Assembly (NCBI GenBank): GCA_010093605.1
Contig: MU004191.1
Span: 1,658,816 to 1,722,815, forward strand
Reading direction: 5' to 3'
Length of the DNA: 64,000 bases
Source of the DNA: Lophium mytilinum
Lineage: Eukaryota
The notes beneath the pieces are model-generated. The model did not search any database, was not told where the DNA came from, and saw only the letters and a program-made list of their open reading frames with translations. A program made the translations under genes and the position numbers. Shown here in pieces: positions 1 to 64,000 of this stretch. Position 1 is the stretch's first letter. Each line of letters starts with the position of its first letter.

Positions 1-1079
1 CGTCGTCTGAGGGCCGGAAGGCGCTGCGGACTAGTCCTGTGCCGGCGTTCAGGGGGTTGCCAACGCCGCCGAGGGAGAGAGTTTCGGTTCCTGCATTGGT
101 GCGACGCTGGAAGGTGTACTCATTGCGGACGAACTCGCCAGTTTTCTCGTCAAAGGTGGGTTTGGACTGGTGGGTGAGTAGATCCAGTACTGTGTCGAGC
201 GCGAGGTACCACCGCGGGGTGAGGAACTCGGTGGAGCCGGTGTGGTCATGGAATTGGTTTACGAGGCGGAGGAAGTGGGCGATGGAATCGAGTTCGTATT
301 TGCATTCGAAGACGAAGGAGGGCTCGTAGATGGGGTGCACTTCATCTTCGCCGCCGCCGTAGGTGGGCGCCAGGCCGCTCGGGGGCGGGGGTTGGAAGGC
401 GTTGCAGTATGGCGAGCCGATCACATACTCAACCTGTGTATTTATAGCGCCTAAAATCAGGCTCTTGATAGCTGCGTCTTTCTTTGCGAGGGGTTGGTAT
501 TGGGCCAATTGGTTTGTAGAATCTCGCAGCCATTCAGCATTGATGTCACCTGTGACGATGAAGCTTTGAGCGCCTTCCCATTTGCCCTCGTCTTTCTTGC
601 CGCCTGTGACCCAGTTTGTGGTTTTCTTTTTCTTCTTTTCCGTGCCGTTGACGTGCCACCGTACTGTCGTGTCTAAGGTGTTGGGGAATGCGTTCTCGAA
701 TATGCGCGCCAAGTCCTTGTCTATCATCTTCTCGTTCATGTCGTCTATTACTTTCTCAACGAGGGGGGATTCGAAGGTTCGGCAGTGACGCGAAGGGCGC
801 TGGAAGGGGATCTCCATGGGGCCAGAACTGTATGGTGGACTGTAGCCAGATCGTATTAGCTACTGTCCCAGCTCTTGCTCTGCTCTTACGAACATACTGG
901 TTCCGCATCGCATAGTTCTTGTAGTCTGGACATGCTGCCCTGTATTTCGCCCTATCAAGGGGTACGCGCAGCGGCTCTTGGGGGTCTTTTGCGAGCGGTT
1001 CAGCTTCCGCGTGGGCGTGTCCTGCGAGCAAAGCGCTGCTCCCCAGGAATATGACTATAGGTCGGAGAAAGTCGTGCAT
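1..1079 (-). CDS. Glycoside hydrolase family 125 (DUF1237/Mug157-like) secreted protein; 3' part lies outside the window
   Basis: ATG at 1079, hydrophobic signal peptide, ACPDYKNYA. GTATGT...CTACAG intron at 840-897. The spliced frame reads HPPYSSGPMEIPFQRPSRHCRTFESPLVEKVI...RIFENAFPNTLDTTVRWH, typical of fungal GH125 N-termini. Confidence 0.85.
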
Positions 1080-2288
1080 TTTGAAGTGGGGTATACAGCG
1101 CTACGAGGCGTGTCAGACGTGTTCGGAATCGCAGCAGCTCCAGAGCGAGGTCGGGGTTGGAGGATTCTAAGAATGGATGCGGCGCGGCCAAGCACGCAAG
1201 GAGGAGATTGGACTTTCAAGACAGAAATGTACACATGCTCTTTTCCATGCCCGAGGAATTGGCGTTTTAATCTGCGTATGGGCTGGAGAAAAGGATTGGA
1301 AACGTGGAAGTGCAGGTGTACCGTGTTTGAAGCTTCCAATGAGGTCAATACGCATGTGGGGCCGAAGCTTGTAGCTTGCGGGCCCTCGCCGTCATCCTTT
1401 CTTCTCGCAATTCCGAGTCTTGAACATAGGTAGTGTGGCAGTCATCACATCTTTGATAATGTTTTAAACCCTCTGATGCTTTCGATCTACGCCTACTTTA
1501 CGATTGTGTACACTTGTCTACAGCGTCTTGACACGTCCGACGAACTAGCGCAGAAACCAAGCCACGAAAGGTAGGCACAAAAGTAGGATAATCCGGAAAG
1601 TAACGCCTCTCGGTACCGTGCTTTTAGCAGATTCTGGTCAGCCTTGGGTAAGAATCTGTCCAAAAAGGGCTTCCTCCGTCCTAACCCCAGCTATTCCACC
1701 TGTGGCTTCAAATCGACGCTAGTTCACCGGACGTGTCAAGATGCTGTAGCAGGCGTACTTGAACGAAAAGTGGCAGTCTACGAATCCGCGGTTCTGATTT
1801 CAACCCTCCTTCTGAGGCACCCGATTTACAAGCTATCCCAATCTCACACTGGACAAAGTGCAATCTACGAGCCACGGCAATAGTATGCCAAAATCAAGTC
1901 CAAATTGCACGGACTAGTTCCCGTTTGTACATCTCACAACACTCAGATTTTCCCCTTTCCTCGTCCCTAATTCACAGGCTATGCTGTTCACACGGTAAAT
2001 CAAGCCCAATTCACAAGCCATGCCAATAGTATGCCAAGATCGACACCAAATAGCACGGACTGGCTCCCGTTTGTAGATGTTACACCACCAAAAAGAAGCT
2101 GATTCTGATGTTCAGTTCAGTCTGTCTAGCATCTTGCTTCTACAAACGATCTAACATCGGATGCCACAACGCCAGCTAAGACGCAATCGACACTTCTCGC
2201 TCCATATGCCAAAAGTCGAGATTCCATGCTCCCTCTACCATAACGCCCACTACAAACGTCGCGTTCTAAACCACCACCCATACACCAC

Positions 2289-3809
2289 CTACAACGGCAC
2301 CTCCTCCATCATCTCCACCGCGCCCTCCCTCCCAACCGTCACAATCACATCCCCCAGCGTCTTACTCAGAAACCCCGCCTCCGAATAGCAGAAATAGTAC
2401 TCCCACTTCCGCCGAAACACCTCCGCCGCCTCCTCATCCCGGCCCCCTTTCACGTGATCCCGCCACAGCGCCTCCTTGATCTCGGCATCAAACTTCGCCT
2501 CGAACTCCTCCCGCCACAGCCGCAGCGCTTTCGCGTAGTGCGGGCCGATATTCTCGATGCTCTCTACGATAAGCGAGTTGTTCGAGCCCGAGGAGATCGA
2601 TGAGACGAGCTGCGCGATGCTGGGCAAATGCCCGCCGGGGAAGATATATTTCCGGATAAAGTCGTCACTACGCGCGTAGGCTTCATAGCGCGCTTCAGGG
2701 ATCGTGATGCACTGGAACACCGCCACGCCGCCTTCTTTCTTTAGCAGCTTATCTATCACACCGAAGTAGACGCCCAGGAACTCCCGCCCCACGGCTTCCA
2801 GCATCTCGATCGACACAATCTTATCGTAGGGCCCGTCAGCGGGAACGGGGAGGTCGCGGTAGTCGGTCAGCAGGACAGTGATCTTGTGGGAGAGGTTCAG
2901 CGCGGCGATGCGTTGTTCTGCGAGCTCTTTCTGCTCAGCGCTGAGCGTGATGGTAGTGACGCTGCACCCCGTGCGCTGCACAGCCTGGATCGCGAACGAG
3001 CCCCAGCCGGTGCCGATTTCGAGGACGCGGTCGGTGGGTTTGAGGTGGGCGTTGTCGATGAAGCGTTGGAGTTTGCGGTGTTGGGCGTCTTCTAGTGTCT
3101 CGTTGCTGGAGCGGGGGTCGGATTTGGGCAGCCAGATTGGGCAGGAGTATGTCATGTCTGGGGAGAGGAAGGCGGCGAACATGTCGTTGCTGATGTCGTA
3201 GTGGGCGGAGATGTTGAGGCGGGCGTTTTTGAGGCCGTTGGAGCGCCGGACGAGGGCGGTTAGGGTGCTGCTAAGGGAAGAGGTGAGGGTGGAGCCGTTG
3301 GCGAGGGCGGCTTTGTTGGCGATGAAGAGGGTGAAGAAGGCGGTTAGTGAGGGGCATTGGACTTCGCCGAGCATGTAGCTTTCTGCGAATCCCTGGTAGG
3401 GGTGTTAGCCGTGGTTTCCTGAAGAAGGTTTGCGTTGACGAGGAGGCGATGCTCAATTGCGCTTGAGTGGTGGATCTGGCGTCTCTGTCTCTTCTCTAGG
3501 GCAGAGTACTGGCAGCTCTATGGTCTAAGAACTAGGAAAACTCACCATGTCGCCTAAAAGTGCTAACCGCACCCAGAACTTGTCGCTCTTGACGCGCAAT
3601 ATGACCGTAGGGTATCCTTCCTTCTCGTTTCCGCACATGGTGGACGACTTGGCGCCGCCCTCGTAGATAGCAAGACGCCCATGCTCAATCTTCTTGAAGA
3701 CAGACATGCAGGCTGTCCTGGATAGCCCCGCAAGCGGGCCCCAAGCTTGTGATTGAGCTGACGTCCATAGCGACTGTGCGCTCTCGAATGGCGCGTAGAG
3801 GAAGTTCAT
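2289..3809 (-). CDS. Cyclopropane-fatty-acyl-phospholipid synthase-like SAM methyltransferase (2 exons)
   Basis: Exon 1 3809-3546, intron 3393-3545 (GTGAGT...CAG), exon 2 3392-2289; the junction reads LGDM|GFAESYM. Motifs: NISAHYDISNDMF, VLEIGTGWG, IVSIEMLEAVG, FIRKYIFPGG, WEYYFCYSEAGF. Confidence 0.92.
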
Positions 3810-5108
3810 GCTTCAGGGAAGCGCAATATTTCGGTTGAGTCGAATGGAGTGGTTCGAATTGTGGTCGAGGGACGAAGTGTCCTGGTGTGTTCGGGATGCG
3901 ATTGAGGAACAGTAACAATTTGAGAATCTCTCGAAGCCGGTCAGGTGGGGTATCAGCGCGAGAATGGAATGATAAAAATTAACGGCAGAGCTACTGGCTG
4001 CAGTGACGCACTCGATCCGAAGGGTCCCAAGACGACGTGTGCGGAAAGAGAAATGGAAAGCAACGCGCAATCAGCTGCAGAACAGGATTTCAAGCTATGT
4101 TACGAGAGATGAGAGAGGGAAGAAGAAAGGACTACTGTTACAGCGTCCCCTCAGATTATAAGAGCTCTACATTCTGGAGGGCGGACAATTGCTACGCCGA
4201 CGCTGGGCTCTTGCGGGCCGACATTCCTCTGTTTGTTCTGGCATGGAAGCCACAGGGACGCGCCAGAACGAAAAGTGTTGTGGAGTCTGCCTGAGGTGCA
4301 GAATCGATGAGAGACACCTTGCCCTAAGCGGCGTGTCAATGACGTTTGCAGTCGAGGCAGCCATCACGGAGGAGTCGCACAGCAGCGAGGGTCACCTCTC
4401 GAGCTGTGCGTGAGGGCGCCGGATGAAATCAAGGATGATCAGTATGTGGGAGCAGATGGCTCTGGAGTGATATACTTATCGTGAGTATCGCCGTGCTGCG
4501 GCGTGGTGTTGAGCTGTGCAGCGTGACGGCATGTGTGACGATCGGTGAATTAAATCGTGCAGGGATTCGCTCCCTAGCGCGGGGTCGTTCCTGCATTGCT
4601 CCCGTCCAAGCTTCGGCATGCCGACTTCGGTCGTTGAGACAGCCCGGTTCGCCGTTAGAGTTTGACGTCTGCCGGTAGCATCTAGCTGCATTCATGTAAG
4701 CCTACGCGTAAAACTGCCTATTCTTCGCGGCAATGACGCACGACATATTGATGTTTGAGAATGCCGACACAGGTAAGATGTCTGCTGAGATTAAAAAGCT
4801 AGCATTTAGTATCAGTGAGACGGAAAGCAGTCAAGACCAGATATGGAGCCAAAAGCTGTTGTAAGTTGGATGGTAAGCTATTCAGCGGAAGAAGGAAAAG
4901 TATATACAAGCTGCTGAGTAAGCGGCCAGACAGGAAGGGGCCGACGGCGTGAATCTCATCATCATAATCTAGATCTGAATCGAATGGTAAAAGGAGAAGG
5001 TAGGATGTATCTGAAAACGTTTTGCGCATCGATATCAAGTGTTACTAAAGCGCTTGTGATATATGCGATGGTATATATATCGGCTCAAAAATGGGAGATG
5101 TAACCAAC

Positions 5109-6120
5109 TCAATGGCTCCTTAGCTCGAAGAGAATCTCGCGATAGTTGATGTTACGACAGGGCGGGATACGTTCTGCTATTCCCTGAAGCAAATCCGGCC
5201 TTGCGTGTCCATACAATTGACCCTTTCCGAACTCGAATCGCTGCTCGTTATCTTTCGACTTCTCTTTCTCTGCAGCTTCATCCCACTCCGAAAGCAGCCT
5301 TCCTCGTATCCGTTCTGCCCAGCTTCTTCGTTGATCATGCGTCAATATCTTCTTCCTTCCTTCAAATACTACTTCACTACCTTCAGTTTCGTAGTCATCA
5401 ATCTCCGGAGCGTCCCCAATCACCACAGTAACTCTCTCAAGTGGAAGGCGTTGCAGGCGTAAAACTCCAAAGAGGGTATACCCTGACGCTGAAATTACTG
5501 GGTGCCGGTTGACGTTGTAATCGGGCCTCCCGAGTTCGTATAGTTCCACGTCTATATGCAATATCCGTAATCCAGATATTGACTTGACTAGATTAGAAGT
5601 GATGTGATCATTCCATTGCTCTACGGTTGTTTTGCAAGGAACGCTGAGTTGTAGAGCACGAATTTCTCGTCGTTGTTCTTGTACAAGACCGGCTAGAAAC
5701 AGAGACAGTGATGGTCCGCATCTTGCTGCAAACATGTTCGAGTTGAAAGGTAAGAGTGCGGTTTCATGGTAGCTTTGAGTGCACACTCGAAGCGAATCCA
5801 GGTGTAAAGGTCGACGACGGTGGATAGGTCGAAGCTTTTGCCGTTTTCTTGCGAGACGATGGAGAGATGGCATGCAATCGTCATGCCGGTCAGCGAACGG
5901 GGGGATATCATCATCTGTACGGATGGCTAAGGGTATCTTGGACTGGGCGTATGCCTCGTCTTCCGAGATAACGGAAACGCAGGGATAGAGCTGGACTTTG
6001 CCGTCCTCTTCATGGATGTGGATTAAAGCACCACCAATGACCAACTCAAAGATGTGGCTGCGTAGCTCAGCGGGTAAGCGCAAAAGCGGCGACTCGTTGG
6101 CAATTATTTCAGGGCTGCCG
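5109..6120 (-). CDS. Hypothetical protein with an N-terminal F-box-like motif (main exon; start codon in an unresolved upstream exon)
   Basis: Long open frame containing SPLLRLPAELRSHIFELVIGG. The ORF-track start is GTG. A likely intron lies at 6121-6194 (GTAAGC...CTAACTATAG). Confidence 0.65.
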
Positions 6121-7941
6121 CTATAGTTAGCGCAGCTTCTCAAGTGAGACGACAATCTGAAAATTCCACATCTATGAGAGTGCACCGAGCTTACGTCTCT
6201 CTAGAAGCAGCGTTGGGATGTCGAAGAGACAAGAGTCGAAGTCGTTCAGCTTTTTGACGTTTGGACCTTGCCCGTTTGAAGGGGGCTTAAAACTTTTTGT
6301 TGACTTACGCGTTAGACTTTTGAGAGCTGTGCAAGCTTTTTGCGATAGGAAATCACCAGTGGATACGTAATTGGAATGATGAAGGAATTGAACGGGTTGC
6401 GAGATCAGTCAGGTGGTCAGTGCTGATTATATTAGTATGCATTAGAGCCCGCCCAGAATACACCTCTTTTGCACGCTACAGCTACTTACGGATCACCACA
6501 TCTCCTCATCACCACTCCACGCCATCGCGACCAACGAACGACGCGTCAAACGAACAACACGAGCATCACGTATTCTGGCGACCTTCACTGCGCGAAGTTT
6601 GCTAGCAAGGTTCATTACACTTACGCAAGAATTGCCCGCAATGTCTTTCCAGCAGCACTCAGCTTTCTGAGCCCCTTAATTGTCGCTGAAGGCAGCCTTT
6701 TAATAGCTTGTGCCTCGAACAGCGATACCTACCTTCATTTAACCTCCTTCCTCACTGTCCACTACCCAAGTGTGAATAGTTTCCAGGTTTTGGTATGCGG
6801 CCGTCTGCGCAGCGCTCTCTCGGTATTGAAATATCAGCCACCCAAGGATTTAACTCACGCAACAAGAGAAGAGTCTTACGATCATCAGTACGTATAGATA
6901 CTTTTGCATATCTGTAATTCCGCAGCAGCTCGGTAAAGACCTCTGACCCTCCACATATCTTGCCGCGAGATGGATGAACTCCGCACCGCAGAGCGCCAGG
7001 TCGCGAGACAAGTCAGTGTCTATACCGCATAGCTGCTCCGTGAAAGGTACAAGCTCTCACTATAAGACGAATCAGCATGTGAACTCGTATTACTACACCT
7101 ACGGGCACCCAATAGCCTACATTATTGCGCGCGTTTGGACATCCTCCAAGGGCCGTAAGATAAGAGCCAGTTGATATTACTATGAGCCTACAATGTTAGA
7201 GGTATGTCCGACTTAACGCCCCAAGATTGAGTTACTTGGAACCACTAATGGTTCTAGGCTGCCAGGGGGGCTTCAATTACGTTAGTAGCTGGAAAATTGA
7301 GAAATCTGACGTCTCAAGTCAAACCGCTATATTTGCAACATCGGACGCGTCTAAGGTACAGGACTTCCAGGAGGTCCTGAACACGTCAATTGATTCGGAA
7401 ACTCGAGAACGTCACCCTCCTCGTTTCAAGAGTCCGGTATCAGACAAAGAAGATGCTCGCGGTCGCTTCCCTCGATACTATCAACAATGTCATATTACTC
7501 AAAATTCGACGACCAAATTTTCACAATCAGGTTTCCAAGAAGCTTTTCAGGCACGAGGTTACATTGCTGTTATCTATTTGATAGGGGGTGAGGGGGTTTA
7601 GGATTGAGAATGCTGGCTGACTAATATAGTCCGAGGCCTTTAAGAGACCTGCTGCCAGCGGAAAAGAACAAGACCGAACGCCATTTCCGTGTACTACAAA
7701 ATCAGGACGCCTTTCAGTTGATATTTCCGGTCAACAAAAATCATCAGAGATCTCCGCGACGTTCTATAAGAATAGATCGAAGATCGTACAGTTGACGATG
7801 CTCTCGGCTTATGTCGATGGGATAAGTAGGACAGTGACGATCAGATTCCCTGCAGGTCAGCAGTATCTCGGAATCTAAAGTCTAGTCCCATCTTTGTCTG
7901 CAATTTAGGGTTCTATGCACAATGGGGACACGGCATCGACC

Positions 7942-8424
7942 CTAATTGGCCGCCGTCTGTGCGCCCCTCCGGATCTTCGCACCCTTCTTGCCTTTTTGCT
8001 TGGGGGGATCAATGGGAGCGTTTTGCTTCCCATCTGCTCCATCATCCTCGTTGTCTTCGTCCTTGTTCACCTTAGGGCGATAGTACTTCTTCTTGCCCTC
8101 CGGTGCACGCCAGTCGGTGTCGTAAGCCGGCTCGGGTTCTTCTTCTTCGGGCTCTTCCTCCTTCTTCTTGCCAAGAGTAGAGAAGAATTCGACAATTCGG
8201 TTCTTAGGGCGCCTCTTGAAGGCGGCTTCCTCTGCAAGATTGTAGCCAGCTGAGTAACCATGCTCGAAGCATCCATGCTTGAGGGCGTAGATGTGCCCGC
8301 ACTCGTGGCAGTACTCGACGTGAGGGCCAATGCAGCGCTGTTTCACTGGCCCATTGCATACAGCGCAATGATGGCTTCGTTTGCCAGTCGTTCCCGACTT
8401 TGCGTTCTTTACGTACGGGGGCAT
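7942..8424 (-). CDS. Small orphan Cys/His-rich protein with a charged C-terminus (putative Zn-binding)
   Basis: ATG at 8424 (an in-frame ATG also exists at 8547). Pattern HHCAVC...CIGPH...CHECGH...HGCFEH, followed by Lys- and Glu/Asp-rich runs. Confidence 0.6.
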   Translation of the reverse strand: MPPYVKNAKSGTTGKRSHHCAVCNGPVKQRCIGPHVEYCHECGHIYALKHGCFEHGYSAGYNLAEEAAFKRRPKNRIVEFFSTLGKKKEEEPEEEEPEPAYDTDWRAPEGKKKYYRPKVNKDEDNEDDGADGKQNAPIDPPKQKGKKGAKIRRGAQTAAN

Positions 8425-8904
8425 GCTAGAAGCAGTGGATGGGAGAGGGTATGTACTGGATAGCAGTGGAGGTTGTGGTGGGGTGGGGTTGTGCTGTGAG
8501 ATGATAGATAATAGATGATCAAGGGAATAGGGGAGGTAGAATACCATTATATCCCTCTTCTAGGGAAGTGAATTTGTGCTTCTCAACACTTGTGCATTCA
8601 CGTGGGCGAGGTATTCGCACATTGAATTCCGCACTAGTGGCATAAAAGTGTTGTTGTTAGTATTTGTGGCTGGAAACATTGTTAGGTGACATGGGAGGGG
8701 GTTTGTCTTTCACAATCTGGCTCCTTATAAAGAGACCTCTATTTCACCCTGTCATCAACATCTAAGTTCCTTCAATCATCCACCCAACACCACCCCTACT
8801 CTGGCAGCGCCCACACCACCACCACGTTGGTCATAACAAGTCAGCTCAGTCTCAACGCTTCTTCGATTTCACTCCACAGGAACGCGCAAGTTCGTAAATT
8901 CGAG

Positions 8905-10410
8905 ATGGCCAGTGGGATGTTCAAGCATGTTTGCACGAAGATACGTGAGAAGACGACACGTAAATCGGCAAAAGCACCCAAAGGCAACAAGCGAAAGGAC
9001 GATAGCAAGAAGCCAACTTTCATACGGAAAGCCCTAAAGTACCTCCGCGAACCTTACAGCGTTTCACTCCCCATAGTTAGAAAGGGTGGCGAGGTAGCGG
9101 ACTTCGAAACTCGATACTGGGGACCAGTCAAGAAGACATCACACCGGGCGCTGATCGACCTAGCTCGGTCGATTCTTGACCCCGACAATGTCGTTCTTGG
9201 GGAAGGTATACGTGTCGTGAAAGAGTCAGAAGGCTCCTATCACAAGGTCTGGATCCTGGAACACTTCGCCGGCCAGAAAGTTGCCATCAAAGTTCCCGCT
9301 ATTGGACACGCTGCGCGTTGGATGCCTGTGGACGCCGTGAACCTTCGCTCGGAGGCTCTCACAATGGAATACATCCGGCTAAAAACGAAGTGCCCAGTTC
9401 CAAAGGTGCTAAACTTCGATTGCACATTCGACAACCCCATCGGTTGCCCTTACATCATGATGGAAAATGTGGAGGGCATCTCGGCGTACGATGCTTGGTT
9501 CCCCGAAGAAGAGGGCGAACTTCCCCTTGAGGAAGTCCGTGAAAACATACTCACCTCTCTTGCCGGCGCCATGGCTGAGTTGCGCCACCTGGAGTTCGAC
9601 AAGATTGGAATGCTATATTTCGATGACTTGAATAATCCTACCGTTGGAGACGTTCAGACTTTCGTCGAACCCGCATGTGACACTCGACACCCGGAAGATG
9701 ACGGGATCGCCCGAGAACAAGCCACGATTCCCGCCTTCAAAACTACCAAAGAATACTACAAAGCGGAACTCGAGTCAGAACGGCTTCGTCCCGGCGACTG
9801 GCGGTCTGCAGCTATCCGCAAAGTTTGCAGACTTGCTCTCGACGGTAAACCTTTCACCACGGCTTCATCCCGCTATGGGATCGATAACCAGCCCGAGAAG
9901 TTCCTACTCATGCACCCAGACTTCAACTACCAGAACATCATGGTCACGCCAGATGGCAAGCAGATCACCGGGATCTTCGACTGGGATGGCGTCCAAACCG
10001 TTCCACGTTGCATCGGCTACTCCGCTGTGCCCGTTTGGCTCCGCCAAGACTGGCAGTCTGATTACGTTTCGCCAGACGACCACCTCGAGACTCATACTGT
10101 GGATGAGCTAGAGAAGTATCGCAAGTTTTATGCGCAAGCAATGCGGGATGCGGCTGGCGAAGACTCGGATTGGAAATATACGGAGAATAGCCCTATTGCT
10201 TGCGCACTACACTCGGCCTTGTATGGGCAAGGGAATCTAGCGAGCTTTGCGGAAAAGCTGCTAATAGAGGCGTTTCCGAAGTCTAAGATGCAGGTTATAA
10301 TGAACCGGCTTGGTCGGGGACATTGGGAGCTTGGTGAAGATGCATTGCGAGAGCGTTTGCCTAGGACTTTTGGTTGTTACAATGTTCATTCTTGCGCGCA
10401 TTGCTGTTGA
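8905..10410 (+). CDS. Aminoglycoside-phosphotransferase (APH)-like protein kinase, intronless
   Basis: First ATG at 8905; TATAA at about 8727. Motifs: EGSYHKVW, VAIKVP, SEALTMEYI...PVPKV, PYIMMENVEG, HPDFNYQNIMV (catalytic loop), IFDWD. Confidence 0.88.
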   Translation: MASGMFKHVCTKIREKTTRKSAKAPKGNKRKDDSKKPTFIRKALKYLREPYSVSLPIVRKGGEVADFETRYWGPVKKTSHRALIDLARSILDPDNVVLGEGIRVVKESEGSYHKVWILEHFAGQKVAIKVPAIGHAARWMPVDAVNLRSEALTMEYIRLKTKCPVPKVLNFDCTFDNPIGCPYIMMENVEGISAYDAWFPEEEGELPLEEVRENILTSLAGAMAELRHLEFDKIGMLYFDDLNNPTVGDVQTFVEPACDTRHPEDDGIAREQATIPAFKTTKEYYKAELESERLRPGDWRSAAIRKVCRLALDGKPFTTASSRYGIDNQPEKFLLMHPDFNYQNIMVTPDGKQITGIFDWDGVQTVPRCIGYSAVPVWLRQDWQSDYVSPDDHLETHTVDELEKYRKFYAQAMRDAAGEDSDWKYTENSPIACALHSALYGQGNLASFAEKLLIEAFPKSKMQVIMNRLGRGHWELGEDALRERLPRTFGCYNVHSCAHCC

Positions 10411-10665
10411 AAACTTTTGTTTTTCTAATATACTTTTCTCTTTAGAAACGACTTACCTAGCGAAACTTCGTCCAGTAGAACTTGTTTCGAGACACAATGC
10501 TAAAACTTTTCTCCCCTAGCTGAGCGCTTCCCATTCTAGCCAAAACGTTTGTGGACATTCCAATGTTCCGCAGCTTTAATCGCGAACATTTACCAAAGAT
10601 ATGTATGCCAAAAGAAATCTAAGCTTTGGAACTCGGAATTGTAAGCTCTGATATTCTACGTGACC

Positions 10666-11670
10666 ATGGAGCTAGCAGAGTTTGTCGTCTACGTCAAGAG
10701 CCAACACGATGGTAGTTGTGAGAGAGTTGACCCTAACATCAAGAACGGCGTCCACGTGTTCAAAGCGGGAAAATGTTCTAGTAGCTCGACATTGCATTCT
10801 GCGGTCGATGTCTATCTGACGTTCCCGGCTTTCGACGTTGTGCCTCAGTTATCAGCCCAGTCACCCGACAAGGCAGATTTAGCTCAGTCCGTTATCAAGT
10901 ACATCGAGCGCGCTTGCGATGGATACAACCTCATTCCGCTCCAAACAAATGCCCTGACGCGATGGCGCGTATCGAAAGACGGCCTGACGGAGCAGTTGAA
11001 AGCTGAGAACATCTCGAATACCGTAGGCGTAGAGGGTATCCAGAAAGTAGTCAAAATGTTCGCAGACCTGTTATTCTTCGGCGCCTGGAAGGAAGACTAT
11101 ATCAAGATCGAGTGGGTCGACGGAACTGATAAGCAGGTGTGGGGTTGGGCGACCGAGTACACAATATCCTTAGACCCCATCGCTCCTCACAGAGAACTCT
11201 CAAGCATAGCTGTAGCCCCGAAGCTCCTAAACTTTATCCTCCATGAGGTTATCCACGTCTTTCTCCACCGATTCGCCTGTGCGGCCTGCGGCTCGACACC
11301 GCACGGCAAAGCATGGCAGCCCATCGCATTCAAGCTTGAGGAGGTTGCCACGGACCTGCTCGGCTTTCCCGTCAACCTGGGCAGACTGACCAGCTTGCAA
11401 GGTGATCTGAGGAATGGGCGTGCAGAACTGCCGTGCTTCCACGATGTCTACCTGTATGAATTCGAGTGCTCGTTACCTATGTCAGGGACGGTTGCGCAAT
11501 CAATCCAGCGCACAGGTCGCGGTATCGCTGCTCAGTGGTTTCTTCGAAGCACTAGAACAGGGGGTACCTTTAAGGCTACGATGCTGCGCAGGCAACGGAT
11601 GGTCGATCGGAGGTTTTCCCAGACCCAAGCAGATTTGTTTAGCGGCAAAGTCACTAAGAAGAGGAAATAG
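10666..11670 (+). CDS. SprT-like HEXXH zinc metalloprotease-domain protein
   Basis: Intronless ORF with ILHEVIHVFL followed by CAACGSTPHGKAWQ (HEXXH plus a downstream HG..W third ligand); basic C-terminal tail KKRK. Confidence 0.7.
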   Translation: MELAEFVVYVKSQHDGSCERVDPNIKNGVHVFKAGKCSSSSTLHSAVDVYLTFPAFDVVPQLSAQSPDKADLAQSVIKYIERACDGYNLIPLQTNALTRWRVSKDGLTEQLKAENISNTVGVEGIQKVVKMFADLLFFGAWKEDYIKIEWVDGTDKQVWGWATEYTISLDPIAPHRELSSIAVAPKLLNFILHEVIHVFLHRFACAACGSTPHGKAWQPIAFKLEEVATDLLGFPVNLGRLTSLQGDLRNGRAELPCFHDVYLYEFECSLPMSGTVAQSIQRTGRGIAAQWFLRSTRTGGTFKATMLRRQRMVDRRFSQTQADLFSGKVTKKRK

Positions 11671-12757
11671 GATACTGTAGGATCTGCTTCTTCGTCGTAC
11701 GGACGTGTATTCAATGCCACACTGTTACACTCACATCGATGCTTACTCCCGAATTATGCGAAACCTCCCCAAAAGGACGATTTCACCCAAATACCAATAC
11801 CCAGTGTGATCCCTTACACATCCACTCCAACCCTATTTTCAACCTCTCGCCTTCCTTCCCGCTCCCAACCCACCCCCGAACCACCAAACGGTCAGCACAT
11901 TTGTGACAAACGATTGAACGCCATCACCACATCAGCTCAAAGACGGCCGAGTTTCAGTAATCTCTTGAGTAGGACAAGCTCGTGCTTACAGACCCGGAAA
12001 AGCCGATGCCAATAGCTCGGTCCGCAGAAACCGTATACCCCTCGAAGATGGTCTCTGAGAAACGTCAAGGGGCAGTGAAGAAAGCGATTGACGAGTACGA
12101 GACCGGAGTGTCGCAAGCCTAAAACCAGTGAACAGAATCCTTGTAAATATTTCCCTCGCTCGCACTCAACAAACTATCCCCAGCATAACTTATACAACCT
12201 TCCAATCCCAATCCCAAACATAAGTATAAGTACCTATTATTCCTTGGCACCTTTTCAATAAACCAATTTAGCTTTGAATCGGACTTTGCCCGGACAATTA
12301 CCCCGTCGGCAATACCATCGTCACTTCGCTGATGGTTCAGTTGGCTTATCCAGTGAAACCAGAATTTGGTGGCCACACCCTCCCTTTCAGGAGGGTGGTG
12401 TTTCGCCTTTGAGATAGAATCGGGGAGCGGGCATTCTTTTTTGTATTCTTCTTAGGATCTCGGGAGATGAGCGAGCATGGGAAACGCGCTGTGCGTTCAA
12501 AGAGAGTAGAAGCTGAATAGAATTTTCTTTTCAAGTGATAACGAATCGAATCAATCAAGATAACTCACTCAAACACGGAGAGTCTCATGAAATAATTTAG
12601 AAGACTTACAAGTACCGCATATGCCATACACCCACGTAAACAAAATGCTCAGTATGCTCAACCCAATATGCCGAAATCAACGTTTACCGCCAACGCCAGC
12701 TCTATGCAAAAGCCAAAATCAACGCGCGCCGCCAACGCCAATGCCCAATGCAAGATC

Positions 12758-14894
12758 TCACACATCCACTACACCCCCGACCCTTTCCTCTCCTTTCAGC
12801 CTGGCCCCCCCAACCCACCCCCCCATCCACAAAAACGTCGGCACCGCCGTCACCCCACTCAACAACCCCAACGTCCACCCCATAACCGCCCACCCCTCGC
12901 CCTCCCGCACAAACCCCGCCCACACCGGCCCAACCAAACACCCCGCCGCAAACGCCATGTTGAACAGCCCGTACGCCTGCGCGTACGCGCCCTGCGCGCC
13001 GAAGCCCGGCTTCCCCGCCTCGCGCATCCCGCGCTCTTTCGCTTCGACGACGAGCGTGATCTCGGCCATGAAGGGGGGGAAGGTGAGGGCGAGGGCAACG
13101 CCGATGATGGCGAGCAGGGCGCAGAAGAGGATCTTGGTGCCGAGCGTGTTGTGGGTGATGTAGCGGAGGCAGATGTAGGGGGGCGTGGCGAGGAGGAAGC
13201 CGAGGGTGGCGGGGTAGCGGGGGGTGTAGCGGTCGCAGAGGTAGCCGATTACTGGGTTAGGTTAGTGGATGGGGTGTGGGGAAGGGGAAGGGGAAGGTGG
13301 TCCGGGGATCTTGGGGAAGACGGTACGGTGGGAAAGTGGGTACAAGGGGAGGGAGGGGTAGATTGTCCGGGAGGAAGAAAGAGACGCTGTGTATGGAGGA
13401 AAAGGTACGTACGTGGAGCGGCAAAAGTGGGGAGCACGAGGGGGAGGAAGAGGAGGCCGGCGCCGGTGGAATTGAAGTGGAAGACTTCGGCGGCTTGGAG
13501 GGCGAGGACGGAGTCGAAGGCGGTCATGAGGACGGAGAGGACGAAGGCGCCCCAGAGGGCGGCGAGGAGGCGGCGGGAGTAGAGCAGGGAGAGGAGAGGT
13601 GGGAGGCGGTCTCGCAGGGGGCGAGCGGGGGATTGGATAGGTGGAGGGCCGGAGAATATGGTCGTCACCGGGGAGGGAGGAGCAAGGGTGGTCGTTGAGG
13701 TGCTCCTTTCGGGGCATTTTTCAACATCCTTCTCGGTACATCTTTCAACATCCTTCCCGGACTCAGGTAGTTGGGCCTGGGAGGATGGAAGCGTGGTATC
13801 TTCGGAGTTGATGGCAGACCCCAGGGTCGCTTCCTCGTCGTGGACGCTCGGTCTGAGACCAGCAGTACCGGTATGTCCTAAAGCATCTTGGGCATCAGGA
13901 TCCCACCGCGCGGCAACCTTTTTCTCGACTAGTGCTAGTCGCAAAATGATATCGAGTCCGATAATGGCGTAGGACATCCCGAATACGGCATTGTAGCCAG
14001 CGCGCTCAAAGACGACTCCTCCGAGGAGTGGCCCAACGAGCAGACCAAGGCTCATGCCAAGGCCTACCCATCCCATCGCTTGACTAATAGAGCGATACGG
14101 TACGGTATCGGCTAACAGTGCGAGACCAACCACCCAACTATGTGACGTTAGTCGCGTCATGACTCGGAGCTCGGAAAAGGACGGAAAATGGACACGGGTG
14201 GGAGAAGACCCACACAACGGCGGCAGAAGCGCCTTGGAGCACTCTAGCTACCACGAGGACGCTGACGCTGGAACCAACATTGAGCATCACGGTTGCGCCG
14301 AGGAGAGCGAGGAGTCCTAGGAGGAGAGGCGAGCGGCGGGAGGAAGATTGGTCGGCCAACCAGCCACATATTGCTGAACGAGGTTTAGAGCAAGCAAGCA
14401 TGAAGTCTGAAGACAGTACTTACGGCAGAATGCTAGTAGTGCCCCTCCGTACACAGCGATGAGGATGGAAACCCAGCTTTGGACTGTTCTTGTCAGAGAC
14501 TACACTTCGAGGAGATTATGACCAGGCTTGCAACGACGGATTTAGAAGAAGAGTTTGAGATCTAAAATCATAAAATACTCAAGGATAAGATCGAAAAGAA
14601 CTTACCATTCTCAAGGTCAATACCAACCCTACTTTGCAGCGCAAACGGAATGACGGGCACGATGCTCGAGTACAAAAACATATCCTACCACAGTCAATAA
14701 GTTGAACCTTTAGGTAGAAGGCAGAGAAATTGACGATAGATATGGGAAATAGCAAGAGAGAGTCGCACAGTAAACACAGCTAAAGTGATGGTGCCTGTGA
14801 TGAACGGTTCAGAAGATCTGATTTTCAAGAACATAGGCGGCTCGGACCCATGGTGCGTCAATGACGACAGCCATGCTGGATGAAATCCTCCCAT
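12758..14894 (-). CDS. MFS transporter, vesicular amine transporter-like, multi-exon
   Basis: ATG at 14894, first intron 14685-14768. Spliced segments: TLAVFT|DMFLYSSIVPVIPF, GWLADQSSSRR (MFS motif A), ARVLQGASAAVVW, GLLVGPLLGG, AYAQAYGLFNMAFAAG. About 12 hydrophobic helices. Confidence 0.9.
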
Positions 14895-16387
14895 TTTGAA
14901 GCGATATATGAAATACTAAGGAAAGAGTGGAGGTTGAATCTGATGTTCAGCAGAATGCATGGTAATAATGGCAGTGGAGACCAAGGAGCGACAGTGGGGC
15001 AATATGTAGCCATCATGACAGCGAAAAATCCGAGGCCCACTCTCCCATAACGGTCTTGCATGGGGTCGACTAGAGGTGTGCTAGAGACAACGGCGATAGG
15101 CACCGTCATGGGCTAGGGCCGGCACGACGACGGCCCTTCCGAGGTGGGCAATGATGGCTATGATCGCCGGCTGCGAGATTGGACGCTGCAATATTGTTTT
15201 GCAAAACTTGTCACATCTGTGACGATTTCGGTGCTAGTGGTAGAGGCGAATCAAGAGATGGAGAGGGTCGTGGAGGACGGAGAGCGCGCGGTTGGGTTTC
15301 GTGAGAGCGCCACAGCTTCCCCGGTCGTGCGTTCTTCTCCAGCGCGGCAGGTCCACGTTTCGGACAAATTCGTGGCTCGACAGGAATCTACAAGATAATT
15401 GAAATCTTCAGTACGATGAAGGACTTGCTTGAACATAGCGTGATTAAGGGGAGTCTGAAAGACAGTATGCATATGTGCTGTTCACGCTTTGGCAACTCCC
15501 GGCGCGCGGAATACTTCTCACGTCGTCTCCATAGACTACCGTAGAGTTTCTGGATATACCACGCCAATCCTGGCCCGCTAGTCGATCACTTAGACCGATC
15601 CGAGTTGACATGGGTCCAAAGGAGGCTGCTAGGCGCCCCATCGGCCCACAACTTAGCTCGCTGGCGTTGAGCTGATACGTTGAATACTGTAAGCATAACA
15701 TAGCGTCCCAAGACTGGCGTCGTATGTTCAGAAACTATCCGCTACGCAGGAAGTCGCTTGCAAGGACATTGAAAGGGCTAACCCGGACGAATATGAAGTA
15801 AGCGAACACAGGGGATGAAGCTCTAGGATTGGAGGATTCTTGATGGATGTGATAGACTTCCTTTCTTGTCCTATTCGATAGGTATCCACCTAGCCTCAGC
15901 CTAGTCTGGGTTGGATGGCCATGTGACTATGGTCAAACTCAAGCTATCGTCAAGAATATCAATAGATCGAAACACCACCATTTAGCGTCCGCCGTTGCCG
16001 GGAAATAAGGAAGGTTGATCTCTTTTGGGGCGTGATAGGTAGCCGTTGCGTTCGTTTATCGTCTTCTTTCCGTCCCCACTTTCCATTGGCTGGCTTCGTG
16101 GCGCGTATGCAAGACATGCTTCAGAGGATCAAAATGGTGACTCGGCGAGGATGTGACGACTTCAGTTTGTGTTTTGTTCGTGTCGGATGAGGAGAGATGG
16201 AGTCAGATTGCTCTCTTCACTGGCAACGTCGAGCAGTTCAGCAGGGAAGACCCATGCTTCACCACGTCACACATAGTTCCTCATCTCGAACCTCTCAATA
16301 CATTTATCACGACACTATAGTCTAGACCCAGTAAACGAGACCTCTCGATCATACCTCTACCACAACAGTACACTCTAAGCCGCCGAA

Positions 16388-16850
16388 ATGGCTACCGCTT
16401 TAACCCGCTTCACTCTAATCTTCTACACTCCCCCCTCCGCCCTCGCTGCCTGCAAAACCGCCATCTTCGCCGCTGGCGCAGGGCGCTACCCGGGGCCTGG
16501 TAACTACACTGAGTGCGCATGGGTCGCAACAGGCACTGAACAGTTCCGGCCTGGCGACACTGCGAACCCGCATATTGGAAAGGTCGGAGCGCTGGAGGAG
16601 GTAGAGGAGGCGAGGGTGGAGACACTGTGTGTGGGAGAGCAGGTTGTGAGAAAGGCGGTTGCGGCTTTGAAGGGGTGAGTCTCCTTAGTCTCAAGATCTA
16701 ACTCTCTATCGTGGGAATAGTCTCCGGAGAAGCGACCGTCGCGTCGGCGTCTCGGGCTTGATACAGTGCGGTCATCAGTCTGACAGTCTGTCTAGAGCTC
16801 ACCCGTATGAGGAGCCGGCGTATGCTGTCTACAAGATCGAGGACTTCTGA
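16388..16850 (+). CDS. Small stand-alone NIF3/YqfO PII-like (GlnB-like fold) domain protein (2 exons)
   Basis: AIFAAGAG...GNYTECAW...GTEQFRPGDTANPHIG...EEARVETLC. Intron 16675-16795, then AHPYEEPAYAVYKIEDF* with TGA ending at 16850. Confidence 0.88.
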
Positions 16851-17904
16851 ACAAAGGACTGCGACTGCGATATCCCCGTTCTCGAGACATGCTGGAGTAA
16901 GGGTCGATATCATCGTCCTTGCTAGAGGGCTTCATGAGGCTTCTTGTGTTATGAAGGCTGAAAAGCTGGATTCTTGGAGTCGTCCGATTTGTGTCTTGCT
17001 TGAGACACTAGAAACATTAGGGCCAAACATATTCTCCCATTATTCAGGTGCACACCAGGTTCAGAGAACATGACGGTGTTAAAGTAGAGTCTGATGTCGG
17101 AATCACGTGGCGCGATGATTTAGCACTACTCAACTGTGGAACTAAGGAACGCGGTGAACACTATTCTGACCCACGTGGTTGACATAATTACATGGAACCC
17201 GTATGTATGCCGGCAAAGGCGGCCTCTTTCAAATGTTGATGTCTAGAGTCAGGAGTTCTTTCAGATGTCAGGCAGGTCTCAGACGGTCGCGGCTGAATGT
17301 ATCCAAGCTTCCAATCCCTGACGTCAATCTGGGCTGATGAGGGCGAGACTGCGAGTACCTTCTGTGACACTGCAATGATGCCACAAAAGAGCAGCTGAAG
17401 GGAGACGAGGGCACTGCGCACGCGTCAGTGTTATGGAGGCGCCGCGCGTAACCGGAGCTCTGGAAAATATTTTGCGCGTCTTCGTCTCCTCTCCACAGGG
17501 GGATTTAGGGGTTGGGGCGACGAATGCTACTAGACCTCTTCCGCTGTAGATCGGACGATAGCCGTGCCGTGACTGAGAGTCGAGACCCACCGGAGATCTC
17601 TCGACTGCCGAGAACTGGCAGGCGGAGACTCGCAGCTTCACCAATTCACTGTCCAACCTTGTTTCACAGGCCCCCATGCCCGCCCCAAGCCTACTCCGCT
17701 GCCGTTATCGCCTGTCGCCGCCCGCTGCAGTGTGAATGCACCCCCGCCCAGCTTTCCGCCCTCGACTGGTCTGGCCCCGAGCTCGTGAGGCTGTCTGTGA
17801 CATCTCCTTAGCCTCCGCCCCGCCGCGCTCCTCCAGCATTCCAAAGTTCCTTGTGCCGTCATACGCCCCTCGGACTGTTTCGTGAGTCCCCGCGGACAGC
17901 GTCT

Positions 17905-20900
17905 ATGAGCCGGCAGGCGAAAAGCATCTTTACTGGATCCTCCGCTGCCAATTCCACCCCCACCGAAGCTGAGAACCGCCGTCTGAGCACTCCCGAGTAC
18001 CAGAAAACCCTCCTCAATCACGCCGATCCAGCGCCGTCGACCTCGAATCCGAAAAAACCTCCCAGCGTACCCGCCCCTTCATGGCCGCCTTCGAACACCA
18101 CTGAGGAGCCCGCCCGTCGCAGGCCGTCCACGGTATCAGCCCGTCCAGCTGTCCCAGTCTCCGGTGGTCACTTCACCACCCCGTCTGCGCCGGGTCGAAA
18201 GCGCCCATCGCATCCAGACGACGCCCCTGCGACCCAGACACCCTCGAGCGAGCCATTGCACAAGAGACGTCGACTCAATGCCCGCCCACGATACTCCCTA
18301 GACCACTTCAACTTTCCACTCGGCCCCATCGCCTCGAACGACCAGCCCCCTTCGCCACTCTTCTTCTCCAACAAGCGCAGGAAGAGGCCTCAGCTCCCAC
18401 CTCGATTTTCCAGCGGAGAGGCCGCGGCCAGAATGCTGAGCAATACACGTAGCGAAGATACCGGCATCAAAACCGTGACGTTGGCGAGGGGAACCTTCAG
18501 CGGGCTCAGTCCACCGGGATCAGGCTTCACAAGTGCCCCGAGCGGTCGAAGTTCGGAGCCTGGCAGCCTTGCAGGCACCGCGTCGCCAGACAGCAGCAGT
18601 GACAGGAGCGGTCTCCTTCGTATACTTGGGTCAATTGGCATAGTAGAATTATTAGAACAGGATCAGCGTCCTACTTTCATTGTTGATGTAGGAGATGCGC
18701 CGTCGACGCCAGGACCTTTGCAGATCATGTTCGCCAATTCTGCCCTCCGTTCCGCGCCGGCATTGGTGGCAGTAGTGACTGGAAGGTCGCCAGATGCTTC
18801 GCCAGTAACCCCCCTTGCCAGTGCTTCATCACAGTTTCGGGGATGGTTAATAGGCACTGTTGCACTAGGCGATAGCCCTGATGTCCACCCTCCCCCGGTA
18901 GAGCACGGAGGAATGATATGGCAATGTTCGACCCTAAGAAAGCGACTACGAGTGGTCAGCGGGAGCTATTCTTCTTCCTTATCTCCTAGTTTACCCTCCA
19001 ATAAGCCTCGCAATGGAACAGCTCCTACTTCAAGCTCCCAGGAACCAACATCAAGTAGCCAGGGTCTTTCCTCGGGGTCAGTGGGCCAGCACACTACTTC
19101 CACCGAAGAGCCGCAAGACTATTTTGGTACCACAGCTACTCTACCACCCACACCGGAAGTTCAAGAAGAAAATAATGATGCAATAACCACCATTGAACAC
19201 CCTATGAATGGCAATGAGGACATCGTCTTCAATGCAACAGACTGGGGCAATCCCAGCGGCGGCTCTGAGATCCCACAAAGTCTTGCCGCCTTTTCTTCCT
19301 ATGCAGAGTGCGTAGCCCGAGCAACATCAGCGAAAGATATTGACTCATTCTCCAGGGACGCAAATAATATGCCCAAAGAAATGGGCTTCTTCGATTGGAC
19401 CCGTCTCCCTATAACAGACAATCTGCCCCGACATATTCAATTTGCACGAAGTATCGATTGGGCGTCCACGCCTCTCGGCCCGATCGAATTCTGGTCCTCC
19501 GATCTTCGGCAGATGTGCAACTTGATTATGGCCAGTCCTCATCCAGCGGCGATGTATTGGGGCGATGACCTCGTAGCCATCTATAACGAAGCCTACGTAC
19601 TGTTGGCGGGACAGAAGCACCCGACGTTGATGGGGCAGAGCTACAAGGACGCATGGGCTGAGATTTGGGACGAAGTGAAGGACGTGTTTGCGAATGCGAG
19701 ACTGACGGGCGAGGCAACAATGAAGGTTCGTTTTTTGTGTGCATTCTCGGATTTGTCGCTGATTTTTCCAAGGATGATGACTGCCTGTTCATCATGCGAA
19801 ACGATTATTTAGAAGAAACTTACTTTTCGTGGTCGATAATACCAATGGTGGGCGGTGATGGCAGCGTTATGGGTCTATATAACCCCGCGTTCGAAAAGAC
19901 TAGGCGGAAAATTGCCGAGAGACGTATGTTGACATTGCGGGAAGTCGGAGAACGAACAGCGACTGCGCGAGACATGAAGGGATTCTGGCATCAGGTCCTC
20001 GGTGCCTTAGACATTAACGAACTAGACGCTCCTATGGTACTGCTATACTCTGTTTCCGACGATTCAGATAGTGATTGCTCGTCCATCCATTCGAGCAGTC
20101 TGCTGGGAACGAAAGTCTGCTATTTGGAGGGTGTGCTAGGCGTACCCAAAGACCATCCGGCCGCTCCGGATCACATTGACTTGAAGGAGGGGAACGAAGG
20201 ATTCGGACCCGTCTTCCGCGAAGTCATGAAAACTGACAAGCCAGTATTACTCGATATCGGAACCGGAGATCTCCCTGCGAATATGATGGAGGGACTGGAC
20301 TGGCGCGGCTTTGGTGATGCTTGTCGACAGGTGGTCGTTTGCCCCATTCATCCAACCACTGGCGACTCGATACTTGGATTTCTAGTCATGGGCGTAAATC
20401 CTCGAAGACCGTACGACGATGACTACACCTTGTTTGTCCAGCTTTTATCCCGACAACTGGCGACATCGCTGGCCTCAGTCGTTCTGTTTGAAGAAGAAAT
20501 ACGGAGAGGGCAAAAGGCCGCGAAATTGGCCGCAGAGGATCGGATAAACCTCTCAGAACAACTTGCGGCACGTACTCAAGAAGCAAAGGACAGCGAAACA
20601 AGATTCACCAGGATGGCAGAGTATTCTCCCGCAGGCTTGTTCATTGCAGACTCCGAAGGCCACATCACTTACTGCAACGATACGTGGTATGAAATCTCTC
20701 GTGTGCCTAGGAACACCAATAGTACGGATAGGTGGATAGAATCTGTCAAAGAGGAAGATCAAGCACTAGTCAGGACTCTCTGGCTAGAATTAGTCGAAGA
20801 GACCAAATCAATCAACGTCGAATTCCGGTTCAAGGCTTCTTGGGAAGACAGGAACGGCAACAAGGGTGATACATGGGTCCTGTTTAGCGCCTTCCCTGAA

Positions 20901-22651
20901 GTTCACGCAGCCGGAATGCTCAAGAGTGTCTTCGGGAGCATTACAAACATTAGCCAGCAGAAGTGGGCCGAGGGATTCCAGAAAAGGAAGATGGAGGAGG
21001 CGGTTGAGCTCAAGCGGCAACAGGAGAACTTCATCGACATCACGAGTCATGAGATGCGCAATCCTCTCAGTGCTATTCTGCAGTGCGCTGACGAGATATC
21101 GAGCTCGCTGAACGACTTCAAGTCCACAGGAGTCGCGGGAATCCCTACCGACATTGTGAACAGCAACATCGACGCGGCTCAGACTATAGCGCTTTGTGCG
21201 CAACATCAGAAACGCATCGTTGACGACGTTCTGACGCTTTCGAAGCTCGATTCAGCCATGCTCATGGTGACTCCCGTGGATTGTCAGCCGTTGGATGTCG
21301 TGCAAAGAGCGTTGAAGATGTTTGAAGGAGAGGTTCTGACCGCTGACATTTCAATGAAGTTCGTGATCAGCGACTCCTTCAAGAAACTGGAGATAGACTG
21401 GGTCAAATTGGATCCTTCACGAGTCCTTCAAGTTCTCATCAACCTCACCACAAACGCAATCAAGTTCACGACCACAGAATCGAAGCGCACAATCACCGTG
21501 CGGGTCTCTGCATCACGCGAACGGCCTTCAGAGAGCGATGACTCCACTGTCAGCTTCTTTCCTACACGATCTAAGCGTGCCGATCAGACCAAAGGGGTCG
21601 ATTGGGGTACTGGGGAAGAAGTATACCTGCAATTCGCCGTACAGGATACCGGCCGTGGCCTCAACGAAGCAGAAAAGAAGCTGCTCTTCCAGCGCTTCTC
21701 TCAAGCCAGCCCCAGGACGCACGTCCAGTACGGAGGCTCGGGTCTGGGCCTCTTCATCTCTCGTGAGCTCACCGAGCTCCAAGGCGGCGAGATAGGCGTT
21801 GCGTCAGAGTCTGGAATTGGTAGTACCTTCGCTTTCTACGTCAAATGCCGGAAGACGTCCCCTCCCAAGGATCCAACGGAGAACATGCACGTCTCAATAG
21901 CACGCGCCAACTCTGACGCACGTGCGAAAGCACGGCAAGAGCATCCCAAGGTCAAAGACTTCGCTGCTCCAAAAGGCACGCCGGTGGACAACATGCGGCA
22001 GAAGCGCTCCCACCTCACCGTTCTGATCGTTGAAGACAACCTCGGTTTGTCTCCACCCACTCCCTTTTCAGACTCTCCTCCAGCTAACACACTCTAGTCA
22101 ACCAACGCGTCCTCCAGAAACAGCTCAAAAACCAAGGCATCACAGTCCACGTCGCCAACCACGGCGGCGAGTGCCTCGACCACCTCCGCAAATCGCGCTA
22201 CTGGCACGAGAACGGGCCCGACGCCGTCGAGCTCGGCGTGCTGCTCATGGACCAGGAGATGCCCGTCATGGACGGCTTGGAGTGCACGCGCACGATTCGC
22301 ACGTGGGAGGCCGAGGGCAAGCTGCGGAAGCACGTGCCGATCATTGCGGTCACGGCGAATGCGCGGAGTGAGCAGATTGCGGCGCTGATGAATGCGGGGA
22401 TGGTGAGTGTTTTTGATATTTCTTGTTTCCATCACAGAGGAAGAAAGATTTGGACAGAGAGAGCGTCGGGGCTAACTTGTGTGTGTGTGTTGCAGGACGA
22501 CGTCGTCTCCAAACCCTTCCGCATCCCCGAACTCGTGCCTAAGATCGAGGAGCTGGGCGCGAAGTACCCGAGTAGCCCGGAGCCGTCGCCGCCGGCGCCG
22601 CCGGTGGCTGAGGTGCCCAGTCTGTTGCTGCACCCGGCGGCAGCGTTATGA
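17905..22651 (+). CDS. Hybrid sensor histidine kinase/response regulator (PAS/GAF-like, HisKA, HATPase, receiver)
   Basis: H-box ITSHEMRNPL, N-box NLTTNAIKF, G1 VQDTGRGL, G2 GGSGLGL; receiver LIVEDNLVNQ, LMDQEMPVMDG, VTANA, SKPF. Introns 19726-19772 (AAG acceptor), 22045-22097 and 22403-22495. Confidence 0.95.
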
Positions 22652-23598
22652 CCTAGGGAGCGTCAGCAGGATACAATTTAGTTCGTTATGATAGGCCTGT
22701 CTCGGATTACTTCCTTCTGCTTTGTGGAGAAATCGGTTCTGCGCGGCCTGCATTGGGCGGGGCGTTTTCTGAGGGATCGCATACCTTGGCTCACCATACC
22801 CCTCGGATCTTATTATACGGGCAGGCAAGCTGGCGTTCTTTGAATCTCGGAGTGCGACAAGCATGCTTCGCATTCCAGACGCCCTGTTCTTCTTGAATTT
22901 ACAGCGCTTTCAGGGGCGTAAATCTCGGTGTTCCTCTCTCTTTCTTTGGGGGGTTCTGTTCTTGAGCGATTTGTATCCGCATTGGGCCGGTGAGAAGACT
23001 GGGTTTTCCAATGGCGTTTTAGGGGTTGAGTAGAGAGCTACGGCTGGCTCTGTGATGGGGAGGATTGTAGAATAAGTAAGAGGTTGATCAAGATTGAAGG
23101 AGTGAAAATGGAGGGGAGGTAGAGGAAGCTGTAGATGAATGATAAAGGGCGAAGAGCTCGTTCTGAATCATGATTTGTAGGACTGGACACCCACTCAAAT
23201 TCCATATCTCCACCGTGACAGCAAGTCTCAAACACCACCAGCGATCAAAACACCCCCGTAACTGAAGTCTGGGACACACTCAAATTCTAAAGTCTGCATT
23301 GGACTATCATACAATCACACGAATGTACCTGCCGGATACCCTGGTCCTTGGATTTCCATACTCCATTCATTACCATACTCCATCCATTATCACCTCACTC
23401 CACCATAAAGAAAACACACAATAACCTCACTACTCGAAAAAAAGGGAACAAACCAAAGAAAACATAATCATGCTGTCCTTAAGTCATGCTGTCGTGTCGC
23501 TTTTCCGCCGTAATCCAGACATCGTTTTTAGGAGGAAAGAGGGGGGAAATGAACCGGAAATGCGGTCCGGGGTTATCCACCATGTCGAACCTCGCCGT

Positions 23599-23658
23599 TG
23601 AAAGGTATGCTGATGAAAGGTATGTCGGTGAAAGGTATGCTGGTGAAAGGTATGTCGA
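23599..23658. repeat. Four 15-bp tandem units (TGAAAGGTATG core)
   Basis: tgaaaggtatgctga / tgaaaggtatgtcgg / tgaaaggtatgctgg / tgaaaggtatgtcga. Confidence 0.9.
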
Positions 23659-23921
23659 AAGCGTCGTCGTATGCTCCGCCGTATGCAACGTCGATCCGGT
23701 GAACCGGTGAACCGTTCTCCAACCGCCATACTTTCCAACCATACCTCCAACCAAAACCTTTTCGAACCTATCATCTTCACCACTCCTGTGCAATTCTCCG
23801 CTGCCACCCGTGATTCATACTCCATACTCCGTCTTCCCCAGGTTGCCGGTAAGCCATGACACCGTCTCTCGCCCACCAACCGCCATCGCTAAACTTCGCT
23901 GAAAGAGATGTCCGCACGTAC

Positions 23922-26900
23922 CTAGTGATCAGGCGCACACTTATTGCAACTCGTAGTCAGCGACTCCACCGCCTGCACCACGTCAAATACGCCGCACACA
24001 AGCTTAGGCGGATTACCCGCTGCCGGAGTCCTAGAGTTCACGCTCGCGCTCTTGTACTGCGGGGGTACGGGGTTCGGGAACGGCGCAGTACTAGACAGCG
24101 GCATACCAGCCGAAGCGACGCGCTGGCCGGCAATGCGGCCGTAGTAGACGTAGCCCTGGTCGCTCTGGCGCTTGCGAGGGCGCGGACTACGCTGTCTGGG
24201 GCCATATGTAGAGTAGTCGCCGGTGGCGTCATGGCCTCTGGCGGCGCTGGGAGAACCTGTATAGCCTGTTTCGGGGTCAGCCACGTTTTGTCTCCATCTA
24301 GTCACATATTCTTCGAGAGTTTCGATGGTGTGGGCTGATATTGTACCGGGTGAGGAGTCATTTCTCTCCCTTCGGTAAGCTCCACCGTGAGGGTAGTCCT
24401 TTGCTTGGACCTCGTCGAACTGCCTCGCAAATGGGACGGAGGCAGAATCACCTTGTCCGAAAGATGGCCCTTGGTCTTGGATGCGCCCGCCAAGGTGGTC
24501 GAACGTTGCTTGTGCGTAGGCAGCAAGGGACGCAAAGCCCTGAGGGGGCACCGGGTACTGGCTACTTGTCGCTTGCGGGTAGGTAGAATACGAGCTCATG
24601 CCTTGGTGCGGTCCCTGGTCTTGGACCGGATAATCGATCGTCGCCTGTCCATACGAGGGATGGGAAGAATGTCCGATCTTGAATGTTCCTTCGGTGTTCT
24701 GAGACCTGTCGATCTTGTTCTTCAGCTTGTACTTGCACTGCTTCTTTTTCGGACTCCGATTCCGCGAGGGCGAGTAAGCTGGTGCTTTCGGCGCAGTCTC
24801 CGTTGGTGGATAGGCGGGGTAAGATGCTGGCCCCTTTAAAGCCTTCTTTGATCGATATGAAGACTGAGGATTTGGCCCTTGTGGTGCAATTGGCATTGGC
24901 TGATACGCAGAGTAAGCCAGGTCTTGCTCCGTTGGGTCGAGGTAAAACGAGCTTTGATGCTGGCTGTAGTCCTGCGGCTCATCGAAGGGAGGGCCTGGAT
25001 TGGCGAAGCCGGCATTACTGAACTTGGGTACGAACACGGGGGCCGTTGCCCTCAAAGAGCCTAAAGCCGATTTTGGTTCGACCTGGGCCAATTCCTGCGC
25101 GGCATCCGCTGATCCCTGCTGAACAGCTCCAACTGACGGCGGCCGGGGGACGGAAGCATCTGAGGATAGTTCCTTGGACCAAGACTGAAGCTTTGAAACT
25201 CTACGAATAGTTGGGATTGGCGATGGAGAAGCGGGTACCTTTGAAGATGCTTCTGTGGATGAAGCTGCCCGTTTCAAAGCTTTACGGCCGCGTACTTCGC
25301 CTGGGACGTTCTTGCCCGCCTCGATGGGACTGTCCCTCCCGTCACGCTCAGGGACCGTTGACATTTTTCCCGATTTCTTGTGTGAGGAACTCTGCTCTCC
25401 GACCGTTTCTTCTCCCAACACAGGGAAAGCAAGGGTAGCTTTGGGTCTGCTAACGAGCTCAGCGGGCGGATCGCATCCTATGAAAAGCATAGACCCAGAA
25501 GAATTGGTACGTGCGGTTCCAGCACTGAGCATTGTAACTGCATCTACGCCTTCGTCTTCGTCATGGACGGTGTCCATATTTTCGGTTCGTCGAGTGATAG
25601 GAGAAGCGCTGAGTGTGTCGGTAGGACGTTCTAATACCGCGATATTCCCGATCTTCATATTGACCTTGGTCTGCCCTCCCAAGTCTGGAGAGTGCACTTC
25701 TGATTCTGGGAGAGGAATTCGGATTTCAGGGGCTGTACTAGCCTCAGTGCCGAAGCTTGCTTTCCGATCAGTTGTCCTTTGGTTGATGAACTCCATGATA
25801 TCAGACCGGGCGCTGAACGAATCTGCAGTCGAGCGGCGAGGTCTAGTTGCCGGCAGGGGAATTTGAGACACTGGTGAAGACGGTATGATTTGGGGTGCCT
25901 TCGAGGTCGGCTGGATTTGTTTCGGAGTCTTGGTTTCGTTGGTTGAGGATCCAGAAGTGACTACAGAAAGTTTCGGCCGTGCGGCCTTCCGCAGCTTGAT
26001 AGTACTAACTTGGGATGCGGACGCCTGACTCTTCACTATGCTCTGCTCAAACAATTCCACGTTAGCAAAGGTCAGCTTAGGAAAAGGCTCCGCTTGGGTC
26101 ATCTCCTCCGCTGCAGTCGAGTAGCTGTGGTCAGAGCTGCTTGTAGAAGCATGACTCACTGGCGAACCCCGCGCAGTACCATACACCGACTCCAGCGGAG
26201 AATGTGGCTGGGGACTAGCCTCCTTCGCGGTGGAGGAAACCGTAGACCTCGTGGGAGAGAGAGTGATCTTAATCGTGTTCGTTCGTCGTGGGGACTCGCG
26301 ACTCGGAGATCCCGAAGAAGAATCTTTGAGGGCACTCTTCGAAGACATAGATTGTAGCTTCTTGTTGGACAGAGGTTCAGGACGGCTGAGTGGATGCTCA
26401 ACAGATCGGGCATCTCCCTCTACTAGATCCACAGCCTCCATTGCAAAGGGGGTCGATGCCTCAGCGGTATTTTCCTTGCGTGACACCGTTTCTCGTCTTC
26501 CTTTGATCATCTTCTGGCGGTCTTTTGCTGTCTTGCTCGGCTCGATTGGCGACGAATGCTTTGACCCACGCGCTGCGGCTCGCCGAGCGGTCTCCAGGTG
26601 TGGTCCTCTGGACTCGGTCGGGCGACGGGATACCGATTTGCGAGGGCTCGATGGGCAAGCCGTTTGGGTCAAAGGGGACATGGAGGTGGGATTGGGAGTG
26701 TCTTCTAATGCTAGAGCGTTAGCTTTTGGATTAGTGATGGATGGTACTGGTGACTTACCCGGCGACATGGGAAAGCTGGGGACTTGGGACAGCATGCTTG
26801 TAGGCTCACCAGTCGGGCTGCCCAACCAAAGTAGTTCATCCAGGGATGCTTCCATGTCGTATTTACGAGAACTGCTTGATTGGAGTTCTTGCGAGTCCGT

Positions 26901-27635
26901 GTGTTGGGTACCGGGGTGCGCTTCTTGAATGACGCGAGCATCAGAACCGTGACCTTCGTGGGCAGGAGACTCTTCTCTCGCGCCTAGATCATCTTCAGAA
27001 ACCATGTCTCCGATCTCTCCGGAAGATTGTCCGGTCCCTGACTCGAAACGAGCGACGATTTCTTTCACCTTGCCATCGTTCTGTAAAATGTCCGTCGTAA
27101 ACCCGGAAAGAGTGGAATCCCCAAAGTCAATGGATACTGTCAAGCCAGAGAATCTATCTACGATAGAATCATAGTGTTGTTGAGTATCCAGACGAGACTC
27201 GACCGGTGTGGTCGACCTATCCAATGACGTTGATTGAAGCGCCTCAGTTGGTAAGGCTTCTGACTCGCACGCGGTAGCCATGGACGGTGTTGTTTTGATG
27301 GAAGATGTGACGTCAGAGTACCTACGAGCAGCTGTGATAACTCGGTCCGTTAATGGAGATACTGAGCTACGGTTCGTTGGCGTGACGGTAACGGAAGAGA
27401 CGTGAGAGCGGTCGGTGTCAGTTCGAGCCATTGAAGGAGCCTCACGCGAGAAGGTCTTTCCTGGTGGCATAGAGGAAGAACGGCCTGAGGTCAGTTGCGC
27501 CCGCTCCTGCCGGGACTCGCGCTGCGAGCCTAGGACGCGTTGTTGCTGAAAGCCCGGGGCTTTCTCGCAATAGTCCAGGAGAACGAACTCTTGGTGGCCG
27601 CAATTGCCGTGGAAGACATAGTTAAAGTAGCACAT
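23922..27635 (-). CDS. Large (about 1237 aa) Ser/Pro-rich disordered protein with Cys-containing termini and a PAM2-like motif
   Basis: Long intronless ORF. Likely ATG at 27635 (MCYFNYVFHGNCGH...YC). SLRATAPVFVP at about 25026-25058; C-terminal CG...CNKC. Confidence 0.85.
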   Translation of the reverse strand: MCYFNYVFHGNCGHQEFVLLDYCEKAPGFQQQRVLGSQRESRQERAQLTSGRSSSMPPGKTFSREAPSMARTDTDRSHVSSVTVTPTNRSSVSPLTDRVITAARRYSDVTSSIKTTPSMATACESEALPTEALQSTSLDRSTTPVESRLDTQQHYDSIVDRFSGLTVSIDFGDSTLSGFTTDILQNDGKVKEIVARFESGTGQSSGEIGDMVSEDDLGAREESPAHEGHGSDARVIQEAHPGTQHTDSQELQSSSSRKYDMEASLDELLWLGSPTGEPTSMLSQVPSFPMSPGKSPVPSITNPKANALALEDTPNPTSMSPLTQTACPSSPRKSVSRRPTESRGPHLETARRAAARGSKHSSPIEPSKTAKDRQKMIKGRRETVSRKENTAEASTPFAMEAVDLVEGDARSVEHPLSRPEPLSNKKLQSMSSKSALKDSSSGSPSRESPRRTNTIKITLSPTRSTVSSTAKEASPQPHSPLESVYGTARGSPVSHASTSSSDHSYSTAAEEMTQAEPFPKLTFANVELFEQSIVKSQASASQVSTIKLRKAARPKLSVVTSGSSTNETKTPKQIQPTSKAPQIIPSSPVSQIPLPATRPRRSTADSFSARSDIMEFINQRTTDRKASFGTEASTAPEIRIPLPESEVHSPDLGGQTKVNMKIGNIAVLERPTDTLSASPITRRTENMDTVHDEDEGVDAVTMLSAGTARTNSSGSMLFIGCDPPAELVSRPKATLAFPVLGEETVGEQSSSHKKSGKMSTVPERDGRDSPIEAGKNVPGEVRGRKALKRAASSTEASSKVPASPSPIPTIRRVSKLQSWSKELSSDASVPRPPSVGAVQQGSADAAQELAQVEPKSALGSLRATAPVFVPKFSNAGFANPGPPFDEPQDYSQHQSSFYLDPTEQDLAYSAYQPMPIAPQGPNPQSSYRSKKALKGPASYPAYPPTETAPKAPAYSPSRNRSPKKKQCKYKLKNKIDRSQNTEGTFKIGHSSHPSYGQATIDYPVQDQGPHQGMSSYSTYPQATSSQYPVPPQGFASLAAYAQATFDHLGGRIQDQGPSFGQGDSASVPFARQFDEVQAKDYPHGGAYRRERNDSSPGTISAHTIETLEEYVTRWRQNVADPETGYTGSPSAARGHDATGDYSTYGPRQRSPRPRKRQSDQGYVYYGRIAGQRVASAGMPLSSTAPFPNPVPPQYKSASVNSRTPAAGNPPKLVCGVFDVVQAVESLTTSCNKCAPDH

Positions 27636-28250
27636 GTTGACGTAAATGCCCCTAGGCGTTGCTGACGCGCACGTCGAGGTGTGGTGGGGTGGTGGTTGTG
27701 TTATTGGCGCAGGCAGAGGAAGGCGCGACGGGGGAAACTTATAACACGGCTTGGAAAATCTTGACGCCGAAACTTTCAGCTTTTCACGATGATGATCACC
27801 ACCACCTACCAATATAGACGTCTGCGTCTCTCGGTGAACGCTATGTCTAGTATGGAAGAAACTGACGCCTACAGGATAAACCACCCTTACTGACCTTTCT
27901 TCTGGTGCAATGTGCATCACAATAGTAGGCCATGCGTCTGGGCACACGGATAGCACTGTTCGACTACCGCTTTTGCAAGCTAGATACCACTGTCAAGGCC
28001 GGCCCCATCGTGAAGATACCTCTTGGTCAAAAGGAAGCTCAGATCACGCGGTCTAAAACCTGACATGACGCCTACCTTGTGGTCTCTCCATCGGGGTGCC
28101 CCTGACAGTGGCAACCGAGTGTGCACAGATTTATAGCCTGTCACTGTAGGAGCCTCACATCTGCTACGCTTCATCCGACCTACCAGTCTTATTAATCGTA
28201 CATTCTTGACTACCTACTAGTTGAATCCATCCGCAACAGTGGCCATTCAA

Positions 28251-29940
28251 CTACAATCTCCTCTTTTTCTTTGGGGCCGGTTTGGACTCTTGTAATCGCT
28301 TCAACTCTAGCCTCCTCCTGTCGGCGACCTCCTCGGCTGTCTCTGGCTCTGGCGTCGGAGCCTTCGGCTTTGGAGGTGCCGCTTCCGCTTTGCTTTCAGA
28401 TCTGGTAGGGGTATGCTGCAGAGGGCCATCTGAATCGGGGACCTTCGCTCTCGATGCCATACTCTGAGTGCCAATACTCTCACGATCAACAGCTACATGT
28501 GGGTCTGGTGTGCGCGAGAGTGTTGCGCCTCTCGATTGCACTGCGTCATCCTTCTTTCCGCCAATCTTGAATCGACTCCGCACCGGTTTAGGCGGAATCG
28601 AAGAGGCTCTAGTTGGTGCCGTTATGTCGGGCGAGGGCTGTTCGTGCGAGCTCGGTATAGCATCCATCTGCTCATGTTGTGACGTGATTTCTGGCGTAGG
28701 CTCTTTCTTTGGTTTGCCGATCGTAAATCTGCTCCGAGGTTTTGGTGGTGCCGGTTTCTCTACTGGCACATGATTCCTGACGTCTGGCGTCGCTGTGTGC
28801 TCAGTTGGGTTTTGGGATAACGGCTCCTGCTTGATTGCCTTCCGCGGAGCGTCTAAGTCCTCATCTTCCGTCGACTCATCGTCGTCAGAGTGGTCGTTTT
28901 GCTCAAACTTCCCGCGAGTTTTCTTGTCTTGTTGGGGGAGTTTTGACTTCCCGTTCCCGTGTGGCTCAGCTTTCTTTAGGTGGGGTGGTGTGGCTTGCCT
29001 CTAGGAAAGCAAAGCCAGACAATCAGCAGGATGAAGCATCAGGGCTGGCGGAATTGCTACTTACCTGGAATTCGTCGTCATCATCCTCAGTTTCCATAGC
29101 CTCATCCTCAATTGCTACAGCTTTAGTAGGCAAAGTAACCTCCTTGGGTTGGGAGAACTCGTTGAGATGGGTCCACCAGAGCTCATCTTGATCTCCGATC
29201 TCTACATCGCCCGAAAGACCCACATGCATATCAGTAGCCATATTTTCCATCACTTCATCTATCGTAGATGGTGCGGCTGTTGACGAAGTTGAGGTTGAAC
29301 GCCACTCATCTTCGCGAAAGGTGCGAAGTCCGGGTACGTGCTTCGCTGCCTGTTCCCGCTTGATAGTCTTCTTGGAGCCTCGCAACCCAGTGATACTGGG
29401 GAAAACGGTTGTCAGGTCAATATTTATTGAATCTAGCTGATCGAGGAGTTTAGAGATGACTTTGTCCTTCTCTTGAAGATGATGGACTAAGTCGTTTATC
29501 TGAGTTCTCTGCTTGAACGATGAGGCAAGAAGTGGCAGGGTTAACTGCTTGCTTATGTCTTCTAAGGGCAGTAGTTCGAGGTGGAAGTTCCAATTGAAAG
29601 GGTCCAGCGGCTCAGGCAAGGCCAGCTTTGCCTGTAGGATGAGCTCGCCTGTGCTCTCTAAGATGATCTTGTGGCTATTTCCGTCAGACTGCTTGAGGGC
29701 GGAGGCCACCGTCTCCAAAAGATCACCAAAGTTTGACTTGTCTATGTTCCCAAAGTGATTATCTTCGGAGGTACCACGCTCTTTGATAGCATATTCGTCC
29801 AGCTGCTCCGACCAAACACGGCTTAGATCCGTGACATATATGGCATACTCTCGTGATTTGAATGAAGTTTTAAGAAACAACGGAGGAGCCGCTGGTCCGG
29901 TATTCGAGATGCGCAGCCGCACCCAGGCTGGTGCCTCCAT
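28251..29940 (-). CDS. xlf1: XLF/Cernunnos (XRCC4-like factor, Nej1/Xlf1 family) NHEJ protein
   Basis: W..L...PPLFLK...YAIYVTDLSRVWSEQL head domain, LPEPLDPFNWNFHL, coiled coil LQEKDKVISKLLD. Intron 29001-29064. Low-complexity tail ending KKKRRL. Confidence 0.82.
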
Positions 29941-30331
29941 CTCGCTGATAATTGAAGTATACGCGTCGTGAGTGCTCCTTTGACGAAAAGACGCGTCAGA
30001 TACAAAGACATATGTAGAGCGCAATACTATGTGATTCACCTCGACATCCTTAAAGAGGATCTTCACGGGAATGAGAGCCACCGAGGTCTGCGTGAAGAAC
30101 TGGCATTATTGGCGTCGAGTGTGGTTGTGAACAGCGGGATAGGCATCAAGGTGGACCCTTGAAGGAAAGAGTCGGGCCGTCTTGGCGGCATTTCCGACGT
30201 CACGTCTCGGTGAACTTTCGCGCCTCACCAGCATAACCTTCACACCTCACTATTTTACATTGCCTTAGTACGTCAAAGCGGTCTCGAAGTCGTATACTAC
30301 ATCCTGGACCGCCTCGGAACGTCTCTAGAAT

Positions 30332-32146
30332 ATGGACAGCCGGAATCCACCACCATGGCGCAAGGGTCCTCAGGGCCCTCCTCCTTCGAAGAAACCAGCC
30401 CCTCCATCCACAATCCCAAGAAAGCGCTCGGCGGACACTCAGGAAGCGGCCTGGGTGGCGGACGAGGATCGATTCGTTTTGCAGCAAGCAAAGAAGAAAG
30501 CTGCCATCCGAGTAAAAGGCGGGAGAGCCAAACCAATCGACTGGCTAGCTGTAACCCTCCGAATCATCGATCCTACCAAGAATCCATTGGACGACGAGGT
30601 TGACGATTCGGAGCTGGATGTTGTGGACCCCGAGGGTGTTCTGGAAGGATTAAACGACTCTCAGCTAGAGGAGTTGGAGAAAGATATCGGCGTTTACCTG
30701 ACTCTCGAGACAAATCGAAGCAATCAAGAGTACTGGAGCGTAAGTCCTGCAAACTCCAATTTCTTGGATATGTCTAATTCGGTCTAGACTATGAGGATTA
30801 TCTGCAAAGACCGCCGTCAGCGATCAAAGGCTGCGGCACCCGAAGCACGCGGGGTCGGCTCCGTTTCCGCCGACGTAGATCGGCTACTGGGCCCCAAAAC
30901 ATATGAAGAGTTGGAGGCCTTGGAGAAACAGATTCGAAAGAAGTTGAACTCAAACGAGCCCATTGATGTGGATTATTGGGAGCATCTCCTTCGGAGCTTG
31001 ATGGTATGGAAGGCCAAGGCGAAATTGCGACGAGTGTCACAGGCTATCCTGAGCAGTCGGCTGGACAAGCTGCGGAAGCAACAACAAGACGAAGCAGACT
31101 CCGTGCGAGAAAAGCTTAAGATCGTCCTCGGTACGTCGACGCTATCGAGCGACACTACGCCAATTCAATACGACGCGGAACTCGATCCCGAACCGTCACT
31201 GAAAGTTCGACCAGAGGACAAAGCTCTTGACTCTGTCGAAGAGAAGTTATTCCTTGAACAAGTAGTGCGTAAAACTAGTTTCACCCTCCGGTCTATCTGC
31301 TTCTAACTAACAGCGTAGGTCGACGAGAGGCGCAAAGTTCTCAAACTTGGCTACGTGCCCGTTCGCCAGAAAATGTCCGAAAAGGCTTCAAGTCAATTGC
31401 CTTCAAGACCACACGAGTCGGCAGCTCTTGGACCGGCCAGGTTTGCGCCAGCCCGCGGTGACGACTTCTCTCAAGCAACGACGGCGCTCTACGAGCGTGA
31501 GGTTGCACGAGGAGTAGATGAAAATGAAGAAATATTTGCTGGGGAAGAGGAGGTCTCCACTGCTAGTAAACCTCAGTGGGCAAATAAGTATCGACCCAGG
31601 AAACCGCGCTACTTTAACAGAGTCCAGATGGGCTATGAGTGGAATAAGTACAACCAAACTCACTACGATCACGACAATCCTCCGCCTAAAGTGGTACAGG
31701 GGTACAAGTTCAACGTCTTTTACCCAGACTTGATCGACAAGAGCAAAGCGCCCACCTATAGGATTGAGCGAGAAAATGGCAGGAAGAAAGGCCAGTCTTT
31801 CGCCCCAGCTGGCGAGGAAGACACCTGTCTGATCCGTTTCGTTGCTGGTCCCCCCTACGAAGACGTAGCCTTCCGAATAGTCGACAAAGAGTGGGATTTC
31901 AGCGCCAAGAGAGAGCGGGGCTTCAAAAGCAGCTTTGACAAGGTACGTCGTTGTGGAGTGCGGAGGATGTGCTGTCGTAGCTGTGTGCTACGCCGGCAAC
32001 GCAGGCATTTGGAAACACATCCATGCTGACACTACATAGGGTATCCTGCAGCTGCATTTCCAGTTCAAAAAAGTGAGCAATTCTTCTCATATTGGTTGTT
32101 TGACAAGCTTCCGGGCTAACGCCTGCAGATCTATTATCGAAAATAA
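30332..32146 (+). CDS. Cactin (spliceosome-associated protein), 5 exons
   Basis: EDRFVLQQAKKKAAIRVKGGRAKPID, YRPRKPRYFNRVQMGYEWNKYNQTHYDHDNPPPKVVQGYKFN, AGPPYEDVAFRIV. Introns 30740-30787, 31265-31318, 31943-32039, 32073-32128. Confidence 0.95.
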
Positions 32147-33424
32147 TTATGGCCCGACCGGTCCACTTTCCTGTCAGCCGCCGACGGCCACTTAAGCCAG
32201 GGTGTGCTATATGTGAGCTTCATTCAACGGCTGTCCATAGTACTCAGGTGCATCGAGCTTGGCGCGCCTCGGTAAATACTACCCTTGGAAATCGAATCGT
32301 TAGGGGGTGCTTATATGTAATTCAGCCACAACCCTAGATGCCACCCCTATTCAAGTTATTACTGCTTTCAGATTACAGTTTGATATTCGCCGATCTCACA
32401 CTTGGATGCATGTTCCTTCTTTCTCTTTGCTCCTCGGACTTCGTGAGGTTCGCTGAAGTGACGCTACTTGGACATGCCGATTTCAAGAACGATTCGAATC
32501 AACTTTTCAGCCCGTAAGGCGGTCGATCGCGGACGACGGTCTTTGCATGATGATATTTGCATCCCGCTAGTCGTTACCCGCAGTCTGGGGATTTTCTTGG
32601 TGCAGAAGGGCGGATACATGAAGGTCGTGGGCGCCCGCTCTCCGCAGCCCCACCGGACGGTCAGGCTCTATTGTGTCCAAATGCGGACAAAGCTTTGCAC
32701 GTGTGAGGCAGAAGAACAACGGCGGTTGTTGCGATGAGCAAGCCGGCGTGTAACAGCGCGTGCGCTTTGTTACTGGCGGCACGGCTTAATGTCCCGCCAC
32801 GCTCTCACAAACCCCCCAGATGGTCGTGTGCTTGGGCACCATGGTGCAACACAGGGCGCGCGATTCTAGAAGACCTGGGACGCATGGAACCCGGGCAGAC
32901 GCCTGAAGGCGGCGTTATTGCAGCAGGCCTCTCCGGCCGGCACTGACAACATGGGCTGCTGCATGTTCCCGCTCGGGGCCTGGCACACCAGTCACCGCCC
33001 ACAAAGCGGTGGGACTGCGTTGGTCATGCCTCCCTTGTCCCTTTGCCAATTGGCCGCGGCGTCGGGCTTGCAAGGCGTCCGCCGCCTACAGCAGCCTGCG
33101 CCGGATTGTCACACTCACCATGGAGAAAGGCTTTGATATCGGCCTGTTTGCTGCCATCGCCGGCTGCGGCAGGAAAAAGCTCTTGCGCATGCGCTGGCAG
33201 CCGCTGCCAGATGACTGTGCGTGCTGCTGCTCCCGATCTGGGGCAGTCCGGCTCGATAGAAATGTCTCAGCATTCGCTTCACTCTTTCTGGACGCCCTAT
33301 TGACCACTCTGATCGCGCCATCTTCACCACTCGCGCCGTACCACCATTGGCGCTGGCATCGCATCTGGCCACTGCTCGAGATCTCTCTTCTCCAATCCTA
33401 CTGCAGCTAGACAGCACAGCGACC

Positions 33425-35061
33425 ATGTCGCGCCCAGTCTCACCCCATCAGACGTACCCCGGGGACCCCTCTGCAGAAGTCGGTATCACTGCTGCACCGC
33501 AGAGCCCCTTCTGTCCCAACGGCCTTCCCGATATTCAAAACCCTTCCTCTTCGCCCTCCCTGTTGGCTACACCGCGCTTCATGGCGTCCACATCCTCTGC
33601 TCCCGCCAATTCCAGGGCATCTCGCTTCCAGCCATCACTGATGGATATCAACGAGAGCCTCCAGTGGTCTCCAGGATGCGACCTTCCCTTTTCTCAGCTT
33701 TCACAGGAACCTTCCAACTATCAGATGACACAGCAGTACACTCCAGACTCCAGTGCCCTTTACAATTACACCGCTCAGCGGCTCCCTTACAGGTCTTCTT
33801 ACAACATGACATACTCTCCCACAACCACCGAGTCTAGCTGTCCTCGCACCTACACTGGCCTTGATCTAGTCGGCTCTGCAGGAAACATGAATGAATCGTA
33901 TCCTCCTTCGGCGTATCTCCTCGAGCCCCAGAAACCTCAGGACATGCTGGACATATCATCTCACCTCACCCCTGGATCTATGTGCAATTTTGAGGACGAC
34001 TTCGAAGGACACTGCCCAGCCATGATGAAGTCCGAAGATTCGAACTACGGCCATTCTCGGTTTGATTCAGATATCAGTATGCCAAACAGCATTTCTACGC
34101 CAGAGCCTCAGGTGACTTCCGTCGATACTTGTAAAAGCGAACCATCTCACGAAGACGCAAACGTGGACAAGGAGCAGCCGTATGCCCAACTTATCTACCG
34201 CGCTCTCATGGAGCAAGAAGGCCACACAATGGTCCTTCGAGATATCTACAACTGGTTCAAACGCAACACAGACAAGGCCACCGACAAAGAAACCAAGGGA
34301 TGGCAAAACAGTATACGTCACAATCTTTCCATGAATGGGGTAAGAGCTCTCAATTGTCGATCTGAACCGTATATGACTAACCTGTTCAGGCATTTGAGAA
34401 GGTAGATCAGCCAGTCGGAGATGCCATGACCCGAGAAGAAGCTAAGAAAGGCTTCATGTGGAGGCTGACGGATAGCGCGATCCGTGAAGGTGTCAAAAGT
34501 ACCACCAGATACAGGAGCAAGCTACCAAACAAACGAGGCTGCAGATCGCAAAATCCTGCGCCACAGCGACAAGCGTCTGGAGCGAAGGGAGGCCAAGCTG
34601 CAAGGAAAGCTGCGCGTCTGAGACGATCGGAACGACTGAGAGACACACGCAGCGTGCCGATGCACAAAGGCGACACGTATCCACCAAGGCCCGGGCCAGC
34701 ATACACTCCATTCGATAATTTCTCTCCTTCTGATCTTGCCATGGGTTACCCGGCATCGCCATACTACTGCCATTCCGAGATGGACTTCGGTAGTCCGGTC
34801 AAGCAAGAGGCCTTGCCGTCTCCCTTTGGACAGAATCTAGACATTCTCTCAGGACAACCGTATCCAGACTCACCGCAAGATCTCTGTCCCGATATGCGCT
34901 ACCTTCTTCCGTACTCGCCTGAAGAACCCATGTTCTACGGTAGTGGATCGGAATCTGGGAGTGAACCAATGACCCCACTGTCGTCACAAGACTACTGCGC
35001 TATGGACACGTCCATGCCACAGGACCCTGCATGCCACCCTGAGGCTGGCGAAATCTATTGA
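33425..35061 (+). CDS. Forkhead (winged-helix) transcription factor
   Basis: ATG at 33425. PYAQLIYRAL...LRDIYNWF...GWQNSIRHNLSMNG|AFEKV...KGFMWRL, with intron 34340-34389. Confidence 0.93.
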
Positions 35062-35676
35062 TGCGGATCTAATCACCAAAGTTGGTTAGCGGTTCATTTC
35101 ACTGATAATATTTCCTTGCATAGTCTACAGCAATTTATTTTTCCCAACCCTCTTCACGGCGGCGGCAATTCTAGCCAAATTATCATCCTGTGCTTTTGCA
35201 TATCTCATGCATGGGCGCGCGTTAGTATCATCGCCTCTCCAATGATGGTGAACGCGGCGTTGGGGAGGTTCTATTACGACATGTCACGATTTCACTCATA
35301 TTCGCATCGCATCACATCCGCATCATTTCATACTCTACACAGTTTCCTTCGCAAAAACCTCGTTTGCTGCTCGCATTCTATCGTCACGGCCCCCATCTAC
35401 TAAGCAACCTATAGACTTATCTTCGCATAACGATTGTGCCTTTCTGCTCGAGTCGTCTAGGAGATGAAACGGGACGTCTCTCTTGTACAGATATGTACAA
35501 AATATCCATGGTTCTTGTGCTCTAGAACTGGCAGCTGGGAGGAAAGGTCCAAGATAGAGATCAATGTTTATTACTGGTACACCTATGCTTGCATCCATAT
35601 TTTCGGTTTCACTGCTGCTGGCACCCTGAAAAGCGATCTGCGAGTCACCAATTTCAAACTCACACAGCAGGAGGGG

Positions 35677-37085
35677 TCCAACACCTATCTCTTACTCGAT
35701 CGAGGCACTAACCCTAACTTAGCATAAAGATGCCGATAGCCTTGCCAACGTCAGCCCAACGCCCACAATTGCAGAGAAATGCGAGAGCCTCTTCGAGGGC
35801 CCTCAGCCCGCCTCCTGTGCTGCTGGCACCTTACGGCTCGGCAAAAGACACGGCTCGGGACTTGCAACGGGTGCTGTATGGTCCACGATGCAGCCACTCT
35901 CGCGATGGCGAGATTGGCAGCGTCTCAGCTGCGCGTGTCGGCGCACATGGGCTGCGGTCCATATTTCGTCAGCCGTTACGCTTATCGCTCTCGTACTCCC
36001 CTTCCTGCACGTTGCGGCCTCCAGCTGCAGACGCGGTTATGTTCCGGTGTCAAAACTCGGAGGTTTGATGTGCTGTGGAACATGTAGGTGAGTAAAATCT
36101 CCGCTGTTGCCAGGGATAGTTTCACTTTTGATGTCATGCTTTCGATGTTTCCTTTAGTCGAGTTGTAAAGGTTATGCTCAGCCTTGCGAGCGATAGCCAT
36201 ACATATTGTTGTCATGCTTTATATACATGCCTCACAAGTCAAGCCGCGTTCTGCTATCTTGATACCCAGGTAAAGACATCATTTCCTGATGCATCAACCA
36301 TAAAAATAGCCTGAATTCTTACGCATCAAATCAGCATCTCCGTTAATTCCTTCTTTGACTCCAAGCACGCACGCGAGCTTCCCCTCAACCTAACCACCAA
36401 TGACAGACTCGTTAACCTTAGCATTGGTCCGCTGCGGACCGTACCGCGAATCCGCACCGAAACGGGCCGGTCCAGAGCTACTGGCTCTGGATCCCGAGCG
36501 CCACCACTCTCCGCAGCGGGCATGCAGGAGGCAGTCTGTCCCCTCGTCGCCGCGAAAGATCTCATCGCCGCTACTCCCACCACACCAAGGGCACCGATTG
36601 TGACACAAAATGTTTCAAGAGAAGTGTCACTGCAGTAAATCGCTGCCTTGGGCCCGGATGCATGCTACCCTGGAATCCAGACCAATAATATGATGTCCCA
36701 TCAAGATTTACGGCGCAGTGGCCATGCGGTTCGTCGTCGAGGTTCACTGACACTAGTCGCGGAAGGTGATCCGCTGCAGAAAGGAACATGCCACGCATGC
36801 ATGGCGATCCTGTCCCGCACAGTTGGAGTTTACTGCCGGCAGAAAGATCTGTAGGGCGTGAAGTGGTTCCCATTGGTCAACTTTGATGGTTGCAGGGCCT
36901 GAAGCTTGATTTGTTATTCGTGCCAAGCAACACATCTAGAGAGGCAGGCTCGGTGTCACAAAAACTGGCAGTTCGCTTAAGCCAATTTTAGCGTAGAAGA
37001 CTGCCAGTTTTTGTGACACCGAGCCTGAGAGGCGCCCCGCTTTGGCAGATCGGTTGGTTCCAACGCCTCCTCGATCGAGGTTGGA
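35677..37085 (+). ncRNA. Candidate telomerase RNA core (transcript boundaries unknown)
   Basis: CTAACCCTAAC at 35708-35718, complementary to TTAGGG repeats. Possible helix 35695-35705 with 37069-37079 (plus 35677-35682 with 37080-37085) ending 2 nt before the template. Many hairpins and no credible ORF. P6.1 and Sm site not identified. Confidence 0.35.
36945..37027. mobile_element. 83-bp MITE-like element: 28-bp perfect TIRs, 5-bp TSD (AGAGG)
   Basis: CAGGCTCGGTGTCACAAAAACTGGCAGT at 36945-36972 and its exact reverse complement at 37000-37027. AGAGG at 36940-36944 and 37028-37032. Confidence 0.85.
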
Positions 37086-37600
37086 GCTATGCATGTTCGA
37101 CAGCTTATAATAACTTACCAAACACGAATAGCTGTGCTGCCCGTGCTTTGATCTGAGGAGAGCTGAAAACTTGGGCAGGCAGAGCGGACCAAAATCAATT
37201 TCCATTTCACAGTCTTCTGCCTCCACTTAGAGATACTCGGTTCTGTTACTGTCTTGTGTTTTCTGCCTCCGCTTCATACTCAGTCAATTTCTTGCGTTCC
37301 ACAATCGCCAATATTTCTAACTTGCCACGATACTGAATAGTCTCACTGACCTTGAGAAGGCTTAGAATGCTCCCGTAGGCCTCCTCCTCTCAAAATTCTC
37401 AGTTCTCTGACTAGTCACTTGTCCCCTCAGCTGGGAGGATTTGGCTAGTCTTGAATGAGGCCTTGAGCAGGATGATCTCTGTGGTAGAAGCTGAAATCTT
37501 GAACGGTGAGGCTGAAACAGACACCCACCTTCAGTCGGCACATCGTCTTTTGGGGCCTTTTTTCAAGTACAAGGCCTGGTTCAGTCATAATGCTACTTGC

Positions 37601-37852
37601 CACGCGGGTGACACAAAAAGCCGTACACCAAAACCGCTTATCGTTTTTAGAACACAATTACACCCCAACGCTCTGAGAGAACAATATTTGAAAAGCAGAT
37701 GATAATAATCTTCAAAAGCAGCTCTATCTGTCAGGATTAGTTCTGTATGCTGATTAGTAGTGGTGGAGTGAGACGGCTTCGCTTTAAGGTGTACTTCGCT
37801 GACCTAAGTGATTTAGGTGGTTTGGTGTACGGCTTTTTGTGTCACCCGCGTG
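37601..37852. mobile_element. 252-bp MITE: 32-bp perfect TIRs, 5-bp TSD (CTTGC)
   Basis: CACGCGGGTGACACAAAAAGCCGTACACCAAA at 37601-37632 and its exact reverse complement at 37821-37852. CTTGC at 37596-37600 and 37853-37857. AT-rich non-coding interior. Confidence 0.9.
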
Positions 37853-40800
37853 CTTGCGTGTTCACCAACTTGTCTAGGACCTCCATGCTCCTAGCACGTC
37901 ATACCCCAAGATCATCTTCAACCTTGCACGCACTTCGTGGATGGAAAAAACCTAACGAGAACACTCCTGAATTGCACGGCCTGATGAGCCAATACTACTT
38001 CCACATTTTCCAAACAGCATCTACTATGTGAGCGTTGACACGAGAAATAGTGAGGATAACTACATCATACCGTCGCTTCAAGTCTAGTGGAATTGCCCGT
38101 TCCAAAGCTCAACTAACTATTAACCTTACACCTATCGCCAAATTGGGCCAGTGGAGATAGTACGGCGCAGGTGGCCCCAACTATAACCAGGGGCTGTCGT
38201 CGTTTCCCATTAACATCACGTGGATATCACGTGGTAGATGTACCAAGGGTATTCTTGTTTTGTGTGTGCTTGCATCGAAATGCTTGTCTAGACCGCGAAC
38301 TCACGAGAGTGCTGCAGGTTCCACATCTGTGAGATATTAATCGTCTGAGAAGGATGCCCTACTGCTTGCATGCATGACGGAGCAGTTTGAGGTTTGCATA
38401 GCGTCACCAGGCTTTCTGGTCTGCAGACCAAAATCTGGAACGCACTGATTTACTTACAACCAAGTTCGGCATGGTAGAGTAGATCCTGGCTACAGTAGTA
38501 CCCCTGTATAGTGGTATTATCCATATCGTAATACAAGTGCCCTGACCGTACGATTTGCGTCGTATAAAATTATCGTTCTGCTTAGTGTGGCATTACTGAG
38601 CCCCTCTGTTACAGACTGGGCTTATTAGGTATGTGAGAGTAATGCCCCTTTCTTAGGTTCGAAAATAGACGACACGTGACCCTAGGTAATGTGAATTCTT
38701 TCTATACAGTGATATTACCCCTGATTCCGGACCCCTATTACTATAACCAGATATCACGGTATGAGCCAACTCCCCGCCATTGTCGATCTGCCTCTACACC
38801 GTATGCATTCTTAGACGAAAGCGATGATATACAGCGATAAGCACTGCTAGATTTCGAATTGGCTTATTTATGCAGCTGATCATTCATAAACGATGAAACC
38901 TGATCTCCAGCCCGAGTGCCTGGGCCTACTTTCCGACGGCCGCATCAAGAATTCATTCAGCCCTCGTTTGAGAAGCCAATCGTCGCTAATTCCAACAAAG
39001 AGCCTGTATGCCACGGAACCAACGCGCCTTCTATCACCCATCACGATAGCATGGATCCGCCACCCAGTTGTATATGGCCTAATGATGCTAGCCTCCAACG
39101 CCTGTTCCCACGTCAGGCTCGAGTTCACCTGCACGATCTCAGCTGGAACCGTTATCTCAAAGCCGCGAAGTGGAACATGTGGATGTTTTCGGGTCAACGA
39201 TCCCGTGTGCATCAGTTGGCAGTACTCTTCAAGTTATTGGATAAAATCTGCATATCATGATGCATAGGAATTCGTATATGCTCACTCGGCACATTCCCTG
39301 TTCACATCACATATTCGGTGCATCAGCTTCATATTACCGGCTATCCACTATCTCTGACCTTTCTAGCTTTAGCGTTATACAGCTCCTAGGCGCAGACTAT
39401 TGGTGCGGAAGGCCTCCCGGGGCCCCCGAGCGATCGATTTCATTCGGAATTGCCGTCTACTGGCCGAGAGGACTCCGACCAACACTGTGCCTAACCCTTT
39501 CAAGTTCTTTGGCGACTCACCGTTCATGAGCACGGAGATGTCCGAACCATCACAATAACACAACATCAACTTACCGACTGCGGATTCCCTCGTTTTGCAG
39601 CGTGCTGTGAGTTCTGTGTGCTCATAATCAAGGAGACTTGCTTTTGTTCGGCGTTTCGGACGCGGCAAAGCCTCTTTTGACACCCCGATCCAGGCTGCTG
39701 ACATCCCCTTCACTTCGATCGAACTCGACCAAAGTAGCCTGAGATTCTTTACTACGTATCCTCGGAAGACAGACGTCAATACCTCCAAGCCATTTCAAGC
39801 AGCATTCGCACCGATCAAAGAGCCACACGATGCTCTCGATTGAGCCGGCTGCTTCCGAATTTGACAGAGCCGGCAGAACCGCGAAAACCTCCAGACTGCG
39901 ACCAGCGAAGAAATCCCTTCCAGACCTGATTATACTCCCTTCAACTTGCCTCGAGATGACACATCACATATGTACCAGACTACAGCTTCGCTATTGTTGG
40001 CAGCGTAGATTTGGTGTCACAGGCGCAGTTGGGTGAACCCCTGAGCCTTTGCTGGATACTCGACAACAACAGCGTCACCATGTCAAGATTCATCTTGAAG
40101 GACGCACAACCTCTCACCCACGCTGCTGACGATGATCTAGGCAGCATAGGGCTTCAATTATGCGCCACCAGCGTCATTCACGAAGCTCGAATGCCGATGT
40201 GGAAAATGCCTTCACCCTCGTCGTGACAGCGCGATCTTCGAATTCATCGAGCAATACCCGAGGAGGGAGGCCACATGAACTGGCTCGTACCGAGAGACGC
40301 AATTACGACCTACAACCGTCTCGACACTGTCTTCGTCGACATCTCACAGCCAGTGTGCGCCACTGATGGAAGCTGCCTTGACGATGGTGAAGAGGTTTAC
40401 AAGACCCGAGATGAGTGCCCTTCAGGTCATATAAGAGTGGTTGAGAAAGTAAACGTCGATAGGGGCTACATATATGGAAGGGAAAGACTCTGTGAGAGGC
40501 AGACTGGATATCGGCCGCAGAACCGGCTGTCGCTGGAAAGTTCGCATCTCAGCCTGAATCAAAAGGCAGGACCCCAGCGTGTTACCTCCATGCGTCATCT
40601 CATACTTACTCAGGGCGATCAAACTAACCATGACCTCGTCATTTTAGCGACCGTGTTTTGTAGTCTCGCTTTGAGAGGCGGCTATGGACTGACTGAAATA
40701 GCAACAATAGCTGGAGGCCTACGATCACCATAAATCGCCTACACGTTTACCCAGTTAGCCCTTAGAGAGAAAGTATATATGTTTTGTTCGAAAGAGAGAA

Positions 40801-42171
40801 AGTCGAACAGCAGTTTGACTGTCCACAGTCTCACCAGACGCGGGTTCCCATTTCCCACTTCACATTGCGCGAACACGACGCACGAGAACGGAGCAACGGC
40901 CAGGATAAGTCCAGAACATATGCAGCAATGAAGACCATACTATTATCAATATTCCCTCTAGAAACTATAGAAGTATAGAAGGAATCAACTCATACCGAGA
41001 TACTCGACCACTCGTGTCTTCGCCACTTCGATGTCAGTGCTTGTAGGCTCTCCCTTCAACTTCGACACCTTGTCGGAACATCTTCTAACACATGTCTCAG
41101 TAGTCATAAAAGATGGCTGTGACATGTCCCCGTATTCGAAGGCAGCCTCATCACTTGCCTCAAATGACTCCACTATGCGGATACTGCCTTTCGCAACTGG
41201 AGCACCGAATACACCCCCCCAAACCTCCTACAGAACCCTGAGACAACATCGAAGCCGTAATAATATAATGATTACACTGGAATACTAGCAATGGCAATCA
41301 AGGATCAAGCCACTCCTAGTACTACTCCAAGCCCGGTCCTGGGCAGTACTCCTCAACTTAGTGACGGTGACACAGTGACATTTCACGTCGTAGCTCGGAG
41401 TCTTTAAAATATCTATCTTTAGTCTTCAAGAAATCCTGGAAACGACATGCAAACGCTTGCGCAAGATTCTGCGCGCTTTTGCTGACATGGGCCCACTGCC
41501 TGAGATCGTGCAATGCAACGAGTCGCGCAAATATATCAAAGCTAAAATAACAGAGACAAGAAAGGCCGTAAAGATCTATCATCGACCTCTTTCCGGGTAG
41601 CATGAATTCTGGTGAGAAGTCTAAACGCAAAGTGGGAATCAATTGCAAAGACCGAGCACAAGCTTATGTTGTAGTACTTACTGTACTTCTTAAGTTAACC
41701 TCACACCGCTAGACTCACCGTACCATGCCATGCATCCCTCACGCCAGATACCACGACACGAGCAGCACGCGCCCCCTACCCCGCACCAGTACCTGCATGC
41801 GCCATGCAGCCATAATATTCGCACGTAGGTCAAGCGCGAGGTGCGTCTCCCGTGGGTGTGGAGGGTGTGGCACGGGGCACGTTGAGGAAGCTTGGACGCA
41901 CTATTGGCATCGACAGTTTCTTGCTATGCATACGAATGCCGAAGTGCTTTCGCGGAAGAGAATTCAAGATTTTCGGATGTGTACAATACATCAAAGAATA
42001 GCAAAGTACGACTCTTGTCAGTGAAGGTTTATTACGCCTGGTCCCTCTCAGTGCCGTTAGACTTCCATTTTCATTTCCACGAGCATCAACCCATCCCCAA
42101 GCATGATAGAAGTTAGACCCTGTTGAGAAATCACCGGGTATCAAGCTCCAAGTGATACAATACCACCCTTC

Positions 42172-43798
42172 CTAGCTTACATACACCTCCCTCGTCATCA
42201 CAATCCCATTCCTCCCCGCCTCCAGCCTCTGCAACGGCAACCCTCCTTCCCCACTCCCACTCCCATCCCGCTCCCTCTGCCCCGCCGTAATTCCAAGTAC
42301 CGAACTCTCCGCCGTGACCCTCACGCGATACGGGCTCTTAATCGCGCCCCCATCACCCCCGCTCCTACTCGGCAGACTCTCCATCGCCACACTACCCTCA
42401 CTTTCCCCCGATCCCTCTCCAGCCCTGAAGTACCCCAAGCTGTTATTCCGCTTATAACCCAAAGCCATCTTACTCCCACTTCCATACTTCAAGCCCCCAT
42501 TCCCGCTCCCCGCCGTAGTCAGCGCACGCGCGGTATTCAGCAGCCAGCCGAAGAGCGGTTTCAAGCTCGGGAGGGTGGCAGCGACGATTCCTACGGTCAG
42601 CTCGATGTAGTTCCAGACGTTGAAGGAGTCGTGTACGGTCCAGTCCATATCGGTGAGGACGTTGTACTGCTGGACTGCCTTGACGATAGCGGCGGCCGAG
42701 GCGAAGAAGCCGAGGGAGAGGATGAGGATGAGGGAGATCTTAGTGCGGGTGTTGAGTTTTAGCGACCAGACTAGGGGGATGGGGAGGGTGGCGAAGAGGA
42801 TGTCCGTTGCGATGTTGATGGCTAAGGTTGTGTTAGGGAAAGGTTGGTGGCCTATGGGAAGAAGGGTGGTAAGGGGAGGTACGTACAGCTGTTGAAGAGG
42901 CCGATGTCGCGGAAGATGGTCTTGCTGTAGCACTTAGCAGTGCCGAAGCCCATCGGCGGAGGCCGGAGGGTGGTGTTCCAGGCTGCTTGTACAGGTATGC
43001 ATTGGAAGATGAGGGTCATGCTACATGTGATCGTGAACAGCACGAGGAAGACTATCGGTAAATGATCGTATTAATATAAGACGTTCTATAAGGTCTTGGT
43101 GGAGCGGCTGGGGGTACTGAGAGTTCGTGTAACTCAGCTTTTGAATGCTGAGACGGAATTTAGCCTACCAATAATGCTAATCAAGAAGCGTTTGTATGGA
43201 GTGCGGGTTGATAGGCGCAGCAGGAAGAGCGCAATGCTGATTTTGACGCAAGAAACGGCGATCATGATCCAAATAGAGTGGAAGAATAGGAGCTTAGCGA
43301 AGGTTTGGTACATCCCCGGAGTCGTGAGCATCACCAGGAAATGTTTTCCCAAGCCATAATGTGTTTCAGCGACGAAATGGCCAAATGTTGCGAGCCCCAG
43401 GACCTGATGAGGATGTGAGTTGCTGCTTTTAAGCACGATATAGAGGCATAGAAAGTCCGAGAGAATATTAAAATGAGAAGAAGGCGGTGTTAGATAGTCT
43501 TAGGAGGATGTGGAGTATCCTCTTCGACATCTGGCACTCGTTCTTCATTTTTATAACGGAGAGGACATACCATTGCAATGACCATAAGGTAGTCATCTGA
43601 CCCAAAGACTTTTAGCATGACTGCACGAACGTAGATGCGCAAGAGGACAGCCATAAATGCAGCTCCGCAGAATACGCCCGTGATGGCTAGGATCTGGTCT
43701 GCCTCGCTGAAGGCAATATACTCGGGCGTCATAGGAGGAGGCGCAGGGCCCGCCGGTGACTGTCTCCCAACGAGCTCTCGAATGGCTTTTGTCGGCAT
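42172..43798 (-). CDS. Pth11-like (fungal rhodopsin-domain) 7-TM integral membrane protein without CFEM, multi-exon
   Basis: ATG at 43798, first intron 43404-43570. Motifs: VLLRIYVR...FGSDDYLM, YGLGKH, VKISIALFLLRL, FQCIPVQAAW, INIATDILFATLPIP, WNYIELTVGIVAATLPSLKPL. Confidence 0.92.
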
Positions 43799-46385
43799 CG
43801 TGAAGTTTTGGGAGAGAAGTCGATGCTTGGTCTGGAGCAAGGGCTGAAGAAAGTCGACGATGAGAAATGGCCCAAGATTGGGGTGAATAAAAAGCACCGT
43901 GGCGAGAAAAAAGGCGCGATCGAGAAAGTGAACGCACAAGACCTGCTTCCCTTCCGGATCTACATTATGATAGAAGACTTGGGGAACCTGCGACACGCAT
44001 CTCGATCTGGAGGCCATACCAAGACCACCCATATACCCATGACGGGCCATACCTCTTCCATACAGACGAGACCGCAGACTTTCGTAGCATAGCTCGCCAG
44101 TGAGAAGAAAACACGGAGCGCTTCTAGAGGAATCTGGTCTGCGACAACTCCTGCCTTCAAATGTGTACCAGCAGTCTGGGAGCTTCACGCTCGACGCAAC
44201 GGCAGTGAGAACTTAGGCAAGCCATCATCGCCACGGCGAGAGGTATTGACTCGATTTGGCATTGGAGACCGCAGCCACCCATCCCAAACGAGCAAGCCGC
44301 TCTCGTATTCCTGGGCTGTAGACTGCCTCATGCCAGTTCTGCCAGCTGGGTATGACGGAGCAGTTCAAGACCTAATTAGGTGTCCAAGAGCTGTGGGCCC
44401 TCAATTGCCATCATTCGAAGACAAGTTGCAATTCTGGTTGGTCTTTGTCAAGAGAGAGGTTGCCACAGTTCCTCTGACGCATTTCAACGGTTCATCGAAG
44501 CGCTCAGCCGCGGGGTACAGCTCTAGCTTCATCAGCCGATGCAGGAGTAATATACAGAAAGGGGGTATACCGTACTTCAGATATGTTCCTGGGACTAGAC
44601 TTGTGACATTGGCTGAACTTGTCCAGGGTACCTTACACGAGGGGCTCATGTGAAGGGGTAATGAAGGAGAAAATGAAGGTTGATGTGGCGAGGGCGTCTT
44701 TGCTCTTAGCCTGCATGCAAGATAGAAGAATCTGGGCCTGAAGCACAATTAGGCTATGCATAATGTGTGGAAAATGCGGAGAAAATGGCATGCCTAAGCT
44801 CATTTAGACGCGGAAGGGGACGGCTCGGATGGGACAGTCCAGTCGCATAGAAAGAAGGCAGAGATTGACCTCGGCCAGGCTGATGGACCCTAGGATTGCA
44901 AGATTCCGTGATGAATGCGGAGGATGTGTTCCCTGTGAGGAGATGTTTTGGGTATAGTGGTGAAGAACCCTGCCTGCTCGCTTGGAAGTCAAACATCAAT
45001 TCTCTTGGGATTGGGAACGGCACAACTTTCTCCTTCCCACCCCTAAATATACTGATCTCTCACCCAACATAGAGGCTTTGCGTCGCTTCTTCTATGGTAG
45101 ACCTGCTCTCGTCTTCTCCGCTCCCGGAGTGTTCGTGGTCCCGTTGCAGTCGGTTCGGTACCGGAAGCGGCCTTGTCAGCAAAATCTGATCTATTCAGAA
45201 TTACTGCTGGATTCGTATTTGCAGGTAATGCTGGATAGACCCTGGCTCCGTTCGCGCAGTAGTCCCTCGAGATCTTAAATGCAAATGTCAGATACCAAGA
45301 GAATCTATCAAGATTACGGGACGCGCGAGGAATATACCTTTCTATCCCACAAAGCCCATGGCGGCACTCTTCTCTGATGGAGCTACTGAAAGTCGTCATT
45401 CCAGCGTGCCACAACCATGCTCAGGCAGGCCGTGCGCAACTCCTGATGGTTAATATCTCTGTACTACATTGTACTCTCTGAGTACCTGCTATTTCCGCAC
45501 CTCATTTCTTCATGCCGTTGAGACCAGATATACTTTCAAAGTCGGTCAGAGTTACAGCATACGTCCGGAAGTCGCTTCATTGCTAGGTTAATGCATGACG
45601 ATGGGCCGCTAAGTCGTTCCCGCGCTGTCTCTATAGGTATAGCACGATAATTCGCTGAATGGTCGTAGACGTCCGATCTGAGAGACTCGCTAGAATCAGC
45701 CTCGATTACGAATTTGATTCTTCCTATTACTGAGATCCCAGGAAATCTAGAACCGTAACCTAGCATCTCCCTCGCTCTTCCTAGGCTAGTGATGTTGCGC
45801 CCAGCCAGCTTGGGAAAATATTGACCCCAGACCCATGCACTGCGCGGCGGTGGCGGCTCAGCCTGCAAGCCTCAACCTGGGGTAACGCGGGGATGGTAGC
45901 CATTTGCAGAGTCGTACTGAAGTTAGACCCTGTCTTTCAATGTGGCCACCGTCGACAGCGATTCCTCCGCACGGCCTAGAGGTTCGAAAGAAGTCTCCAC
46001 AGCCGGAATACTCGTAGTCAATGAGGATTTGTCGCCCAAAATGGATACTGGGCTCACTAACAGACCTACCAGAAGACTCAAAAGCCTTCATTCAACTACC
46101 GAAGGTCGTTATGCCGCTTCCAATAGCGCATATCCCTCTCCATCCACATGGTTCCGCGTCGTATATTCACGTGGAGCCAAGTTCAGGACCCACATCTGCA
46201 TTTCAGCATATATTCAGCCGCCGTCAAGAAAATTTCCGTTCCACAGCTGCGACTGCACTGTGGTCAATATCACAAGGGTGATACAGTGGTTTCAAATTAG
46301 GCAGCCTCATCTTACCCATTCGCGCTTAGCCATATACCTTCCCTGAAGCTAACTTTTACGTTTGTATTTCTCTCCGTGGCCCACC

Positions 46386-47834
46386 ATGCGTTTCTTTAAC
46401 TTGGTGGCTGTGGCATCGGTTCTCTTCTCGACCTCGAACGCAGCTCCGCTTGAAGAGAGAACGGCGAGCTCATACGCCGGTCACGTAGACGCATTGGCGG
46501 CTCAAGGCTTCTTCAATCTTGCCTTTTACACTGCCACTCAGGGATTGCCATCGCAAAAGTGTAATCTCCAGAATGTGGCTGTTCGGCGCGAGTGGTAAGA
46601 ATTTTCAGAGTTTTCTAGCTGTCAGAATACTAAACTGGTATTGCAGGAGCACTCTCGCGAGCACCGAAAAGAAGAGCTACATTTCAGCCGTGAAATGCTT
46701 ATCAAAAAAGCCTGCCATCACGTCGACCGAATTGGTACCGGGCGTGAGGAGCCGATACGACGATTTTGTTGCTACGCATATCAACCAAACTCTCGCCATC
46801 CATGGAACTGTACGTCGATTCGACTTGAAACATTCCCGAGGGCCTTATGATAACGATCCGTAGGGGAATTTCCTGTCATGGCATAGATACTTTGTTTGGG
46901 CGTACGAGCAGGCTTTGAGAAGAGAGTGCGGTATGCTAAACGAATGGATCTAAAATGTAGTCAGTGATGTAGATCTAACATCAGCTCAGGATATACCGGA
47001 TATCAACCATACTGGAATTGGGGAAAATACGCCGATGACCCTCTCTCCTCACCTATCTTTGACGGCTCTGACTCCAGCATGTCCGGTAACGGCGCTTATG
47101 TCAAGCACAACGCATCTTGCATCCCATCGGACTCCTTATGCGAGATCAGCCTGCCTACAGGCACGGGCGGAGGATGCATCACCTCTGGCCCTTTCAAAGA
47201 GTACGCTCAACCACTTCACCTAGCAGATGCCATCTGACACCTCCCATAGCTTTAGCGTAAACCTCGGCCCCGTAGCCCCCGCCCTATCCTACGTTGAGCC
47301 CAACCCTGGCACTTTTGGTATGGGCTATAACCCGCGCTGCATCCGGCGCGACATCTCCGCATATGCCGCCTCGCACTGGACCAAAGACGCCGACACCGCC
47401 TCCCTGATCCTCAACAACCCCGACCCCTACTGGTTCCAAACGAACATGCAAGGCAACTTCCCTGCGGGCTTTTTAGGCGTCCATACCGGGGGGCATTTCA
47501 CTAACGGCGGCGACCCTGGCGGCGATCTCTTCGTGAGCCCAGGCGACCCGGTGTTCTGGCTGCATCATGGCATGATAGACCGCGTGTGGTGGACTTGGCA
47601 GAATTTGGACGTCGAGAAGAGGAAAACCGCGATCAGTGGGACGTTGACGGTGAACAACAGCCCACCGAGTCGAAATGCAACGTTGGATGAGTGAGTTTTG
47701 CGTAGTAGTGTCACGATGCGAGCCAGTGCTGACTTCTGGGTAGCTTCATTGACCTGGGTATTAATGCGGGCCCGATCAAGATCCGGGATGCAATGAGTAC
47801 GATTGCCGGGCCGTTCTGCTATGTCTATGCTTGA
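46386..47834 (+). CDS. Secreted tyrosinase-like di-copper centre protein, 6 exons
   Basis: Signal peptide MRFFNLVAVASVLFSTSNA; RREW, YISAVKCL, SRYDDFVATH...IHGT|GNFLSWHRY (CuA), QPYWNW, VHTGGH...SPGDPVFWLHHGMIDRVW (CuB); ends FCYVYA*. Confidence 0.93.
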
Positions 47835-48309
47835 GGTTTACGGAGTAGAGACGCGATGGCCAGGAGGAGTGGAGGAGTTGGCAAGTTTGGCGGTAGGTAT
47901 CGATTCGGATATATATAAAGAATAAGCATTTGATGTCAAACGCTTTGAATGCTAGGGGCTTGCAAGCAAGTTTAAGAGATAGGTATGCTGCTAAAGTTGG
48001 AGATAATGGAAGACGTCGAGTGTTGATAGGTGGCGATGAGCCTTTGAAAGTTAGTTTGATATTCTGTGGCAACATCTACTTCAGTGCTACAACCCATGAT
48101 AATAATGTGTTACTCCAGCACGGATGCTCTTCAAGCCTTTCTCACTTGACAAGAAATCCAAAAGTGGAGGGAGCGGCAGGATAGGCGGTAGTCACGTGTG
48201 TAGTCGACTAGCCTTTTAAGATCACAGCTCCTCACTTTCTTCACCCTCCGCCATCCATACTCTTTCAATCTTACGACTTCGAAGCTAGAATTGACAGCCA
48301 CTACCGAAC

Positions 48310-49142
48310 ATGGAGTCGTCCGACACTTACCTAAAAGGTATCGTAACCGAAGACCTTACTCGCCCTTGACTTCCTGTTCCAAATCCACTCTCTTGAAGGA
48401 CTGTAGAATGCGGGATTGATTCACTTACATATCACTTTCCAGACCATATTAGCGACGCCTCTGGCGCCCCGCCCGGCGCCGCGGAATCGCTCTGGAACCG
48501 TGAGGACCAGCCAATTCCGCCCTCCGATGAGTCCGAATCGGCGTGCGAGAAGCTGCCAACGGGATACCCGAACGTAAATCTGCCCCCCACCATCTGCGTG
48601 CTCTTAGCATAGCTCGGTAACCATTCTATCCTCCATAGTCCCCCGTCCTCGGCTATATCCGCTTCGCCATGAACGGTTTCCGCCCTCTATCTTGGAGCGA
48701 AATGCCCCCAACGACCAAATCGCCAAACTCCGAGCCCTGGAGTGACATGGCTGTCAGCATCTTCATTGAGCTCGCATTCAGCCACTTCGGCTTCGCACCG
48801 GACCGGGAGCTCATCGAGATAGCGGCTGCAGAGTTCTCAAGTGGTACGGATATGGTCGATTACCAGTTCTTCTTCCCGAAGGGCATGATGGAGTGGCGGA
48901 ACTCGAATGGTGTGCGGTTCGATGATATCACAAGGACTAAAGGGTGGGATCCGGAGAGGGATATTTGGCGGTGGTATAACAGACTGCAGAGAGATCGAGA
49001 GGAGCAGAAGCTGGACGGGATGATGAATGATATGATTGTTGAGCTGAGAGGCTTGCGTAAGGACTTGGAGGAGGATCATAATTCCCTGTCTGGTGCTGAG
49101 AGGGAGCGTATCAAGGCTGCATATCGGGTGCTGATGAAGTGA
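48310..49142 (+). CDS. Hypothetical protein (3 exons), C-terminal coiled-coil-like segment
   Basis: ATG at 48310. Introns at about 48338-48442 (GTATCG...CAG) and about 48574-48638 (GTAAAT...TAG) join in frame to the 48669-49142 ORF. Confidence 0.6.
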
Positions 49143-49751
49143 GTGGGGCATTGGCGCACATGCCCCAGGAAGGCTGAGTACGTCTCAGTGCTTGAATAAG
49201 GCTAGCCTCGGGATGAGCCCAAAGGAGTTTCAACGTTGAGCACGAGAAATTTTGCCTCTGGGAGTTGAGAGTAGTGAATTTACAATGCCTAGCTAGGGGT
49301 ATCTATACCTCTTCCCTACCACCTAGGTAGCCTCGGCACCCAATTGAAACTCTGAATACTATTTCAACGCAAGGAGCACGAACCTTGAGCGTTTGGGACG
49401 CAATAAAAGGGGGTGATGCGGTTGAAGAGGTTGTTAGGCTAACCTTTCATCATCCTGCCAGGTGACCAGTGGTGGATTGAGGTGTTCTCATCATCCTTTT
49501 CAAAGCTTGCAAGTAACAGAACACCTTTCAGATGAAGACACTGTGGAAGATGCCCACCTAGAAGGAACACTTGAAGAGACGTTGGGATCTTGGCCCAAGC
49601 GTCAAGCGCACGTGATCTACAAAAATTCGCTTAGCTTTGCAGGGGCATTTTCAACCTCCACACTTCGCCGACGACCACGACATCGCGATCCGCCCGCAAC
49701 CTCACATACGACCCCTTCACCACCCGTCAACTCCCGTACCCTCAAATCAAA

Positions 49752-50279
49752 ATGTGCGTCTACTCGCTCAAAGTTACTGCCTAAGATGGGATTGCGCCGG
49801 GCGCGCACAAGAGCGTTGAACTGACAAGCAGCAGGGAGAACGAACGCGGCGAGCTCGTCGACCTGTAAGAGCCCCAATCGCCTCACTTGCGGCACTCCAA
49901 ACCGCCTATTTTGAGCTCCCTGCTAATATGGATAATTTAGCTACGTCCCTCGCAAGGTATGCCCAGATTACCACGAATAGAGCCTCCGAACCAACCTAAC
50001 ACACGAGCAACAGTGCAGCGCCACCAACCGCATTATCAAGGCCAAGGACCACGCCTCGGTGCAAATTTCCGTCGGCAAGGTCGATGAGAACGGCCGGTAC
50101 ACGGGCGAGAACCAGACATATGCCCTCTGCGGGTAAGGCACCTCCAACCACGAATACCTCGATGGCCGGATGATAACGGGAATAGATTCGTGCGTGCGAT
50201 GGGCGAGAGCGACGACAGCTTGAACAGGTTGTCGCAGAAGGATGGTTTCCTCAAGGGCGTATGGAGCGCAAGCCGGTAG
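49752..50279 (+). CDS. RPS21: 40S ribosomal protein S21 (eS21), 5 coding exons
   Basis: Spliced product [86 protein letters not shown]. Introns 49754-49834, 49865-49940, 49957-50013, 50133-50185. Confidence 0.97.
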
Positions 50280-51248
50280 AGGGTAGCTCAGATGGAGTGG
50301 GGTGAGTTCGCCCATGCTCTGTTCCTTCTTGACATGTTTCAAGAGGGTGCGGACGATATGTATGGTTTTTCGCTGACATGTCTCAGGAATTCTGACGTGA
50401 ACTGCGATTCTACGAGGTAGCCAGGTTTGGTGACTGCAGGCATGGCAACGGCGAAAATGAACAAAGTCTTCGACTCACTCGGGATACGTAGCTAGGCTAC
50501 CGGCACAATACCATGATGACGGCAATGTCATGATCCACCAAAACAGCTCTAAACTACTCAATTCGGCATATTATCTAACATGACTCCTCAAGATCTCCAA
50601 CAGGGACAGCAGCACTCAGATTCCATCTCCAAATCTACTATCGCTCCATCGCTTCTGACACACAACGGCGCAGCCCACATCTGCGAGCTGATTACGATCC
50701 CATATTTCCTAATACACACCATAGCCGCCTATTCCTTTTGTTGCCTGACTACTTATAAGTGCATCAAAAGATGCCTCGCGCGCTACTCTCGGCGAAGTGG
50801 CCGGGCTATAACGGCCTTCGACTCTCCAGATCCATTCTCCTCCACACTCTCATTCGTTTGGCAAACCCGATCGAACGTTGAATTCACTCCAACAGTGCCA
50901 TGCCTCGAGTACTCCTCAGAGCCTGGGCTTACCTGACTGGGGCTCCCCTGACTGGGTAGTGCTTCTTTGGAATACTCCTCTGTGGCCTAACTCGCCTTCA
51001 GCAGCGTCGACATACAGCGTGCCTGGCAGCCCCCGCACAAAGGGCACAATAGGCATAATATCGATATCACAACGCTCACCCTCCCGGTCTTTCAACTCCC
51101 CTTAAACCTACTCCTCCTGCAGCTCGTCGTCATCCGAGCACTCCGACAGATACAATGTCGTACTACTTCTTCCCAATGCAAACACTCCGAACCTTACCCT
51201 CTAGTCTCCAAGCCTCAAACATCCCCAAAACCCGGCCCCCACGCAACC

Positions 51249-51440
51249 CTCTCGCGTTTGACCCTTCGGGCGTCGTAACCAAGAGACGAAAAACCAACTC
51301 GATCCTCACTCCGGTGTAGCCTAATGATCCCGTTGGTTGCTAAGAAGAGGGCCGGAGAGCAAGACCTCGCAACCCCGCCTCCTGATGAGCGACTTCTACA
51401 GAGTTCCCTGTGTCGGCGCACAGATACGGGCGGGACATCT
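51249..51440 (+). ncRNA. Putative structured ncRNA with H/ACA snoRNA-like architecture
   Basis: cUUCGg-capped hairpin at 51249-51285, ANANNA box AGACGA at 51284-51289, stems GGTTGC/GCAACC and CCCGCC/GGCGGG, then ACA+3 nt at 51435-51440. Confidence 0.35.
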
Positions 51441-51713
51441 CGCTAGTGATATAAAGGCTTTGTAGGATTCAAGTAGTCAAGGAACATCTATTTGATTAGC
51501 AGGAACAGGAATGTAGGGCGAAGTACCACGACATGCTTAGTCAATAATGATGAATTATGATTATATTATTTATTTCATGTTATGGGTGCTGTACAATCGA
51601 ATGGCCCTCTTTCATGGGATCGGGTATCGCACAACGCTGCACCTCACTCGCCTTCGTTCTCGGACGACAACCGCTGCCTCCAGGCTATCCGAATTCGAGT
51701 GCCCTCGAACAAC

Positions 51714-54700
51714 CTACCTCTCCACCTCCCCAACCGCAAATCGTCCCCCTTTCTCTACTGGCACCACAACCCTCACCCTCCTCCCTGACCCCTCTCCTTT
51801 CCCTGACGCTTGACCCTCCCCGCCCACAGGCGCGAGAACTCTACTCGCCGCGCCCACCGCCTTACTCTCCCCAACCCTCCACTCATCCCCGCGAACCGGC
51901 CTCGTCCGCTCCCTCTCCGCCTTCTTCCCCATGCCCTCCCTCACCCGCTTCTCCCTCCGCGGCCCAGGCACACAATCGCACAAACACCCCTCCGTCGCAC
52001 ACGCCCCCTCCGCCATCGCAGCATCCGCAAACCACGCGCTCAAACACGCAGTATGCCCGCCATGACCACAGAGCGGACACCAAGTCCACAAAACCGCGCG
52101 AGGAGTGGCGTGCGCCGCCTCCGGCACACTCGGCGACAGCTCCTCCGCATCCGACGAGACCGCAAGGTCAAACGACGGCAGCAACACCGACGACCGTTTG
52201 CGATGCCTCGAGACATCCGCCGCGGAGCTCCTCAGTCGCGCCTTCTTCGCTTTCACTGCGCCTTCAAACGCTGGGTACGCGCCCCAGCACACCGGACAGG
52301 GCGCCTGTGCGCGCCGGCACGTCTCGCAGCGCATCTTATCGCGGGGGTTGTTGATGGGGCTCTTGCAGCTCAGACAGAGCAGGCCGAGCTGGGTGTCTTT
52401 GAGGGCCTGCTCATAGACGGCAGGGTAGAGGGGGTAGGCGAGGCGGCGGAGGGAGGCGGCGGCGTTGAAGAGGCCGAGTGCGTGCAGCTGGGCGTGGTAG
52501 GTGCTGAGGACGGCTTCGGCTTGGTACGGGTTGAGGCCAGTCTCGAGCAGGGGTGTTAGACGTGTGGAGAGGATGGTGTCGATTTGGGTTGGGGAGAGGC
52601 CGAGGGTGGAGAGGTGGTCGGCGTAGGTCGCGAGGGTGGCGGGGTCGGTGGCGGAATGGCATGTCCTAGGCAGCAGGGGCGAGAGCAGGAGAATGAGAAG
52701 GGATGAGGTTTGGGCGTCGGAGAGCGTGTCGGTGTGGAATTGCAGGGTCTGCCGGAGGAGGTTGAGCACGGTGAGTGTCTCCGATGGCTCGTGGATGTCG
52801 GCTGCTTGGAAGTCGGAGAGCAGGATTGGCTCGTCAATTAGTGGGTCTACTGCGGGCGGCGTGCTGTCTACTTGGGTAAGGCCTGCAGTGGGTCTGAAGG
52901 ATTGCGGCGAGAGCACGTCGTCAAATGGGCCGTCTGGAACAATTGTACCACTCGCTTCCATGTTTTCGTGGAATATGTCAGCCGAGACCTCCGACAATCC
53001 ATCTCTGCTAAACGCCTCTGAATCGGAGCTGTCGTGGCGAAAAAGTTGGTTGTTCCGCCGCAATGTCTCAATATCTTGGATGGCTTTGTCCCGACTTGCG
53101 TATTCTAGATGCCTGTCTGTGTCACTGCGGCCCGTCCCTAGCTGCTCGACGGGCCTGGCTTCGTTTGTGCCCGCCCCCACGGGCTTTGTGGTCGGAGAAT
53201 AATCCACGGACCGTCCAAAGCTTCCAGTCAACCCGCTGTGTCCTGGTTCTTGCTGCCCGAGCTGACTAGACTGTGTCGGCTGGCTGTTACCGAAGCTCGA
53301 GGTATCCTGCTGTTGCCACTTCTCGGGAATAGACCCCATGCTTCGGGCGTGTGACTTGCTGCTGGCAAAAGAACTTGACACTGATATTCCTCTTTGAGAG
53401 TCGGTAGAGGCCGAGAACATGGCGAAGCTTTCATCCGAGTCATGGCGGTCCAGTCGCGGAGGGATTGCAATGCTGATCCCTTGGCTGCTCGGGGGGTCCA
53501 GAATGAGCGGTGCCCGGGGGGCTGCTCGCCAGCTGCCGATCTGCGCTCGTCGCTCATCCAGGTCGTTCAATGAATTGGCATTCCACAACGGTCCGTTGAA
53601 GCTCGGTCGTCGTGGACCGCTGGGTTTATTTGCAGTTTCGGGAGACAGAAACCTCTCCTCCTGCGAGTGTGGGCCGACCGCGGCCGGGGGCAAGCTGAGG
53701 TTCTCGTCGCGGTCGGGATCAGGTAATGACGGGAGAGTGCTGCCGATTTTTGTATCCTGATACGGCCTTGCGAGAGGCGTAGCCAGGTTGGACGTGCTCT
53801 CAGGCGGCGCGTGATGGTGCTCTTTATCGGGGCCATAGATCGCACGAACTGCGGGGTTTGGGATGCCGCCGGGTCTGCCATGTGCTGCTGTGGCATCCTT
53901 GACGATTGCTAGCTGCGCGTCAGATAAAAGCAGGCGCTTATCGTCAATTCTTCTCTTCTTGTGTCTCTCTGCCCGACGCAGTGTGGTTACAGCAACAGTC
54001 CCGCCAATGATTCTCCATGACTGAGCAAGTCTATAGAACGCTGCTCTTTCGGCGTATTCCGCGTTCTGCTCAAACACGCGGTACAGGTCGTAGTACGACT
54101 CAAGCGTCGGCGGGTCGGGCAGCGGTATCGACTTGTATTTCTGCGCAAGGTAAGTGAAGACTTGGATGCTCATTGAGCCAGGGAGGGCCCCTCTGAACCC
54201 GACTTGGTTGGGCATCATAGAGTCACCAAGCAATTCCATGGACTCGGTTAGGAACATGACCTTAGGAGCGACGTCCGAAGAAGGCGGGGTGCTGCCGAAT
54301 GACCTTGTAGATCTGTTACTGGATGTTCGGCCATGATGACGTCTGAATGAAGAGCTAAGGAAGCTCTCGTCAACACTGTCGTCTGCTGAGCTGCGTAGAC
54401 TGTTTTTTTCTGGGCTGCTGCGTTTTTCCCGGTCAGTTGTGTAGCTGTCGTCGACAGAGGCGTATTCAAGGCCGGACCGCCTTCGACGCGGCCTCTTCTG
54501 CACAAACCCGCCAACCTCGCCAGTCGGAGAGACGGCAATGGCCTGCAGGTTGCGTCGATCTACAACCTTGGGTGAGAAATGGACGTCGGTCTGGGCAAAC
54601 ACACCCTCTCGGCCGACAGTCCATAGGAAGTCTCTCGAGTGCCAAAGCATGTCCGAGGGAGCACTGTTAAAGCGGCTTATTTCTCGAAAGGGTAAGAAGG

Positions 54701-55968
54701 GGCGCCTGAAGTCCCAGAGATGGACCACTGGATGATCACGGTCGTATGAGGTGGCGAGCTGCGTGCACTGGTAGGCGCCCTGGTCGTGGAAATCGTCAGA
54801 CCAATGAGGGGGCCTCCATCTAGCCTTGTGGACGGGGTACGGTGTGCGCAGGACAAAGGCGGGCTTTTGCCTGCGCGTGTCTGACGAGAAATCCCAGATC
54901 TTGACGGTCCTATCAGTACTAGCGCTCAGCAGATGCTTGCCGTCTGGGTGCCAGTCGATCGAGGTGCATATCTTCTGCTCGTGGGCGTTAATCTTGAGCT
55001 TGGGTCCCTTGGCATGGCGGAAATCCCAGCGCTGAATCACTCCATTGTCAGTTCCAAATGCAAACTCGACGCCGTCAGTCGGTGACCACTGCAAGTCGCG
55101 AATACCCTCGCTGAGGCCGGCAAACTTGTCTCTGCTGGGACACGTCATGACATCCTTCCGCATGTCGCGCAGGTCCCACAGGCGCACAGTGGCGTCCTGG
55201 CTGCCTGACAGCAGCAAGTAGCCCTGATGGGGGTTGAAAGCGACCTTGTGCACCTGGCGATGGTGTTCATGCAGCCGCGCTAGCTCCATGCCAGCGCGGT
55301 TGAGGTCGTACAGGATGACTTTGCCATTGGTGGCGGCGGTTGCAATATGCGTGCTGAACTGGCCATGCGACCACTTGACATCGTGGATCTCCATGGTTTC
55401 GCGATGGCGCGTGTTGTGGGCTGCATAATTGATGATGGCGGCCCGCAGATTGATATCTTCGGCACATTTGGCATCCTTTACTCGGATCGTCTTCAGGATG
55501 TCCCGACCAGCAATGATGGCGTGGGTGCGCTCGCGGTTCATGTCCAGGGCGGATATGTCCAGCCCCGTCTTGTGGCTCGCATCTTGCGAGGAGCCCGAGC
55601 TAATCCTACGGCGGTTCAGTGAGCAGTGAAGGTTTACGAGCGTCTAGGACTGTCTGCGTCTACGTGCATCGCCGGTACGCGTAGCCGGTTCCCCGTGGTG
55701 TTTGGGCCTCCATCGGTCGAAGCCGGAGACCTGTGACAAGCGAACAGCAGACAGTGACAGATGCAACTCACCCTGGCAGCCGGGGTACTAATGGGTTGGG
55801 CCTTCCGACCGTCTTTTGGGCGCTCGTGGGCCGCGAGCCATACGTCGAGAAGGGCTGGGTGACGAAGCGCGAGAAGTAGCTCCGCGGCTGGCCTAGGTGC
55901 TGCTTTGCTGGCGGCAGCGGAGGCGGCGGTGGAATGGCAGACGAGGCTCGTCGCGGATAGTCGGCCAT
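51714..55968 (-). CDS. RTC1: Rtc1/Sea2 (WDR24 orthologue; SEACAT/GATOR2 subunit): WD40 repeats plus C-terminal Zn/RING-like region
   Basis: IATAATNGKVILYDL, HEHHRQVHKVAFNP, LLSGSQDATVRLWDLR, VVHLWDFRRPFLP; C-terminal CLSC...CETC...CPVC...CPLCGHGGHTACLSAWF...CATEGCLCDC. Structure of the 5' exons (55606-55968) is uncertain. Confidence 0.9.
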
Positions 55969-56391
55969 GGTGGGCGTGGATGCATGCCAGCGCCGTAGTC
56001 AGCGAAGCGTGCCCAGGTGGTGATGCGGTGAGAGTCGGGCGCGCTGGCGTCGCGTCTACGGATACACGATGCCGGCTTTCCAGTGCAGAGGGCCGGTTAC
56101 TAGATGCGCAAATGGGACGCCGGCAATGCAGTGATAGACGCGTGGTGTTGCAGCTGCAGGCGGGCGACGTGGAGCCCTCTGCCAGGGCTGCTGTTGGTAC
56201 TACGATGCTTTAGGCGCTTCCAACGACTCAGCCAGTTACTTTTCAGCCAGCCTTTGCCCGTTTATTACGGCAAGGTCTAATCCGGGTATTACGCTAGGCC
56301 TTTGTAGGGAAGTAGGAAAGGTATGCAGCGGACAGCTTTTGCCTCTCTGCCCCCTCGCTTCTATGAATATTAGGTATCCTTTGCATAGGAT

Positions 56392-56488
56392 AGAGGAAAC
56401 TCTTGTGCTTACTAGAGGAGCAGGCTTCTTGCGCTTGAATGGAGGAGCAGGCTTCTTGCGCTCAATAGAGGAGGAAGCTTCTCGCGCG
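56392..56488. repeat. Degenerate tandem repeat, about 27-bp period (GAGGAGCAGGCTTCTTGCGC core)
   Basis: Exact 20-mer at 56415 and 56442; degenerate copies at about 56393 and 56468. Confidence 0.75.
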
Positions 56489-56694
56489 TAGTAGAATGGT
56501 ATTTATGTTGTAATGCACACAGAGAGTAACATTGACACTACTCGTGGCTGTTAGAGGAAACAGAATGAAGAAGCGAGGACGGACGTCTACTGAATTGAGT
56601 TCCTCCAATATCTAATAAAAGGGTAGAATATATTCTAGGGTCACAGACAGGTAATCACACATTAGCTATACAACGGGCATCTAAGAAGAAGAGA

Positions 56695-56749
56695 TTCTGG
56701 GAGGAAGAATCAATTCTGGAGGAAGAATCAATTCTGGAGGAAGAATTAA
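56695..56749. repeat. Three 18-bp tandem units TTCTGGAGGAAGAATYAA
   Basis: Read directly from the sequence; the first unit has one extra G. Confidence 0.85.
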
Positions 56750-57148
56750 TGGGTCTAGTACTATCCTGAGATTCATAATGCAGTCTGAGATCGATCTCGG
56801 TCTCGGAATTACACAGTTTTGGGCCCTCCGGTCCCATCTGGTATTACCAGTAACTAACCGCATGGTCCCATCTGAGCCAACACCCTACTGGTGGCGGGCA
56901 AGCGGCTCTGTTATAGGCCTTGTCCAGCCTAAACTCCTGGCCTGCCATAGGCTCCCCTTGATACTCTACGGCGTCCTAGCGGCCTTTTTGTGCGTGCATC
57001 CACCCTGCTATGCCCCGATCGCCGGCCAAGCGCGTAGGTCTTTCCGTCGAATACGCCACACCACCACTTGCACTAAAAACATGTCCATCATGCGACCTCC
57101 GCCGCTCCTCCACCGACCTCCCCAAACCACCCTCTCTGGCCCACTCTG

Positions 57149-60100
57149 ATGTCTCTGTCGCCAGAGCTTGGGGCGACCGACGGGACCATGATCGGGTCTC
57201 TTGTGCACCACGGGCCCGCAGAGCTTCTCCAGAGCTCTGCTCGTCCCGCGCCGTGGGTCGGCAACCATACCACCCGCCGCACCCTGCTGGTCCTGCAATT
57301 CGCCTATCCCGTCATTCTGCTCTTCTTCTTTCTCCTTGCTTTCACTATCCGCAGCATCAGGTCTGCCTCTAATGCTACTCTTAATTGCGAGCCCGTCGTC
57401 AGCGGTCCCGGTGGAAAACCTCTCCCCAACACCGACCCAACCCGGAATGCTCCCAAGGGCAAGGTCAAGGACGATGTCACTCGCTCCCAGAAGCTCCTAT
57501 TCGAATGGGTGTCCATTGGCGTCGCCCTCACCTTCATTGGCAACTTCATCAATGTCATCGTCCATGCCATCTACAGCCGGGAGGAAGAGTGGTGGTGCGG
57601 CCAAAGCGTCGTGGTAAGCTGACCAGAGCTCCGAGACCACTCTCTACGGCATGATCTATACTAATTGACTGCTGACAGATCTATGTCGTCGGGGCCTTCT
57701 TTGTCTACATGCTTCTAGTCATCTCGCTGGTTGACTCGAAGCCTGCGCCGAACTCGGTCCACCTCGCGACGTGGTCCTGCGCCCTCGTTCTCGAAATCAT
57801 CCTCCTAGCAGCCTCCTTCTCCTTATACACACATGCGCATCGCGAGAAGCGTGCTGGGAAACCTCGCCATGGGCATCTTCGGTTTAGGATGACCGAATGG
57901 GAAATAACCGAGGTGGTGGTTGATCTGCTGCGGATCATCTTGCTCATTGCGCTGATTGGCTTCTACGTCCTGTTCGTCACACTGCGCAATCGCAAGAAGC
58001 ACGCGGAAGCCCAGAACGCGGCCGAGACTCAAGGTCTTCTCGCCGAAAGCCGTACCGAGAACGGCGAGAATGGCCATGCCAATGGAGGCTACGGTTCCAC
58101 CCAACCCGTCGGCGGACCACATGCGCACCCCGAAGGAGCCGGGCCTGGATGGAGTAGGCCTGTCAACGTCCCAGCACGAAATTGGTGGGACTACATCAAA
58201 GGATACCATGTTTTCTTCCCATACCTCTGGCCTTCCAAGGATCGAAAATTGCAGATAATCGTGGTGATATGCTTCATCCTCGTCACTCTCCAGAGAGTCG
58301 TCAATCTGGCGGTGCCAATAGCTGTGGGCTGGATTATCAACGAGCTCTCGGGCGAGAGTGGACGAGGCGACGGTGGCAAGATCGTAACGCCATGGGGTGC
58401 CATCTGTCTCTACGTCTTGCTCCGCTTCATCCAGGGTAATAACGGCGTGTTAGGCGCCATTCGTTCATCTCTATGGATTCCCATCGGTCAGTACTCGTAC
58501 CGCGAACTGTCAGTGGCTGCTTTCGAGCATGTCCACGGCCTCAGCTTGGACTTCCACCTCGGCAAGAAGACTGGAGAGGTTCTGTCTGCTCTCGGGAAAG
58601 GCGCTTCCATCAACACCTTTCTAGAGCAGGTTACCTTCTCAGTATTGCCAATGCTCGTGGATCTATGCGTTGCTATTGGTTACTTCTTAATCGCCTTTGA
58701 CGCCTACTATGCCCTCGTGGTTTCCATCGTCACTTTCTGGTACATCTACCTCACTATTCGCATGGCCCAGTGGAGAGCTGAAATGCGCCGCGACATGGTT
58801 AATGCGGATAGAGAGGAGGACGCAGTGAAGTATGCACCCGTCAAACATCTCCATCAACCTGTATTAATGATAATAGAAACGACTCTATGGTATCCTATGA
58901 AACGGTCAAGTACTTCAACGCTGAACAGTACGAATTCAAACGATATCGATCTGCTGTTGAAAAGTTCCAGGCTCATGAGTATGGCGTGTTGTTCTCGTTA
59001 AACCTGATGAACGTCACACAAAACATGGTGTTCATGCTTGGTCTCATGGTCACGTGTTTCATCTGCGCTTACCAGGTGACAACTGGTCAGTCGGACGTTG
59101 GCCGATTTGTATCGCTTCTGACTTACATGGCGCAATTGCAACAACCTCTCAACTTCTTCGGTACTTTTTATCGCATGATTCAGTCGGCGATGATCAATTC
59201 GGAACGAATGCTAGAGCTCTTCAAAGAAAAACCAACCGTTGTGGACAAGGATGGTGCTGGAACGCTTCCAACATGCGAAGGAGACATTCGCTTCAACGAG
59301 GTGCAATTTTCATACGACAACAGGAAACCAGCTCTGCAGGGATTAGACTTCCATTGCGCGCCAGGAACCACCACGGCCTTTGTTGGCGAATCTGGAGGGG
59401 GCAAATCAACCGTCTTCCGCCTCCTTTTCCGGTTCTACAACATCCTAGGAGGCAACATCCAGGTCGACGGCCACGACGTCGTCGATCTTACCATCGACTC
59501 TCTTCGTCGGCATATCGGCGTCGTACCGCAAGACACTGTGCTTTTCAATGAGACTCTCATGTACAATCTCAAGTATGCCGACCCCGACGCTACAGACGAG
59601 CAGGTGTATGAGGCGTGCCGTGCTGCTAGCATCCACGACAAGATTATGGCCTTCCCCGACCGCTATGAAACGCGTGTGGGCGAGCGTGGCCTACGCTTGT
59701 CTGGGGGCGAGAAGCAGCGCGTGGCGATTGCACGAACTATTCTGAAGAATCCTCGTATCATCATGCTCGACGAGGCGACCGCGGCGCTGGATACAACCAC
59801 GGAACAGCACATTCAGGAAGCCCTCACGACGCTCGGAAAGGGACGTACTATGTTGGTGATTGCGCATCGCCTCAGCACCATCACTCGAGCGGACCAGATC
59901 CTTGTGCTTCACAAAGGCAAGGTTCACGAACGCGGGACGCATGCCGAACTCCTTGCGTTGAAAGGGAAATATGCGAATATGTGGGAGAAGCAAATCCAAG
60001 CTCAGCGTGCTGCAGAAGAGGCAAAAGTACTAAAAGACAAAGCGGACCGTTTGAGGCGAGAGTCCATTCATGATGACGATGAGAGTAGCACCAGTCCCGT

Positions 60101-60200
60101 TGACAGCGAAGACGAGCGCACAAAAGCCAGCGGCAGTGGAACGGTCACACCCAAGGTCAGTAGCGGTGGAGGCCATCATCACGGCCACCACGGACACTAA
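57149..60200 (+). CDS. hmt1: Heavy-metal tolerance ABC half-transporter (Hmt1/ABCB6-like)
   Basis: Hydrophobic N-terminal extension, FFPYLWP, LSLDFHLGKKTGEV, YETVKYFNAE, Walker A GESGGGKS, signature LSGGEKQRVAIAR, Walker B IMLDEAT, IAHRLST. Introns 57614-57678 and 58830-58876. His-rich C-terminus. Confidence 0.93.
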
Positions 60201-62633
60201 CTAGGTGAGTAAAGTAAAATTGATTTTGACGGCTTGTATTACGGCTTCTTGTTTTTTTTGTTTCCTTCTCTTTCTTACTATCTTCAATTTAGGCTGGCTC
60301 AAAACGGGCGTAGATTGGGGTTCTTGGCGGTTGCTGCGGTCTGGTCTTGTTTTCTTAGGCTGGATGAGCATCTTCAGGCGTATCCAGACATGGCGATCTG
60401 GCGATGGGGGGGGCTTGGTTATCGTCTAGGATGGCGCGTGCGCGATGAATGACGGAGGAATAGTCGTGGCTTTTGGACGGATTGATTATTTCGGGGTTGT
60501 TCGGTGAGCGAGGCATGGTGGATTTCGGAGCTTGGTGGTCTACTGCATCTTTTCAGGAGCAAGGCCGGGCGGTTATGTTGTTTGCGAGGGGGATTATACA
60601 GCTTATTGCGCAAGCAGCATGGTATATACGTGGCTAAGCTCTCTCGCTTGCCCTTCATTCAGCAGTTGTTCCTCACTGGCATGGTGTCTTACTGAAGTGC
60701 GGCGAGTCATGACATGGTGCTGACCCATGTCTCTTCGGCTCTCGTGCACCGAGCGACTGAAAACCGATCTCGGTACCAGACGAGCGGGACTCGAGGAGGG
60801 AGGATGTTTGTAGCATGCTGATGTTTGAACGATGATACTGCAAGATTTTCATCTCTCATGAGAGAGCTAGACAGTGCTCTACATCCTACTTATGTAACGA
60901 CGCATGAATCACGAATCCTCCAAAAGAGTATCTCCGCATTACCAACATCGGAGTCTCACTCCTTGCGAGCGCGAATTGCCCCATCCCATCCCTCCGATTC
61001 CTAATCCTCCTCAGCTCCTTGCGGTATGCCACCAACCATACAGCCCCGTCGATCCTGCGCCTATCTATCTCACGCATCCGCACCCTTCCACGGCTACATT
61101 AATCCCTCAGGGGTTAGAAGTCTCGGTATTGATCAACCCCCATCTACCTCGCAGTAACCCCCGCACGCTCGAATAACGAAGATGTCGCGTCGAGTGCGGC
61201 ACAGCACACGAACTTTCCCCAGTCTAAGCCCCTCGTTACCAGCCCGCCGGGCTGATCGATTGGCACCGACAGCGCGGATTCGGCCAGATCGTTGGCGCGC
61301 GGCGTTCGCGTTTCTTGGGAAGGAGGGCAGGGCAGGGCAGGGTGGTTTTTTTTTTCCGGTGAAGTGGGTTGGGTTTATCTGACGATGCGGGGGCCGCTTC
61401 CTGCATACATACATATGATACGTACAATAGACGTCCTCCCCATGCGAACCGCGAGTCGGCACGGGGAAGAGTGCGGAAGGGTCCCGAGGCCGCCGGCGAC
61501 CACAGGGCACCAGCACCAGCACCCCTCAGCGATCATGACGGCGTGTCGAAACGGATTAGAATTGAGCGCGAAGGAGGCGCTGGTTCTGGCCGGCCTTCGA
61601 ACCCGCGAACCCACCCCCTCTCTCCCTGCGCATGACACACACACACACTCCCAGCCCGCGCGCCGCCGCCGTTTCCGGGGGCACGTTACACCACATCCGG
61701 GTACGGCTCGCGGGCGCCAGCAACGACGTCAAAGAAAAGTTTAATCGGCGTTGGCTACACTCTGCGCGCGCTGCTGGGAACGAAGAGGGCGCGGAAGAGA
61801 CCCGCGGTCATATTGCCTCAGCTTCTCTTGTCCCCGTCGACTCTTGAAGGGTTAAGGTGTGCAGTGTCCAGTCCAGGTCTCCCATCTCGTCTCATCTCCG
61901 CGCGCTGAGTGTGTATCGCAAATCCCCACCGCACCCAGCACCCGCAATCCCCGACGGCAGTTCCTAGAGAAACAATCACCCACCTCCCTGCCCGCTAAGC
62001 GGACCCTGCGTGTGTGGGTTGCTGCGCGCGGCTGAGACGGTCGGCTTGCCGCGAAGGAAGCTAGAGACGGGGGAGGAGGAGGAAGGGTAAAGCTGGGGGG
62101 CCCACACACCCTGCCCGCGCTGCCTGCCGGTCGTTTCTCTTGTCGGGCGCCCGCGTCGCTGGGGGTTTCTTGGTCCTGCACCTCTTGCACCACTGGCGAC
62201 TTTCGCGACCGGAGTGTCGGTAATCTGCTACACCACTGCTTTTTACGGGACACGCTGGGTTTGAGAGAGGTTGGGAATTGGAAGTGTTTGGCTATTTGAG
62301 AGCGGGAGCTAAAACTAGCAACCTCCTGCCAGCTGAGTGGGTTTCCGTGGGAAGTGGTGAGGAAGAAGACGATTGGTGCGAAGCTGTTCGATGGGCTGGG
62401 ACGAGACGGACGGCATTATGGAGGGGGCTGGTGTCCAGATTCCGGTGGTGAGCAGCTATTTCTTTTTCTTTATACCGGTTTTCTTGGGCCTTGGATGTGC
62501 AAGAAGTGGTTGCTGGGGTTTCCGTTGGGTTGGGAGATGTGCTACTGGGTGTTGATGGTCGTGGTGGTTCGATGCCACTGACCCCTCAGTTCTTCTTCAC
62601 ATTGTTCTCTGACTTGCACTACTTGTTCGTGTT

Positions 62634-64000
62634 ATGAGCTCGATGGCTGTATTTCTGTGGCGTGTGAGCAAAAGGCTAATTGAGGTTTAGGACGAGTCTT
62701 ACCTCGAGTACGACTTCGATGCAGATGATGCCTCATTCACGTCGTAAGTGCTCTCATATACATCCCAAGCGCTATCAGAGCTCCAGGCTGAACTGCAAGA
62801 GGGGGCGAACGTTGGCGACGACCATCACGCAGTATCGTTATGAAAATGGGCGGCGGTATCATGCTTTCCGTGAGTTCGACTCCTCCCGCTTGTCCGTTTG
62901 GTCGAGACAATAAGAGTGCTGATCCGTGAACAGGAGACGGAGAGTACTATCAGCCGAACGACGAGAAGCAGTATGATTATGAGATGATTGTGTAAGTGTC
63001 CCTGTTGGAATATGAGTTATGAGTGGCAACTGATTTGGAAGTGGACAGGCATCACCTCTGGCTTCTGTCACTCGACGACAAGCTCTTCTCCGCGCCTCTG
63101 AATAATCCGCAAAAGATTCTCGATGTCGGGACTGGGACGGGCGTTTGGGCAGTGTATGTGCCCTATCAAGCCCCAAGATATCTGCCTCACTCAATTAACA
63201 ACCAATTCAATCAGTGATATAGCGGATATATTCCCAGATGCCGAAATCATAGGTACGCCATTCCCACAATCTTCTCAACGACATCCAGACAGAATACTTT
63301 ATGCTGATGGATTACATTCAGGCACCGACCTCTCCCCAACCCAAACCGCCATGGCCCCGCCAAACATCCGATTCGAAATCGACGACTGCAACAGCGAATG
63401 GGTGTATCCCGAGGACAGCTTCGACTTCGTGCACATGCGCAGCTTGTCTGGTTGCGTGTCTGATTGGCCGGCGTTGTACAGACAGTGCTTCAAGTACGTT
63501 TTCCCCTCTCTCATCATGCCAAAGCTCGTAATTCTCCAAAAGCTCAGAAAGTCAACCTATTGACATGCACGCAGGCACATCCAACCCGGCGGCTACCTCC
63601 AACACTGCGAATTCAGCGTCAGAGTCATCAACAACGAACCCGGCCCCCAGACCGCCCGCGCAGAGGAGATGTATAAGATGTATACCGATCTGGTATTACA
63701 GACTGGGGATATGATTGGCAAATCCTTCTCGGTGGATCAGAACATGCCTGAGCTGATCAAAGAAGCCGGTACGGCACCCTCTCACCTAAGAAAACCGCGA
63801 TGTAGGCTAACACACACAACCCCCAGGGTTCGTCGACATAGTCGACAGCAAGCCCATCTGGCCCATCGGCCCCTGGAGCTCCGACGAGCGGCTGAAGGAG
63901 GTCGGAAAGTGGAATCAGCGGAGCTGGTTGGATGGGTTGGAAAGCTGGGTGTTGGCCCTCTTCACCCGACAATTAGGAGTACGTTCCATCTGCTTCCCTT
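62634..64000 (+). CDS. SAM-dependent methyltransferase (LaeA-like/Methyltransf_23 type), many short exons, truncated at the window end
   Basis: YRYENGRRYHAF, YYQPNDEKQ, ILDVGTGTGVWA, GTDLSP, SFDFVHMR, PIGPW. Start codon (62634 or 62643) and the first junctions are uncertain. Confidence 0.88.

Follow-up and report, generated by a model that had tools for sequence, protein, structure and literature searches.

Evidence for two related MITE families with 5-bp TSDs in a fungal genome

Introduction

Two short elements with inverted termini, E1 and E2, lie close together in a 64-kb stretch of fungal DNA (the window), which raises the question of whether they are mobile and what type of transposase might move them. 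TSD length mirrors the geometry of transposase strand transfer, and both elements are flanked by 5-bp direct repeats. Fungal TIR elements rarely have 5-bp TSDs, and the Penicillium digitatum element PdMLE1 is the sole fungal TIR precedent in the literature searched.

Results

Structures of E1 and E2

E1 and E2 are non-coding elements of 83 and 252 bp, respectively, each bounded by perfect TIRs and exact 5-bp flanking repeats (AGAGG on both sides of E1 and CTTGC on both sides of E2; Table 1), as the initial annotation had described. The distance between the elements, given there as ∼570 bp, is 573 bp. The two 28-nt arms of E1 exhibit 100% complementarity and are separated by 27 nt. The E1 termini (CAGGC...GCCTG) place CAG and CTG at the ends, and the whole element was computed to fold as ssDNA into a 28-bp hairpin (-38.4 kcal/mol; z -14.8). 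The two 32-nt arms of E2 also exhibit 100% complementarity but are separated by 188 nt, and the E2 termini (CACGC...GCGTG) place CAC and GTG at the ends. The E2 interior varies between copies. Contigs of the sequencing runs contain deletion variants without residues 37677-37770 or without residues 37698-37787, with joints that bypass 94 and 90 nt, respectively.

Table 1. Positions of the E1 and E2 features in the window
Feature	Position	Strand	Basis
E1, whole element, 83 bp	36945..37027
E1 left TSD, AGAGG	36940..36944	.	sequence
E1 left TIR, 28 nt, 5' end CAGGC	36945..36972	+	inverted-repeat comparison; copies part immediately before 36945
E1 left-arm conserved block GGTGTCACAAAAA, putative transposase-binding site	36952..36964	+	motif match; binding putative
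E1 centre, 27 nt, non-coding	36973..36999	.	sequence
E1 right TIR, conserved block at 37008-37020	37000..37027	-	copies part immediately after 37027
E1 right TSD, AGAGG	37028..37032	.	sequence
E2, whole element, 252 bp	37601..37852
E2 left TSD, CTTGC	37596..37600	.	sequence; fits 5-bp reading only
E2 left TIR, 32 nt, 5' end CACGC	37601..37632	+	copies part immediately before 37601
E2 left-arm conserved block GGTGACACAAAAA	37607-37619	+	motif match
E2 interior, 188 nt, non-coding, varies between copies	37633..37820	.	contig comparison
E2 right TIR, conserved block at 37834-37846	37821..37852	-	inverted-repeat comparison
E2 right TSD, CTTGC	37853..37857	.	sequence

In formal terms, the E1 flanks also permit a 7-bp reading (GAGAGGC) if the ends of the element are moved by one base. 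The 5-bp reading is favored because copies part exactly before position 36945 (three contigs) and behind position 37027 (two contigs) and because E2 is unambiguous.

Both elements sit in 5 kb of DNA that lacks recognizable ORFs and lies downstream of a forkhead-domain gene. Between positions 35062 and 40730, Pfam yielded no domain match on any of the 14 stop-to-stop ORFs that reach 100 aa, and no transposase or other TE domain was recognized on the ORFs of the window. The Pfam analysis took in 27 ORFs with a minimum length of 150 aa, followed by 150 of 153 stop-to-stop ORFs with a minimum of 100 aa; the remaining three had been scanned as start-trimmed versions in the 150-aa set. An 11-mer upstream of E1 (GTGACACAAAA, 36600-36610) was attributed to chance, given a BLAST E value of 3 and a similarity that goes no further.

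Relationship between the E1 and E2 tips

The tips of E1 and E2 are alike at 16 of 20 aligned positions. They have in common a block, GGTG-W-CACAAAAA, with 12 of 13 positions identical, a level attained in only 16 of 200,000 shuffles. In E1 the block lies at a distance of 7 nt from the tip, compared with 6 nt in E2. These similarities bear out the assignment of E1 and E2 to two related subfamilies in the initial annotation. The interval that its common TIR pattern shows as '..' is 2 nt long in E1 and 1 nt long in E2.

In the window, GGTGWCACAAAAA with at most one mismatch is found in the four arms and nowhere else (0.21 matches expected). For any one site pair in this window, exact identity of the 5-bp flanks has an empirical P of 0.0014, and it is seen twice. 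Moreover, the 64 kb contain 11 inverted-repeat pairs of at least 18 nt, and the perfect ones are those of E1 and E2 only. A chance origin of the TIRs and TSDs of E1 and E2 is excluded.

Copies of E1 and E2 in the sequencing runs

Further copies were observed in contigs of two runs (X1 and X2), the only ones found to contain the locus. Both runs derive from one sample, which is possibly the source of the window, and the copies are those of this genome only. The 1.2-kb stretch spanning E1 and E2 is matched by 50 contigs in X1 and 46 contigs in X2. Thirteen of the 50 X1 contigs are at least 99% alike, and the other 37 are 80-99% alike. The summed contig depth in X1, which does not equal copy number, is 145-153 in the unique flanks, up to 794 in E1, 3056-3137 in the E2 arms and 484-709 in the E2 interior. 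Contig similarity stops exactly before position 36945 (three contigs in each run), exactly behind position 37027 (two contigs in each run) and exactly before position 37601 (two contigs in X1 and three in X2). These three positions are present among the loose ends listed (12 of 27), and the right end of E2 is absent from them. One contig matches the E2 TIR but departs from E2 after position 37634, which makes it a lead towards a possible longer element with this TIR. A lack of other copies, which the initial annotation had named as evidence against its proposal, was not observed; the further copies end at the TIR tips.

E1 and E2 could in principle be non-mobile, either as palindromes generated by chance or structure or as genes for RNA hairpins, and their flanking repeats would then be fortuitous. 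The nearly complete hairpin of E1 is consistent with such an origin. It is nonetheless extremely improbable, given the exact 5-bp flank repeats in two independent cases, the many contigs of the same genome that lose similarity exactly at the TIR tips and the absence of any match to Rfam families on residues 35000-40500. Both elements combine several features of MITEs, namely TIRs, abutting TSDs, small sizes (83 and 252 bp) without transposase coding and copies ending at the TIR tips. With a probability of roughly 85%, E1 and E2 are real, multi-copy MITEs that represent two related families with 5-bp TSDs (two of the two insertions read). Both insertions look recent, since their TIRs and TSDs are perfect.

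E1- and E2-like tips outside the genome

A metagenome scan with a degenerate tip pattern identified at least 117 loci, 37 of which have short flanks only. An inverted partner with at most four mismatches in 20 positions was found at none of the 117 among the metagenome matches listed. Two candidates were counted as chance matches. One (L033) matches the E1 TIR at 25 of 27 positions but has no partner and lies in DNA that appears prokaryote- or phage-like by eye; the other (L044) has a partner with five mismatches 2.6 kb away but neither a TSD nor a convincing TIR. Six loci (L015, L017, L020, L077, L092 and L107) represent one orthologous metagenome site, with Ebp2, ERp29 and TruB domains on L017. 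This site matches the E2 tip at 22 of 22 positions (29 of 33 as counted by eye), and a partner TIR is absent within 6 kb. Its solitary E2-like tip is possibly a relic. Exact 22-mers of each TIR had no match in 596 Gb of prokaryotic genomes.

A-rich blocks in the TIRs

Each TIR contains an 8/9 match to ACAAAAACC (positions 36958, 37006, 37613 and 37832), in agreement with the initial annotation, and E2 contains an additional match at position 37627. Across the window, 24 such matches are observed, 19 of them outside E1 and E2, compared with 11.4 expected. The first base of the A-rich 9-mer is position 14 in E1 and position 13 in E2, which leaves a gap of 6 and 5 nt, respectively, to the tip heptamer. 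The gap of 5-6 nt, rather than 12 or 23 nt, that had been raised as a caveat was thereby reproduced. The second match in E2 starts at position 27, with a gap of 19 nt.

Discussion

A mechanism that would account for these structures starts from E1 and E2 as non-coding, internally deleted derivatives of two related DNA transposon families of the cut-and-paste type in a fungal nuclear genome. A DDE transposase with its gene at another genomic location would act on them in trans, and its binding site would be the GGTG-W-CACAAAAA block, which lies 6-7 nt inward of each tip. The transposase would cleave at the CA...TG termini and insert the element at target cuts with a 5-bp stagger, and repair of the staggered cuts would generate the 5-bp duplication.

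Our tentative preference, held at less than even odds, is for a transposase of the hAT type that cuts with a 5-bp stagger, ranked over another or unknown superfamily and then over a Transib-like or CMCT-clade enzyme. A CAG start, which was counted in favor of hAT, is typical of hAT ends. The hAT superfamily is ubiquitous in fungi (PMC5751038), and TSDs of 5, 6 and 7 bp have been documented for groups within hAT (PMC12730594); both points were also counted in favor. The latter source confirms the 5-bp TSDs of hAT5, in line with the earlier statement that a minority of hATs make 5-bp TSDs. Against a hAT origin, hAT5 is assigned to an animal lineage related to Blackjack and not to the fungal hATs (PMC12730594); fungal hATs group with Ac/Tam3 and generate TSDs of 8 bp, or 7 bp in Puccinia. 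TIR length is a further point. The published range for hAT TIRs is 5-27 bp, the longest on record in 2014 measured 28 bp, and the yeast hAT Roamer has TIRs of 28 bp (PMC4316626). The TIRs of E1 (28 nt) and E2 (32 nt) exceed that range, although they are borderline in view of Roamer.

Alternatively, E1 and E2 may stem from a different superfamily, either a known one with TSDs of atypical length or one not yet described, with coincidental hAT- and Transib-like features, a reading that we also place below even odds. The anatomies of hAT and Transib are each only partly reproduced in E1 and E2, and the E1 and E2 TIR strings have no match in the literature searched. Moreover, 105 of the 331 fungal TE consensus sequences in one curated library are unclassified (PMC12612061). 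However, TSD length is usually constant inside a superfamily, and the 5-bp TSDs that were found documented belong to Transib, hAT5 and Ginger2/TDD. Ginger2/TDD elements have TGTNR termini and a TSD of 4 bp (5 bp for TDD-4 and TDD-5); the termini of E1 and E2 start with CA and not TGT. The flanks AGAGG and CTTGC are not the TA TSD of Tc1/mariner-pogo.

It is unlikely that a Transib-like transposase, or another RAG1-related transposase of the CMCT clade, moves E1 and E2 and that their A-rich block is the counterpart of the RSS/Transib nonamer. The 5-bp TSD, observed in both insertions, is a hallmark of Transib (PMC1131882), and CMCT lineages have 5'-CA..TG-3' termini and TSDs of 2-5 bp (PMC12730594). 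E1 and E2 share these termini and a TSD in this range, features that are not exclusive to the clade. Further points in favor are the CAC start of E2, TIRs of 28-32 nt that are closer to the 38 bp of Transib than to typical hAT ends, the 8/9 nonamer match in every TIR and the existence of fungal CMCT lineages such as Cryptococcus CNEST (PMC12810828). The Transib TIR, however, consists of CACAATG, a 23-bp spacer and an A-rich nonamer, and CAC, which is essential in RSSs, is kept in 21 of 21 Transib families (Kapitonov & Jurka 2005, PMC1131882), whereas E1 starts with CAG. The tip heptamer lies 5-6 nt from the A-rich block instead of 12 or 23, and nonamer matches are common in the window, as described above, so that the Transib/RSS resemblance proposed initially is weak. 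Transib targets are GC-rich (PMC1131882), and the flanks AGAGG and CTTGC each contain only 3/5 G+C (n = 2). A RAG1 Pfam survey of fungal genomes describes Transib as 'missing from Fungi' (PMC5751038), and Transib is reported absent from fungi with the exception of soybean rust (PMC5751038, PMC1131882). The recorded fungal CMCT lineages, mostly from Basidiomycota, generate TA or 3-bp TSDs (PMC12730594, PMC12810828). The more specific proposal that E1 and E2 are non-autonomous traces of a Transib-like or CMCT lineage active in a filamentous ascomycete, with a compact TIR and an A-rich binding block 5-6 nt from the cleavage tip, is slightly more doubtful still.

As small and recently active elements, E1 and E2 would be able to insert near genes and change expression, and they belong in the repeat library of this fungus. 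If the partner transposase is of the hAT type, 5-bp hAT-type elements would be extended to fungi. If it is RAG1-related, it would represent such a lineage in fungi, where a large survey found none; a Transib-like or CMCT enzyme would represent the first such lineage in a filamentous ascomycete, a group reported to be without Transib.

Among known systems, hAT5 (Kapitonov & Jurka 2007, as cited in PMC12730594) resembles E1 and E2 in its cut-and-paste mode, TIRs and 5-bp TSDs, and it is the only match to their TSD length within hAT. Transib shares with them the 5-bp TSD, CA...TG termini, an A-rich block in TIRs of tens of nucleotides and non-autonomous derivatives, but its invariant CAC is absent in E1, and its 12/23-type spacing is absent in both elements. 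ESTA and CNEST, fungal EnSpm-like elements with remote similarity to RAG1, also have CA..TG termini, and the CNEST TIR (33 bp, starting with CACGG) is comparable to that of E2 (32 nt, CACGC); both are from Basidiomycota and generate TA duplications in contrast to the 5 bp of E1 and E2 (PMC12730594, PMC12810828). PdMLE1 is a 199-bp MITE of P. digitatum whose insertions are described as differing by 5-bp TSDs (Sun et al. 2013, via 10.1101/798991, PMC4336317). It is described as acting as a promoter that leads to fungicide resistance. To our knowledge, a transposase partner is known for neither PdMLE1 nor E1 and E2. By description, PdMLE1 (194 bp plus the TSD, versus 83 bp for E1 and 252 bp for E2) shares with them a filamentous-ascomycete host, a short non-coding sequence with TIRs, and 5-bp TSDs.

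Genomic setting of E1 and E2

The window is fungal nuclear DNA. Its Pfam domains (fungal rhodopsin, DUF7730, cactin in three ORFs, XLF, forkhead, tyrosinase and hybrid histidine kinase) point to a filamentous ascomycete host. A 1356-aa open frame on the minus strand (23925-27992) contains no Pfam domain at E ≤ 1e-5. The two MITEs, E1 and E2, are located 573 bp apart downstream of the forkhead-domain gene, in a ~5-kb region (35062-40226) that lacks any ORF with a Pfam match, and an Rfam search of 35000-40500 matched no family. Pfam detects no transposase or other TE domain in the 27 window ORFs of at least 150 aa. The same holds for the 153 stop-to-stop ORFs that reach 100 aa, 150 of which were scanned as such and the remaining three as start-trimmed versions in the ≥150-aa scan. 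Therefore, the window contains no autonomous partner.

Coordinates of the MITE-like elements and the neighboring gene
Feature	Position	Strand	Description
Forkhead-domain gene	33260-35058	+	Pfam
E1 arms	36945-36972 and 37000-37027		28 nt each, perfectly complementary, spaced 27 nt
E1 flanks			AGAGG on both sides
E2 arms	37601-37632 and 37821-37852		32 nt each, perfectly complementary, spaced 188 nt
E2 flanks			CTTGC on both sides
Third MITE-like element	1518-1749 (core 1521-1746)		48-nt arms, 81% complementary

Anatomy and kinship of the terminal inverted repeats

The 64 kb contain 11 inverted-repeat pairs of 18 nt or longer, and only those of E1 and E2 are perfect. Both elements have CA..TG termini and a 5-bp TSD; the chance of exact 5-bp flank identity is 0.0014 per site pair, as determined empirically in this window. 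The 5-bp TSDs described in the initial annotation are unambiguous in E2, where no other reading is possible. The E1 flanks formally also fit a 7-bp repeat if the ends are moved by one base, and the E1 ends are set at 36945 and 37027 because of the boundaries in other copies. TACACC motifs, read from the sequence about 24-29 and about 59-64 nt from each E2 tip, could be subterminal binding sites. Between E1 and E2, the 17-nt sequence GTCTTCTGCCTCCACTT is directly repeated (37212-37228 and 37258-37274), with the second copy 88% identical.

The proposed kinship of the two TIRs is borne out by their first 20-21 nt, which align with 16 identities and one gap. The alignment includes a 12/13 block (GGTGTCACAAAAA vs GGTGACACAAAAA) positioned 7 nt from the tip in E1 and 6 nt in E2. 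This match was reached in only 16 of 200,000 composition-preserving shuffles (offset within ±2 nt), and with up to one mismatch the block occurs window-wide only at the four arms (0.21 expected). The TIRs differ past position 21, and the interiors are unrelated. The 11-mer GTGACACAAAA at 36600-36610, ~340 bp upstream of E1, exactly reproduces a portion of the E2 block; it is probably a chance match because the similarity ends there (BLAST E = 3).

The third MITE-like element, with ends read as CAGCG...CGCTG, has TA at either flank, an arrangement that looks like that of Tc1/mariner. E1 and E2 are not its relatives, and its imperfect TIRs mark it as older.

Other copies in the genome

Contigs of X1 and X2, two public sequencing runs of one sample, were compared with 36800-38000 at a likeness of at least 80%. 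The sample may be the window's own source, and the copy evidence therefore covers this genome only. Matches comprise 50 contigs in X1 (13 at ≥99%, 8 at 95-99%, 17 at 90-95% and 12 under 90%) and 46 in X2. Summed contig depth in X1, which is not equivalent to copy number, is 145-153 over the unique flanks and 426-794 over E1; for E2 it is 3056-3137 in the arms and 484-709 in the interior. X2 shows a similar pattern. We take these depths to mean that there are several E1-type copies and that E2-type ends outnumber E2-type interiors.

Among the loose ends listed, three contigs per run diverge just before 36945, two per run just behind 37027, and two in X1 and three in X2 just before 37601, and one departs at 37597; the E2 right end is absent among those listed (12 of 27). 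Because copies diverge at the TIR tips, what moves is exactly the stretch from one TIR to the other, and the 5-bp repeats are part of the target. Two deletion joints inside E2 skip 94 and 90 nt, and one contig matches the E2 TIR but departs from the element after 37634. Some members of the E2 family are deletion derivatives, and others have a different interior.

E1 and E2 combine TIR and TSD anatomy with tip kinship, multiple tip-bounded copies and deletion variants. A trans-acting DDE transposase would bind the conserved TIR block, cut at the CA/TG tips and integrate the element at 5-bp staggered cuts. The perfect TIRs and TSDs suggest that both insertions are recent.

Relatives in other genomes

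Scanning metagenomes for the degenerate tip pattern yielded at least 117 loci, and none of the 117 listed has an inverted partner. The best look-alikes among the matches listed, L033 and L044, are attributed to chance. Six loci (L015, L017, L020, L077, L092 and L107) are orthologous copies of a single site, in contigs that are eukaryotic and fungus-like. The site has an isolated tip that matches E2 at 22/22 positions, or at about 29/33 in a longer comparison counted by eye. In L017, the match (5998-6019) is intergenic, with an Ebp2-domain ORF on one side and a zinc-dehydrogenase ORF on the other. The solitary tip may be the remnant of a related element from a different fungus, since the 22-mer has no match in 596 Gb of prokaryotic genomes. 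No second end or partner TIR is found within 6 kb, and the tip is therefore uninformative on the transposase. The E1 and E2 TIR strings have no match in the literature searched.

Comparison with known superfamilies

Neither Transib nor hAT membership can be claimed for E1 and E2. We incline slightly to a hAT-type transposase, at a probability of about 0.4, a weighting based on the commonness of each superfamily in fungi and on the CAG tip, which is typical of hAT.

The initial annotation proposed a Transib- or hAT5-like family with an RSS-nonamer-like TIR core. The 8/9 match to ACAAAAACC in the TIRs exists but is weak evidence: the window contains 24 such matches (11.4 expected), 19 of them outside the elements. 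A Transib/CMCT-type transposase agrees with the 5-bp TSDs and with the CA..TG termini and 2-5 bp TSDs common to the CMCT clade, which includes Transib (PMC12730594), but appears unlikely. Transib elements have 5-bp TSDs, GC-rich targets, a CAC conserved in all 21 families and a 38-bp TIR in which CACAATG is followed by a 23-bp spacer and then an A-rich nonamer (PMC1131882), whereas E1 breaks the CAC rule and both elements, whose gaps measure 5-6 nt, lack the heptamer-spacer-nonamer layout. Transib is recorded among fungi only in soybean rust (PMC1131882), and a survey that screened fungal genomes for the RAG1 Pfam model detected none and named it the sole superfamily missing from Fungi (PMC5751038).

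hAT elements are ubiquitous in the same survey (PMC5751038), and hAT groups with 5-bp (hAT5), 6-bp and 7-bp TSDs are on record (PMC12730594). The E1/E2 TSD fits only hAT5, but this group lies in an animal lineage and fungal hATs cluster with Ac/Tam3 (PMC12730594). Moreover, hAT TIRs measure 5-27 bp, and none longer than 28 bp had been recorded by 2014 (PMC4316626); the TIRs of E1 (28 nt) and E2 (32 nt) equal or exceed this maximum. A transposase from another or unknown superfamily is about as probable as a hAT-type one, or slightly less so. Ginger2/TDD can produce 5-bp TSDs but has TGTNR ends (PMC2836005).

MITEs as such are ordinary, and 5-bp TSDs are uncommon among published fungal TIR families; interest would be much higher if the partner transposase were RAG1-related. 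Repbase, Dfam or survey supplements might already list the E1/E2 family. In the available literature, the only fungal TIR case found with 5-bp TSDs is PdMLE1 of Penicillium digitatum, which is set beside E1 and E2 solely through secondary descriptions.
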